A DNA stretch of 64,000 nucleotides from Perna viridis (taxonomy: Eukaryota). Shown one piece after another: positions 1 through 64,000 of the stretch. The position numbers and the translations under genes were made by a program. The stretch's first letter is position 1, and each line of letters starts with the position of its first letter. The stretch spans positions 40,461,626 to 40,525,625 of the forward strand of contig CM074516.1 in assembly GCA_037379345.1 (NCBI GenBank). Reading direction: 5' to 3'. Under the pieces are notes generated by a model that did not search any database, was not told the DNA's origin, and saw only the letters and a list, made by a program, of their open reading frames with translations.

Positions 1-400
1 GGGAGAAGTAGACTGCTTACGCGTACTCTTTTCTCCTTTGAAAGGAAAAGTAAACTGCTAACGCGTACTATGTAGAACTTAGAAAGGAGAAGTAGACTGC
101 TAACGCGTACTATGTGGTACTTAGAAAGGAGAAGTAACTGCGAACGCGTACTATGTAGTACTTAGAAAGGAGAAGTAGACTGCTAACGCCTACTATGTGG
201 TACTTAGAAAGGAGAAGTAAACTGCGAACGCGTACTATGTAGTACTTAGAAAGGAGTAGACTGCTAACGCGTACTATGTAGGCCTTTGAAGGGATAAGTA
301 GATTGCTAACACGTACTAAGTAAGTTGGCCTTTGAAAGGAGAAGTAGATTGCTAACGGGTAATATGTAGGCCTTTAAAAGGAAAAGTAGACTTCTTACGC
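1..400. repeat. ~42-bp tandem minisatellite/satellite, ~9 degenerate copies, continues off the left edge
   Basis: Unit GAAAGGAGAAGTAGACTGCTAACGCGTACTATGT(A/G)GTACTTA repeated head-to-tail with no unique spacers; it decays towards position 400. Confidence 0.9.
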
Positions 401-1035
401 GCTAGATAACAGACATTCCCTACATAAAGACATTTCGAAAAGATTTAGGTGAAATAACAAATCATTCATAAGCAGTCATAGTTGATAGACGAAAATAGTA
501 AAGAAAGACTTCATACAAAGAAATTGAAGGTAAACTTATACATAATATATATTTGAATAAGTTTAATTAAAGTATTTGCTTTCTGCATTAGCATTCATAT
601 TCTAACTTCGTCAATCGTTAAGAGTACGTATTCAATTTAACGATCAATAGAGATCTGGTTCCTGGGTATATGCTTCATTATCACTAGACATTTAAAGAAT
701 TTTGTCAATAATGAATTGTACAAATATAAATCACAAAATTTCTTTATAAACCATTATATAAGGTGTGGTATATGTTCTAACATGCAGGCCGAAGTAATTG
801 TCAAAAAATCTGTCAAACGGATCAATAATCGCCGATTTTAAAGTTTGATCAATCAACACAGGGAATACACAAAATAACCTACATAGTAGCGAAATCACAT
901 AATAATCCTCTAATCGCTGGATAATTCCCATCTGATTTCACAAGTTGATACACATTTGAGACAATGATATTTGAATCATGAAGGAGAGACTATAGATGAC
1001 GGATTTTTATACAGTGGGATCAAAATAGCAGCAAA

Positions 1036-1947
1036 ATGTCAGCAAATTCGTCCAACTTAGTTCGACAAGAGGACGAACTTAAAAGGAGACTGCAAAAGCT
1101 ATCTCGTACCTATGACCTAACGACGATGAAAATTTTCATCGTTGTAGAAAGTCTTAGTGACTCTCGTGTGTGCAGCACATACAACCCCGAGAAAAGGAAT
1201 AAGTGGGATACGTTTCTTTTGAGGAAGGAAGCTTGTCGCTTAGATCTGAACAAACATGAGAAAAACAAACAAAACTACCACGAATTTCTTACCAATATAC
1301 CAAGGGAGGAGCAGGGCAAGCAATTTGTGTCGGCATTAACTAATCATTTCCACATCAAAGGAGCTGAGGACCCATTCGGACAGGCCAAGAAACACGACCA
1401 AGAGGAAGTTAGTGCTACATTCTGTGGACACTTGTGTCGATTGTTCGAACGTAAGATAAACAGTTGGTTCGAAGCTTTCGAAGCTGTAGCGGTCAAACTT
1501 ACAGGACACGTGAAAGTTTCTAATTTCGTTCGTGTTTTAAGTGGGCAAGTCGATGCACTTTGCCACAAAGATGGTTGTATGTATGCGGTAGCATTTAAAG
1601 TTACTGGAATGGACACACCAAGACCTCTGGATGTTGCCGAATTATGCCTGTATAAAAGTCTCGTTATTCAAAATGGACTTGCAGATCCCGATAACCTCAA
1701 AATGTGTCTTTTAGCCCTCCACTTGACGCACGAAAAACCTATTTTAAGATTATGGGAATACTCCCCAACTGCGGAAATGGAAGAGTCTATACGAGAAGCA
1801 GACATCGACAGACTCATAGACGCGGGAAAACTGAGCCAATACCATGAATTCTGGAAGGACAATGTTCACGTGGTACCAGCTCCTGTATTGTCGGACAGGT
1901 CCACATATGGCTCATCTAGGGGACAAAGGGAAGACAGCTACAGATAA
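1036..1947 (+). CDS. Intronless 303-aa uncharacterised protein with a putative variant PD-(D/E)XK nuclease-like fold
   Basis: 912-nt open frame, GC-richer than its flanks, CAAAATG start context, AATAAA at ~2112. Motifs SGQVDAL...YAVAFKVT...ELCLY resemble G-x-x-D...(D/E)xK...QxxxY of RecB/MGME1-type nucleases. The fold assignment is inference. Confidence 0.7.
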   Translation: MSANSSNLVRQEDELKRRLQKLSRTYDLTTMKIFIVVESLSDSRVCSTYNPEKRNKWDTFLLRKEACRLDLNKHEKNKQNYHEFLTNIPREEQGKQFVSALTNHFHIKGAEDPFGQAKKHDQEEVSATFCGHLCRLFERKINSWFEAFEAVAVKLTGHVKVSNFVRVLSGQVDALCHKDGCMYAVAFKVTGMDTPRPLDVAELCLYKSLVIQNGLADPDNLKMCLLALHLTHEKPILRLWEYSPTAEMEESIREADIDRLIDAGKLSQYHEFWKDNVHVVPAPVLSDRSTYGSSRGQREDSYR

Positions 1948-4685
1948 GAGACAGGCTAATTCTGAATATGGCGCGTTTCGTTTGTGCTTTTTGTCCACGA
2001 TATAGATATGTTATAACATTTAGCACTTTCCATAACTACTAAGCAGTTTTCAATGATCAATTCAAAAACTGCAAAAATTTAACACTAAAACAAATTCCTA
2101 TCATTCGTATCAATAAATAAGGACAACTTATTCCAAAGTTCAAATGTTGAAGTGTACTCGTCTCTATGATGATATGCAATCATTTTCAAATCTTCGAGAG
2201 ATTAGAGACACTATCTAAAAAGAAGTATTTTTGGTACCACATGTGTATTCTTTTTTTTGCTGAAAGTTTTTTTTCACTTATAAAATCACCCCCATATCAT
2301 CTTCAATGCCCACAAAATTTTATATTAATATTTTTGTAATTCTATCAAAGATGTGCCATACAAATCATGTACTTATTCAAAAATCATTTTCATGATAAGT
2401 CATTTTAAACCAATCAATTTAATGGAAGTAGTGGTGGCTCAGACTGGCAAATGGATATTAATATATAGTATCATACTTATGACTTTTGACTTGAAATAAC
2501 AATGAATAATACCATAATAATCAGAATCAGTCTGCTGTGAATTATTTCTTTTTTTTTCACTAATCCATTTGTACCAATGCAATATTTATAAATTCACACC
2601 TATTAGCTACAGACAGGACTGTTTCCAAGGATGAGTAGAAATTAACCAGATGATATCATTATTGGTATAAAAGTGGTAGAGAAGTCAATAGCCTTAGGTA
2701 TAGAACAAGGACATTCATGTTTATTTTTACCATGTCTGATATTTTTCTATGAATTAATTCGTTGCGTTATTAATGTTCTTGTAAGTTATTACTTGCCTAT
2801 TTTGTTTACAATAAATGTTTTATAAGGGTTATGTTTATTATTTGTACAGAAAATTTTCATGTAGCAAAATTGACTAGCAGATAACTATATGGAATTTACA
2901 ATATACTGATTATTGAAAATTTCTTGCTCAATTTTCACACCTTCTGACTGGTGTGTGAAATAATGTATCTTTCAACAGATGTATTTTTTATTGTCAACAG
3001 ATGATTCATTTGAGTCCTGTAGTAGTCATCAAGACAAGTTGTTTTCCAAAGAAACAAATTTTTTGTGATTTGCCAATAAAATGAGCTACAGTCAAAAATA
3101 AAAAGGTATTAAAGATACATAATATTACAACATATTTTGTGTCAAACTGCTTTTCTAAACTCTTCATACAATGTATTTACATGTATTTCTATTTTAGTAA
3201 TTCTACAATGTATAGCAAACCTCACAGTTTGGATTGAAAAATAATCATCTGTGGATGTCACGGAAGATTTTATATATTCTTCTCTTCTTTGTGTAAAAAT
3301 TTATTTTTTACACACCATATACCACAGAACTACAAGAAAATGACAATTAAACAGATGATGATATGAAAACTATCAACACCAGAAATATAACTTTTATTCA
3401 ACAAATGTAATACATTGAATAAACAACAGATCAGAAGGATAAATAAATATTTGATATTGCACTGACATAACAAGAGGAACAAACTTTTTACTGACATCAT
3501 AACAAGTACCATACATACATGTACATGTATATGAGATTTGGCAATATACAAAAATGTAGCATCACAACACAACAAATGGATTTCATGATGGAAAGGGATT
3601 TCTGTAAATAAGATTACTGGCAGTATTTTATGCACAAACACAACTTCAGCAATAGTGCTATTAGCATAGAGCTGTATAATATGGAAATGCAAAATTCACA
3701 AATCAATTATAGAAATAAATGGCAGCAGCTTGCACCACATGAAACTTTAAAAAATAACTTTTTTAAATTACTTTTAAGTAAGCTCCTCTCTATCCCAAGC
3801 ATCAATAGCAATTTTGTTTTTATCCATGAGAAAAAGTAATCTTCCTTATAGCATTACTGAATTAGACAGATGACAATTTTAAAAACATAGTTTACATAAT
3901 TAAAATATGAAAAAAAATTAGTTATTTAAGTGCTTCATTAAGTCAGAAAGTAGAAAAATAATGAAATAAATTCATTCTTAATAACATTAATTTGATAAAA
4001 CAGGCACAAAATTCTATACACTATACCAATATTAAGTGATTTCAATGAGCTATATGTGTTCAGTCTACCGTCGGAGAACTACTGACTATGTTTTCCCCAA
4101 GATAGATCATTACCTATTGTTTTGAGTATGCAATATAGATTTATTAAAAATATATACCCTTATATTTGCTTGCAAATGAACAGCATTTCAAATCTGCTGT
4201 TAGTATGGTATCATTCTAAACATTTTTAATACTTTCTTTGCAAGAAATGTTAAGAACACAAAATCCTTCATTTGCAGAAATCTATGAAGGAGACAATTAA
4301 ATGATAATTCATCCCAAATATATTTACCAGACAAATGTATTTGAATGAAAAACTGATAAAAATAACACTAATGTATTATCTATCACAACAAGAGGCAATA
4401 GGTTGATCCAGGCAGCTAACCCCCACTCTCTATAAGCTCCCTCTTAGACCAGTAAGCCCCCTTGGACTTTCCACCAGAGTTTCTGAATCTGAATAATTGG
4501 CTACGGAATATATTACCATTGGTTGATTCAAAATATTGCTTGCTAAATTTTGCTAAAGAAACTATCAATTACATTATTTCACCTACAAGATTTCTAACAT
4601 AAAATATGAACCAATAATAAAAACCAAAAAAAAAAAAAACACTTAACAATAAACTAATCAAAAAGTTTGGCATCAGAATCAGATC

Positions 4686-4894
4686 CATTGTAATATACTG
4701 GCATAGCAGATTGTTACAGTCCAAACATTGTAATATACTGACATAGCAGGTTGTTACAGTCCAAACATTGTATATATTGGCATAACAGGTTGTTACAGTC
4801 CAAACATTGTAATATACTGGCATAGCAGGTTGTTACAGTCCAAACATTGTAATATACTGGCATAGCAGGTTGTTACAGTCCAAACATTGTAATA
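4686..4894. repeat. 40-bp minisatellite, ~5 copies (probably within the ARFGEF3 3' UTR)
   Basis: Unit CATTGTAATATACTGGCATAGCAGGTTGTTACAGTCCAAA in tandem. Confidence 0.9.
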
Positions 4895-6284
4895 AAAAGA
4901 TGTGTCAAACCTTCAAAACTTACAATCTTATTATTGTTAAAGTCACTAAACCTAAAACTCTCTTATTTATTAGCAAGACTATACTGACAATCGTCAAGTT
5001 CATTTTGGGACAACAGAAACCTTACTACTTATTTAAATACTCAAAAAGTTAAAGATTCTTGTAACTGTTGAAACATGGTATATTACTGGTTGATGTTTTT
5101 ATACCTCATATTAGTATACAGATGTGTCTAACCTGCATAACTAATAACATATTTAATGTAAATGTCACAAAAACTCTCCAATAAATCAGTAATACATGTA
5201 CCAGTACATCTTGTTATTTAATAACAACCCCATTATCTACTTTTGTGGAGATAAAAAAATACTATAATGACAGTCTTCAAGGTCATCAAATGTCAACTTA
5301 AACTCTATCACCTACTAGTTTTTAAAATGTTAAAAAGTTTGAGATTCCTGTAACAAAATACAACTGAGATTATGCAAAAACCATGAATGAAGTCAACAGT
5401 GTTATACATGTTTATTCCATGGTACCACAAGGCTCACTACAAAGTAGAACACAATAGTTAACACAAAATGAGTTATTATTTATGGCATTGATGGATTGAC
5501 TAGACTGATTTAGTAACAAGATAGAAACATCAAATTGTTCCTACATTAATAACTACAGATATTCTGGAATGGGCACTAAATTTAACACTGAAGAAAGGAT
5601 ACCTATGAGTTCCTTCAAATTAAATGTCCCATGTTAAACACCAATACTATTGCTCCCACTGCATGATGCATATCTATTTATTACACAAATTCATTTATTT
5701 CTCCACCATTGTTTGCATGTTTACTTCTATTGATTGCAATTTAAATGTAAAATTTTAAAATTTAAGTACCAGTCTATATAAAATTCAGACACTGTCCATA
5801 TTAAAGTGATTCATGGTGAAGAAAAACCCACCGAACAATGCTTTTTCAATCTGCATATGCTATATTTTTACGAAACAGTTGTCCTTTCTATATTCAGATC
5901 TGTACTTTTGAGAGAATCATACATTTATCTTCCACTAAAATCAACAAATCGAACAAAATCAAGAAAGATAACTCTGCAAAGTGCTAATTTCATGTATATT
6001 CTATATAGATTTTATCTCAAAAACGCAACGACAAAATGAAAAACTATGACTGGTTATGTGGTCTGTAACTGATTCTGAATAAGAAATAAAAGTGAATTTA
6101 GTGGGTTTTTGACATGCATGAATCATATTCTGCCTGATTTTTAGAAAGACTGATACTTAATCACAAAAATAACCTGATATTGCACATGTTTCTCCAAATA
6201 AATACCGGTAGTGGCTATTTTAATGCATCCAGGTTTACCAAGTATTGCAAAATCACATAAAATCTGTAACTATGCATGCAAACA

Positions 6285-9200
6285 CTAAGTAACAAAGTCC
6301 ATCATAACACCAATACGATGGACCCATTGTCCCAAGGCCTCCCGTAGTCGACGGTCTTCTCCGTGACATACTAACTGGTTGACGCAGTAGAACATTGCAG
6401 GTTGAAGCAGTCTGAACTGAGTGTCTGGTTGTTGTTGGAATAGCCCCAGGGTCGTACAGAGAAGTTCTGTCCAAGACTGAATTCTGGCTTCACTGTCCTG
6501 TAGGGTAAAAAACGTTCATTCATGCTGTCAGTGAAATTAATACTGCCTGCTCTTTGTGCAGAATAGAAAGTACTGGTACTTATTTTATGGTTAGGATAAC
6601 AAGGCTGATACTACATGTACTTTTTAAAGACAGCAACATAAGATGTAATTCATGTATTGAAATTTACCGTAAGGAATTATTTTAGTGGTGGTTTATACTG
6701 AAAAAAAAAATGTGGCATGATTTCATTCATAGTAGTTTTAACTCCAATTTTTAATTTTTTCTCCATATCACATAAATTTTATAGTTGCAAAATTGAACAA
6801 TTCACTTATGTGTTAATTACAATCTGGAGAGTTTTTTCAAGTTAAATACATTACACTCATTATGAGGTTATCCTTTTACATACTTATCATTATTTCCTAT
6901 TAAAATCTCCACTACATTTGCTGTTTTTTAGAGGGAGGGAAATAAGAAGATAATAAGGGCAATATTAATGGTCAACCTGTTCAATAGTTCAATCTTTTTG
7001 ACTGTCTGGTAAAAACTTAAAAACAAATAACAATAAACAAAACAATGCATGCTCTTACTACCTTCATTATTGAAGACTTCCTCTGTTTAGCAATAGTCTC
7101 ATCAATGCTTTCAGATTTCTTGAGTATTGGTTTTTGTTTTTTCTCCTTGGATATTTTAACAAAGGTTGGCATGGCATGGTGTTGTTTGCGTTTTTTATAT
7201 TCGGTCATTAGTGACTTTATGAGCGTGTCTGTTGCCAGGGTGTACACTTTGCTCTCCTGTTCTTCTCGTATTTCTCGTTTACTTTTCATATGTTTGGAAG
7301 ATACTGATGCTGTGTCAAAATTATCATCAACTGTTTCCTCTGTTAACAGCTCTGGAGTTGCTTGTTGGTACACCTCTGTAAAGTAAAATACTCCAAGTTA
7401 AATCTGTATCAAATTGACATATTTTTTTCAAAATGAATATAAATTTGAATTTGAAAATCTGAAGTAACTAGTTTGATATTCAGACTATGGTTTGTTCAAC
7501 TTACTGGCAATTTTTTAAAATTATTTTGTTAACAAGTTTCTAAATATCTAATTGAGACTTTGCTACAAGTATATATAAATTATTTGAGGTTTGCAGTGCA
7601 AAGATGTTAAAAAAACACCCATAAATAAATATATCTGATGGTAGTCTTATGTCCCATACCTTGAAGAGGAACATCTTTTGTGGTTATGACACATTCTCTA
7701 TCCTGTGAAGTCTCTGATTCGGATCTTGATTTTTTCTTCTTTTTTACAAAGTTGGAGGAGAATTCATCTGGCTGAGCTATGATGAAAAAGACCTGCTGCT
7801 CTGACATCTGATCAACTTTAGATGAAGACTCATCATAAAGAATATCTACATATGTATGGCACAGTTCATCACAAACACTCCTTAACAACTGTAGGAAAAG
7901 AGATGGGCAAGCCTCCATCTTACTTTTGTTGGTTAGATATTCTGACTCCAGCTGATTGATATCCTTTATAAAGTGATCTACCCCAGTAATACATTTGATG
8001 TGGTTACTGCTCAGGTCTGGAATGTTGATACAGATCTGTAGTAATGTATGGATGTAGAATATCATTGATGCCCCTGCCTGCTTGTAAAGATTGACAGCTA
8101 CCTCTGTCCTGGCTACTTTCTGTATGAGGAACTTCAGACCTGGTCGAGAGTCAAATTCAGCAGCAAGTTTGTAGGACTGACGTAAACAATGTAAGAATCT
8201 GATGATGTTCCTTACTGACAGGTGATTCAGAAGTCCTGTAATAAAATGTAAGACTTGATGATGTTTTTTACTGTCAGGTGATTCAGAAGACCTGTAATAA
8301 AATGTAAGAACTTGATGATCTTCCTTACTGACAGGTGATTCTGAAGACCTGTAATAAAATGTAAGACTTGATGATGTTCCTTACTGTCAGGTGATTCAGT
8401 AGACCTGTAATAAAATGTAAGAACTTGGTGATATTCCTTACTGTCAGGTAATTCAGAAGACCTGTAATAAAATGTAAGAACTTGATGATCTTCCTTACTG
8501 ACAGGTGATTCAGTAGACCTGTAATAAAATGTATGAACTTGATGTTCCTTACTGACAGGTGTCCAATGTGTCCTACTTAACTACCACAGAACACCTGTGT
8601 GATCTTTTGGACACAGTCTTTCAAATCTGAATAGCTGTCAATTATGATGATCTTAACCTTTGAATTTGCCATCCACCATCATAATTGAGTTATTCAAACT
8701 TTAACATTTAAAAAAAACAGTGTCCAATTGATTACACAGGTATTTTATGGTAGTGAAACAGGGGACATTGGAAAAATGTAGGACAAATTTCTACCTATAG
8801 AGCTATTTAAATCACTCACTAACCTACCTAAATTTGTATTGAAATTGGAACTGGTCTATTTCAACTAGTTGCAAAATTTGTCCCAACTTAGTTTTGTTTT
8901 ATTTGAAGTGCGTATTGTGGACAGATCAATGTTAATGATGTCACAGTAATAAGTTAGTTAATGTAAAATAACCTATCTTGCCCAGATGAGAAATTAATAA
9001 TCAAATCAAATTATAAAGAAATAATCTCAAACAAGTGAGCAGGTTATATTCACAGGTTCACCATGGGCATTGAGGTTATTTCAAATAGACCAAATTACTA
9101 GTAGTATCAATTCAATTGTCTGTTTTACATGTCTGGTTCTTGTCCCTGGATTACATTCTTTTGATTACTGCTATACATGGATCCAGAAACAGTCAAAAAT

Positions 9201-12200
9201 GACGGTCATTGACTGACAAATTTTGCAAATGACAGACGTCAATTTTCCAATATCGGACATACAAAAATTGTCAACCCTTATAAATTACAGTCTGTGTGGT
9301 TTTATTAGTGTACAAACATCCTGTCTACCAGTGTCCTAATTGTTTATTGGAAATTAATTGACAGGTGTGTGTTAATTTTAGCCAATGTGCAGTCACCTGT
9401 GACTGTGATTTACCTGTAACTGATTAGTTGATTGCATAATTGAATTAACGGTACACGTGCAGCCCCACTGCCTATACAAATTAATTGAAGTAACTCGGAG
9501 AATCTTCATACATTTATTAATTAAGAAAAAGATTAACAAGTCCACCATTTTCCCGCAGATTTTTCAGAGGTAATAACGAAAGCACATGGAACTGAAACTA
9601 CGAATCAGTCGTACATGTATTTTGCAATTATTAATTCGTCGATTGAATTGTTTTAACACAGAAGTCAACAGACCATTTAAATCAATATGCAAAATGTGTT
9701 CGTGATTTCCTTTTATAAATAATCAACATTTTTTCCATCACTCAGAAGGTTTCAGCTGTTTGCCTATGTGATGGAAAAGTCCGAGAGATACGATGTTTTG
9801 TTTACATTTTAGAACGTCCATGAGTGGTCCAAACCAAATGTGTTCACTCGCTCTGATATTTTGTAAAAGACAGAGTATGTGATGAAATAACACACTTTCC
9901 AACATTTATCTTAAAAATAACTACATACAAACATTTTTTAAGTTTATTTTTGATCTGAGCATGTAAAAGATTGACGAAAACATCAGGTGAAGTTTGATAA
10001 AATGTCCGGCATGGGCTGTCAAAATTTCCAGACCCTTGCTGCTATACCCTTGGTTCCGTTGATTACTTTTTCAACATCAAAAAAGGTTGATAATGTCACA
10101 GTCACATTACACAATTTGGTTGATGTGATGATGGACAAATCTTAAATAATCAAGTTTCAAAGGTGTGCTAATTACCTGTATTGCTATCATTAGCTTTCTG
10201 ACTTGACAGGTGCTCACTACTGAGCAGGATACTTCCAACAGTCTGTAACAATAGCTGATTGGACAACAAACCAATGACCACATTCCTGAATGGTATTCTA
10301 GAAAATCAAGTAGAATAATTTTCTCATTTTTAGGTTGCTTTCTGTTTCAAGTCTTTGATACAAAAAATCAGTGTTTTAAGTTAAAACTTAAATATGTTCA
10401 GGCAGATCATCGATAGAAATATAGCTAAAATCTTAAGAAACTAGGGAAGAAAACAAAATTATCTTATTTTATACCTTTACAAAAAAACTATACACGTTTT
10501 TACAAATTTGTCACAAGAGCAAATGGTAAAATATGTTTTTGTATTTGACTTGGGAGAGGAATAAAAATGGGAGTGAAGCAGTGACTCCTACCTTGTAACA
10601 ATATCATCAGGATTCAGACTGTTTTCAGTACCAGGTTTATATAACAAGAAAACAAATGATTTATCAGCCTCATTCTCGAACTCAGGGTCCACATCTCTCT
10701 TTATCTGAGTATCAAGAAGGAAAACCTGAAATGATATAAAAAAAAACTTACAATACACCATATAATACTTTTAGGCTGGACAACTAAATTCATATCAATC
10801 TATAATTGAATGACTTGAAAAGATCAAAACATCTTCCAATCCTCGAATTTGTGTGTGTATGATTTCTTTTTTTTTAAAACACAAAATGATTCAAATAAAT
10901 GAGAAAAAATAAAGGAAAATATTCATATTTTGATCCCAGTATAATGAAATTCTTCTTGGCAACAGTAGTAGCCTTTCAGTGAGTAAGACCCACAGGTTGC
11001 AGATAATAGTTAACTCCATACAAATGGAAGTTTTAGGAGTTTTAAATTCATTTTAACATGACTTTTATTAATCAAACCTTAATTTCTACAAAAGATGTTT
11101 CTCAAGATAAAAATATGTTATTGCTGAGTTGATATGTAGAAAATGAAGCTCAATCATTTTAAAGAAAGTATTTAATCAGGCAGCAATCTAATACAAAAAA
11201 TGAAATTGGAAATAAAAAAATCGCTTTTCCAGAATTCTAAATAAACTTGTTTATCATTCAGGTGAGACATCTCCATTAAAGAGAGTAATTATAATTATAT
11301 CAATTATTAAAAATATTTTAATTATAATGAATTATACAAAAAAACTTTTACTCCAACAGGTGAAATAAGTAATTAGGTCAAGGTGTAATAAATCAATCTG
11401 ACCTCAGGTAGTTATACTCCACAGATATTTTGCATTGATAATTAACAATTGCATGTATCTAACAGAGTATTATTTGGCACCTAATATAAATATACTACTG
11501 GGTTATCATAAAAGCATCAAACTGTTTATCACTCATTACAGTAGGAGGTGTAAACATACTGTGAAGTGGAGACACAATTAATTTATGTATTTACTAACTA
11601 ACAAAGGAACTTGTCACAAAGAAATATAGAGAGGGATTGTATTAACTAGAATTTCTGTTGAAAGAGAAAAGGTGTTATATTTGCTCTTTGGAAGTATTGA
11701 AATCTATTCTTACACAAAAATATAGAAGAAGATATCCAAAGGGGATTGCTGCTAATCAATTTCAAATTGCCATTGTGGTAAGTTTTTCATGAACTATTAC
11801 ATTTATCAACTTAGTGCTACTTTTCATTTACACACACTATTAGAAAGAGTGCTTCACGGCAGTGCTAAAAGTGCCTACTACTAAAGGAAGAGCAGTGACT
11901 TATCATACTTTTTCTGTAAGCCTTCGAGATCAAAATACGATATGTCTGTAGAAGGAAGATTTCAGCAATCAACCCTGACAGTGATGAGGAGAACTGAACC
12001 AACAGTAACCATAGTGAGGGGATCTAGATTTCAGCAGCTCATGAGAGCTCAGAGCTATATGAGGAAGGCCAGACAACAGATAGACATTCTGGAAAATAAA
12101 CTTATGGACCTTCATCTCATGGTGGAAAAATCTAAAGTGCAGGATTTACCAATAGTTACAGCACAAATCAACAGGAGAATTAGTATTATTGAGGGAGTAA

Positions 12201-15200
12201 GAGGAATGTACTTTGAATATATTAGAAGGAAGACAACAGAGATAGCAGTGCCATCTAGAGACTTGTATGACGAGGATATCATTAACACCCTGTCCTTAGA
12301 CGATGATGATTTCACTTTCAATGAATGAAAACTGAACTAATGTAAAAATGGAGGGAAAAGAAGAAAATACTTAACCCGTAGATTCCTAATGGCACTCCAG
12401 GATATAAAAACCCTTCCACGAAAATAGTAAGAATGTGTTAATCAAAAGGGAAAAACTAAGGCAAAGCAGGTTCATCTTGCATAACATCTAAGCCAAATCT
12501 TCAGTGCTTTTATGAGAATTTTTCCTGAGTGGAAATGTAAGTGTTAAATTGAAATTGTAAATATTTATACTTTACCTAATAATTATTGTTATATACATTT
12601 GTTATTAATCATAATTAAAACATGTATTATATCTTTGGCAGTTTTTTTAAAGGGATGATACAGTACTGCATGGCAAAACCTATTAATTTTGTAGAAAATA
12701 AGATTATTATCCTCAGATATACAGTGCATTGGTTCTAATTGAGGAGATGTCTGTTTATACTGTAACACAAAATGGTGCTGACTTGTTGTATTACTGACAC
12801 ACAAATCACAACTAGAAAATTTAATCACAAAAATTAACACAATGTATATAACAATCACAAAACAAACAACAATTGTCTATGTATAGATTTAAGTTTATTT
12901 TGGGTCAACATAAAACAATGCCTTTGTTGTAAAAGGAGACAGAGTCAACAGTTTATTTCCTTCATCTACATGTGGAAAACATTATACAATTTATTATTAA
13001 TTGGATAATCTGAGTTTTACAATGATAACAATGACACCATTCAATAGAACTGATATGAAAAGATAGAACATCTCTATACAAAGAAAAGTATTTGTTTTGT
13101 TAATGATTGCTTTTTATCATGATCACAGACATTCTTTGTTGAATTAAAATACTAAAAAAAACAACCACAAAAATCCCTAAATACATATACCTGGGTATTA
13201 GTAAATTATAAACACAATAATGATCAGTAAAAGTTTAAGCTCTATACTGATGTAAAATATTCATATCATCTTCATAAGATAGCAGTAAAATTGAAATAAA
13301 ATATCTTTCTCTTAAATGTATTGGAACAACAATAAGTACAAAACATGTGATTCCCAAAAGCATTTTACATCTAAAACAATGTGATTTTAAATCTACTATT
13401 ACCTGCTGGGCAAGATGTCTGAGTCGCTCACACTCAACAGGTGTACTGTCTTTCCTCATAGCAACCTTGACCTGTCCAAGGTCACCATAAAAGTTATCGG
13501 AGTTAACACTGAAAAGTAACATCAACTGTTGAAGGAAATAGGTGGTGACATCTAGTGCCTTATCCATGGCAACAGCACTGATCTGCCACATCTCTTCTGT
13601 GAATGATTCTCCAGCACTCAGGAACACATGTCTGTAAAGAATTCATATACATCATTCAGAACAACAACAAAAGAATGAAACACTACCACTATAGAAGAGG
13701 GTCTGCATGAAGATTCATACATACTGTGAAAGTATATTTGTTCACGGGGTACCAATTATTGTAGTTTTCGTGAGTTTTGTAAACCACAAAATTTGGTTCC
13801 AAACAAAAAGCAAATTTATCATTCATTTTAAGATATAGACTTGTCTGTAAAACCTCGTAATTCAAGAATCTATAAATTGATAATTTTCCCCTTAACCATG
13901 AAGATTGGAACCCTTGAGTAAAATAACTTTCACAGTAAACCAATAAAACTGGACTAAGAAAGGGTAATAATTATAATAAAGTGTCTTGAGTGGTGGTTAT
14001 AGTCAAACATCTATTTCATGCTATTAGTTGACCAGATTAAGCTAAAAGAGAAGACATGTAATGATTCCAAACATTATCATACCTGATACAAGAACAACCA
14101 AGTCTTGAGATGACCTCTGTTGGCTGAGCTACACACTCTATCAGAATGTCTAACATCTGTTTTAACATGAACTCCCTCAGCCTTATGTTGGTATCATCTT
14201 TGTCTGGAAAAAGGCTTGTACTAGTCATTCAATGTACATATATATACATATGAATAAGATCTCTGTGATTGCATATTTTTACAAAGCACAACTTCACTTT
14301 CAAAGGAGATTAACAATGTTTCTGAAAAACTAATGGAACAGACTTCATAGGATGTTCTCTATACTGCCATATTTAAAGACTACATAAACTATGAGCGACT
14401 CACAAAAAAAAATAAAAAAAATAAAATAATAATAACACCTCCAACTTCAAACAAATTTTACTCATTTTACACCTTCAGTTAGATAATCACCTTGCAACAA
14501 CCTAACATTAATTATCTTCAATCATACATACAATACATATATATCATTCTCATAAACCATAAAATACAATGGTACAGAAACATTACATAATAATGAAAAG
14601 AACAAAAACAAACAAAAAACAAAAAATAAGACAAGACACACTCACACACACACATACACACTCCCAAATTACTTCACACACACACACCCATTCATACTCC
14701 AGGAAAACATTCACTTCTTAAGAAGGTTAAAAGGCAAGCCTAGAGAAAATCTGTTTTTGTGATGCATTTTATAAGTCTACAAGTTTTTCCAAGCTTATTC
14801 AATTTTTGTAACACATAATTTGTCAGTATTTTAAGACATTAGGTCATGTTGACAGGCTTTTATTATCTTTTTCAATTGAAAAAGGGGCAATCCATAATGA
14901 AATGAAATTTGTCTCCTATTTAAGAGTCATTTACCTCTTTTGATCGCGTTTCATAACCCTGTTTCAATTGGCAATGTGATTTGTGGTTCCAAAAGTGCAA
15001 AGAGTGAAAAAGTCCTGGTATTCAAGAACTGTTAAATAATTTTCAATTTGAATTCTGTTCTAAATAATCTATAATTAACCACTTTAGGGGAATTTCAGAT
15101 CATAGCATGCCACTCTTGAGTAAATTGGTCTTTCAATTTTATTTTTAATGCAACTATTAACCAATCAGTATTAATTACAAACAGCTTGGCATAACCATAT

Positions 15201-18200
15201 ATATGAGTAACAAGTATTGTCCAATATTTTCTTTACAAGTTTTAACCAAGAAAACTCATAATTGTTTTCCATATATAAATTAAATAAGACATTGTAGGAA
15301 ATATGCTCAAGTTTTTCTTCCTTTTCATTCAATAGATGTGCCCAAAGATATCGTTCTTACTTTGATATCAACATTCACTGGCATTATGCAAAGTTCACCA
15401 TATACATTGTATCCTCTACTTTGGAGTTGATGAATTATTCTGAGTAAGAGTTTGCAAAACCTTAGTTGAACCTTTTCTATGTATGATATTGATCTGCATA
15501 AAGTAAAATAATTTCAGCTCCAAATAGTAAAATAGGTCTAACCATTTTATTGAAAAGGTAGATTAGACACTCAAATGACAAATTATGCATACTTCTTTTT
15601 AGAACTTCATACATTGCTTTTCTGGCCTTTTCTTCCTACTTTTTAATAGCTTTATTGAAGTTTCCTGTCCTATTTAATAAAATTCCAAGGTAATTAAACT
15701 AATTTACAGTTTCCAAATCTGATCCATTTAAATAATACTTTAGATTTTGTCTCTGTCTACCATATGAGAAAATTATAATTTTTGTTTTTTTCAATATTTA
15801 TTTTGAGCCTGTAGTTTTCACAATATGTATTAAATGCTTTTAAAATTTCCTGCAAGCTTGTGGTGGACTCTGCCAGCATACATGAGAATGAAAAGTTAAA
15901 AAAGAAAAATATCTAGTGCTTCATTAAGACAATTTGAAATAGTATCTAGTCCCGATAAATTTGCATTTTTTCGGAAAGGTTTGCAATTTGTTGAGATAAA
16001 GTGCAAAAAGAAAAGGTGAGAGATTTTCATCTTGACTGACACACATTCGAAATAACCAGACTTGTCATTGTTATATACAATACAAGATTTTACATTTGTA
16101 TACATATTTAGAATAACATTATACATTTTACCATTTACATGGCCAAGTATTATCTTTTACCAAAGTACATCTCTCCATACTGTATCAAAAGCGTTTTCAA
16201 ATTCTATAAAGGCACAAAATAGTTTTTTACTTTTTGCTATAAGAATTTCAAAAAAGGATTTTACATTTGTATACATATTTAGAATAACATTATACATTTT
16301 ACCATTTACATGGCCAAGTATTATCTTTTACCAAAGTACATCTCTCCATACTGTATCAAAAGCGTTTTCAAATTCTATAAAGGCACAAAATAGTTTTTTA
16401 CTTTTTGCTATAAGAATTTCAAAAAAGGAAAAAAGTGTGAATAAACTGTCTGTAGTTGAATATGATTTCCTGAATCGCATTTGATTTCCATACAGAATAT
16501 TGTTTTTATTTGAGAAAGTGTATTGTCTATCCTTCAAAATTGCAGTGAAAAGCTTCCCAAGACAACTTAGAATTGTGATTGGTTTACAACTTTTTGGATT
16601 CAATGGATCCCCCTTGTTTTTGAAAATTGGCTATATGTTTCAGATTAGCCGAAGGTCAGGCATAATACCAGAGTCAACAAAAAGCTATATGTTTCAGATT
16701 AGCCGAAGGTCAGGCATAATACCAGAGTCAACAAAATCTACTTTTCTATACAAGACAAAACAAGACAAGTACTTTATCTAACCTCAGTCACATGCATGTA
16801 CAAGAGGACAACACACAAACATACAATTCATATATACAGATAAATAAGGTATCAAATATCCTAACTAATTTACTAAATAAGATAATCATTCCATTCTATA
16901 AAATTTCATCAAAATCCATTAAGCACTTTAGGATGTGTTGCACCTACAAGGTTTTAACATGTCAAACCCTTCAAGTTGGAATATCACCCTGTGTAGTCAT
17001 TGCATCTTAATTATCTTTCCTCATGGACATCCACATGACATGCAACCTTCCTATAAAATTTCATAAGAATGAATTGAAGGGTATAGGAGGAGTGGCTCAA
17101 TGATGTTTTTACTTAATGCTAAAAAACATTTAACTGATAGATGACAAACCTTTTGCATTCACTATAAAATCTACGACTAAATCTGCAGTCAGACCACAAC
17201 ACTGTTTAAAATTTGTAGAACCTGTATCCCAGTATCCTGTTCTCCTTGCTCCTGTTCTCAACCAAGACTGCAACATGGGTAACAGTAAATGGTTTACACA
17301 ATAGTAGGAAAAGAAAGGACCTGAAAAGAATCACCATAAAACTGCAACAGACATGTCCATCAGAAAGGTATTTTATGTTAGACTTGGATATCAGTTATCA
17401 AAAACATTCATGCAATGTATAGTAGTGCCTTCATGTCCTTAAAAAAAATTGACTGAATATTTCTTTGCCTTCGATGATTAAAATCACACTGACTGAATTG
17501 AGATATTTAATTTGCTTAAAGCTACTCATACCTGGGACATCATGAACTGCTTTGAGAAGATCAAACAACATGTCAAGAGTTTCAGGCTGGTAGTTCTTTG
17601 GGCAGCTGGCCACACATCCTGCCAAACCATCAATCATCAAAAACCATACATGTAATATACCAGACTCATTGTCCAAACCTTCTAAGGTACATAAATCAGT
17701 TGCCATAGTAACATTGGCAGGGAAATCAGAACACTGAATTTTCTGAACATTGGCTGGAATTGTGCTGACCTTCTGAATATTTGCTGGTACTTGGTTTTGG
17801 TCTTTATCTACCTTGTCAGCTTGTGAGGATTCAGAAGTCTGGTTGGCTGCTGGTTCAGGAGCAGCTTGACAGTTTTCGGCACACTCTTTATCTACTTCCT
17901 TTTTTGACTGAATTTTATCATTGTTTTCTGTTTGTAGACTAGTCTCTGATTGATTCTCTGAGGTCAAGGTTATCCCTGAATCAACTGAATCTAGACTAGT
18001 ACAATCCTTTTCATCCTCTTCCTGCAGTCTTTGAATATCTTTGTTGACAGAGGAGGTATTACCTTTAGTAGATAATTCCTGGAGATTGGAATCTTGGGTA
18101 AATTGAGATTTGAAATCCTCCATGTCATAATTTGGCAGCAAATCATCAACAATGTGATTTGAGGTATGAGAATTAATTCTAGAAAAAAACGACACAAAAA

Positions 18201-21200
18201 AAATATGAGCAACAACATATCATAAATGGCATTTAACTTGGAACCATCTGTTCCATAAAAGTTTTTTTACTCTTCAGGCTTTTTTTCTCAAATACACATA
18301 TTGTGGCAAATAAAATATTTCTACAGAAAATGTTAATTGAATCAGTATCAGTAGTTTGGTTCTTTCAAAACCCCAATAATAATCATATAAGAGATTGTAT
18401 AATGTCAACAAACAAACTGGAAGTGAAAAGTTTATCTAATCATCAAATTCATCTTTAAGTATTGAATTATAAATGATATTTTCTTCAAATCATGTTTAAA
18501 TGTATGACTTAATAACATGTTTCATACAAAGGTTGTACAATATTTCTTTCTTAAAAAACACAATTAGAGATTAAAAATGAAACAACTAAAATAAGTCATT
18601 TCGTATGTCCTGTGTTAATTTTATCAAATTCATGTAGCTACTGATATTTACACGATATTTTAGTGTGAATAAGTTTCTTTCATTCACATTTTTGGAAGAA
18701 ATACTGGATCAAGGTAAATAAATTGACCGATCAAGTGCAAAATATTGATCTTTTGTCAAACAAAGTTCTACTGCAATCTATTTCTTAAAAACTTTTTTTT
18801 GCATGTTTTGACCTTCAAAAGTGCACTGCATACAATACATAAATACATATTATAGACACGAAAATATAGTAGACATATAGAAACTGATAGTACCTATGAG
18901 CACCATTGAACACAGGACAGGCAGGCATCTTCCACATAGTCTGTAGAATACCATTACACTTCTTCAGATAACCCAGGGCAGGTATACACAGTGTCTCTCC
19001 CTGAGTTACCATGGTGAAATCACTACCAGAGTCACTGTCATCATCAGAATCATCCTCATAATCCCCTGTAATATACATGTAGTTGTATGCTTGAGAAGTC
19101 CTGAGATGTACAAATCACTCTCACCACACTTTATAGCGAGGGTAGCCAAGTAGATATATATTTGGGTGTTGTTACAGCATTTAAGAACCATTTGTGTATC
19201 TTAATTAAGCCCTTTTTATATACTTCATTGCAGTCATAAAAGTATGGCATCATTTCATCATCAGAAACATTTTAAGTTCCTCTATACAAGCTGACTCTAT
19301 GAAAGTACATGTACTACAATTTCCTATAGAGAGCCATGCACTTCTGTAAAAATGAGTTTCTAATTAAGAAATAATTCATGGAGACTCCATTTTATAATTG
19401 TCTTACCACAAGGTGCTGTTAAAATTTAGGTTTCTTGTTACTGATAACTAAAATTTGTATTGATCAGACAGATCTTACTTTCCAAATGTACAAGATAATT
19501 CTCACCCGGTCCCCTGACATATTTCAGAAGACATAGTATACAGTCCACAGTAGCATTGGCAAACACCAGTATATTGTCTGTATTTAGGAAGACCTCAAAC
19601 ACATCAAGTACAGCAGCCACATGGCGCTGTCTGATCTCATTAATCTCATCATCAGGGCTATGTTCTATCTTGACAGCCCTCAGAGCACCAAACAATGGTC
19701 TCCAACCAGACTTAAGGTCCGCTGTACAGGCTTCTACTAGTTCACATACAGAACACACAACCTTAAATAATAAATGCTAAGATTAACTGTTTTGTTCTTG
19801 AACTCAATAAATGTTTTATGTACAGTTTGTATTTAATGGTAATACATAAACCACAGCTACATGTACAAGAATCATAGAAAGTATTATACTGTCAGTAATT
19901 TTTTAAAATTAAGAATCTGTTCATTTTATTTACAATCATTACCAACATAATCCTGCACAAATTTCCTACAAAATGAAATATCTATCCCTACTTAAGTGGA
20001 CAGTAATAATCATGAAGTTAACATAAATTTCACAATCTATCCAGAAGGAAAACTATGAGGTTTCCCAACAGTAGTGTGTTAATTTAGAATTAATTATCTC
20101 AAAGCAAAACTGACCTGATCTTGAACATCCTGGTCGCACAGTTCTAAACACAGCATGTTCTCAAATGTTTTACAGAGAAACTCATTGATGTGGAAATGTT
20201 CTAATTCTTGATGATTACTGATCATACCCTGAACAAAGTCATGGACACATGTCACTGCCATTTTAGATACATTCCTCACTCTGTGTCCTGCAGCCTGAAA
20301 TTATTTTGGGAAATTAACATCTATTAAGTTAAAATTCATTATTCCACAAAATCATTGACTTAAACTATAGTTATCTACATTATTTTATATTTGTTTCCAG
20401 GTTACTTAGTGAATATTTATTTCATAATTTATCAAATTTGTATTTAAAAACAAAATCCTGTCATATTTCAAAGAAAATGACTCTTTATGGTTATTGATTA
20501 GTTTCTTTACTATGACATGATTACTGAAAAGCTAAAGTTTCTGACTATGCCAGATAAATGGGTCTTTTGTCTGTTTCATTGTATTTTTGTTTTTTAAAGT
20601 AAATCTTCTGATACTTAATTTGCTTGGCCTTTGTAGACATTCTTTTTTCCTAAATGGTTACTTAAGCTTTCTTTTATTGAGTCAAAATACAAACCTCAAC
20701 AAGAAAACCAGACACTACACTCCAGACCCTCATCAGATGTAGGAGTGGTCTGTTGCTATTGACAATTTTCATCAGTACTTCCTGTAACCTGTACAAGTGT
20801 AAAGCATTCTGGGGTAGCTGGGACTGCTCCATTGATTCTTCTTCCTCCAAATCATGTCTTAACATCTTCAGCAGCTGGTCTTGACTTGATTCACACAGTT
20901 TGTTCAGAAACTCCAGTAAAGCTAACATGTTTAACTTCTCTGCTGCTTCCTCAAATAGTCTATGGGAATAAAAAAATAATTTAAAGTCTTCTGCTCTCTT
21001 GACAAGATTACTAATGATCTCCCCTTATTTAAAGCTATGAATAAACCAAGAACACAAGGCTTGTATCCCATTTAGTGGTACAAACCAGCATTCAATAACT
21101 CTACTTCGTTTTGTCTGGTAAGTGGTCTGAGAAAAACCACTGGGTATGAACCAATGATGAAACACAAATCAGTGATTCAACTGGAAAAAACTGCATACTA

Positions 21201-24200
21201 GAAAGCACTCTAAATTTCAAAAGACAAATACATGTACAACAATTGCATCAAGTGTAAGTATTGCCTACACTTAAAACATTTAATATAAGTTTACCTGTCA
21301 ACTTGTTGTGATAATCCACATAGTGCCTGTGAAGCCTGAACAGCATTCAGTACACCTCCTCCTGTCAGGGACCTCTCCCATGCTGATTCTATCTTACTCT
21401 GATTTATCAAGTCAGGAATGTTTATCCTGGGAGCCACAGGTGTGGCAGCAGCTACTGGTATACCATACATATCATCCCTGAAACAGACATGCGTAAACAG
21501 TTGTGAACACACAATGACCCTGTCGACAAATGAAGAAGTCCATATTTTGCATCAGGAAATTCCAAAAGACATTCAGGCAGAAAAACAAAATAGGAGGTGC
21601 ACAATGGCATCATGTAATCAAGAATCTTTGAAAGTTTCATCAAATTCCTTTCAGTGGTTTCAGAGGTGTTGAGGATTAGAACAGGGGAAAGACGAATGGA
21701 CAAATAGGCACCGTTACCATGATATACCTCCCACTTTTCAAAAGTGGGGGGTATTATAACATTTCACTGTGATATTACTGTTTTATATTATACTGACATT
21801 AACACAATAAAAAAAGGTAATAGATGTACTTACTCATTGATAACATCCACTGTAGCTTGTTCATGTTGTAGTTTGGGTAGATTTGATTGGTTGTTTCCCT
21901 GACTAAAGTAGGTGTGTTCTAATTCTGATATAAATGCTGTACATCTGAAATTTTTGGAACAATTAACTATTTCAAGTGATATAACGAGTCATTTGCATTC
22001 TAAAAAAAAATAGTTCTAATATATTGTAACGAGAGAGCATGATTTGACTCCCAAAATTACACTCTGCCACCGAGGATCAAACCCTAGACCGCTCGGTGAC
22101 AAGCCAGCGACAAACCAATTAGGCTAAAGAATTAATCCTTTAGCCAAGTTAATTAACTAATTAATTAATTAATTATTTAAATCTCACTACCTACTACAAC
22201 TCAGGTAGGCCGTCCTGCCACATTTCCCCCACCTTAAGAGTCTCCGTACCATGCACTCTCCGTACCATGCACAACTCTAACACTAGCTCAATAGCTAACC
22301 AAACCCCATGGTTTTTTTACGTTGGGCGCCAAATGTAACGAGAGAGCATGATTTGACTCCCAAAATTATACTCTACCACCTAGGATCGAACCCTAGACCG
22401 CTTGGTGACAAGCCAGCAACAAACCAATTGGGCTAAAGAATTAATCCTTTAGCCCAGACAATTAACTGGCTATTTAAATCTCACTACCTACTACAATGCA
22501 GGTAGGCCGTCCTGCCACAATATATTTAAGGAACTAGAATAAGATAAAAATAGACTTCTATTGCCATACAATGTCATTGACCATAAGCTGAAAGAGTACA
22601 TTGTTTTTCCAATTACCTAAATAAATGTTTCCAACATTCTGCTGAGTGACTTCCCATCTCTAGACCTGTAGTCATCATTACATCCATACTGAGAACATGT
22701 GATGCATGTAATTTAACTGGTTTCTGTTTGGCACTGGATCCCTGTTTCCCTGGAAGTTTCCTCTCTAACATGGGACTTTTGGGTGTATGTAACATTACAC
22801 AAGAGGTAGTGGCTAGTTGCGAGAACACACTTCCACATCTCTGGGGCATACCTTTAAGATTAACAAGAAAGTGATGCTTGTTTTGCTATTACTTACCTGA
22901 TGTGCCTGGACAACAAGAAAATAGAGATTACATCCTGATTCTATTTCTAATTTTGTTTGAATTATGTAAACTAGTGAGAACATTAAAAAAATACTGTGAA
23001 AGCAATGAAGTTCAAACAAAAATTAAAGAACCTTAGTGAATGCACTCACATATCCCACATGTCCACATATTGGACACTCAAATAAAAAGTATTAGAAAAA
23101 AAGTAGTGTTTCAAAGGGCCTTAATTCATAGCCAATCTCAACGAAACATAAACTTCTTAAGTAATTCATCATGGTACATTGTAGAATCACATACCAAAAT
23201 CAGCTCAATATCTCAACATAACAATTTGGAAACTGTTATTCTAATGAAAATTGCTAAGTCCAAGGCCCGTAAAAATCAGTGAAGTGAAACAAAACGTAAA
23301 CTTGGTTCGCAAATCATCATGGTAGAATCACACACCAAAAAATCAGCTCAATATTCTGCAAGCGTTTAAAAAAAGTCCAGAAAATTAATGATGGACTGAC
23401 AGGTCAAAAACATTATTGCATGGTGTATAATTAAGCTTACTATTTCACATTTTTTAGGAAAACTTTGGGGCTCTGAAATAGGGCCATCTTATGTAAATCT
23501 CTAGATCCACCACTGCAAAATAGAAGTATTAACACCAGTATGAGCATGAACATCAAGAAAACAAAATTCGTTGTAATGAATCATGTATGTAAGTCTATAC
23601 ATGATAGTACTCTGTTTCACTTATGATAAGACATAAAGAAATACTTACCAAGAATACAGCAGAGTCTAGCAGCTTTCTGAAGCCCCTCCAGACTCATACA
23701 TATAGCTTCTCTGGCTCTGAAACTTTCCTCTTTGGCACCCTCTGTACCTAACATTAGAGCTATACTACTGGTAATTCCACAGGAATTCTTTCCATTTAGA
23801 AGTACAGATAATACATCTGATATACTATCCCAACAACGAGTCAAAATTCTCCTTGTAAACTTCTTTCCTGAAAAGAAGAATGTAGATTCAGTACAAAAGT
23901 ACAAAGTATCTATTTATGAATCATTTTTATTCTTATATGACCATAGTCAGAACCAACCTGAAAAAAAAATAAGATATATGATGAGCATGCTCACTTACCA
24001 AATGCTTCCTAATACATAGTGAAGATACTTATCCCCAGATTGTTCCAAATAAGAAGAGTTTTTCCAATCAACTACTGCTATGGAAGGGAAATAGTATATC
24101 GTATTTTCCGGACTGTAAATCGATACTTTTCTTTCAATGAAGTGTCAGCCTTGACTTAATCCATTTCGACTTATATAAGGATTTTTATGAATGTCCATCT

Positions 24201-27200
24201 ACATACACATTTCATTAGATTTGTTTATTTCATATTTGAAATTCGAAATTCTGGGTAAACAATCAACAAAAGCTGTAACTGAAACAGTCAAACAGTCGAT
24301 CAAATTCGAAGATCAGTGCCAGTATCATTTATCAACGAATACGACTAAAGCATAAAGAGAAAAAAATGTATTGTGCATTTATGGATTCTGAAAAAGCTTT
24401 CAATAAGGTACAGAAAGAAGGTCTATGGTATAAACTTCTTCTGTCTAATGTTAATGGTAAAATGTTAAATGTAATCAAGAACATGTATATATATAATCAG
24501 TTAAAGTGTTATCTAAATGGCTAATTGCAACCAAATTAAAGGTAACAATTTGTTTTTAATGTATTTCAAAATACCAGGTAATTGTTTATTAATGACTAAT
24601 CATAATTATAACCTATTCATCAAACTAATTTCCCACTAATTTCACACCTGGGTGCCCACGCTTGACACGTTTACAATTTCGTACACCTGATGCTCTAAGG
24701 CTTCAGAGCAATTGACACGCAATTCAATAAATAATAACTGAACTCACGGACAGAGTACACTTTAACAAAAATACAAATATTAATTTAATTCAGAAATACT
24801 ATACAAGGTAACATTGCTGGAATAATATACTGTGAAAAAAAAACCAAACAAACTGCTCAACTCAGGTCTCCACTTACACTTATGATATAAATGCATATGT
24901 CTGACCCTTGACTTATCTGGCAAATTTGACTTATCTATGCTTTTTTTGTCAATTTTGGTAAAAGTAGGCAATTCAACTCATACTCCACAACGACTAATAG
25001 TCGGGAAAATACAGTATTTATATCTTAAGGTCATAATAGAAAAATGGTCATAATTGAAGCTTTATTTCAAACATATGCTATTAATGTTCACAGACATTCA
25101 CACAGAAGCAATATACCCCTTACAATTTCATAGCATTGCATAAAAGAAATGAGACAAAAAGCTTAAATGTAAGATATATTGAAGACTATGTCACCTGTCT
25201 CTACATGTTCTATATTCTCTGATGATGGTTCTGATGTCATCTCATACTTCCGTATCACTGACAGGAACTGATCTCCTTTGTCATGGTGACCTAGTCCATC
25301 TATGTCTAAAAAAAGGGATTCACTATTAATGAATTGCCTTTACCATGATAGGTACTAGTTTTTCATCTAATGTCCACCACAGAAATAAGTTCATTAACAA
25401 CTGTGATCTATTTGAAAATTAACAGAAACATGGTTATCTAATATGTGTACCTTTGTGAATGGTCACATTTACCAAATAGTTATAAATTTGAGGTTGATAA
25501 CCCAGAACATAAAATCAAAGATTGAAATATATATACCTTAAAAACAAATCCTGTAAATCAAAGTCTAACTTTGGTTAACTTTATCAGTGAAGGTTCAAGC
25601 CAGTAGATTAGATATTTATGATTCAAATGAACCACAGATGCTTAAATTTTGATGGGTTAATGAAATCAATGTTCTATTGTTGAAACTTTAAACTAAAAAA
25701 CAAACTTTTATAAATAGAAGTTTAAAAACAACAATAAACATAACTGATGTAGCTTTAATAGAAATTTGTGTATACAAGTAGACAAGTTTATCAAAAATTC
25801 AAGTCACCTTTGATCATGGACAAGATAGGAGAATCAGGCTGTTTGAAACATCCACATGACTTCAAAAGGTCATGTGATATGGTCTGACTGTATACCTCAC
25901 TCAACCAGGCAGGAGAAACAAACAGCATCAAACCACAACCTAAGACTTCATCCAGAAAATCTTTCTGCAAACATATCAATATGACATTTAAGATAACAAT
26001 ATAAGGGTATCGTTGACAACATGTATAAAAAGAAACATCAGTGATCAAGTACCATTATTTTTTTTCTTGGTAAAACTTTGAAAAGCTGAGGAAAAAAATA
26101 AGTTTGACCATTCCTTTTCAATCTAAATTTTTATCATGTTTTTTTAATATCTGTGTATTAATTTCCCATCCATGGAATTAATAAAAAATCTTTCATTACC
26201 TCAGTTATACTTATTTGGTCTTTGCTTTCATTCTCATAAAATCCCTCTAGAGATAACTTGAGGTTAAGATGTAGAGTAGTCATGGTAACAACGTAAACAC
26301 TGTCAGCATTCAGTACTGTCATGTGACCCAGACCAACATTAGACTCTGTTTGATTCTTGGCTAAATCTGAAAAGAAGAGAGACATGGAAACAAAAATTCA
26401 CATGGACCATAAAACACTGAAATCTAAGAATATTCTCAAGTTACATGATTACATCATTTACATGTGTAATCTATTTCATTCAATTTGCTACACTGTGTAC
26501 ATAGATCGTCCCTTTTTCATGTGATAATGTTTAGGCCATGTTTTGGGATTTGTACATATTTGTAACGTCCCACTACTGATGCTTCAGTATGTTTTTTCCC
26601 AATATCAAACTTTCCAAACTCCTGATATCAATGTTTTTTACTTAAAATTCATTCAAAGATTGTTCCTGATGTGAGGAAAGTTTTAGTAAAACTGATTCAA
26701 GTAATCAAAATAAAATTCTACCAATTTCTAAAAATAAAATGAACTTTCATTACTCACATAAAATATATAATGGTAAATTAGTAAAAAGTTGCTATAAACA
26801 GTCTACATTAACATCACATGAGACAGGATACCTTTACAGAACCTGGAGCAGAATTTCAGTAACTCTTCATCAACATCAGCTACAGAATACATCTCAGTTA
26901 ATTGTGGTAAAACTTTACATAATGCTTCTACATACATCCTGGCACTTTGTCTTTCTGTATCCTCAAACTGACTCCCAAACTTCGTATATCTTCTCTCAAC
27001 TTCTTCCTGTAATAATAAACTAAAGATTAGCGTGAAAGAGTAATCAAGGGAACCAAGATTATAGTGGTAATCAAAAGAATGCAATCCAGGGGCAAAGACC
27101 AGAGATGGAAAACAGACACACACAACAAAGAACACAAAGCAACCAAAATCACACACACAAAGCAACAACAGCAAATGAGCAACTTGGACTCCACTAATGA

Positions 27201-30200
27201 AACCTATGAATCAATGGTTTTCTCCTATCAAAAATATATATAACCAACATAATATCAAAATATCAAAACTGTTGAATAATAAAATGCTTACAGCCTAAAA
27301 AGGTGAACCCTGAACAGCTGGGACACATTCTAACTTTTTGTAGCACCAAATTAAAATGGTGGTTAAATGTATGACACAGAATAAAATTTTGACCAGAATG
27401 AAAGTGATCGAAGTACTATAAATTTACAATTAGACAAAAAAAAGAGAAACTAATAGTAAGGTGTAGATCTTTATTTATGATCACTTTTTTGGTCCCAATT
27501 CTAAAAAGCTAAGACTCTGTAATCAAATAAATCCTACCTATTGTTTTATAAAATCTTGTAGACATACAATCACTATCACTCAAGTTTGTGACCAGAAAAC
27601 TGGGAAAATGATTGTTACTGGCTAATTCCTTAATGGTTCAAGTCACAACCCTTGTGATATGGAACCTTGTAGTAAAATTTTATAAAAATCAAAATATACA
27701 AGAACAGCAAGAACCATCATTCAAATAATGTCTATTAATATTTGCTACCTGGAGTATGATCTGCTGCTCCACTGTTTGTCTTCTAGGATGAGACTCCTTT
27801 CTCCCTCCTTCACTACTGGAGGACTCATGTTCATCATCACTCATCTCTGATACAGAATTCTTTGGCTGCACATTCTTCTCAGATACTGTAATATAAGGCA
27901 AGATCTAAATTTTGATGTACTCTATCCTTACCACTTCTGTATTATACAAGTCAGTGGTAGTCTGTGTTTATTAAATACATTTGATCAGGGGTGGGTTTCT
28001 CGAAGCTATCTTAGGGATAAGACGTGTCCTAAGACTATCTTAGGGATAAGATGTGTCCTAAGACTATCTCAGGATTTGTCTCTGTCCTAAGTTGTGTTCT
28101 TGAAGCCATCATAAGTTAAAACAAGTCGCAATTTTCATCCTAACTTTAGAATGACTAAATAGGTGTCTTAGGTTCATCTTATCGCCAAAAAGTTTGGATT
28201 TCTCTTATTCCCACATATCATTTATCACAGAATGACTGGCACGCATCGGTTCAAACATATTTTTAAGGAATGTGCTTGATTTTAAACTTTGACCCAAATG
28301 TTTCACGATTCAGTGACACTTTGCTACTGTTCCTATTTCTAATGTAACAATCGAAAATCAATAACTTTATTCAGTTTTTAAATTTACTCACATGCCAAAA
28401 AATAGGAAGCAATCATTTGATTTTTTTTATGCACCAAAAATATGAAACAAAACTTATTTGCAAAAAAAAAAAAAATCCATAGCCCCCCTCATATATGCAT
28501 TTTTGTTTATTTGATATAACAATATCAACCACTTACCTGTATTTAATATTTTTTAATAAAAACATAATTTAAATCATAATTTAAACATTTCACAAATCTA
28601 CTTAGGATGTCTTTATAACGTCTTAACTTGAGACATGTCTGAGATAGCGTTGAGACACAACATAACATTGTCATAAGATGATCTTAACTCCATCCTAAAG
28701 TTGGTCTTAGGATGTGACTTAGGACATATCTTAGGATAGCTTTGAGAACCCCATCCCAGGTTCCAAGGGCAATAATTTAAGCTTGCAATCCTTCAATACC
28801 ACTCTTGATATACTATTTATAAGGATAATGGATATGAGAAGTATGTCAAAGAGACAACAACCCCAACCAGTATGAAACATAATATCATATATACTCGAGT
28901 ATAAATAGATCCACCTTTAAGTTGGACCCCCATCTTCAGCCCAAAATTTCTGGAACCTAGCCTTGATTCACTTATTAGTCGGACTGATTTCTGACAGCTG
29001 CATCGCTAACATTCCTTACTCCTTATTACAATGAGTATACCAGTTTGTTTTGATAACTTCAATAAATATTGAAATAAATAATTCCAAGCTAGTATCAAGT
29101 AATTAAATTCTTGACGAGCCATGTGGATTGTTATGATACAGCCTTTTTCTCAATCATTCTAATTTTGGTACAAACAATAACCAAACTTAAAATCATAAAT
29201 ATAGTGAAAAACAAAGAATAAAACAGAAAGTCTATGATACTCTAACAACTCATTTGAAGATATTTCAGTTAGTTAAAGGTTTTATCTTCAAGAAATGAAA
29301 TTCATAAAAAGAATTGTAATTACCAACTAAAATACTTATTACTTTTGACACAAATTATGATACGTTATTGGGTCATGTTTCTATTACACCTTTGGGTTTT
29401 TGGCTATATGAGTGTACATGGGTAAAAATCAATACACAAAATGGATGAGTGGAAAATACAATAAAATCAGTAATGTGGCAAAATAAAGACTTAACAGTAA
29501 ATATTCTTTTAATGTATCATATCTAAGCAATAAAAGGCAGAAGATGAAGACAGTCTTCCTCCTATCAAGCTTTTGACATTTGCACTATATTGGTTCCACA
29601 AATTTATTGGAAATTAATGAAAAATACAACTTTTGTAGTCTCTGTAGTCTTCTTAAAATATCAAATGGCAAATACAATTAAATATTTTGCAATCAATTCC
29701 TCTAATAAAGGTACTTTAACTATGTATTGTTTACTTGTTTTATGAAATCATCAATACCTGAGTTGAGTAGACTATGTAACTTGTCAATGCTGGTTGTAAT
29801 CTCATCTGTCACACCACCACCTCTACTTATCTGTTCTAATGATCCTAACATGTCATTAATACAGGCTACACTAGTGATACACACCATGGTATCATTGCAG
29901 TGACAACTTTCCTGTATGGAGTCTACAATCCTAAAATAAAATGGCAAATAATATTGACTTCATCTGAAATTAACCATCAGTTCAGATCTGAATCTCTCAT
30001 TTTAATTCTTGTATTTTTAGATACTGTGGAAGTAGGTATTAATTTTAGAGTAAAAATTAAATTTCTATGGAGCCTTTTGACCACCTATATTTTGAATGGA
30101 GTATACACAATATAAATTTGTGGATATTGTCTGGACTTTCAACCATATTGATTCAACAAATATTGGAAGTTAATAAAAATACAAATTTCAAAATTTATGT

Positions 30201-33200
30201 CAGAATAGTGACCATGCAATCTTATCAATTTTTGCAAATTCATAACAAATATTATAAATCTGATGAAAAGTTGTTCACAAAAATTTAATGTTGTGCAAGC
30301 ATATGTATTTATTTGGTATGTCATTCTCTATTTTTAACTTAACTTGTACTTACAACTTGATAAGTGATATATCAGTGTATTGATTTTTTGTCACTGATTT
30401 TATATTGATGTCCTCTGTTGGCAAAGCTAAACCAAATATTCCACTTGGAGATTTCAATATCTGAAAAAAACCCAAAAAAAACCAGATGTGTACTTAAAGT
30501 TTCTGCTTACACCAGAACAATCTCACAATAGTAGTGTTAGTATAAAATTCACAATTCCTCCTCCTAAAGATCCAGTTCTACTGGTCCTTGAATTAAATAT
30601 GTTTAATGGAATGAACCAAACTCTAATTGAAACAGAAACAGCATGAGTATTCAAGGCTACATAAATTATATGCATTTTATTATAAATACACTATACAATT
30701 ATAATATATATTCTTAAATAAGTTGTATCTTACCTCTCTAACTGCCTTGAGAGCATCAAGTCTATGTTGTGCTGGTGGATATAACAACATACGATGGAAT
30801 ACTGACTCTAAAACAGGCCTCATAGACTCTGTTCTACCCATCAAGTCAACTAACGACAGGGCAATACTGCAATAAAATAAACACATCTCCATATCTACAT
30901 GTATTACATCTGAAAATTATGCCTTGGCATTCATAATCTTTTAATTAAGAGAAGCTGAAATATCTTCTTAAATTATCTTAAAATACTTAAATCTGTAGGT
31001 GTCATTTGCATAGATGCAGGTATTTAAAAGTGTAAGTTTTTGTAAGAATCATGCAATTTGGGAAAATCAGAATCATGCATGCATGTCATAAATTCACCGA
31101 TCTGCCAATACAAATTCACTGAAGGATGCTTTCTCTTTGAATATGAAAAGGCCATTGTTTGATCTCTGCATCAATGGATTTGCTCAGAAAATATTCAATA
31201 AAATGTTAGAAAAATGAGGTTTTTGACAGAGTAATCTGCCCTTAAAATGTTCATTCATTTTCAGTGCATTTCAATAAAATTATAACTCAATTTACCAACA
31301 TGATATGGAAAATCTTCTTCTGTTTCTTTCAATCCGATGTTGCAAATACTCAAATTACACTTTCAAAATGGTTGTTTTTTTATACCATGTTTCTTCCTTT
31401 GCCTGATTCTTACAGAGACTGACACATAAAGTAAGAACCAACATAACAATACACAATATTATATGTAGGAGACTAACCTGTAGACTGTTTTTGCAGTAGA
31501 CATTTGTAGATTAGGAGCTGATGAAGAACATCCTGAACCTCGCCCTATGTCTTCTGTTGGTGCATGCTTTGGAGATGAAGTTGTTTTCTCCATCTTAGGA
31601 TTTCCAAGCAAACAGATCAGAGAGGGACACAAACTCTTCCTACAAATACAGAGGAATCTTAGTAAAGAGCCGTAAGTTACTTATTTTTATTTATTTACTG
31701 AATTTTATTAAGAAAACAGAGAATTATCCTGGATTAATTATCAGAAAAAGTATCAAACTGCTATAAACTATAACTTTTTTTTATTGTTTATCAATTAACA
31801 TTACACTAAGAAAAAATAACTTGAATATTTTGAGTAGCTTCATATACCCCAGTTTCTTTGTGGACTCTGAACAAGTAAACACTAAATTGGAATGATACTT
31901 AATTTATGCACATCTACATATAGTAACAAACCTTCATGTAATTTTCACTGAAATCCACTGAACAACGTAGAATGAGTTGGAATTAAAAGCTTTTAATGAG
32001 AATTACCTCCTTGTGCATGTATCCTGCATAAAAATCTACTATTTAGATTAAGAGGAATTATATTTACAAGTTTGAAGGATAAACAGATTAAAAGACACAT
32101 ACAATGATTCCTATATACCCCTAAACTAATGTTCTTAGGAATATAATTGGATTGAAATGTTACACCCCATATTTCATTCTTTCTTTGTTATGTTAACACC
32201 TAATTCTATTTTAATGGCAAGTGAAGACAATGACTGGTGTAACACATACCAGAGAAGTTCCTGGAATGACGGATAACTCTGTATATCTGTAGGTATTTTA
32301 CTTAGTATTGTATTGATGGCTTCTAACAATAAAGGAGCAGCCTGTCTAATCTGAGTTGTGGAACTAAAAATATTATTAAAACACATGTTTATACTTCTAA
32401 AACAGAATTTTCAATAACTGACAACAAGGGAAAGTAACTATATTAGAACTATCAATTGTCACAATGTATCTATAATTTAATATACCGGTAAATTAATTTC
32501 AGTAATATCATGATGAAGAAAATCATCTGAGAATGTTAAAGAGTGGACCACATATTTAGTATTATTTTTTCATAGATAAAATAGTCTTTCTATATATTAA
32601 CACCAATGACATTTTTTTCATTCTGAATGTGGTTTTACAAAATCAAAGAAAAGCTTAAAAACATTACCTTGATGCTTGTTCAAGTTTTGAAGTGAAGAAT
32701 TTAAGAACTAAAACTATTTCTTTGTAACTAGCCTCAGACAAACCACTCTCTGAAATCAGACAAAAGTACATTAAAAAGAAAAAACAAATAATAAAAAAAC
32801 ATTTAATACATATTTTCAGTTGTTTGTTTTCTATGTTGAACCTTCCAACATTTATGCTAATAGAATTACAGCGATTAAAACAGTAAACTTTATAGAATAG
32901 AAAATTCTTCCCTCGGTAGAATGATCATTACCTAATGAATTAAAATGTCTCAGATTGTGTACTGGACTATGGAAAAAGAGATTTTAACTACCAGACATAT
33001 ATTCATCATATAATGGCCATTCAATCATGACAAGAATAAGTCAATGAAATAACTATTCAATCAGCTGTAACAGCATTTAACTAGAAATGAATACATCAAC
33101 AATCAACATTACATTCTTTGACCATACACATCTACTTACTGTGCACTAATAGGGTGTTATACACAAGTAGCATATAATAATCATATGATAATTAATATAC

Positions 33201-36200
33201 AATAGTCATATGATAATCAATTGATTCTCAAAAATTTTGGCTTGCTAACATATAACTACAATATATTTGTGAAAAACATGATTATCATGTGATAATCATA
33301 TGCTAATCACAACTGAATCATATGGTAATCATACCTTGATTCATAGTCAAATTTTGAACTTAATATGATTCTCATGTGTGGAAATTTTGGCTGTATATTA
33401 AGTTTCATACTGCAACCATTATATTTGAGCATTCAAAATGCATTGACTGCACTTTAACAAGTGATATACAGTCACTGACTGAATATAACTTTCTGTTGTA
33501 ATGTCACAAATGTTATATTGTTTTGAAGTTGCCAGGATGTCACCCATATCAAATAAAAAAAGTTGTTTTTCATATATATTTTTGTTGCAGTATAAAATAG
33601 TTACAGTGCACTGACTTGACAAAAACTTTAAAGTATATGTATTTAAATTTGTCCTCGTACTGGTAAAAAATGCTTGGCACAGCCTCACATTTTCCCATGG
33701 CTTTAAGGGCCACCTGTATATCAGTTTTATGTCAAGTCAGTGTATTACTAATCTAACACCAACCTTTACTGTTAAAATCATCCATCACACTAGCTTTCTC
33801 TTCACCCTGTTAGATAACAAGATGCCTGTGTTAGTAAGCAGCATGCCATGCACTTCATTCAATTGTTTTATAGAAATACTCTGTTTAAAAGTAGGCTTTA
33901 ATCAATGCATGAGAATTTAGATCTAGGTTTAAATTCTGTTACAGAATGGAACTAAGTCATAAAAAATATTATAGTTTAAAGATACTGAGTTAAGGAAGAT
34001 AATATGTAAAGCAATGTGGTAGCCATTCAAAAATGATTACACACACAGGAATAAAAGCAAATATTTGTAATACAATTACAGGTATATGATGGAAAAAACT
34101 TTTTTAAATAAACAATAAATACATCAATAAATATCCTATAGATACAACATACAGAAATAAAGACAATTTATAATTGATCATGTGCACTAAAATGTGTACA
34201 TAATATACTAGTGTCCGATTACATGAGTTTGTATTCTAATTCTCTGATATATTAGTCACCTAGTTAGTATTCCAACCCATGTTCTATATTGTAATGTTCA
34301 GTAACACATGTAGTGGTTACTATTTAGAATCAATTGGATATTCCTACACTATCAATATAAAGAAGTATCATATATTGCATTTAAATGCATGTTTTTACTA
34401 TTAGATGTTGAACTGAAATAAGATAGTATTCCTAGACTTGCTAGGAAGATTGTTTCTTGTAGTTAAAGATCTTCTTAATAACTATAGTTTGTAATTTATG
34501 GAACAAATCATATCAAAGACAAAGGTTTGATAAATATTTTGTACAGTATATTACTAGTTTCTAAAATGTTATAAGGATGTTCATAAACATTTTTTAAAAG
34601 AACTTAAAATTCATTCAAATTTATGCATCAAAATAATTTAAATGTACACAGGTAAAATATTTTTAAATAACTTTTAAACGATTTTCACCTAAAATGAGAA
34701 AGCAAATATATTTTTGTATTGAATTTTTACGTGAACTAAGTCTTTGCATGAATTTAATATGATAATTTTTGCATAAAAATCATGTTAAGTCAATTTTAAT
34801 TGAAAACTCACACAAATTTCGTGTAAAGCTCAATTAACATGAATTTAATGTGAATTATTTTTTCATGTGTAAAGACTACTATTTTAAAAGACTAATATTA
34901 CAATATATTCTGCTTTCTATATTCTGATTACATATAAATAGTATAATCAACATCAAATATATAAACGAAAGATTTACCCAGTTATCAGCATTTTCTACAT
35001 ATTTGAAAGCATGGTTATGAATAAATCTAAGATACTATGTATGGATAAACAACAACTCAATCTACATCATACTGTGATTGGGATTAAAGGAAACATGGGG
35101 CATATATTACATTCCACCTGAAAATTTCCTATTAAAAATGGAAATGTTCACAAAAATATGGCCCATTACAATTCTGAATATCAGTAAAAATGGCCCATTC
35201 ACAAAATTTCACATAGTTCTGAAATAAGGTTCCCAATTAGATCACTTTAAAGAACCTTACTTTGTTAAATCACAATGTTTTCTTAATAACAATATACAGT
35301 TTTTAATGGCTGACTCATAGAGGCAGGATAACATATTATCCCACTACAACACATTAATTGGACTCATGGCCAAGAAACCCTACCTCAAGCATTTATAAGA
35401 CTAAAAGGGGCAGAAAACAACTTTATAATGTGACTGGAATTCTGTTTTCCATATATCTATTTTTTTAACAAATGTTAGAGTACTAAATGACCCTTATATG
35501 CCAGTAACCTCTCATTATAAAATAACCTTCTAAAGGTATGTATTGCTTTAAAGGGAATATTGAATTTCAAGTTGTCATGATTAAGCAGTGCAGGGCACTA
35601 TCGAAACATAAGTGTAAAGAATTGAACACAGCAATACACAAAAAATTATGACAGCATCAGAACAAAAAAGACTTTAGAGTGACAGGTGTTAGTTTGTACA
35701 GATAAGCAAAAATACAACTTACAATTAGTGCATGCTGCATACCCACAAAAAATCTGCTTCTCTCATATTTTTTGTTTAAACATTTTTTCTCATAAATGGG
35801 TCTATTGTTGTAGAAAACTAGTAATCAATGAAAGCTGCTGTATAATTACAACTATTACTTCTAAATTATACAATAATAGTTACGTTTAACATGTATGTAT
35901 CTAGTATAACTTTATTTAAAATTGGAAAATAAGAATAAATGGCACATGACCAAAACAAATTATAAGACTTAAGGGTTTAACACTTATAATTAAATACTCA
36001 TCTATGTAAAAATGATGTTGAGCATTTTTTTTAACAGGTATGCAATTTTAGATATTAATACATATTAGATTCATCTGCACAATATTGAAACAAGCATGCT
36101 TTTGACAGACAGCCTTGTCTTACCCCCTTGTCTGGTAAAAACTTGTCAGTAAAGCTCCCCAATACTTGTGAAAGGGCAGCTGCAATTGCCCCCTTCACAC

Positions 36201-39200
36201 TGTGAGAGCTGCTCATAAATGTATCTATATACACCTGTTTTAAAATCCAAATAAGACATATTTTAAGGAGGTCAAAGTTTGGTGTTTTAAATAAGAAGTA
36301 GTTTTCTGTAGAAACATTTGATCAGACATTAACAAAAAGTACAGTTTCTAAAACTGAGAACAACTTAAAGACTTATTTGGAAGACAAATTTATAATATTG
36401 TACTGAACATCACATGTGATTAATAAAAGGGTTCTACAAGAATTCTTGAAACACCTCAGGTATTCATAACTCAAGTTATTTCAGTAAATACGAAAAAAAT
36501 ATACAGTCAACCGCGGTAACTCAAACTCCAAGGGACCATTGAAATGTGTTCGAGTTATCAGGAGTCCAAGAAAATGAAATTCGAATATTTACGTATTTTT
36601 TTCGTTGCCAGTCCACTTTTGACTTTATCGTTAGAAATTGCTTACTTCCTATGAAGCTGTGTTAGTTCATGGATCTTTTTCATTCATTTTCGGAAGATTA
36701 TGTTGATTTGTGGACATTAAAAATAATGTGTTCCCTTTTAAACCCGATCAGAGTTCAAGTTCCTTGGTCAACAATTTGTTTTCATCCAATTTTCTTTCAT
36801 GCTTTCTATCATACTGACTTCGGAACATTCTCGAACTTCAATCAGTGTTATGTTAAGATCAAACCTTCCTAATTAGTGATGACTTAAGTCATTACCTGTA
36901 ATTAACTAAAATGACACTGATTAATGATAGGGTTTCAGTTTTTCACACCTTTTATTACCAAAGCTGACAAAATGGTTGACGAGTTCGAGTGTGGGATATT
37001 CTCTAAGATTTATTAACGAACGGACCATCTAATCAGTTCGAGTATTCGAGAAATTGAAGTTGGAGAAATCCAAAGTTATTTATTGATTATATAGGACAAA
37101 AATTTTGGTACTTTGAATTGTGTTCGAGAAATCCCGGGTGTTCGAGCCATCCGAGTTCTAGCGAGCGAAGTTCGACTGTATTCACAGAATCGTATTAAAC
37201 ATGTTATAAATCTAAGTTTTATAAGGTAATAAATGTTTAATTCAAGGATTCCCACCACCAAATAAAAGATAACAAACAAATAGAACTGTCTCACCTGAGT
37301 TACTTTAGTAATGACACCTGCTGTCATACACCAAGATGCTGAGAAGGTCAAGGACAGTAACAACTAAAATAAATGTAATATTCAGTCAGAAGACTAATAC
37401 ATCAAAGTTTAAATAGCAATCGGACCAAAAGTTTACATTTATTTACATATTTATAACTTCACATTGTTTAAATATAAATGTTACTTCTAATCATACATTT
37501 ACTTCTGGCAATACTACAAACACATCTAGAATGTACCATTGTTCTATTTTTGTATGCAAGTTACCTTTAATCATATATACATTTTCTTACTTCCAGCAAC
37601 ATTTCATAGGACACTGCTTCAAATATTTCCCCATTTAAAAATAGATAATAATAGGATAACTAATTGGAAGGAGTGAATAACTCAAATATGATCACGAAGA
37701 ACTTGTTCCACGCACGAGTTAAATCTTACAATGTTCTTGGCATGAGTGATCATATTATGGTTATTCACTAAAACCAATTAATAATCTTATTTATTACATA
37801 GATTTACTTAATTTATTCGGTGCTATTTTCAACATAAATTTCAAATTTTGTGAACAGTGGATTGATTTTGAAGTTGTGACGCTTTGGCTGGAGAAAGTCT
37901 GAGAGTGAAATTACCGATATTTATTTAACAGTGTGAATTATTGAAATTTATTACACTGGGAACATTCGATAAAACACTACTACCTATATAATAAAAAAAG
38001 TTAACACCTTCCAGCCAACATTTCTTTCATAATTCTTTACCTTCATAACTTCGACCTGAACCTCTTCAGACAAAGTAGGAGTACAGAACACAGCATTTAA
38101 CACCTGAACTGGCATCCAGTATTCTTCACTCTCCGTCTCCATACTAGATCGAAATCTATCATCATCTAGCATTTTCTATTGAATTTAAAATCAGAATTGT
38201 TTGAATTAAACGACAAAGGTAAACCCTAAACATTCCACACAATACTTTATGATGATGTGTGTAATTATTGACTTGTGATGTCTAAAAAATTCCAGATATT
38301 TTTCCTAAAAAAAATGTACACAAACATTTTGCCATTATCTTCAGTATTCAACTGCACAAACACTGAAAATATTAAATAAAAACAGCAAAATCTAAGAAGC
38401 CAAATTCATGGCCAATATAATTAACCATCCATTTCCTTTAATTCTGATATTCTTCCATGTACCTGAATACCATGTACAGCATGAGTCCCCAACTTCTTAG
38501 ACTTAGTTTCCATTGCCAGTTGGAATGGTTCCAAACACTTCTCTCGCAGCAAATGGGTAGGTATCTTGTCCAACTCATCCTTATTGCCAAGCAAATCTGT
38601 CAAGAAATAAAATATAATGGTTTTACTGAAAAACTAAAAATGAAAGTTTGCTATATATCAATTTAAAGCTCATACATTTCCTTTATAATAAAGCTCATTA
38701 TTCAGTCTTCACTTTCAACTGCTAGTATAATTACTTTTTTTAGAGATGTCGAATCATAACTATACTTGATTGTACTATCTATCAACAATGTATATTAAAT
38801 GGCTTTTTTGTAACCTGAAAGAGTTAAGCAGAAAATATTTGGAAGCAAGTTTTCTAGGATGCCACAATGAATTCATTTGGCTCAGTAAATGATACAATGA
38901 AACAGCTCTTAGTCTCAAGTTCTTCAAAATATTTACATGAATAGTTTTCTTAATTAAGCAAGATATAATCTCCATTTCTCTTCTGCTTTTTATTTGTTAG
39001 GTTGGTTAATTCATATGACAAAATAGTACCTATAAGCAGTGTCAGGTTATAGGCTACAACCTGGGATGATTTTACAAGGTCAATAAAGCAGAAATGGCAA
39101 AATCAGAAGTCTCAAGGAAATATACAGTAAAAGAAAGAATCGTAATGAAAAAAACAAAATAGTGGAATTCTGCTACTAAGTGGAAAAAAATCCTCCCTGT

Positions 39201-39321
39201 ACTAAATTGTACATGTATGTTGAGTAGACTACTTACCTATAGCAGAACGACAAGCATATTTGATGCCTACATGTTTAGTAGATGAAACATCTGACAGGAG
39301 ATGTTTTAGTACCTCTTCCAT
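6285..39321 (-). CDS. ARFGEF3: Brefeldin A-inhibited guanine nucleotide-exchange protein 3 (BIG3/ARFGEF3), 34 coding exons, ~2080 aa
   Basis: Phase-consistent GT-AG exons, in transcript order: 39237-39321, 38463-38596, 38041-38175, 37295-37363, 36124-36234, 33764-33806, 32668-32749, 32250-32363, 31478-31639, 30734-30866, 30354-30460, 29758-29930, 27749-27885, 26832-27006, 26200-26366, 25808-25964, 25195-25305, 23649-23867, 22617-22851, 21834-21944, 21295-21477, 20695-20959, 20115-20294, 19506-19761, 18894-19065, 17532-18178, 17150-17320, 14083-14203, 13403-13631, 10592-10725, 10176-10297, 7660-8235, 7062-7375, 6285-6497. Peptides match BIG3: [65 protein letters not shown]-like [51 protein letters not shown]. 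Confidence 0.93.
8200..8560. repeat. 56/57-bp minisatellite spanning the acceptor of ARFGEF3 exon 7660-8235
   Basis: Six copies of CCTGTAATAAAATGTAAG(A)ACTTGATGATGTTCCTTACTGACAGGTGATTCAGAAGA, with unit starts at 8235, 8291, 8348, 8404, 8461, 8518. Confidence 0.9.
9176..10038. mobile_element. Non-autonomous hAT-type DNA transposon (MITE)
   Basis: Imperfect TIRs CATGGATCCAGAAA / TTTCCAGACCCTTG. Exact 8-bp TSD CTGCTATA at 9168-9175 and 10039-10046. Confidence 0.8.
11942..12328 (+). CDS. Nested antisense intronless gene, 128-aa uncharacterised helical protein with acidic C-terminus
   Basis: Clean ORF of protein-like composition inside ARFGEF3 intron 10726-13402, on the opposite strand. TATA-like TATAAATA at ~11485. 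Possible 5'-UTR donor GGTAAGT at ~11777. Confidence 0.65.
   Translation: MSVEGRFQQSTLTVMRRTEPTVTIVRGSRFQQLMRAQSYMRKARQQIDILENKLMDLHLMVEKSKVQDLPIVTAQINRRISIIEGVRGMYFEYIRRKTTEIAVPSRDLYDEDIINTLSLDDDDFTFNE
15290..16625 (-). mobile_element. Decayed non-LTR retrotransposon RT fragment (RTE-X-like) with an internal 171-bp tandem duplication
   Basis: [48 protein letters not shown]; [11 protein letters not shown]. Frameshifts present. Confidence 0.75.
22025..22519 (-). mobile_element. Complete TRIM (miniature LTR retrotransposon) with tRNA-like sequence in both LTRs (Helenus-type)
   Basis: Two TG...CA LTRs at 22334-22519 and 22025-22222. PBS TGGCGCCCAACGT (tRNA-Lys type) at 22319-22331. Polypurine tract AAGGTGGGGGAAA at 22223-22235. 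4-bp TSD ATAT on both sides. A box TAGCCCAATTGG and B box GGTTCGATCC within the LTR. Confidence 0.9.
24099..25014. mobile_element. Tc1/mariner-type MITE carrying a short RTE-X-like RT fragment (~24320-24485)
   Basis: TIRs TCGTATTTTCCGGACTGTAAATCG / CGACTAATAGTCGGGAAAATACAG, each flanked by TA. Confidence 0.65.
27035..27196 (-). repeat. Dispersed repeat, copy 1 of a Penelope-associated short repeat (also at 47800-47985 and 54440-54645)
   Basis: AAGAGTAATCAAGGGAACCAAG...GGACTCCACTAA is shared with the other two copies in this window. Confidence 0.75.
27989..28756. mobile_element. PIF/Harbinger-like MITE
   Basis: TIRs GGGTGGGTTTCTCGAAGCTATCTTAGG / TTAGGATAGCTTTGAGAACCCCATCC, 3-bp TSD CAG, subterminal CTTAG/CTAAG repeats. 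Confidence 0.7.
36504..37178. mobile_element. Tc1/mariner (pogo/Tigger-like) MITE
   Basis: TA-CAGTCAACC... and ...GTTCGACTG-TA ends; internal GTTCGAG repeats. Confidence 0.75.
37645..37797. repeat. Palindromic (fold-back) element, probable small MITE
   Basis: TAATTGG...AGTGAATAAC.CAAATATGATCAC mirrored by GTGATCATATTATGGTTATTCACT...CCAATTA. Confidence 0.55.
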
Positions 39322-39682
39322 CTTCTACATCTAAATCAAAGTAAAAACTAGAAATCATATTGTATTTATCTATTTATCATAGGCAGGAAAAGCTATCTAG
39401 TATCTACATTAAAGAAATGATCTTCACGAAAAGGTCCAACACTATTTAAGTCTAGATTGTTTCCCAATCAACTCAATGTAAAATGTTTTTGAAAGAAAAT
39501 AATTTCCCCACCTTCATACCCTATTTTTTTTCTTGCTGGTATCAGGAAACAAGACTATTATAACTTTTTTTGTCTAAGCTACATTTGATATTTTGTAAAA
39601 GCAACCATATTTTTCATGTATAAAAGTTCTGTCCAGGAGTTTATGAGAGGTTTGTTTAATGTAACAGCATTAAAAACAAAAA

Positions 39683-40900
39683 AATAGAGGCTCTAGAGAG
39701 CCTGAATCACTCAACTGCAATTGACTCCTAAGGTATATTTCTAGTAATGCAGCCATGTTTTTCACAACATCAAAAATCCCCACCCACAGATTGTTTAAGA
39801 TGTTCTACATAACATTCATGCTAAGATTTGTTTCAATCCATCCAGGAGTTTCAGAGGGGAAGATTTTCAAATTTAGAAATGTGCATGTAGAATTTGGAAA
39901 AAAATCCATTTCAGAACCCATAACTCATTCATTCCTCAACAGATCTTTCTGAAAATGTCAGCATGGGTCTGTCCCATCATGCTGAACAATTTTACCATCT
40001 GCCAGATTTAAGCTATAACCAAATCATTCATTAGATATTTGCAAAATCAAGCAATTTGACCCATATGGTCTATTTTCATTAACAGTAGCCATGTTTTTGC
40101 CAGATCAAGTATCCCCACTCAACATTCATACAAAGTTTTGTTACAATCTGTCAAGTAGTTTAAGAGAAGATGTTTGAAAAAGTTAAAAGACAACAACGGA
40201 CACACAGTGATGGCAAGGTGAGCTACAACACTACAAAAAGGTCATAACTCCAACATGGATCATCAGATTTTCACAAAAATTTGAACCACAGACAGATCTC
40301 ATCATGCTGAAAACTTTTAGCAAATCAGAATTTGGCTAAACCTTATAATTTTAGAAATATATATGCGAAACACTGCTGTCTGACCCCAAATGTTCTGTTT
40401 TTAGTAACAGTAGCCATGTTTTTTCGCAAATCAAAAATTTAAGCAGTCATTTTGTGACAGAAACCCTCAGGAACAATTGTATACCAACTTTCCTTGAATT
40501 CTGTCTTGTAGTTTATGAAAAGATTTTTTAAAGTAATTTAATCGAAAACAGCAAAAAATTCCAAAAAGGACAAGAACTCCGATATGGGATATTAGATTTT
40601 CACAAAAATTTGACCACAGATAGATTTTGTCATGCTAAACATTTAATGCTCTGTCAGAATTTTGATAAAGCTAAAGGTTTAAATGCAAAAAACTGCTGTC
40701 TGACCCTTGTTTTATTCTTTTTAGTAACTGCATCCATGCTTTGGACAGATCAAAAACTGAAGCATAAACTATGTGCAGGGTAGTATCCCTGAGAAAGAAT
40801 CCTGCCTTTTATTGAATTTTTTTTTAAGTACTTCCAGAGGACGTGTTTGAAAAAAATGTTAATAATGACAGATGCCATGTGGTGTCAATAGCTCATCAAC
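39683..40900. mobile_element. Degenerate Helentron/HINE-like non-autonomous element(s) with internal repeats
   Basis: Starts AATAGAGGCTCTAGAGAGCCTGAATCACTCA, as does the copy at 41840. Contains GGTGAGCT, recurring 'TAGCCATGTTTTT' satellite-like modules and ATAGCTCA. Confidence 0.55.
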
Positions 40901-41839
40901 TCTAGGGTTGCAAGGTCTGAAGAAATTAAAAGTACTTTCTAATAGGGAAGGAGCATCAGCAAGGTCATATATATGTAGATGCTTTGAAACCAATCTAATT
41001 CAGTATTAATTATTCCATTCAATCACTGCATGTAGGATCTAAGAACACTCCATTCTGCATTCTGTTCAGATGACCTTTCCAGAATCTTCAGGTTTTTCCT
41101 TTTGAATAATGCTTTCAAAGTCATGAAAGATGAAATTTGATGTCTGAACAATTGATATTTCTAATTTTGATTAGATTGCTCTCAAACATGAACAGCTCAA
41201 AATCATTGTTAGTGGTGTATATCAGAAGTGACATATGCAGTTTATATGAGACATGCGAAATCTACAACTCCCCCGAAGAAACATTAATTCTACCACCTTT
41301 CATTTTTTTGTATGCCCTGATATATCATTTAAATACCCTTCCAATATGGTTTAAATCTTCCTGATACACGGTTTGAATTCTCTTAACAACACTCTGAAAT
41401 GTTATGGTCCAAAATGTTTTTGAGTGGAATTGTCCAGCACTGATTACTGAAAATGTCATTTTCACAAACATTTTGGTGTATGAAAAAAGCAAATGATTTA
41501 ATTTACATTTCATATAGGGAATAGTTTCCTAAGCTGATTTAGTTCTAAACTGCAATTTCAAAGTATAACAAATGTATACAGAAATGAAGCTGCCATGATG
41601 CTATTTTTAAGCTCCTGAAGGAAAGTACAAAGTGGATATTGATGGTTTTTCAGGCCATAAGTATAGTGAACTCAGTTGATATTACAACTTACACTCTGGA
41701 AACTTTTATCATGCTTATCAATACTGGACAATTGGACCCAAAGACATTCCAAAACATGACAACCCCATAGTTCCTTATGAATGCTGGTCATTTCAGCACT
41801 AAGATGTTTTAGATCATGACAATTGGGAAAATGCATTAG

Positions 41840-44800
41840 AACAAGAGGCTCTGAGGAGCCTGAATCGCTCACCTTGTTCAAGATTTTTCTTTCAAGGGCA
41901 ATAAATTTAACAAGGAGTTGTCCAACACCCAGAGAATATCTTAAAAACTGGCGTCCAATATCATTGTTAAATGTTACTTACAAATTATTATCTGGATGTC
42001 TAGCAAATAGACTTAAAACCATCTTAGACAAACTAATTCACGAAAATCAAAAGGGTTTCTTAAGGGAGAGATACATTGGTAAAAATACCCGTCTTGTCTA
42101 TGATATTCTTCGAAGTACTGAAGATCTAGCTATTCCAGGTTTACTCCTACTAATAGATTTTGAAAAAGCCTTTGATTCAGTCTCTTGGAGATTCTTGTAC
42201 AATGTGATGGTTTTTTTTTTTATTTGGTAATGGTTTTATAAACAACATAAAAGTTTTAAATACTGAAATCAATCTGTGTGTACTATAAATGGCATCTTCT
42301 CTATTTTTTTTCATATAGGAAGTGGTTGCAGACAAGGAGATCCAATATCGCCTTACCTATTTTTATCATGTGTTGAAATAATGGGAATCCTCATTAGAAA
42401 TAATAAAGGCATTAAGGGAATTACAATAAAAGACAACATTTTTAAAATATTTCAATATGCAGATGATACTGGTATCTTCCTTGATGGCACAGAAAAAAGC
42501 CTTATGAAAACACTCAATCTACTTGAACAGTTCTCTAAATATTCAGGTCTAATTCCTGATTTTGACAAAACAAAAGCTGTATGGATTGGTTCTAAAATAG
42601 GAAGTAATGAAAGATTATGCACTAATAGAAAACTTAGTTGGATATATGAGTCCTCTGAAGTCTTGGGGATTACTTTTAGCACTCGCTTGAATGATATAAT
42701 AAATTTAAATTATAATAAAAAAATAATCAACATTGAAAAGAAGATAAAACAATGGGAGAAAAGAAATATCAGTGTCCTTGACAGACTAACCGTTATTAAA
42801 ACATTGCTTATACCTACCTTCATCCATTTATTTATTGCCATTCCAACACCCGACAATGTTTTTTTTAAAGAAATTGGAATGCATTATGTTTAACTATGTA
42901 TGGCGAGGTAGGGACAGAGTTTCAAGAAATTAGATGGTTCAGAATACTTCTTCAGGGGGTGTAGTATGATTCATCTATCTACTTTTCTAAAATCACTGAA
43001 ACTAACATGGATAAGAAGAATTATTAAAGAAGAGTCCACTGGGAAAACCCTCTTACTTAGCCTAATTGACCTTGATTGTCAAAAATTGTCTATTCTTGGA
43101 GATGTTTACTCCACTAATTTGAGTAACACAACAAAAAAACATATTCTGGAAACAAGTCTTCATAGCACTTGCCGAATACAAACAAACTCAAGACTCATTT
43201 ACTTTAAATAATATTCTAAGATGCTCTATATGGAGGAACTAGAAAATTAAAATCGATCAAAAGACCGTCTTTTTCAAACAATGGTATGAAGCAGGAATAT
43301 TCTATATTAGTGACCTGTTTAATGAAAATGGGAATTTTTTACAGTACCAAACATTTTGCAATATGTATGGTATCTACCCTGCTATTACTATTTACTATGG
43401 TTTAAGAGATTCAATACTTGGAAAATGGGAAATATGAAGAACACTTTCAAAATCGGACATCCCAAAATATCCTTTAATTCCAACTGAAATGGAACAATTT
43501 ATTGTACATCAAAAAGGTGCAAACATGTTTTATCAAAGATTTATAAAAATTTTAAAGTTTCCTCAAAAATACAGAGAGAAGTGGGTTGCATAACTAAATA
43601 TTCCATGAGAAATAAACTGGAAATTGGTGCATAAATGTAATTTTAACACAACAAAGGACACCAAATTAAGGTGGTTCCAATTCAGATTTATCCACAGAAT
43701 TTTAGCAACAAAATAAACTTTTACACAAAATTGGAAGACGACCGGACCCCATATGCTCCTTTTGTAAGGTGGAGGAGGAAACTATTGTTCATTTATTTTA
43801 TGAATGTGATGTTGTTTCTGATTTTGTACACAGCTTTGAGAGGTGGATATATAACAAAACTTTTCCAAAATTAAATTTTTTTTTTTTCGGAAAAATTGGT
43901 AATGGTAATAACACTTATATAGAAAACCTTTTAATGCTTACTTTGAAATTTTATATATATAAACAAAGATGTCGAGATGAACATCTTTTTCTACCTAATC
44001 TCAAGGCTGAAATCTATAATTGTTATAAGCAAGAGCGTTACTCATATTTGATAAAAGGTAATATTACTTCTTTTGACAAAAGATGGCACAAATTCAAAGA
44101 CCTAGTTCTGGAATAAAACTTTCTCTTTCCCTCAGTTCTTAACACTTTTGACTCTCATGCTGATTGTCTTTTTTTCCCTCTGAAATGCTCATGCTCTGAC
44201 AAATTATGTACATATTGTGCTATTAACATTTGCAACTTTTTCCAAAATGAAAGGATGTGTGAGAGGCTGTCCTTGTACTAATATTTGTAGAATCTTTCAA
44301 AAACAATAAAATTATAAAAAAGGAGTTGTCCAACAATTTTGACTCACGAAGACTTTGGTAGGACTTTCATAAGGATCACTTCAGCAATAGAAAGTTTCTT
44401 TCAATCTATCATAGTTTTCAAAATATTGGCTGAAAACTGAAAAAAAAACTTGTCATTTAGAACATACAGAAATAATTTTGCTAAACCTAACGATTTTAGA
44501 GATATATGTGAAAAAATACTCTCCGACCCTATGTTCTATTTTTAGTAATGGTGGCCATGTTTTTCAATGGACCAAATATCCCCACACCAGTTCCATGCAT
44601 GATACCCCAAGGAACATTCATACCTAGTTTGGTTCAAATTGGTCAAGTAGTGTCAGAGGAGAAGATTTTTGAAAGAAATAACATTAAAAATAGCAAAAAA
44701 ATGTCAAAAAGGACAATAACTCCAACATGGCTAAACAGATTAAAATAAAAATTTGACCACAGATAAATCTTATGTTGAACACTTTTACCCCATGTCAGAA

Positions 44801-45085
44801 TTTGGCTAAACCTAACGGTTTTGGAGATGTATGTGAAAAACTACTCTGACCCCTATGTTCTATTTTTAGTAATGGTGGCCATGTTTTTTGACGGATAAAA
44901 AATCCCCACATTTTATGCACCATACCCCAAGGAACATTCACACCAAGTTTGGTTCTTTATATGGTCCAGTAGTTTCAGAGGAGAAGAGTTTTGAAAAATT
45001 GTTAACGATGACGATGGACGACGACGATGACAGATGCCAAGTGATGGCAATAGCTAACATGGCCTACAGTCAGGTGAGCTAAAAA
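41840..45085. mobile_element. Helentron/HINE-like non-autonomous element, interrupted by an L1 insertion
   Basis: AACAAGAGGCTCTGAGGAGCC hairpin with GCTCACCT (41867-41874), inverted to AGGTGAGC (45072-45079). GACG microsatellite near the end; duplicated internal modules in 44480-45000. Confidence 0.65.
41928..44319 (+). mobile_element. 5'-truncated, frameshifted L1-clade (Tx1-like) LINE
   Basis: KNWRPISLLNVTYKLL, IDFEKAFDSVSW, GCRQGDPISPYLF, QYADDT; C-terminal zinc knuckle (C..C...EETIVHLFYEC). AATAAA and A-rich tail; 16-bp TSD AAGGAGTTGTCCAACA at 41912-41927 and 44320-44335. Confidence 0.92.
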
Positions 45086-45629
45086 TCGTATATAACAAAA
45101 TTTACCATTTTTGAAGTTAACACAAATTATATCTTTATATCAGGGCTGAAAAATTAAAAAAAAAATGTGTTCTTTGAATTTATGTTTCTTCGGGAGTGTT
45201 TCAGGTTTCAACTGTCAAATACATTGTACATGAATTAACTCTTTTTGTCTTCTAATAACCTTTTGACATCAATGCAACAATCTAATTTTAAATCATGACA
45301 TCATTTATCTGTAAGTTGGAAGAGAATTCAGTAAGGAAACAATGTAACATATATAATACTTTTGTCAATGGCACAAGTGTAAATATGTCTATCAGAACTA
45401 GAAAAAGATAAGTTAGATGTCCAAAGACATGAATCACTCTCTTAAAACAAAAGGATCTGGGAATATACAAGTATGCAAAAGGTAATTAAACCCAGATAAT
45501 GACAAGACTGAAGAAGGCTGAGGTTGATCACCACCAGTCATCACAAACCTCAGCCTCGGAAAATTATGAACAAAACATATTTAGAAAAATATCCTCGCTT
45601 CTATCAAAATTCATAGACACAAGAACGTA

Positions 45630-45815
45630 CATAACCGGAGTTTAACTTGAAGTCAACATTACCAGATCATCTTTAAAACAATTTTTTCAACTTATAATGC
45701 CTCATCTTCTTTCAACAGAAAAATCCAATTCAGAAAGTTGCCAGATGCCAAATCATAAATTACCGCTTATACCACAGAAAAAAAATTAAAAAAAGTAAAC
45801 CTTCCGGGTCAACGA
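45630..45815 (-). promoter_or_regulatory. Candidate ARFGEF3 promoter and non-coding first exon
   Basis: The ARFGEF3 ATG exon is preceded by a splice acceptor, so an upstream exon is needed. ETS-type CCGGAAG motif at ~45801-45807 and donor-like GTACGT at ~45625-45630 on the minus strand. Inference only. Confidence 0.3.
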
Positions 45816-47574
45816 AAAGCCTTAAGAATGTGATAAAGATTGAATTTTTAATTTATTGTTACATTTTACAATACAGCAATTTGTAAGTCATTTCATTTGC
45901 ATTGTTGTTTACGCACAGCCTAGGCTTTTTTTCAAGGTAGTAAGAGGCTTACGATCAATCTAAATACCAACAGATATATTTACAAGTACATTTAAACCAA
46001 TAAGTAGAAAGTACAATAAAAAATAAAATTGAAAAATTCTATTTGTACTATAACTGCTTCAAAATTTAAAAAAGAATGAACTCAAAATACAGTTATGGTA
46101 CTTGTATATCATTATGTTGAAGGCTCAACATACATCTGGAGACCATTATATCAGCGCTTTTGGGGCATAACTGATGTAAATTTCATGACTGCTTTTAAAG
46201 TAATTTGCTTAAGATAAATTGAATGTCCTACCAAGTCATGTATTATTAAGATTTAGATTGCATAAGATATTGATTCATATTTCCCTCCATAGTGTTGTGT
46301 TGTTGGTGATGGTATTTCCATTTGCTTTGCTCATTGTTTTTATAATATTTAGTTGTTTTTGTTTTGACTTAGTGTTAGTTTTTATGGAAAAAAAACAGCC
46401 ATTAACACAGAGTAAATATTTTGATCTGAAGAAATTTTCCAAGCTACCCCCTCACCCAACCTCAAGTGGTCAATCCTTTAGTTTAATGTGTCAGGCTTAC
46501 AGTGTGCATCATTTTAAACTTTTGCAGGAACATTGTTCTGTTTATCATGTAAGAAATGGTAAAACATAGACAAAACAGAATCAAGTTTTAAAGATTCACA
46601 TCGAAGACATACACCCCAGGTTTAAACCACCAATGTAATCTTTAAAATAGAATATAAGAAATTTAGCAAGAATTAATCTTTCCATTATAACATGTATTTC
46701 ATATTTTTTTGGCATTCCCATAGACACAACCACTTTTGAATTCTTAACGTATTTTTTTTTATACCAAATCTTGATTTTTTATATGAACCTATAAATTATG
46801 TATTTATTGGTATACTAAGCTATAGTTCCCAATGAGCAATCGAAATAATGTATCCAGATATCAATAGAGTAATTCTGCAGTATTAGTAGTACATTTTCAA
46901 ATTTAAGTATTGGGTTCTCATGCTCGCCATTAGACACTAACCTAAAGCCCAGGGCTAGTAAAAATTGATTTGGGCTAGTGAAATGATGTGAACTTTTCTT
47001 GTTTCCAGCTAGTTTAATCCTATACAGTCCTCTATTATTCGAGCTAGTTGTTGAGAATTTTGAAGGAAAGGACTGGGGTGCTGCATTTTTGCAATCGTAA
47101 GTTGTGAGTAATAAGTATGAGAAAAAAATTACATAAAAAATGTGTACAATTTTATTTCAATAAACATCTCAAACAATATTATCCATATTAACATAGTAAA
47201 AATGTATAGATACTGTACATTATTCCTACTTAAATGCTATTTGAAATATAATTTGAAATTTCTATTTTCTAATTGTTGTACTTTTCAATTACTCATATCC
47301 ACTGAAATATTTCTGGACAATAGAATATGAAGATATTATAAACTATTTTAAAGACAAAGGGACCAGACTCACCAGAGTTATCTCCCATACAGTGAAAATG
47401 AATAAACTAATGTATACTCCAAGAAAAAGTTTGTGCTGTCAAATATTTGAGTATCATAATAACATTCACAAATATACAGTTTTTTGCCTAAAACAGACAA
47501 AAATACAAAATAAAAATACATCAACTTCAAAACATGAAAGTCACTTGTACGTTTTTTTTTCCAGTTTCACCAAA

Positions 47575-50500
47575 TTAAGTAGCTTCTGCTTTGGTGTTCT
47601 TCACTTTGTAATCCTTCAAGGCTGCTCTAATTGCATCCTCTGCCAACACTGAAAATTAGATAGTAAAATTCCATCAAACTGGTATACATGTAAGAGTATG
47701 TTTTCTAAATTTAAGGGTGTTATTTATAAGAAAAGTGCAATCTGAAACACTTTGGAAGAATCATAAGTGCACATTAACAACAAAGCCAAGACTGAACTTG
47801 AAAGAGTAATCAAGGGAACCAAGGTTATAGCGGTAATCAAAAGAATGTAATCCAGGGACAAAGACCAGACATGGAAAACAGACATTCACAACAAAGAACA
47901 TAAAGTAACTAAAATCATACATACAAAGTAACAAACTCAGACTCCACTAAAAACTGGGAGCATGGACCAGGTGCACCGGTAGGGTTGAATATATACAAAT
48001 GCACACAATCGATCAGTGACATACATTTAATATGACAATTTATTATGGAACTGAAAAAAATCCTGTTTATAAGCAACATAGTTTTTACTTCTGGTATGAG
48101 GAGTAAGAAATAAAACTTTTTTTTTGCACAACTGTATTGACATAACGTTCATGGTCCAGAATTGTGATAATTTCAAATCTACTGGAAGGTCAAAGTACTG
48201 CTTCTTACAAATCATTAATAGAAAAAAATTATATTTCTTGTTAAATTGTAAATATCATGATTTCTAAAACATGTTTCAAGCTGGTAAAATGTTCAATTTA
48301 TACATCTTAAACAGAACTGATATCTCTTATATTGTCGTGACATTTATACCATATTTTAATCACTGACATACAGTCAAACCTCAATGTGTCAAACTCAGGT
48401 GAGTTGAAATCTCATATAACTCACACTAATTTGACAGTCTCAGCAAAAATCCCCTTACTCTGATACAATTTTACCTCTTATGACTCCAACTCAGATGAAT
48501 CAAAATCTCAGATAACTCAAGGTTATCAATCAGTCCTCACGATAGGTCTTTGAGGTTAATTAACCCTGACGTCTCAAACTAATTAGGAACACTGATTGTT
48601 TTATCACACACAATGACCCAAGTTTGTTTTTACAATATTTAGCATGGCTTATGAAGTTACTCGGTGACACCTTTATGGCCTGATTTGTGTATTTAACTAA
48701 TACAAAAAAGCTTGTTAAGTCTGTCCTGTTATATGGTTGCGAGACCTGGAGAGAAACAGAAAACACCATGAAATCTATACAAGTCTTTGTTAACAAGTGC
48801 CTAAGAAATATACTGAATATCAGATGGCCAGAAAAAATAACAAACAAGAAACTCTGGCAAAGAACAAAACAACAACCAATAGAAAACACCATTCGAACCT
48901 GAAAATGGAAATGGATTGGTCATACTTTAAGGAAGAACAATAAAAACACTACAAAGCAAGCTTTAGATTGGAATCCCCAAGGGCAAAGAAAAAGAGGAAG
49001 ACCAAAGAACACCTGGAGGAGGGGTTTGAACTCTGAACTGAAGAGAGTAGGACTAACGTGGAAGAATTGTAACACCATCGCCCAAAACCGAAGCGAATGG
49101 AGAGAAACTGTAGTTGCCCTATGTCCACCCATGGACGGAGTGGAATAAATCAAAAAAGCTTGTGTAGTAAAAAGAAACAAATTTGAATAATCACACTTCA
49201 GGAATTTATCCGATATTTTGATAATGATAAGAAAATGGGGTAAATTTTTTTTGTTGGAATGATATCCGATTATTAAATTACATGCAAAACAGATGATAAT
49301 AACTGATGTATTTTATGACTACATTCATAACACTAGAAAATCTGAAATTTAATTGTTGTAATGTAGTGCACATGATTTGACGTCACTCTTGATATTAAGT
49401 TATTCAAAGCAACCCTTAAAGTGGAAATGTCATGGTCAATGATGAAAAAAAATAATTAAATAACAATTTCCCCTGAAACATTTGATGCTGCTCAGAATTT
49501 ATAACTTATTTAAAACGCAAAACACCAAAATTATTTCCCGAAACAATAGACACCATAAAGTACCCTGATAAAGTGAAGAACAGTCGACCTCAGATGACCA
49601 AAACCCCAAACCTCGGATAACATTTTTGCCTGGTCCCTTCAACTTAACAAGGTTTGACTGTAAATTAAAGCTAATTATACTCACTGGAACAGTGAAGTTT
49701 GACAGGCGGCAAACAGAGCTCCTTTGCTATATCTGTATTCTTGATTTCTTTTGCTTCATCAATCTAACAAAAATTTTATATTATATCTTGATATGCTATC
49801 AAATAGCATGCAAAAAATATATTTGGAAAAAACTAGGTCATACTTTTTTGTACCTTAAAAATAGCTATGCAAGAGAATCACTTGTCCAATGAGGTTATTG
49901 AGATGCAGAAAATACATTCAAAGAATGAGCAAACAAAATGTTTCAAAACTTACTGATTTTCCCTTTATCCATTCTGTTGCCAAGGAACTTGATGCAATTG
50001 CTGATCCACATCCAAATGTCTTAAACTTAGCATCTATTATTTTTCCACTGTCATCAACTTTGATCTAAATATAAAAAAATAACAACTATATAATAAATGA
50101 ACTTACTAAAGGTTCTGCTATAGACAGGATCCAGGATGTTATTTACCTAATATCAAAATGGTTTTTTTTATCATTTTTTTTCAACCTGCCAAATACGAAG
50201 ACTAGCAGGCTGCAGTAGCATGTTTTTGAGAAATATCACATAAAGCAAGTTGTTCATTGTGCACTTACATTGTAAATAATAAAAAACACCATTACTGCTG
50301 GGTGTACCAATATTTGCATCAGGAGCACAAATCAACTTTAAAGAGTGAAAAGTCCTTAACTTTTTTCCATTCTAAATGAAGAGACCTCTATAAGAATAAA
50401 CATAAATACGGTACATGTAGGTCCAGGTCCTAGTTAAATGATATTTCAAAGGTCCTTCATCAGAAATAAAGAGTCCCAGAACTTAGACCAGTGCTAATTT

Positions 50501-52331
50501 GAACCACTGAACATACACCCATACACAAGACTTGTCCATATTTTCCCATGTGAAATCTTATGATTTTCACCACTCCAAGTCTATCATCCTCTTTTTAACA
50601 TATATTACATGGATGACTTTGTATTTGTTTCTTTTGACACTGGCTTCTGATTTTCAGCTATTGCCCCCCTCTCAAAGTTGCTAGACCATAAAGACCCATC
50701 TGAAAAAGTTTTAAATTGAATACTGATATAGATCGATGTTTACCTGTAGTTTCATAACATCTCCGCAAGCTGGTGCTCCAACCAATCCTGTTCCTACATC
50801 CTGATCATTTTTATTCATGGAACCAACATTTCTGGGATTTTCATAATGATCAATTACCTAAAGAAAACAAAAACAAAAGCCCTCATTTATAAAGTATTAA
50901 GTCGTTACAGTACTATGATTATGAACATGAATTTGACTTTTGCCTACATTTTTTATAAATGTACAAATTTTGTAACATTCAATATATACTTTTTCTGAAG
51001 TCTTCAAAATCAAATCAACAATTAGTTTCATTTTTCCAGTTATTACTATTTTTGCTGTGTTGTTTCAATGCTTAGCATAATACATGTACATTGTATGTAC
51101 AATTATAGCTTTAACAAGACAAAACTTATCAATAAAAATACTGCACAAAAAGATCTTACAGGGTTTAGTATACAGCAATGCGTTTAGATAGTGTTTTACA
51201 TAAGAACTAACTTTCAGTATGGTAGATTCAGTGTATAACTATTAACGTTTATATTATAATGTTTCGGTATAGACACATTTCCAAGAAGCCAGAAAATAAG
51301 GGATATAATCGGTAGCACACAAAATAACACAAGAATGATTCAAAATTTCATATCTACATTTACATGTATATTAACCACACCCATACTAGGTAGTTTAGTT
51401 TTGGGGGTTTACGATGAATCCCCTAGGAACTGGTAAGCAATATCAAAATCAGGAAAATATTCCCCCCATGACAGCATGAGGTCATCCAACAGTCCAATGA
51501 CAATGATAGCTGTTGGAATGAAACCAAGATTGCCCACTTTCTACAGTCAAGATTGTACCCATACCGAACTTATTGGCAAAACTTATTGACATAAGAACTA
51601 ACTTTCAGTATGGTAGATTCAGTGTATAACTATTAACGTTTATATTATAATGTTTCGGTATAGACACATTTCCAAGAAGCCAGAAAATAAGGGATATAAT
51701 CGGTAGCACACAAAATAACACAAGAATGATTCAAAATTTCATATCTACATTTACATGTATATTAACCACACCCATACTAGGTAGTTTAGTTTTGGGGGTT
51801 TACGATGAATCCCCTAGGAACTGGTAAGCAATATCAAAATCAGGAAAATATTCCCCCCATGACAGCATGAGGTCATCCAACAGTCCAATGACAATGATAG
51901 CTGTTGGAATGAAACCAAGATTGCCCACTTTCTACAGTCAAGATTGTACCCATACCGAACTTATTGGCAAAACTGGTCAAGCCTGGCTATTAACCTCACA
52001 AAGTTTGGCCAGTGTACACTCGCCCACAATGTCTGTGCCCTTATCCCTTTTGGGATTCAGTGTCCGGAGCTATTTTCTGATTTGGCCGCACACTCACTCA
52101 GTGGGCGGACACTGAATCCCAGAAGGGATTACCAAGTCAAGTGTGGCACTGTGGGTTCAATTTCTAGAAGTTACGCAATTCACTATTTTCAAGATATACG
52201 TAAATGACAATTTGCTGCAACGTTATCCCATAGCACAAGCTTACATTTTTGTGGTAAAGTGCAACTGTGACTGAAGCCTGATTCTCTGTTGCAGTTCGAA
52301 ATATTTGTGCACCAATGCGAAATAGAGCCAT
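47575..52331 (-). CDS. ISCU: Iron-sulfur cluster scaffold protein ISCU, mitochondrial, 154 aa, 5 exons
   Basis: Exons 52245-52331, 50744-50857, 49954-50064, 49685-49763, 47575-47648. Translation includes [63 protein letters not shown], plus an N-terminal presequence-like segment. Confidence 0.97.
47800..47985 (-). repeat. Dispersed repeat, copy 2 of the Penelope-associated short repeat
   Basis: Near-identical to 27035-27196 and to the reverse complement of 54440-54645. Confidence 0.75.
48371..49660. mobile_element. Tc1/mariner-type MITE interrupted by an RTE fragment
   Basis: TA-CAGTCAAACCT... and ...AGGTTTGACTG-TA ends. Confidence 0.75.
48716..49150 (+). mobile_element. 3' fragment of an RTE-clade LINE
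   Basis: [12 protein letters not shown]...[20 protein letters not shown]...[11 protein letters not shown]...[21 protein letters not shown]. 13-bp TSD CAAAAAAGCTTGT at 48703-48715 and 49151-49163. Confidence 0.9.
51198..51974. repeat. 386-bp direct tandem duplication in ISCU intron 1
   Basis: 51198-51583 repeats at 51589-51974 (offset 391), with a 5-bp junction TATTG. Confidence 0.9.
51763..52160 (+). other. GC-richer multi-hairpin structured element (non-autonomous transposon or ncRNA)
   Basis: 24-bp stem ATCCCTTTTGGGATTCAGTGTCCG / CGGACACTGAATCCCAGAAGGGAT. Further stems CTGGTCAAGC/GTTTGGCCAG, TCCAACAG/CTGTTGGA and GGGGG/CCCCT. Confidence 0.45.
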
Positions 52332-52738
52332 GTTTTCTTTTCGTTCAGACTGCAATACAGCTTAAGGAAAATGTAACACGAAAAATAAATCCTAATAAAA
52401 ATTATCGCGTATTCCAAATAAACCTTTAAAAATATATTTGACTAAGTTTTTAGGGTAGAACATAATATTTCTTCTGATATATTAAGATTATTCACTATGT
52501 ATTTATTTTATCTTAAAATAATTTCGCGTAGGGATACCTTCTTTCCAACTTTCGATTTGGTACTTTCACTTCGCATAGGACGTATTACTCTAAAACGTAT
52601 ATAAGCTGTTGCTGGTTAGACATGGGACTGTATTCTCATTAAATTAGCTTTTTAACCTTAATACGCTCTAAATAACAGTTTTAGTAATTCATGCCACTTT
52701 TTCGAACTTACCCTTCTCTACAGGCACCAGCCTTGCAA
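52332..52738. promoter_or_regulatory. Probable bidirectional promoter shared by ISCU and PRKN
   Basis: Divergent ATGs at 52331 (-) and 52739 (+). Several CG/TCGCG motifs in otherwise CpG-poor DNA. Confidence 0.6.
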
Positions 52739-55700
52739 ATGACTAACATTGTCGTAAATGTTAAATACAATGCATCGTCACCATTCACAGTAAACGTACA
52801 TTCAGATTGGAGGATATGGGAAGTTAAGAAGGAAATTTCTCAGAACTTAAAATTGGCACCAGAAGAAATACAGTTAATATTTACCGGTTGTGTGTTGAAA
52901 AATGAAGCTTTTTTGAAGGTATTTTAATTTATAATATTTATTATTGTTTGTTATGTATACATTTTTGTATTTACTTTCATACTTTTATACAACAGCAAAA
53001 AATGATGGTAAAATAATGGTATCATCTTTGTCATCATCGTGCATCATTGTGTTGTCCTATAATAGTCTTTAATTTTGTCCCCGTGCAGGTCCGGGTGTTT
53101 AAAAGAATAGGCCTGCAGCAGCGCTAAGCTTGTCGTAAAAGGCGACTAAATAGTGCTCAGAGACCTAGCCGGGGGTTAGGCGCTCTGCCCACAGAACAAC
53201 TGGGATGTGTGCCCCAGGTGGTGGAATGGGGTACCCCTGGCATGTTACATGCTGGGGTTGTCAGGCTATAATACGGAAAACCTGACCGCAAACCATAGTG
53301 GTACACCGTGTTGGGAAGGATGCCACGTTCCTCACACGTTAAAGAACCCTGCTGTGGTATTCGATAGGAGTAGGAACCTTTGCGCTCCGCCACAGGAGGC
53401 TAAATTGCCCGACCTTACCCATCCCCCCTTTTTCTAGTGGCAATCAAAATTTGTCGACCCTGTTGTCCTTGTGACCCATCCTTTTTTTTATCATTTCATG
53501 TTCATTTTATCATCCATTTCATGTTCATTGTCTGAATATAGCTGAAATATTGCTGCTCGGACGTTAAACCCCAACAAACAACAAACAAACAATCTTTAAT
53601 TTTGAACGTACGCTAGATTTGAAGTAGGGCTATGAGTGTCAATGCTACATCAGTTTTGAAAGATCCCAATGTAGCAAAAACATTGTCTACTATACATGAA
53701 AAATATGTTGTCATAGAAGCAGACAAAGCCCAAAAACAACATTGTTGTCTGCAAAACATATTACATCCAATGTTCATTATCCAAGACATAGAAAGCAATA
53801 GCAGAAATTAGACTTATACCACTACTACACTATCCGAAGAGGAGATTGTCAAAAGCCATAAATCTGTACTATCCTCTTTTGGCTATCTACCAAAGTAGAT
53901 GACTGTGGTCTACAGTTTATATACTTGATTCCTAAACTCTATAAGAATCCATACAAACAATGCTACATAGCTGGATCTGCAAAGTGTATCTCCAGGCCTC
54001 TTTCAAGAGCGTCTCTAGTCCTACTACAGCAATTGCTCCTGTGGTGGTATTAATTTCAAGTGGATCCTGAAAAATTCGAAAGATCTTCTGGAAACCCTCA
54101 AAGGCTCAATTCAAGATTATTATCAGAATACAGTGGCATTAAAACCTATGGTTTTTTGGCTCTTTGTGCTTCCCCATACTCAGTTGAGGTCCCAACTGAA
54201 AAACATTGTGCATCGTTGTTGTTCCAAGGCAGATGGTAAACATAGATACAGATATATAGTTCCTGATAAAGATTCCTCATACTTTGTAAAAAAATAATTC
54301 CAAATCATCTTCCAAATATACCGAAGATGTTTTCAAAATGCTGAAATTTTTTTTATCAACAACATATTTATCTAATGTGGTGGACACGTAACTTGACATT
54401 TTTAGAGCAACTCAACAGGTGTTTCTAGACAAGCAGAGGACGCTTATTCTTCCAGTGCACCTGGTCCATGCTCCCAGTTTTTAATAGAGTCCTAGTTGCT
54501 GATTTACTTTTGTTACTTTGTATGTATTATTTTGGTTATTTTATGTTCTTTGTTGTGTGTGTCTGTTTTCCATGTCTGGTCCTTGTCCCTTGGTTACATT
54601 CTTTTGATTTCCGCATGAATCTTTCTTCCCTTGATTACTCCTTCATCCTCGTCTGGTGTCTGTAGACATTGACAGTTTAGATTCCAGGTGATTTTTGTAT
54701 GAGTGAATGGATCTGTTTGAAGTTGTACTACAAGGTGCCATACCTCAAAGGGAAGGCTTTCTTTTCACTTGAACTCTGATGAATTATTTTTAAAGAACCA
54801 AATGGAGCCAGAAACAAGCATTTTCGTGACATCTAAACAATAACTTGACTAAAAGTGAACATATCTCTGTGAAATTGTACCACAAAGTATCTTACCACCA
54901 AAAGAGGGAGGGGTATAGTTGTGGGGTTGTGACTAGAAGCATTTATATATTAGGAGCCAAAAAGGAGCCACTGGTCAAATTTTTACCCTGTGTTAAATAT
55001 TCAATAGGAATAGAAATTCAGAGTTGCATCAAACTTAAATGGTGTGTCCCTACTTGTCCCAACTGTTCAAGGTTTGAGCTCTGCAGTTGTATCAAGCTGC
55101 ACCCAACCAAGCATTTTATTTAAATGATTATTCAGAAGTACTTCTGTCTCATTTTCAAACACTGTTACAGTCTTAAGATTCCTGCCTACAGTATTTTGTG
55201 TATAGAATGTATAAAACTCACAAGAAATGACATTCAAGGAATATTTTTCCACCTTCCTGTTTCTACAGGAATTCTCAAATTAGAAACTCTAAATTTTGTT
55301 AACCATACTCTATTTTTTCATTCAACCGAATTAGATATTTCTCTAAACCAAATTCATTTTTAAAAGATCTATAAAACTGTCCCCTAGAAGATGTTGAAAT
55401 TTCATTATTCCATCTTGCAATAAAATGATCTGATAAAATCTGCTTAAAATACATCTTCTTTTGATAAAAATCTGGTTGATTCACAAAAATATACCCAAGA
55501 CCAGTATTGTTAAATAAAGATTTTATACAATTAACCCATTTGAAAGAATGCTGATCATTAAAATTTAACATATGTTTATAAAGAATACTGCTTAACTTAG
55601 ATTCATTAGACATAAGTTTGCTCCAATAAGATGCCATTCTCATTTTTACACGATTTTCTGGAAATCTTCCCAATTCTCCATAGACACAAAAATTTGGAGT

Positions 55701-58700
55701 AGTATTTCGTACTTTCAATATTCGCTTACAATATTTTAAATGTACATGTTCAATCAATTTCAAATTTTCATAGCCCCAGACTTTGCAACCGTATAATAAA
55801 ATTGGTTCAATAATTGAATCAAACATTTTTAATTGTTAGTCTATTGGAATATTTTCATTTCATATACATCTATAAATAAAGTGTAAAGCTTTTTGTGACT
55901 GATTTATCATTTTCTTTCTAGTTCCTATAAAAGAACCATTATACTTGAATATAACACCTAAATATGAAAAAGTATCAGCTTGTTCTAAATTTCGCCATAT
56001 AAAGTAAATAAAAAATCATCGTTGCACTTTCTTTTACTGAAAACAATAACCTGTTTTTTTAGAAGCGTTTACTTCAAGCTTCCATTTATCACAGTATGAC
56101 TGAAAAATATTTAAAGATCTTTACATGCCTTCTTTTGATTCTGATAAAATAGCTGTATCGTCGGCAAACAAAATCACAAATAACTCAAAATAAATTTGGA
56201 GTTCTTCACTTAAATACAGTCTTAACAGTATCTAACCCTTGAACTTGTAAACTTAAAAAAATAATCCTTTAAATCATTCAAAAATATACAAAAGAGAAAA
56301 GGAGATAAATTTGACCTTGTCTGACACCTGTTAAACATGGAAAGAAATCCGATTCACAACCATTATATCTAACACATGATTTGATTCCTTGGTACATATT
56401 ATAAATCACTTTGAAACACTTCCCTTTTGTATCCCAATTTTGCAGCTTTTCCCGAAGACAAGACCTGGGAATAGAATCAAATGCTTTTTTAAAATCAATA
56501 AAAGTACAAAAAAATTTCTTTCCAAATGCAATATATAATTCCACCAGAGCATGCAATACAAAGATGTTGTCAACTGTAGAGTAACCTTTTCTGAAGCCTG
56601 CTTGATTTTCTGAAATCAAATTAATTTCACTTGCGAGGGTACTGAGTCACATGTTAATAATGGATGTGAAAAACTAAAAACCTTTTTTTTCACAATTTTT
56701 TTTATGCCACTGTTAGTTAGTTTGGCCGTCAACACCACATACATTTACATACTACACATATGATAGATAACACAGGAGACCTGAATGGGCATATGTTTTT
56801 TTTTTTTAATACAAACCATACTTGAACATAAATACATGTAGTAGGATATACAGTCATGTACATATGAAAAATAACTTAAGCATATCAACTTTCCACATAC
56901 AGCATCATTCATTACTTTATACAATAAAGGTATTGCCATCATACATCTCGAACTATATATGCATTGGCATATTGGAGTAAATATGGTCTACTGTACTTGT
57001 CTTGGTATCCAAACATTTCCATTCTCACATTAAAGCATATAATGAATCTTCTTGGGCTTCAAGAAAAATGTATAACACCTATACAAACAATGTAGACGGA
57101 GAATATGTTTAATATCTCAAAGAAATATTACAGGATCTCTCTATTGGTAACTGTACAGTACTTCATGCTTTTAAGCAAAAACCTGTGGAAGTTCAGATAG
57201 AAACTAGCAAGTCATCCCTTGTAGATAATGGAACTAATGTTACAGGTAAGTTTAATGTCATCATTATATCCTTAGCTTGAAAAGTGTGAAGTTTATAGTG
57301 ATCATTATGTCTGTCCATCCCTCTGTCTGTTCTCAGCTCTATCTACAACTCCTCTCATAGTGATCATTCTGTCTGTCCATCCCTCTGTCTGTTCTCAGCT
57401 CTATCTACAACTCCTCTCATAGTGATCATTCTGTCTGTCCATCCCTCTGTCTGTTCTCAGCTCTATCTACAACTCCTCTCATAGTGATCATTCTGTCTGT
57501 CCATCCCTCTGTCTGTTCTCAGCTCTATCTACAACTCCTCTCATAGTGATCATTCTGTCTGTCCATCCCTCTGTCTGTTCTCAGCTCTATCTACAACTCC
57601 TCTCATAGTGATCATTCTGTCTGTCCAACCCTCTGTCTGTCCCCAGCTCTTATCTATCAATCCTCTCATGTGTTTGAATGGAATTTGATGAATTTTTTGC
57701 ACATTGTTTATCACAAGTTTACCTTCTATTTCGTTGTTCTGTTTGAATGATTTTTGGGGTTTCCTAATGCAAAACATTTGACCTGCTATTGGTCAACCAA
57801 GCATGGAAAATTTTCTTACCTGCATCTCCTCTAAAATTGCTGAATAGAATTCAATGAAACTTTCATGCATTCTTTATCTTATGACGCCATTGTATAATTA
57901 CTATTGTTGTTTTCCAATTTGAATGAATTTTGGGTTTCCAATGTGGTTTCTAGGGAGTGGATTTGGGGTGGGGGCAATCAACAAGTAAGCTTTGCTCACA
58001 GTATTTGTAGTTTCATAAAACTATTCATAAAAGACAAAAATCGATCTAATCTATAAAAAAAAACATATAACAAATAACGATGAACATGAAAAACGGCGAC
58101 AACTACTAGACTACAGGTTCCTGGCTTGGGACAGGCACATTAAGTGTCTTCCATCAATCCAGTTACATGAATAAGAGAAAATATGAACAGAAAAAAAAAT
58201 TATTTACAACAAAACTGTAGTAATTAACATATACTTTGTGTACAAGAATTACTCAAGCATTCAGAAATCATTGGAAGACATAATTTTTTTCAGTGAAAAA
58301 AGTTTAATTAAAATCCTGTTGGAGCCTCTCAGATTTGTTATTCTGTTTTTGAATTACCAGTGGTACATATTTTTTTTGCAGAGGATGTTCACAACTTTTT
58401 TATATATTGTAAGGACCAGTGTAACTGTTTGTGTCCAGGAAAACTCCGAGTGAGATGTGCCATGTGTTCAGAGGGTCATATTGTTCTACTGAGGGTTTGT
58501 AGTAATTATTACTGAAAATTAAATTTAAAAGAAATGTTAATTAATTTTGTTGACTGAAAATTTATCTCTTTGATTCATTTATGAATTTTAATTTAGAAAA
58601 TGAATTGTTTTGTCTTATTGTGAAAGAAAACAATCAAAGCACTAGCTGAACACTTGAACTTATCATAAACATTTTTGCTAAAACATGTCATGTATATATT

Positions 58701-61700
58701 TTTTTTTAAGTTTTTACTTCGATACATACATTTACAAACAAGGATATTTGTAAATGAGTAACTTTTTGAAAATAATTCAAAACATTTTAGGAACCTGGGA
58801 AATATGATGATGTGACAAAATCAGATGTCATACAGTGTGAGTGTAAAAGTGAAAGTTGCCAAAGGAGTATTCAATTTGCTGTAAGTGTAACTTGGCTTTT
58901 GATATATAGCTACAGACAGAACCTGTTAAAAAATTATTTAATCTGTTATGACAGATAATTCATCTCTGATGATGGCTACAATACTGATGACCTTACAGGT
59001 TAAAAATTTGCCTGTAAAAAACATGGTTATAAGGTATTTTTATCTAGTGTATATCATCCTGGAATGTATGAATTATTTTCCAATAAATAACACTGTCCTT
59101 ATAATAAATCACTCTTTTTAAATAACAAGACATTAAGAATCAAATGTCACTGAGAATGCAAGACAGAGAAATCTTGGAAATCAGAGGGAAAGATTTCAAA
59201 TTCTCTAAGGAGGATCTGTCAAGTAAGAGAACATTGAAATCTGATATTTCCTGGTATTGCATTTTCTAATAATTTTTTATTCTTTTTCTCACTATTAAAG
59301 TTAATTTTGTGATTAGTATGCCTATATTGCTTTAAATTTACAGGATGTCATAAAACTTTTCATTTTGATTTCACAAAAGTCACATGCTTTATCTCACCCA
59401 TGGGTGAGATAAGGATATCTCTCATGGCTTAAAATAGGATTGCGCTTGTCTCTTTAATGAGAAATTCATTTTCTTCCTTCTTTTGCAGAAAAAAAAAATT
59501 ATTGTAATCAGTTGATGGATACAATTTTTCTTTCAATAAGTTTGTTTTTTGTTATCCTTTTAAAAAATCATTTTCTTTGCCAAATATTGCTATTCATTTA
59601 CCTCTACTTTTAGAAATTTTATTTTAAATGTGCCAAGCACCAGTCTGAGGATTCTGCACCAGTTCTAAGACATATAAGACCAAACAATAAAAGAAGAGAA
59701 TGTTTGACCTGTGGTACTGTAAGGTAATGGTATGTTTATATTAGAAAAGGAACAGATATGGTGAAAGACAACAAATGCACTATCGTATAACCCCTATAAA
59801 AATAGTAAATACTTACAGAGACCACCAAACGGTCTTCAATAAGTATAAACATACAAAGAGTTTGTTCTATTCTAGCATCTGACTCTAGATAAATGTCGTT
59901 GAGAAAACAACTACAGTTTGTAAATTTTGATGAAAATACAACACAAAGACACTTTCACTTCCATTATTCATAGCTGAATTTCCTGGGAAAAAATGCATGG
60001 GTTTAATTGTCAGATTCTTAAAAGGGAAGTAACTCATGTTACACTTCAATGAAATATAAATGCTTAGTTTAAAAGGTCACTGGTCCCTATTAGCAAAATA
60101 CAAGGACCATAGAAAAGAAAAGTACTGTCCCATAGTCCATTCCCTGCATATTGATCTTTTAGGTTTTGATTTATAACTGCACATATATTAATCAGTACCT
60201 GTTTTAACTTAGTTTTTCTTGATACTTTTCATAGCACTCCAGTTTTAGTTTTCCCCTGTGATAAAAGTCATGTAATGTGTTTGGACTGTTTTAAATCCTA
60301 TGGCATTGTCAGACTGAATGAAAGAATGTTCATAGAAGATAAAGAATACGGTTACAGTTTGCCCTGCCCAGGTATGAGTGTTTAGGTTGTTAGCTATGAA
60401 AAAACAAACCATAGTGAGAACATAACTTAAAGCAAACTTGAAACTTAATTATCTAAACCATAGGTCAAAGGTCATTAAAGAAGCATGAGAACTGAAGATG
60501 AAACAACATACTATGTTAAGAAACCAAAAGAAAAACACACAAAATAAGAAGCATTTTAAAATAATCAACCTTGCCTTCAAATTTTGCTTGGATTTCTATT
60601 GACTTACTATGACAGTTAAGCATTTTTGAAAGTTCTAAAAAATGCAGTAAAGTACCGATACAAGTAATGGTTAGTGACAAAAAATCCAAGATTAACATTT
60701 AAACTTTAAAATAGATTACTCATATTAAATCTTGTTTACCTACATTTGATGTATTCACCATATCCATAACCTTTGATGTATTCACCATATCTGTTTTTTG
60801 TTTTATTTGTAATTTTGTTCTATCTTGTTGATGAAGCACAGTTATTGTTTTATAATTTTAAATACTTTTTTTTATTTTACAGTTGGTTGTGACAACTCAT
60901 TACTTCAAGATGCTCACCATTTCTATCTCCTTGGACCAGATCAGGTGATTTAATAGGCTTCTAAATATATTATATTTCAATCACATTTTAAATTTGAAAA
61001 AATAAACATAAACTTTGTTCACATTATAGAATTTCTAATATGTCATCTTCATATTGTCAAACAGTATATGTCAGTACAACAGTATATGTCAGTACAACAG
61101 TATATGTCAGTACAACTGTATATGTCAGTACAACAGTATATGTCAGTACAACCGTATATGTCAGTACAACAGTATATGTCAGTACAACAGTATATGTCAG
61201 TACAACCGTATGTGTCAGTACAACCCCACCTTTAGCACCTGCACACTGTCTCTTTTCTGTTGCTGTCGCTTTTAGACAAAACACTCATTTAAAAATGTTT
61301 ACACTATGATTTAACAGCTGAGAGGTTATCTTTGTCATATTAGAAAAGAAATAATTTTTTCCAGGGGTAGATTTGTACTCATTTTAACATGGGTATGGCA
61401 TTTATATTCTCATTTAACACCTCACTGTTGCTCGGTGTTAAATAATCAAATATAAATGTTGTACCCATGTTAAAATAAGTACAAAACTACCCCCTCCATG
61501 AATTATTTCTTAAGCAACCTACCTATTAATTCTCATACATATTTGATATTAAAACAAGTGTGAGATCTAAATGCACTCAAGTTTCATTATCAGCCAAGTT
61601 TAAAACAACCAATATAAATACTGAATTAAATAGTAAGAAATCTGCCTCTCTTGAATCATGTTAATATTTTTCTGTTGTTTGCCTGAAGTAAATGCATATG

Positions 61701-63651
61701 ATAGTTCAGTTTATGATAGTTGTTATGAAGTAAGTTAATACATGGTATATATGTTGTATCTTTGTATCTTCTATATATTAATTTTACATTTTTTTTCAAT
61801 GTTTCATAAATTTTCAGTTTACAGGTATGTCTTGAAGTATTCAGTCAGTTTTTACTATAGATTCACTGTTAACAATCTTCAGTATAGAAATCTTTTAATC
61901 AACTTGACACTGAAGGAATACCTATTTTCTTCCTTTTTAAAACAACTTCATTATTTTCATCATGATTTTCCCTGTCAAGTATTCCATTGACAACCCATTT
62001 GTAAGATTTTCCTACACAAATTTCAACAGTTTGTTCTTTTTTACTCTTGAAAATGAAATAATTGATGCAGAATAGATATAAATGATATAAAGCCACTTTA
62101 GATATGTAGAATAATTTATAACAAAACTTACGGACTGTATTTATGGGCTTACTTATGATGACAACTTTTTAACATAAACAGTTGATGAATGGTTGGGTGG
62201 GAGGTCATGACCTTAAATTTGACCAATGAAATTCATCTACTGCACGAGACTTTTCTTGGGGGATTAAGTTGTTTTTAATCACCTGGTCTCTCAGTATAGA
62301 AATTCATCAAAAATGGGAGAAAGTTATTTCTACTATTCATTATAAATTACCAATGGAGTGGTTTTTGTCTTTAATTTTATTTGCCCATTTTTATTTCATT
62401 TGCAAATTTTTTTCCCTTCTGAAAACTTGTATATTTCCTCTCACAGAAAGCTGATTTAGTTCTTCTGTTGTGTATAAATGAAGGTATGAGTATTTTTTTC
62501 TAAACTTAAGTGAAAGAAGCAAAATGCACAGCTTTTATCTTATGCTTATCCGCATTTTATAATTATTGTTACCTTGTGATGCAGTATGAGAGATATAAGA
62601 GATTTGGTACAGAGGAGTATGTACTACAGAATGGTGGAGTATTGTGTCCATACCCAGGATGTGGTGCTGGTATACTGCTGGAGAATGGTGGAAAGAGAAT
62701 ATTTTGTGAAAACTGCAGGGTGAGGCTGTTTAAATTCGAAATAGGTTAGGCTTATCCTACCTGTTGCTATTAATTATAGATGTAGTCTGATGGTTAGATT
62801 TCAATGCTTAAATTCTGTTTTTTCTTATACAGATGTTGATACACCACTTAACATCAACTGAAATCTCACTTTTAAGTACAATAAGTTTCTCTCCATACTG
62901 TCTGACAAAGCAGTCTATAGTCGACAAATCTCGAATAATATCAACTCGAATCTGACTGTGAAAGTTTTTACTACCAGTACTTTCCAAGATCATTTTTCTT
63001 GGACCTTCTTTCTTCCAATCTTGTAACTACACTTATTATCCAACCAAATGTTCATTTGTTAATTTCAAAAAGATTCAATACCTGTCATTTGGACTTCCAA
63101 GGTTTTGAAAGATTGTTCCTTATAAAATAGAAACATACCATATAAATATGTGGTTTGTATTATATAATCAATTAATTAATGGGGTATAGAAAGATTTTTA
63201 ACTTCAATATTGATAGTTTTCAATGCTATCAGGTACAATTGCTGTAGTTTTTTGACAAATTGAGGATGTAGACGTTTGGTAAGGGACACAAGTCTTACAA
63301 ATCATCGAAACGTTTGTATTCACCATTTTACACCAATCTCATGAAAGTATCAAAGTAACTTGAACTGATTTCATTCCATTTCAAATGAAAGCTTGATAGG
63401 CTTTAATGAAGTTGAATATGATACGCTATATATATAATATAATATATCACTGATTTCAAGAGTTATGTCCCTTACCCTAGGTCTACCTCCTTAAATGGGA
63501 CTTTCAGATTTGTTCAGTAAAATTAGGTTTAAGCATTGTTAAGACAACTTTCACTGTATTTGTTTTTCAGTATGAGTTCTGTCGACAGTGCCTGAATAAA
63601 TACCATGGTAGTTCTGAGTGTACTCCATTACTACTAGAAGATAATAATCAG
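52739..63651 (+). CDS. PRKN: E3 ubiquitin-protein ligase parkin, partial (UBL, RING0, RING1, IBR; REP and RING2 lie beyond the window)
   Basis: Exons 52739-52918, 57134-57245, 58382-58494, 58791-58880, 59614-59723, 60235-60371, 60883-60944, 62585-62719, 63571-63651. Peptides [45 protein letters not shown]...[44 protein letters not shown]. Confidence 0.95.
53078..53592 (+). mobile_element. SINE-like non-autonomous retroposon with structured, non-tRNA 5' end
   Basis: 12-bp TSD TCTTTAATTTTG at 53066-53077 and 53593-53604; (CAAA)n tail; 3' ATATAGCTGAAATATTGCT...GACGTTAAAC; central CACGTTAAAGAACCC motif. Confidence 0.85.
53615..54645 (+). mobile_element. Decayed Penelope-like element RT fragment followed by its associated short repeat
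   Basis: Disrupted frames reading [31 protein letters not shown] and [13 protein letters not shown]. 54440-54645 is the third copy of the dispersed repeat. Confidence 0.7.
55290..56672 (-). mobile_element. Decayed RTE-X-like LINE fragment
   Basis: [63 protein letters not shown]. Frameshifted. Confidence 0.85.
57295..57668. repeat. 62-bp minisatellite, ~6 copies, likely inside a Helentron-like element
   Basis: Unit ATAGTGATCATTCTGTCTGTCCATCCCTCTGTCTGTTCTCAGCTCTATCTACAACTCCTCTC. Confidence 0.9.
61058..61224. repeat. 18-bp minisatellite, ~9 copies
   Basis: Unit ACAGTATATGTCAGTACA. Confidence 0.92.
61347..61513. repeat. Palindromic fold-back element (MITE-like)
   Basis: AGAAATAATT...GGGGTAG.TTTGTACT.ATTTTAACATGGGTA mirrored by TACCCATGTTAAAATAAGTACAAAACTACCCC...AATTATTTCT. 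Confidence 0.7.
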
Positions 63652-64000
63652 GTCAGCTGCTCATGTTGAAAGAAATATTTCACATGAAAAAAATACAAAT
63701 GGAATGGATTTAATATACAAAACATGTTGTAGCGGTAACTAAAAAAAAAGTTATGAGTATATTCAGTGAAAGTTTCATGTAAAATTTGACAGTATGCTGT
63801 AGGTAATTGATTCGAATTTTGAGAAATAAGAGTAATTATTACATGGCATGTGAAACTCTTGTTAACATTTTTTAAAGAAAATGACAATAGCAAAAGTCCC
63901 AGTCTTAAAAGTAAAAGTGATGCAAGATACATGTAGATTTCTGTTTTAAGGGCAGTAGTGTGGATGCTGATCATGAGCTCAGAGCCAGATGGGATCAGGA

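What the first reader, a model, noticed from the sequence alone, without database searches (positions are those of the whole stretch)
22025..22519. Complete miniature LTR retroelement whose LTRs contain a tRNA-like Pol III promoter
Seen: 495 bp with LTR-PBS-PPT-LTR architecture, TG/CA ends, ATAT TSD and no ORF. Each LTR has, in sense orientation, an A box (TAGCCCAATTGG, 22424-22435 in the 5' LTR), an anticodon-loop-like TTGTCAC (GTC, Asp-like) and a B box (GGTTCGATCC, 22383-22392). The 3' LTR B box is mutated to GGTTTGATCC. A 9-bp hairpin GGGCTAAAG/CTTTAGCCC overlaps the A box. The PBS matches the 3' end of tRNA-Lys. Known: plant Cassandra TRIMs carry 5S sequence, and Helenus TRIMs carry tRNA-like LTRs with 4-bp TSDs in animals. 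Inference: a SINE-like, Pol III-driven parasite of a Gypsy-type partner that uses tRNA both as promoter and as primer. This family may be uncatalogued.
Basis: partly seen in the sequence, partly recalled or inferred. Interest (0 to 1): 0.72.

Follow-up and report, generated by a model that had tools for sequence, protein, structure and literature searches.

The report
Mussel-type Helenus mini-retrotransposon, hairpin pair
This is an old, decayed copy of a tiny gene-less jumping element whose end repeats carry a worn tRNA gene that likely served as its promoter, a kind published in 2024 as Helenus; the one extra is a pair of overlapping predicted hairpins at its likely start site that seems shared with relatives in shellfish, ribbon worms and fish.

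Summary
Window 22025-22519 (minus strand) is LTR-PBS-PPT-LTR with TG..CA ends and a 4-bp TSD. It belongs to a family of roughly 440 LTRs in this genome, with solo LTRs and tandem arrays. It is a Helenus TRIM (Kojima 2024). By eye it lies in the mytilid lineage of Helenus-1_MoPh/LimFor/MyCo and matches none of the 51 published bivalve families exactly, so it is a new family of a known kind. The family is old: median LTR-LTR distance 0.10, with CpG decay, which also explains the 3' B-box change. The 'Asp' call is not resolved. Pol III transcription is not shown; RNA reads look like passive read-through. Gypsy-type elements with the same tRNA-Lys PBS and a 4-bp TSD exist here, but none is a proven helper. 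By eye the palindrome recurs with changing centres in 33 of 51 bivalve, 17 of 18 vertebrate and 3 of 3 nemertean Helenus, and in both Ajax families. The paper does not mention it. It hints at one origin and a conserved RNA switch. Function untested.

The parts
22334..22519 (-). 5' LTR, 186 bp, TG..CA
22465..22472 (-). Segment 1 (LTR 48-55): pairs with LTR 62-70 to give predicted Stem I; upstream of the predicted start site
   Evidence: each of 8 pairs kept in 65-76 of 74-78 LTRs with letters; mean MFE -6.7 vs -1.5 kcal/mol shuffled
22429..22456 (-). Palindrome / predicted Stem II (LTR 64-91), 14 pairs with G.T pairs and a self-complementary centre; 3' arm covers TTT and the start of the A box
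22424..22435 (-). A box of 5' LTR
   Evidence: strict TRGCYNNNNYGG in 38 of 80 LTRs
22405..22411 (-). Anticodon-loop-like relic; isotype not resolved (Thr, Lys, Asp score alike)
22383..22392 (-). B box of 5' LTR, GGTTCGATCC
   Evidence: exact in 36 of 80
22362..22365 (-). T4 run after the B box, candidate leaky Pol III terminator; with its twin at 22053-22056 the only T>=4 run on the element's sense strand
   Evidence: (71 of 80 LTRs)
22319..22331 (-). Primer-binding site, 13 nt complementary to host tRNA-Lys-CTT 3' end with CCA, 2 nt after the LTR
22241..22272 (.). 16-bp tandem duplication private to this copy (internal 111 bp; 33 of the other 34 internal regions are 90-99 bp)
22223..22235 (-). 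Polypurine tract abutting the 3' LTR
   Evidence: 18 of 35 internal regions end in the same 14 letters
22025..22222 (-). 3' LTR, 198 bp; an AT-rich expansion has replaced segment 1; A box 22115-22126; B box 22074-22083 with a CpG transition; palindrome 22120-22147
22021..22024 (+). Target-site duplication ATAT, left
22520..22523 (+). Target-site duplication ATAT, right
22617..22851 (-). Host exon, ARFGEF3/BIG3-like; the element lies 97 bp behind its GT donor on the same strand (context, not part of the element)

Best explanation
This is a decayed copy of a multi-copy, gene-less LTR element of the Helenus type, which likely was copied from an RNA made by Pol III from the tRNA-like boxes in its 5' LTR, using enzymes likely borrowed from a Gypsy-type retrotransposon. 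Shown: the anatomy, about 440 LTRs, 4-bp TSDs, solo LTRs, tandem arrays, a PBS matching host tRNA-Lys-CTT, age, and Gypsy-type elements with the same PBS. Inferred steps: (1) TFIIIC on the A and B boxes would start Pol III about 12-20 nt upstream of the A box (spacing recalled), i.e. at LTR 65-73, the 5' arm of the palindrome; (2) some polymerases would read through the A-flanked T4 of the 5' LTR and cross the T4-free internal part, giving an RNA of at most about 370 nt in a typical copy; (3) the RNA would end in the 3' LTR, at the T4 or earlier at the short T tract in front of the A box; (4) it would be packaged in a helper particle, primed by tRNA-Lys and the PPT, and integrated with a 4-bp duplication. 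For the hairpins I commit to an RNA role: at the 5' end only the palindrome can form and would act as the dimer/packaging signal; in the 3' LTR segment 1 is present, so Stem I would form first, just as the polymerase crosses the short T tract, and help it stop. This copy and the family look inactive now.
For: Architecture and TSDs. Copy number: 269 exact 16-nt matches, word present in 36 of 59 sampled LTRs. Membership: criteria and close relatives in PMC10886601; Helenus-1_MoPh has the same 186-bp LTR length, 32 of the first 37 and 16 of the last 18 LTR letters (by eye). PBS; paper Fig. S2C lists the same PBS class for 21 bivalve families and Gypsy-125_CGi. Helper class: 21 genome matches to the longer PBS; L142 has 98.9% identical 1.3-kb LTRs, a 4-bp TSD and PR-RT-RH-IN order. 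Only two T>=4 runs on the sense strand, one per LTR. Stems; palindrome also in 7 of 12 older Helenus-like LTRs of this genome chosen by the A-box side only, against 9% in a control. Precedents: palindromes drive Ty1 RNA dimerisation (PMC6844567, abstract); RNA structure aids Pol III release at T tracts (PMC8501993, passage); Cassandra RNA has an 18-nt R.
Against: No Pol III start or end was seen: of 254 RNA reads laid, 243 were under 95% alike (other copies and other repeats), both orientations occur, reads run on past both LTR ends, the internal part has depth about 1.5, and no start or end pile-up exists (an ordinary cDNA library of an old family, so a weak test). A and B boxes are no better conserved than the rest of the LTR within the genome. 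The candidate Gypsy shares nothing with the TRIM beyond the PBS, is far younger (1% against 10% LTR divergence) and shows no Pfam gag domain in its long frame. In the full-length LTR the predicted end state keeps Stem II and pairs segment 1 elsewhere; in the four LTRs folded stepwise Stem I is lost by LTR 88-110, so it cannot simply hide the 3' palindrome. Stem I beats 95% of shuffles in only 2 of 12 older LTRs. Any hairpin with a self-complementary loop scores better as a dimer, so -44.6 against 2 x -16.2 kcal/mol is not evidence by itself. 18 of 51 bivalve families lack the palindrome, so it is not needed by every Helenus. Cross-species counts are by eye.
Confidence: 0.85

Rival explanations
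1. Same element, but the tRNA relic is a passenger: the TRIM is copied from Pol II RNA (own weak promoter or read-through from host genes), and the boxes are left-overs of a SINE that once landed in the LTR.
For: RNA reads look like read-through in both orientations; boxes not better kept than the rest within the genome; the paper says Pol III use is unvalidated for Helenus.
Against: Across published families the boxes are the conserved part of otherwise divergent LTRs; T>=4 runs are confined to the place after the B box; all Helenus are short.
Confidence: 0.1
2. The palindrome and Stem I have no function: they arose once by snap-back copying and are kept symmetrical by template switching during reverse transcription or replication (quasi-palindrome correction, recalled), which mimics compensatory change.
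For: 18 of 51 bivalve families lack the palindrome; Stem I weak in old LTRs here; no functional data.
Against: G.T pairs and one mismatch persist at the same places in the outer arm while the centre changes, whereas copy-correction should give perfect Watson-Crick symmetry; position relative to the A box is fixed across bivalves, nemerteans, fish and Ajax (by eye). This rival concerns the hairpins only, not membership.
Confidence: 0.35
3. A tandem dimer of a tRNA-derived SINE moved by a LINE.
For: tRNA-like A and B boxes in each repeat.
Against: TG..CA ends, fixed 4-bp TSDs (17 of 26 loci), PBS and PPT between the repeats, solo repeats with 4-bp TSDs (L035, L040, L052), no poly-A or simple-repeat tail.
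Confidence: 0.01

Closest known systems
Helenus-1_MoPh / -1B_MoPh (Modiolus philippinarum), Helenus-1_LimFor, Helenus-1_MyCo, -1 and -3_MyGa; Kojima 2024, PMC10886601 (read: main text parts 1-4 of 6, passages of the rest, supplement parts 1, 5, 6, 7, 9, 10, 11 of 11; figures not seen)
   Same: LTR 176-188 bp, internal 92-125 bp, 4-bp TSD, tRNA-Lys-CTT PBS followed by an A run, same PPT class, near-identical LTR ends, A and B boxes at the same place, same palindrome position.
   Different: No published consensus is identical; the tRNA-like middle and the internal part differ clearly (my estimate by eye about 70% over the LTR; not computed). The A box has drifted (TAGCCGAATCGG against TAGCTCANTCGG).
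Ajax (5S-bearing TRIM of nemerteans), same paper
   Same: By eye both Ajax LTRs carry the same two-stem layout and a tRNA-type A-box-like word right behind the palindrome.
   Different: Ajax has 5S promoter boxes instead of a B box, a tRNA-Leu PBS and 5-bp TSDs.
Cassandra (plant TRIM; PMC7215508, passages; described in PMC10886601)
   Same: Pol III promoter inside each LTR, tandem LTR-internal arrays.
   Different: 5S-derived, plants; Pol III transcription is validated there and not here.
biv-TRIM (Satovic et al. 2019, PMC6934838, passages)
   Same: Bivalve TRIM of similar size.
   Different: No canonical PBS; its inverted repeats lie in the internal domain, not in the LTR; the text has no mention of polymerase III.

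Membership tests
Helenus (TRIMp3) | Under 1000 bp, two LTRs, no protein genes | tested here: met
   495 bp
Helenus (TRIMp3) | tRNA-like sequence inside the LTR with box A (TRGCY..YGG) and box B (GGTTC) | tested here: met
   38 of 80 LTRs strict A box, 56 of 80 B-box core; z 4.6 against shuffled host tRNA-Thr, -Lys(TTT), -Asp
Helenus (TRIMp3) | PBS just behind the 5' LTR, complementary to a tRNA 3' end (Lys-CTT among bivalve types) | tested here: met
   14 of 35 internal regions carry the exact 11-nt match, most others 1-2 changes; host tRNA verified
Helenus (TRIMp3) | PPT before the 3' LTR | tested here: met
Helenus (TRIMp3) | 4-bp TSD in animals | tested here: met
   17 of 26 distinct loci, none 5 bp
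Helenus (TRIMp3) | tRNA-like part not a working tRNA | tested here: met
   ARAGORN 0 genes in the window; no Rfam tRNA match
Helenus (TRIMp3) | Transcribed by Pol III (proposed, unvalidated in the paper) | tested here: inconclusive
   one raw RNA run and three contig sets show read-through-like signal only
Helenus (TRIMp3) | Mobilised in trans by a Gypsy element (proposed) | tested here: inconclusive
   Gypsy-type elements share PBS and 4-bp TSD but no further sequence
A named Repbase family | Near identity to a catalogued consensus | tested here: not met
   none identical among the 51 bivalve families of DataS1, by eye; Repbase and Dfam themselves not searchable
tRNA-derived SINE (SINE2) | Single head-body-tail unit, simple-repeat or A tail, variable TSDs | tested here: not met
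Cassandra / Ajax | 5S rRNA-derived boxes in the LTR | tested here: not met
   no 5S match in Rfam at E<=10

The most novel reading that the evidence does not exclude
Helenus elements of bivalves, ribbon worms, coelacanth, sturgeons and carp-like fishes, and the 5S-bearing Ajax, descend from one ancestor (or spread sideways), marked by a conserved two-hairpin RNA switch in front of the A box. The switch lets the same LTR start Pol III at one end and stop it at the other, and offers a palindrome for dimer packaging into a borrowed Gypsy particle. Ajax would be a Helenus that swapped its B box for a 5S promoter, against the published idea of separate origins by SINE insertion.
Probability: 0.35. 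Interest if true: 0.6.

Novelty: new member of a known kind. Interest (0 to 1): 0.33.

Why it matters
As a family it adds one more mussel-type Helenus and is ordinary. The shared hairpin pair would matter more: it gives a concrete, testable answer to how a Pol III promoter inside identical LTRs can yield a terminally redundant RNA and how a gene-less RNA with no homology to its helper gets packaged, both left open in the Helenus paper. It also gives a marker that bears on whether animal Helenus arose once or many times.

Tried and rejected
ARAGORN and Rfam found no tRNA or other RNA family in the element (the 8 weak Rfam matches are far under their cut-offs). Isotype: host tRNA-Thr(AGT), -Lys(TTT) and -Asp(GTC) score alike; the search for a host tRNA-Thr(TGT) gave 10 matches against 11 in the control and was dropped. 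A search for more copies of L076, whose LTR end resembles the TRIM's, found 0 because my pattern had the wrong number of T; that element is broken and its two longest frames have no Pfam match. L068-L070 hold the PBS word in a 6.9-kb tandem unit without an LTR end and were set aside. No RNA holder was listed by the run search; not evidence. Empty site: none seen in contigs of three other samples; the flank-LTR junction is bridged in X5, borderline in X1 and covered by two overlapping contigs in X6, 27 loose ends were not shown, and only the flank with one LTR was laid, so absence is not proven. Summed contig depth over LTR words was about 600-700 times the flank, but the tool says this is no copy number. 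Literature: searches for Helenus, TRIMp3, family names, palindrome/dimerisation with TRIM, and bivalve TRIMs showed no paper on this hairpin; the Helenus main text has 0 hits for hairpin, palindrom and inverted. Its figures, supplement parts 2-4 and 8, Repbase entries and subscription journals were not seen. Wasp LTRs in parts 7 and 9 lack this motif, though several have a different looped hairpin ending just before the A box; fungal LTRs were not checked systematically.

Full report
1. What is there. On the minus strand, 22519 to 22025 reads LTR (186 bp), internal part (111 bp), LTR (198 bp), with TG..CA ends and ATAT on both sides. The PBS is complementary over 13 nt to the 3' end plus CCA of a tRNA-Lys-CTT gene that I fetched from this genome. 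This copy has private damage: a 16-bp duplication inside, an AT-rich expansion in the 3' LTR, and changed A boxes. It lies 97 bp behind the donor of an ARFGEF3/BIG3-like exon, on the same strand; the best protein match is from an oyster, so the host is probably a bivalve.

2. It is a family. A DNA search of the 723-Mb own genome gave 850 candidates, 40 scored, 54 matches. Among the 30 best loci, 26 are distinct after dropping four overlaps; 17 of 26 have an exact 4-bp TSD at the scripted ends (L022 doubtful), none has 5 bp, and five are tandem arrays of 3-6 LTRs. A 16-nt LTR word occurs 269 times against 0 for the control; it is present in 36 of 59 sampled LTRs, which gives about 440 LTRs, a lower bound. 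Among 26 distinct loci from the first 30 matches of that word, three are whole solo LTRs with 4-bp TSDs and one more is split by an insertion. This rules out a SINE dimer.

3. It is old. For 27 two-LTR elements the LTR-LTR distance has median 0.10 (0.032-0.157); the window copy has 0.081. CpG columns agree at 0.80 against 0.957 elsewhere. The B-box variants GGTTTGATCC (10 of 80) and GGTTCAATCC (7 of 80) are the two CpG transitions, so the 3' B-box change means nothing special. Outside CpG the boxes are no better kept than the rest of the LTR, as expected for dead copies. The insertion is seen in contigs of three other samples and no empty allele showed (weak test).

4. What it is. Kojima 2024 (PMC10886601; I read main-text parts 1-4 of 6, passages of the rest, and supplement parts 1, 5, 6, 7, 9, 10 and 11 of 11) defines Helenus as TRIMs with a tRNA-like sequence in the LTR, a PBS, a PPT and, in animals, 4-bp TSDs, with 51 bivalve families. 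Every defining feature that can be read from sequence is met. By eye the nearest families are Helenus-1_MoPh and -1B_MoPh, -1_LimFor, -1_MyCo and -1/-3_MyGa, all from mussels: the same LTR length, 32 of the first 37 and 16 of the last 18 letters shared with Helenus-1_MoPh, the same PBS and PPT class. None of the 51 is identical, so this is a new family in a known lineage; identity was not computed and Repbase was not searchable. The tRNA part is a relic: no ARAGORN or Rfam call, and host tRNA-Thr(AGT), -Lys(TTT) and -Asp(GTC) score alike (43.6, 40.9, 40.3; z 4.6 each; 56 of 80 LTRs used), so 'Asp-like' is open.

5. Helper. The longer PBS word occurs 21 times in the genome, mostly behind LTR-like ends of several unrelated families. 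One element has 1.3-kb LTRs at 98.9% identity, a 4-bp TSD and Gypsy-type domain order; two others carry RT, RNase H and integrase pieces in broken frames. These show that a Gypsy class with the right primer and TSD lives here. They do not name the helper: nothing beyond the PBS is shared and the ages differ.

6. Transcription. The only T runs of four or more on the sense strand lie after the B box of each LTR (kept in 71 of 80 LTRs), which fits a Pol III unit that must leak through once. One raw RNA run and three contig sets show LTR sequence of other copies in both orientations, running on past both LTR ends, with very little internal sequence and no start or end pile-up. That is read-through from host transcripts; it neither shows nor excludes a Pol III RNA.

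7. The hairpins. Its 5' arm begins where a Pol III start is expected (12-20 nt before the A box; recalled). An upstream segment, LTR 48-55, pairs with the same 5' arm (Stem I; mean -6.7 against -1.5 kcal/mol shuffled), so the two stems exclude each other; in stepwise folds of four LTRs Stem I holds while the RNA ends at 72-85 and has given way by 88-110. Copies of one family cannot show selection, so I looked at others. In 12 older Helenus-like LTRs of this genome picked by the A-box side only, the palindrome scores 75% or more in 7, against 9% of 5000 controls (the 12 are partly related); Stem I beats shuffles in only 2 of 12. In the published consensuses, by eye, the palindrome is present in 33 of 51 bivalve, 17 of 18 vertebrate (coelacanth, sturgeon, paddlefish, carp-like fishes; one partial) and 3 of 3 nemertean LTRs and in 2 of 2 Ajax LTRs, and absent from 3 brachiopod, 1 ctenophore and 1 plant LTR. 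Its centre takes more than ten different self-complementary forms while the outer arm keeps G.T pairs. Stem I was present in the 21 of these that I checked; I did not check all. The main text has no hit for hairpin, palindrom or inverted, it proposes several separate origins for Helenus and a SINE3 origin for Ajax, and my searches found no other paper on it.

8. Mechanism. Most likely: Pol III starts at the palindrome, leaks through the first T4, and stops in the 3' LTR; a Gypsy particle packages the RNA, tRNA-Lys and the PPT prime the two strands, and integrase leaves 4 bp. I put about 0.95 on Helenus membership, about 0.85 on the Pol III plus Gypsy model, and about 0.5 on an RNA function for the stems. 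Precedents exist for both proposed roles: 5' palindromes are needed for Ty1 RNA dimers (PMC6844567, abstract only), and RNA structure near a T tract aids Pol III release (PMC8501993, passage). If Stem I stops the polymerase at the short T tract, R would be about 15-20 nt, like the 18 nt reported for Cassandra. Against: the equilibrium fold keeps Stem II in the 3' LTR, a third of bivalve families lack the motif, and palindromes can be kept symmetrical by template switching without selection (recalled).

9. Verdict. A real, ordinary, inactive member of a kind described in 2024; this scan holds 218 earlier notes that name Helenus. The hairpin pair is the only part a specialist may not know. It rests on counts by eye and predicted folds, and it can be tested quickly. 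Other papers seen as passages only: PMC6934838, PMC11481361, PMC12859917, PMC7215508. Unread supplement parts 2-4 and 8 (fungal and wasp families) and the paper's figures may bear on how far the motif extends and on whether it was noticed.

Noticed in passing
window 22617-22851, minus strand: Exon of an ARFGEF3/BIG3-like gene, 68% identical to the oyster protein, present without differences in contigs of three runs guessed to be RNA; the element sits 97 bp behind its donor.
   Followed up: partly
window 23019-23155 and 23300-23400: Further repeats with many diverged RNA reads and loose ends; not identified.
   Followed up: no
L142:1702-9344 (G000:C5:5268701-5276343): Young Gypsy-type element: LTRs 98.9% identical, 4-bp TSD, tRNA-Lys PBS, one 1460-residue frame with PR-RT-RH-IN and no Pfam gag match.
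   Followed up: partly
L131-L141, L145-L163: At least one older, low-copy Helenus-like lineage in this genome with the same palindrome.
   Followed up: partly
L022 (G000:C2:3828700-3830240): Tandem array of six LTRs and five internal parts; arrays of 3-4 LTRs at L007, L010, L016, L018.
   Followed up: partly
L068-L070, L090 (G000:C6:16835000-16851000): A 6.9-kb unit repeated in tandem at 99.7% identity that holds a tRNA-Lys PBS-like word without an LTR end.
   Followed up: no
G000:C9:4452594-4533374, C6:28992243-29010160, C8:20315829-20356301, C10:41641347-41676103: Long tandem arrays of tRNA genes or tRNA-end motifs (927-, 1091-, 682- and 535-bp units). L121 has a TTT anticodon in a tRNA-Lys-CTT body.
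   Followed up: no
PMC10886601 supplement part 9, not this genome: The LTRs of Helenus-2_SyJa and -2_SyUm (gall wasps) hold what looks by eye like a hammerhead ribozyme core (motif recalled); the main text mentions hammerheads only in a reference.
   Followed up: no
X9 (organism B): A second organism label holds LTR and internal words of this family at 95% or more but not this flank.
   Followed up: no

Follow-up and report, generated by a model that had tools for sequence, protein, structure and literature searches.

The retroposon and its host locus

The window, by which we mean the whole stretch of 64,000 nucleotides of Perna viridis DNA analysed here, contains a ubiquitin-like exon of a gene that we take, by eye, to be parkin-like, with RING/IBR-like exons downstream and, in the intron that follows the ubiquitin-like exon, a 515-bp retroposon bounded by exact 12-nt TSDs (Table 1). 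Contigs from sequencing runs X1, X4, and X8 depart from the window at 52919, at the end of the ubiquitin-like exon, and the retroposon lies on the same strand as that exon (Pfam PF00240), in agreement with the sense orientation in a parkin intron that the initial annotation had proposed. Behind the element, at 53640–54400, is a second, decayed repeat with reverse-transcriptase-like fragments, and run X15 has high depth at 53643–53765 within this region.

The initial annotation had described a TSD-bounded retroposon with a compact head lacking A and B boxes; the boundaries and all six of its stem strands are where it placed them, no A or B box with up to one mismatch is present in the head, and ARAGORN identifies no tRNA there. 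There is a single A-box-like match with one mismatch in the body at 53219–53229, and the first 200 nt contain no B box; this word could have been left by a tRNA-derived module. Pol III terminates at T runs, and the T8 run within the body would stop it. The element ends in a LINE-type tail, and the supplement of PMC4758252 (consulted in part) contains scallop and clam SINEs with a tail end resembling the (CAAA)n repeat of this tail.

Table 1. Features of the retroposon and its surroundings (window coordinates); the helices are predicted.
Feature	Position	Strand	Basis
Host exon, ubiquitin-like domain	52739-52918	+	Pfam PF00240, E 1.7e-7
Left TSD, 12 nt	53066-53077	+	exact copy at 53593-53604
Complete non-autonomous retroposon, LP-SINE type, 515 bp	53078-53592	+	genome copies 85-99% alike end to end
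Fixed 5′ end, two bases before P1	53078-53079	+	TSD-bearing copies
P1 hairpin, 53080-83 with 53092-95, 8-nt loop	53080-53095	+	first three pairs possible in 19/19 homologues, with a loop length of 8 or 9 chosen so as to fit P1
Pseudoknot 1, 7 bp, 53085-91 with 53110-16	53085-53116	+	covariation
Conserved AGAATA, end of variable-length linker	53104-53109	+	invariant in the 19-row alignment, later rows of which were selected on it
P2 hairpin, 3 bp, 53117-19 with 53128-30	53117-53130	+	covariation
Pseudoknot 2, 53120-26 with 53151-57	53120-53157	+	at least 4 bp in 14/19 homologues
P3 hairpin, 53132-35 with 53143-46, 7-nt loop, then TAA	53131-53149	+	near-invariant
T8 run within body	53482-53489	+	sequence
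LINE-type 3′ tail, terminal (CAAA)n	53532-53592	+	sequence
Right TSD, 12 nt	53593-53604	+	matches 53066-53077

A predicted fold with two tandem pseudoknots

The first 80 bases of the element are predicted to form two tandem pseudoknots and a side hairpin. P1, Pseudoknot 1, P2, and Pseudoknot 2 are able to stack end to end, and P3 forms the side hairpin, with a loop that resembles a T-loop. The single head sequence is not unusually stable (z −1.79; 12 of 200 shuffles are as good), and the case for the fold therefore rests on its homologues. These were aligned without structure input as 19 sequences, comprising the window, L223, and 17 rows chosen manually among 37 homologue clusters, with a mean pairwise identity of 59%. 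In this alignment 91.7% of the cells of 12 named pairs can pair, compared with 74.8% in shuffled controls, a share that is raised by the preference given to rows with an intact 5′ part.

Against controls that carry no correction for descent, the covariation score is 0.513 versus 0.194 for shuffled alignments (0 of 500), the true score is reached after swapping partners between rows in 0 of 100,000 trials for Pseudoknot 1, 0 of 100,000 for P2, and 1 of 100,000 for Pseudoknot 2, and when the seven viral rows are taken alone only one of 5,040 pairings for Pseudoknot 1 reaches 31 of 35 Watson-Crick pairs. Sliding the partners gives scores of at most 0.126, and changes on both sides are present at all five of the counted Pseudoknot 1 pairs and all three P2 pairs. 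The compensatory change by which the initial annotation had suggested judging its stems is thus present, and stems among those that it listed do covary; it had, however, missed the 3-bp P2, which crosses the 53120–26/53151–57 stem and so creates the second pseudoknot. Its eighth pair in the first pseudoknot, T53084–A53117, does not stand, being possible in only 9 of the 19 homologues, and this helix is therefore 7 bp long.

The helices differ in their support. All four P3 pairs never vary and so provide no covariation, and P3 also served as the search pattern. Pseudoknot 1 pairs poorly in L074 (3/7) and L172 (4/7), Pseudoknot 2 has fewer than 4 bp in five of the 19 rows (L062, L063, L066, L072, and L083, three of them viral), and in the window SINE family an alternative pairing of 53077–82 with 53170–76 competes with P1.

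A repeat family with a fixed 5′ start

The head word has 8,107 exact matches in genome G000 and 134 matches to a one-base variant, with none for the reversed controls, so that the element is present in more than 8,000 copies. An exact TSD of at least 10 nt is present in 71 of 102 distinct full-length copies, and 69 of these 71 TSDs are 10–15 nt long. The gap between the TSD and CCCCG is one base in 46 of the 71, none in eight, two bases in nine, and at least three in seven, with an overlap in one; the element start is identical in 46 copies and lies within 1 nt in 64, in keeping with the common 5′ start that the initial annotation had expected of full-length copies. A young subfamily has T alone as its first base in 14 of 27 copies, the other 44 copies have G alone in 26, and one other repeat family, from a metagenome, has A in 75%. 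This subfamily specificity fits better with an inherited processed end than with a copied cap.

Selection on the head was avoided in a set of 20 copies, taken from 40 found by their tail. Fifteen of these reach positions 1–3, three reach positions 5–9, and two are truncated, and the 20 have no shared sequence upstream of the head. Because no longer shared 5′ part emerges from the tail-selected copies, the window copy is complete and is not a truncated tRNA-SINE; longer copies with a tRNA or 5S head, the alternative that the initial annotation had raised, are not present among the 20. A tRNA- or 5S-headed SINE is rejected on the same evidence, as there are no boxes in the head, no tRNA, and 18 of the 20 copies reach its first 9 nt.

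No autonomous LINE carrying the SINE head was found in G000 among 30 of 134, 30 of 47, and 30 of 149 matches; SINE copies dominate these sets, in which every motif-bearing match is a member of the window SINE family. The copies are strongly clustered, with several per 3 kb in L005 and around C1:3.34–3.55 Mb, and some older copies have a younger one inserted into their (CAAA)n tail or immediately after it, with an inner TSD (L349, L350, L364, and L367). At L340 (G000:C1:9835500–9838000) one truncated unit is followed, head to tail, by four near-identical units of 504 nt; their junctions are identical and by eye no TSD is apparent, and the array may represent DNA-level amplification or a rare circular template. 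A circular template as a general idea was not supported, since 23 other tail-to-head junction loci look like nested or separate insertions; at these loci, where a pair has a long part in common its units are not identical, and several such pairs have an inner TSD.

The head in other retroelements

A pattern for the terminal hairpin alone matched nine viral contigs. Further scans gave five matches in genome contigs, with the look of animal repeats trapped in bacterial assemblies, and at least 122 in metagenomes, and there was no match in the phage collection. Seven of the nine viral contigs also contain AGAATA and the complementary upstream loop, neither of which the pattern required, and the other two, identical phage-like matches, have neither. 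Matches with the hairpin word alone in phage-like DNA (L065/L069 and L206) were treated as chance, as were other viral matches to a looser pattern, at no more than 17.3 bits. The animal-type repeats inside bacterial genome assemblies (L070–L074, including a LINE start in L074) are probably host DNA contamination or misassembly.

The initial annotation had associated the head motif with other invertebrate retroelements, and it does indeed occur there, in scallop SINE heads and in L074. The scallop heads in the PMC4758252 supplement (in part) took no part in deriving the helices and by eye fit all five of them. Pan_3, a snail SINE consensus in the same supplement whose 5′ end is given as undetermined, carries the motif as well.

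Four metagenome repeat families could be anchored at the head (40/47, 10/12, 20/22, and 9/11 copies). In all four, conservation begins two bases before CCCG, with 67–90% at position −2 and 70–100% at position −1, and is mostly 50% or less further upstream. The distance from P1 to P3 in retroelement families ranges from 46 to 182 nt; as the boundary is constant while this spacing varies, it is to the first stem that the 5′ end is tied. L074 represents the beginning of a LINE, in which the motif is followed by a long first ORF and an ORF for an endonuclease (APE), and L083 and L141 contain little beyond the head, T-rich filler, and a tail.

An I-type LINE of G000, L314, encodes RT, APE, and RNase H (Pfam) and has 5′ UTR blocks in common with L074 (25/28 and 38/49 nt), but LINEs of this type start with another head, which matches an HDV-like descriptor (26 of 30 loci). 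Because the two LINEs have these blocks in common and yet differ in their heads, the HDV-like head of L314 and the head of the SINE and L074 look interchangeable as formers of 5′ ends. We note that this is an abundant young I/Nimb-type LINE (L314:200–270, at G000:C8, about 23537700, and 26 of the 30 loci L234–L263), and that its first 70 nt can be fitted to a nested double pseudoknot, HDV-like and of the L1Tc/ingi type, and have Rfam matches at chance level only. A 13/15-nt word common to the L314 and SINE heads is at chance level (E 6). I/Nimb is not among the ribozyme-bearing clades in the consulted part of PMC5786205.

The head in viruses

In all seven small viral contigs (six distinct, as L062 and L067 are near-identical) the fold has coding-strand orientation and follows the last stop codon, with AGAATA 27–145 nt past that stop and 14–119 nt remaining to the contig end; none of the seven has an ORF of at least 100 aa downstream of the fold. 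Five of the six distinct contigs have RNA-virus markers, which are RdRP_4 in L064, RdRP_3 in L068, a nodavirus capsid in L066, a peptidase A21 capsid in L062, and an S-domain capsid with an RdRp-like ORF, read by eye, in L223/L321. The ORF of L061/L315 has no match in Pfam or PDB; at L315:255–2630 (−) it encodes 792 aa with polymerase-like words that by eye are ordered C-A-B, and it is possibly a very divergent permuted RdRp. Two of the viral contigs have tandem copies about 75–85 nt apart, with two complete copies in L223 (61.4 and 28.6 bits) and a second copy cut off by the contig end in L061. The fold is also present in a large DNA virus, between two ORFs of the 212-kb contig L063.

Distinct viruses have different sequences for P1, Pseudoknot 1, and P2, without further retroelement sequence apparent alongside, which argues that the fold has been kept for a function in RNA. 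Its retention there cannot be explained by a DNA promoter, as DNA is absent from the life cycle of RNA viruses. From these comparisons of sequence, the head appears to act as RNA and to be more than a DNA promoter.

Possible functions of the head

The reading that we favor, with a confidence that stops a little short of even, is that the head may be an exoribonuclease-resistant RNA (xrRNA) that sets where RNA trimmed out of host transcripts begins. Pol II would read through a copy of the element in a host gene, such as one in a sense intron as in the window, and debranching or cleavage at a poly(A) site would supply a 5′-phosphate entry, from which XRN1 or XRN2 would trim to the foot of P1 and halt, leaving element RNA with an exact 5′ end. 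The reverse transcriptase of an I/Nimb-type LINE would then recognise the tail and copy from the 3′ side, where such folds unwind. In viruses the block would yield a short non-coding 3′ subgenomic RNA; repeated xrRNAs occur in flaviviral 3′ UTRs. In plant-virus xrRNAs, XRN stops at the foot of P1 (PMC12397905, in part), and folds of this kind open from the 3′ side for a polymerase. The suggestion of the initial annotation that the structure lets the element be released from host transcripts seems the best frame for these data, and an exonuclease block would explain the retroelement and viral settings by one mechanism. Several points count against it: only one or two bases are unpaired ahead of P1, fewer than an exonuclease usually leaves; near-invariant bases in such numbers more often mark a core for catalysis or ligand binding; the RNAs protected in the viruses would measure only about 90–200 nt if the contigs are complete; and Pseudoknot 2 is weak in three of the seven viral rows, while P1 faces its competing pairing in the window family.

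A ribozyme cutting at the foot of P1 would fit the fixed boundary, the subfamily-specific first base, and the interchange of heads equally well, and the last of these arguably favors it. That the head is a self-cleaving ribozyme of an undescribed class, cutting just before P1 and freeing the element from host transcripts, nevertheless seems to us somewhat unlikely. The exact 5′ end at the foot of P1, the compact double pseudoknot of about 80 nt with its invariant single-stranded bases, and the HDV-like fold in the same slot of the sister LINE are all consistent with it; HDV-like and other ribozymes serve in this way in R2, L1Tc, and RTE (PMC6765202 and PMC5786205, both in part), and linear RNA viruses can bear ribozymes (PMC13725137, in part). 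However, in the viruses described in the consulted part of PMC13725137 the ribozymes precede ORFs or form pairs 186–399 nt apart, whereas the tandem copies here are much closer together, and our fold follows the last viral ORF, so that cutting at this point would cost the genome the 3′ end that it requires for replication. It is because the fold lies behind the final ORF in linear RNA viruses that we prefer the exonuclease block to a ribozyme. In addition, Rfam, the HDV descriptor, and short core sequences reveal no known catalytic core, and the 23 junction loci give no general sign of circular templates.

It is quite unlikely that the head is instead a T-shaped element that binds ribosomes or translation factors, acting as a 3′ translation enhancer in viruses, in translation start in LINEs, and in docking SINE RNA near new reverse transcriptase, with the 5′ end set by an overlapping Pol II promoter. 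The TSS of turnip crinkle virus, which consists of two coaxially stacked pseudoknots and a hairpin in the 3′ UTR and binds ribosomes (PMC5336357, in part), has the topology nearest to the head, whose domain 2 has the connectivity of H4b-H5-psi2, and a 77-nt stretch of L1Tc doubles as promoter and RNA structure (PMC4758252, in part). The T-loop-like P3 loop also speaks for this role. Such a role, however, requires two mechanisms and leaves the flush 5′ position in every retroelement family examined unexplained; psi3 of the TSS uses upstream sequence whereas Pseudoknot 1 of the head pairs downstream, and the invariant block lies at distances from the start that differ by more than 100 nt. The published reading of LP-SINEs, an internal DNA promoter alone with incidental stems, was proposed from position by Matetovici 2016 (PMC4758252, in part) and would suit the fairly conserved 5′-terminal bases of the retroelements. 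We consider it very improbable, and a promoter as the sole role is largely refuted, since three helices show compensatory change and the fold is retained in RNA viruses without the remainder of the element. The block, ribozyme, ribosome-binding, and promoter roles are not mutually exclusive.

Relation to known elements and RNA classes

The view of the initial annotation that the fold is not a clean fit to HDV, hammerhead, twister, or pistol is upheld by searches of Rfam and by the HDV descriptor. Rfam (15) contains no family for the window (E 10) or the seven viral loci (E 1), with chance-level hits only, and the HDV-like descriptor has no match in the window at 53031–53260. The hammerhead, twister, twister-sister, pistol, and hatchet ribozymes were rejected, having no Rfam match and only isolated one-mismatch words of short core sequences, and a mapping of the head onto coremin was also rejected. 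The head belongs to none of the ribozyme or xrRNA classes tested and yet likely works like one of them. Judging from sequence, we think it probable that it represents a class of structured RNA not described before, which has passed between RNA viruses of invertebrates, a large DNA virus, and the LINEs and SINEs of animals, and which would make RNA 5′ ends without a promoter and would be either the first xrRNA of a cellular retrotransposon or a new self-cleaving ribozyme.

The element type and head sequence are already in print (PMC4758252), as those of LP-SINEs or Nimb-type elements. Neither the fold nor its viral occurrence is described in Rfam 15 or among the matches listed in the literature on xrRNAs and retrotransposons, Nimb and ribozymes, LP-SINEs, and virus groups, a scope that excluded Repbase, subscription journals, and bioRxiv supplements, and an 18-mer of the head had no literature match. 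The fold provides a testable answer to the function of the LP-SINE or Nimb-type head, a question open since 2016. Should it block XRN, it would be a new xrRNA fold and a third route to full-length retrotransposon RNA besides internal promoters and ribozymes; should it cleave, natural self-cleaving ribozymes, of which few classes are known, would gain another. In either case, the presence of one 80-nt module in unrelated RNA viruses and animal retroelements points to exchange of RNA devices between them.

Among known elements, the window family belongs with the LP-SINEs: it has the same motif and layout as the pectinoid heads in the consulted supplement of PMC4758252 and the start of L074, variable TSDs, and a tandem-repeat (CAAA)n tail, and in both a LINE-derived head of about 70 bp replaces the tRNA head. 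It differs from published LP-SINEs in having its own body. Matetovici 2016 (PMC4758252) describes the head as common to Nimb-17_LMi, I-3_DR, and RTE-9_CPB and as a putative promoter, and the part of that account consulted mentions neither secondary structure nor viral occurrence.

Among RNA structures, the class 3 plant-virus and class 1/2 flaviviral xrRNAs resemble the head as compact pseudoknotted elements in viral 3′ UTRs, the point at which they halt the enzyme, at the base of P1, corresponds to the 5′ end of the retroposon, and class 3 also has a T-loop (PMC12397905, in part). The head nevertheless has a different connectivity, with two tandem H-type pseudoknots and a hairpin, no sequence match, and an occurrence in cellular retroelements. 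Both xrRNA types were rejected as assignments, class 1/2 because its three-way junction with two pseudoknots and a ring contrasts with tandem pseudoknots that have no three-way junction, and class 3 because it has stacked P1–P2 and an apical T-loop pairing with the 3′ end, whereas the head has a single P1 with an 8–9-nt loop and its T-loop-like hairpin is a separate downstream element. The HDV-like ribozymes of R2, RTE, and L1Tc/ingi are likewise double-pseudoknot RNAs flush with the 5′ end, present also in short derivatives (PMC6765202 and PMC5786205, in part), but the pseudoknots of the head are tandem rather than nested, with no equivalent of P3/L3 or P1.1, and an HDV-like assignment was rejected because the head does not have the nested order P1-P2-P3-L3-P3′-P1′-P4-J4/2-P2′. 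The turnip crinkle virus TSS shares with the head three hairpins, two stacked pseudoknots, adenylates near a pseudoknot, and, in the viruses, a tombus-type 3′ UTR (PMC5336357, in part); compared by fold alone, the number of elements and the connectivity of domain 2 are alike, whereas the first pseudoknot is opposite in direction, pairing downstream in the head, and the third hairpin of the head is tiny and near-invariant, in a structure of about 80 rather than 100 nt.
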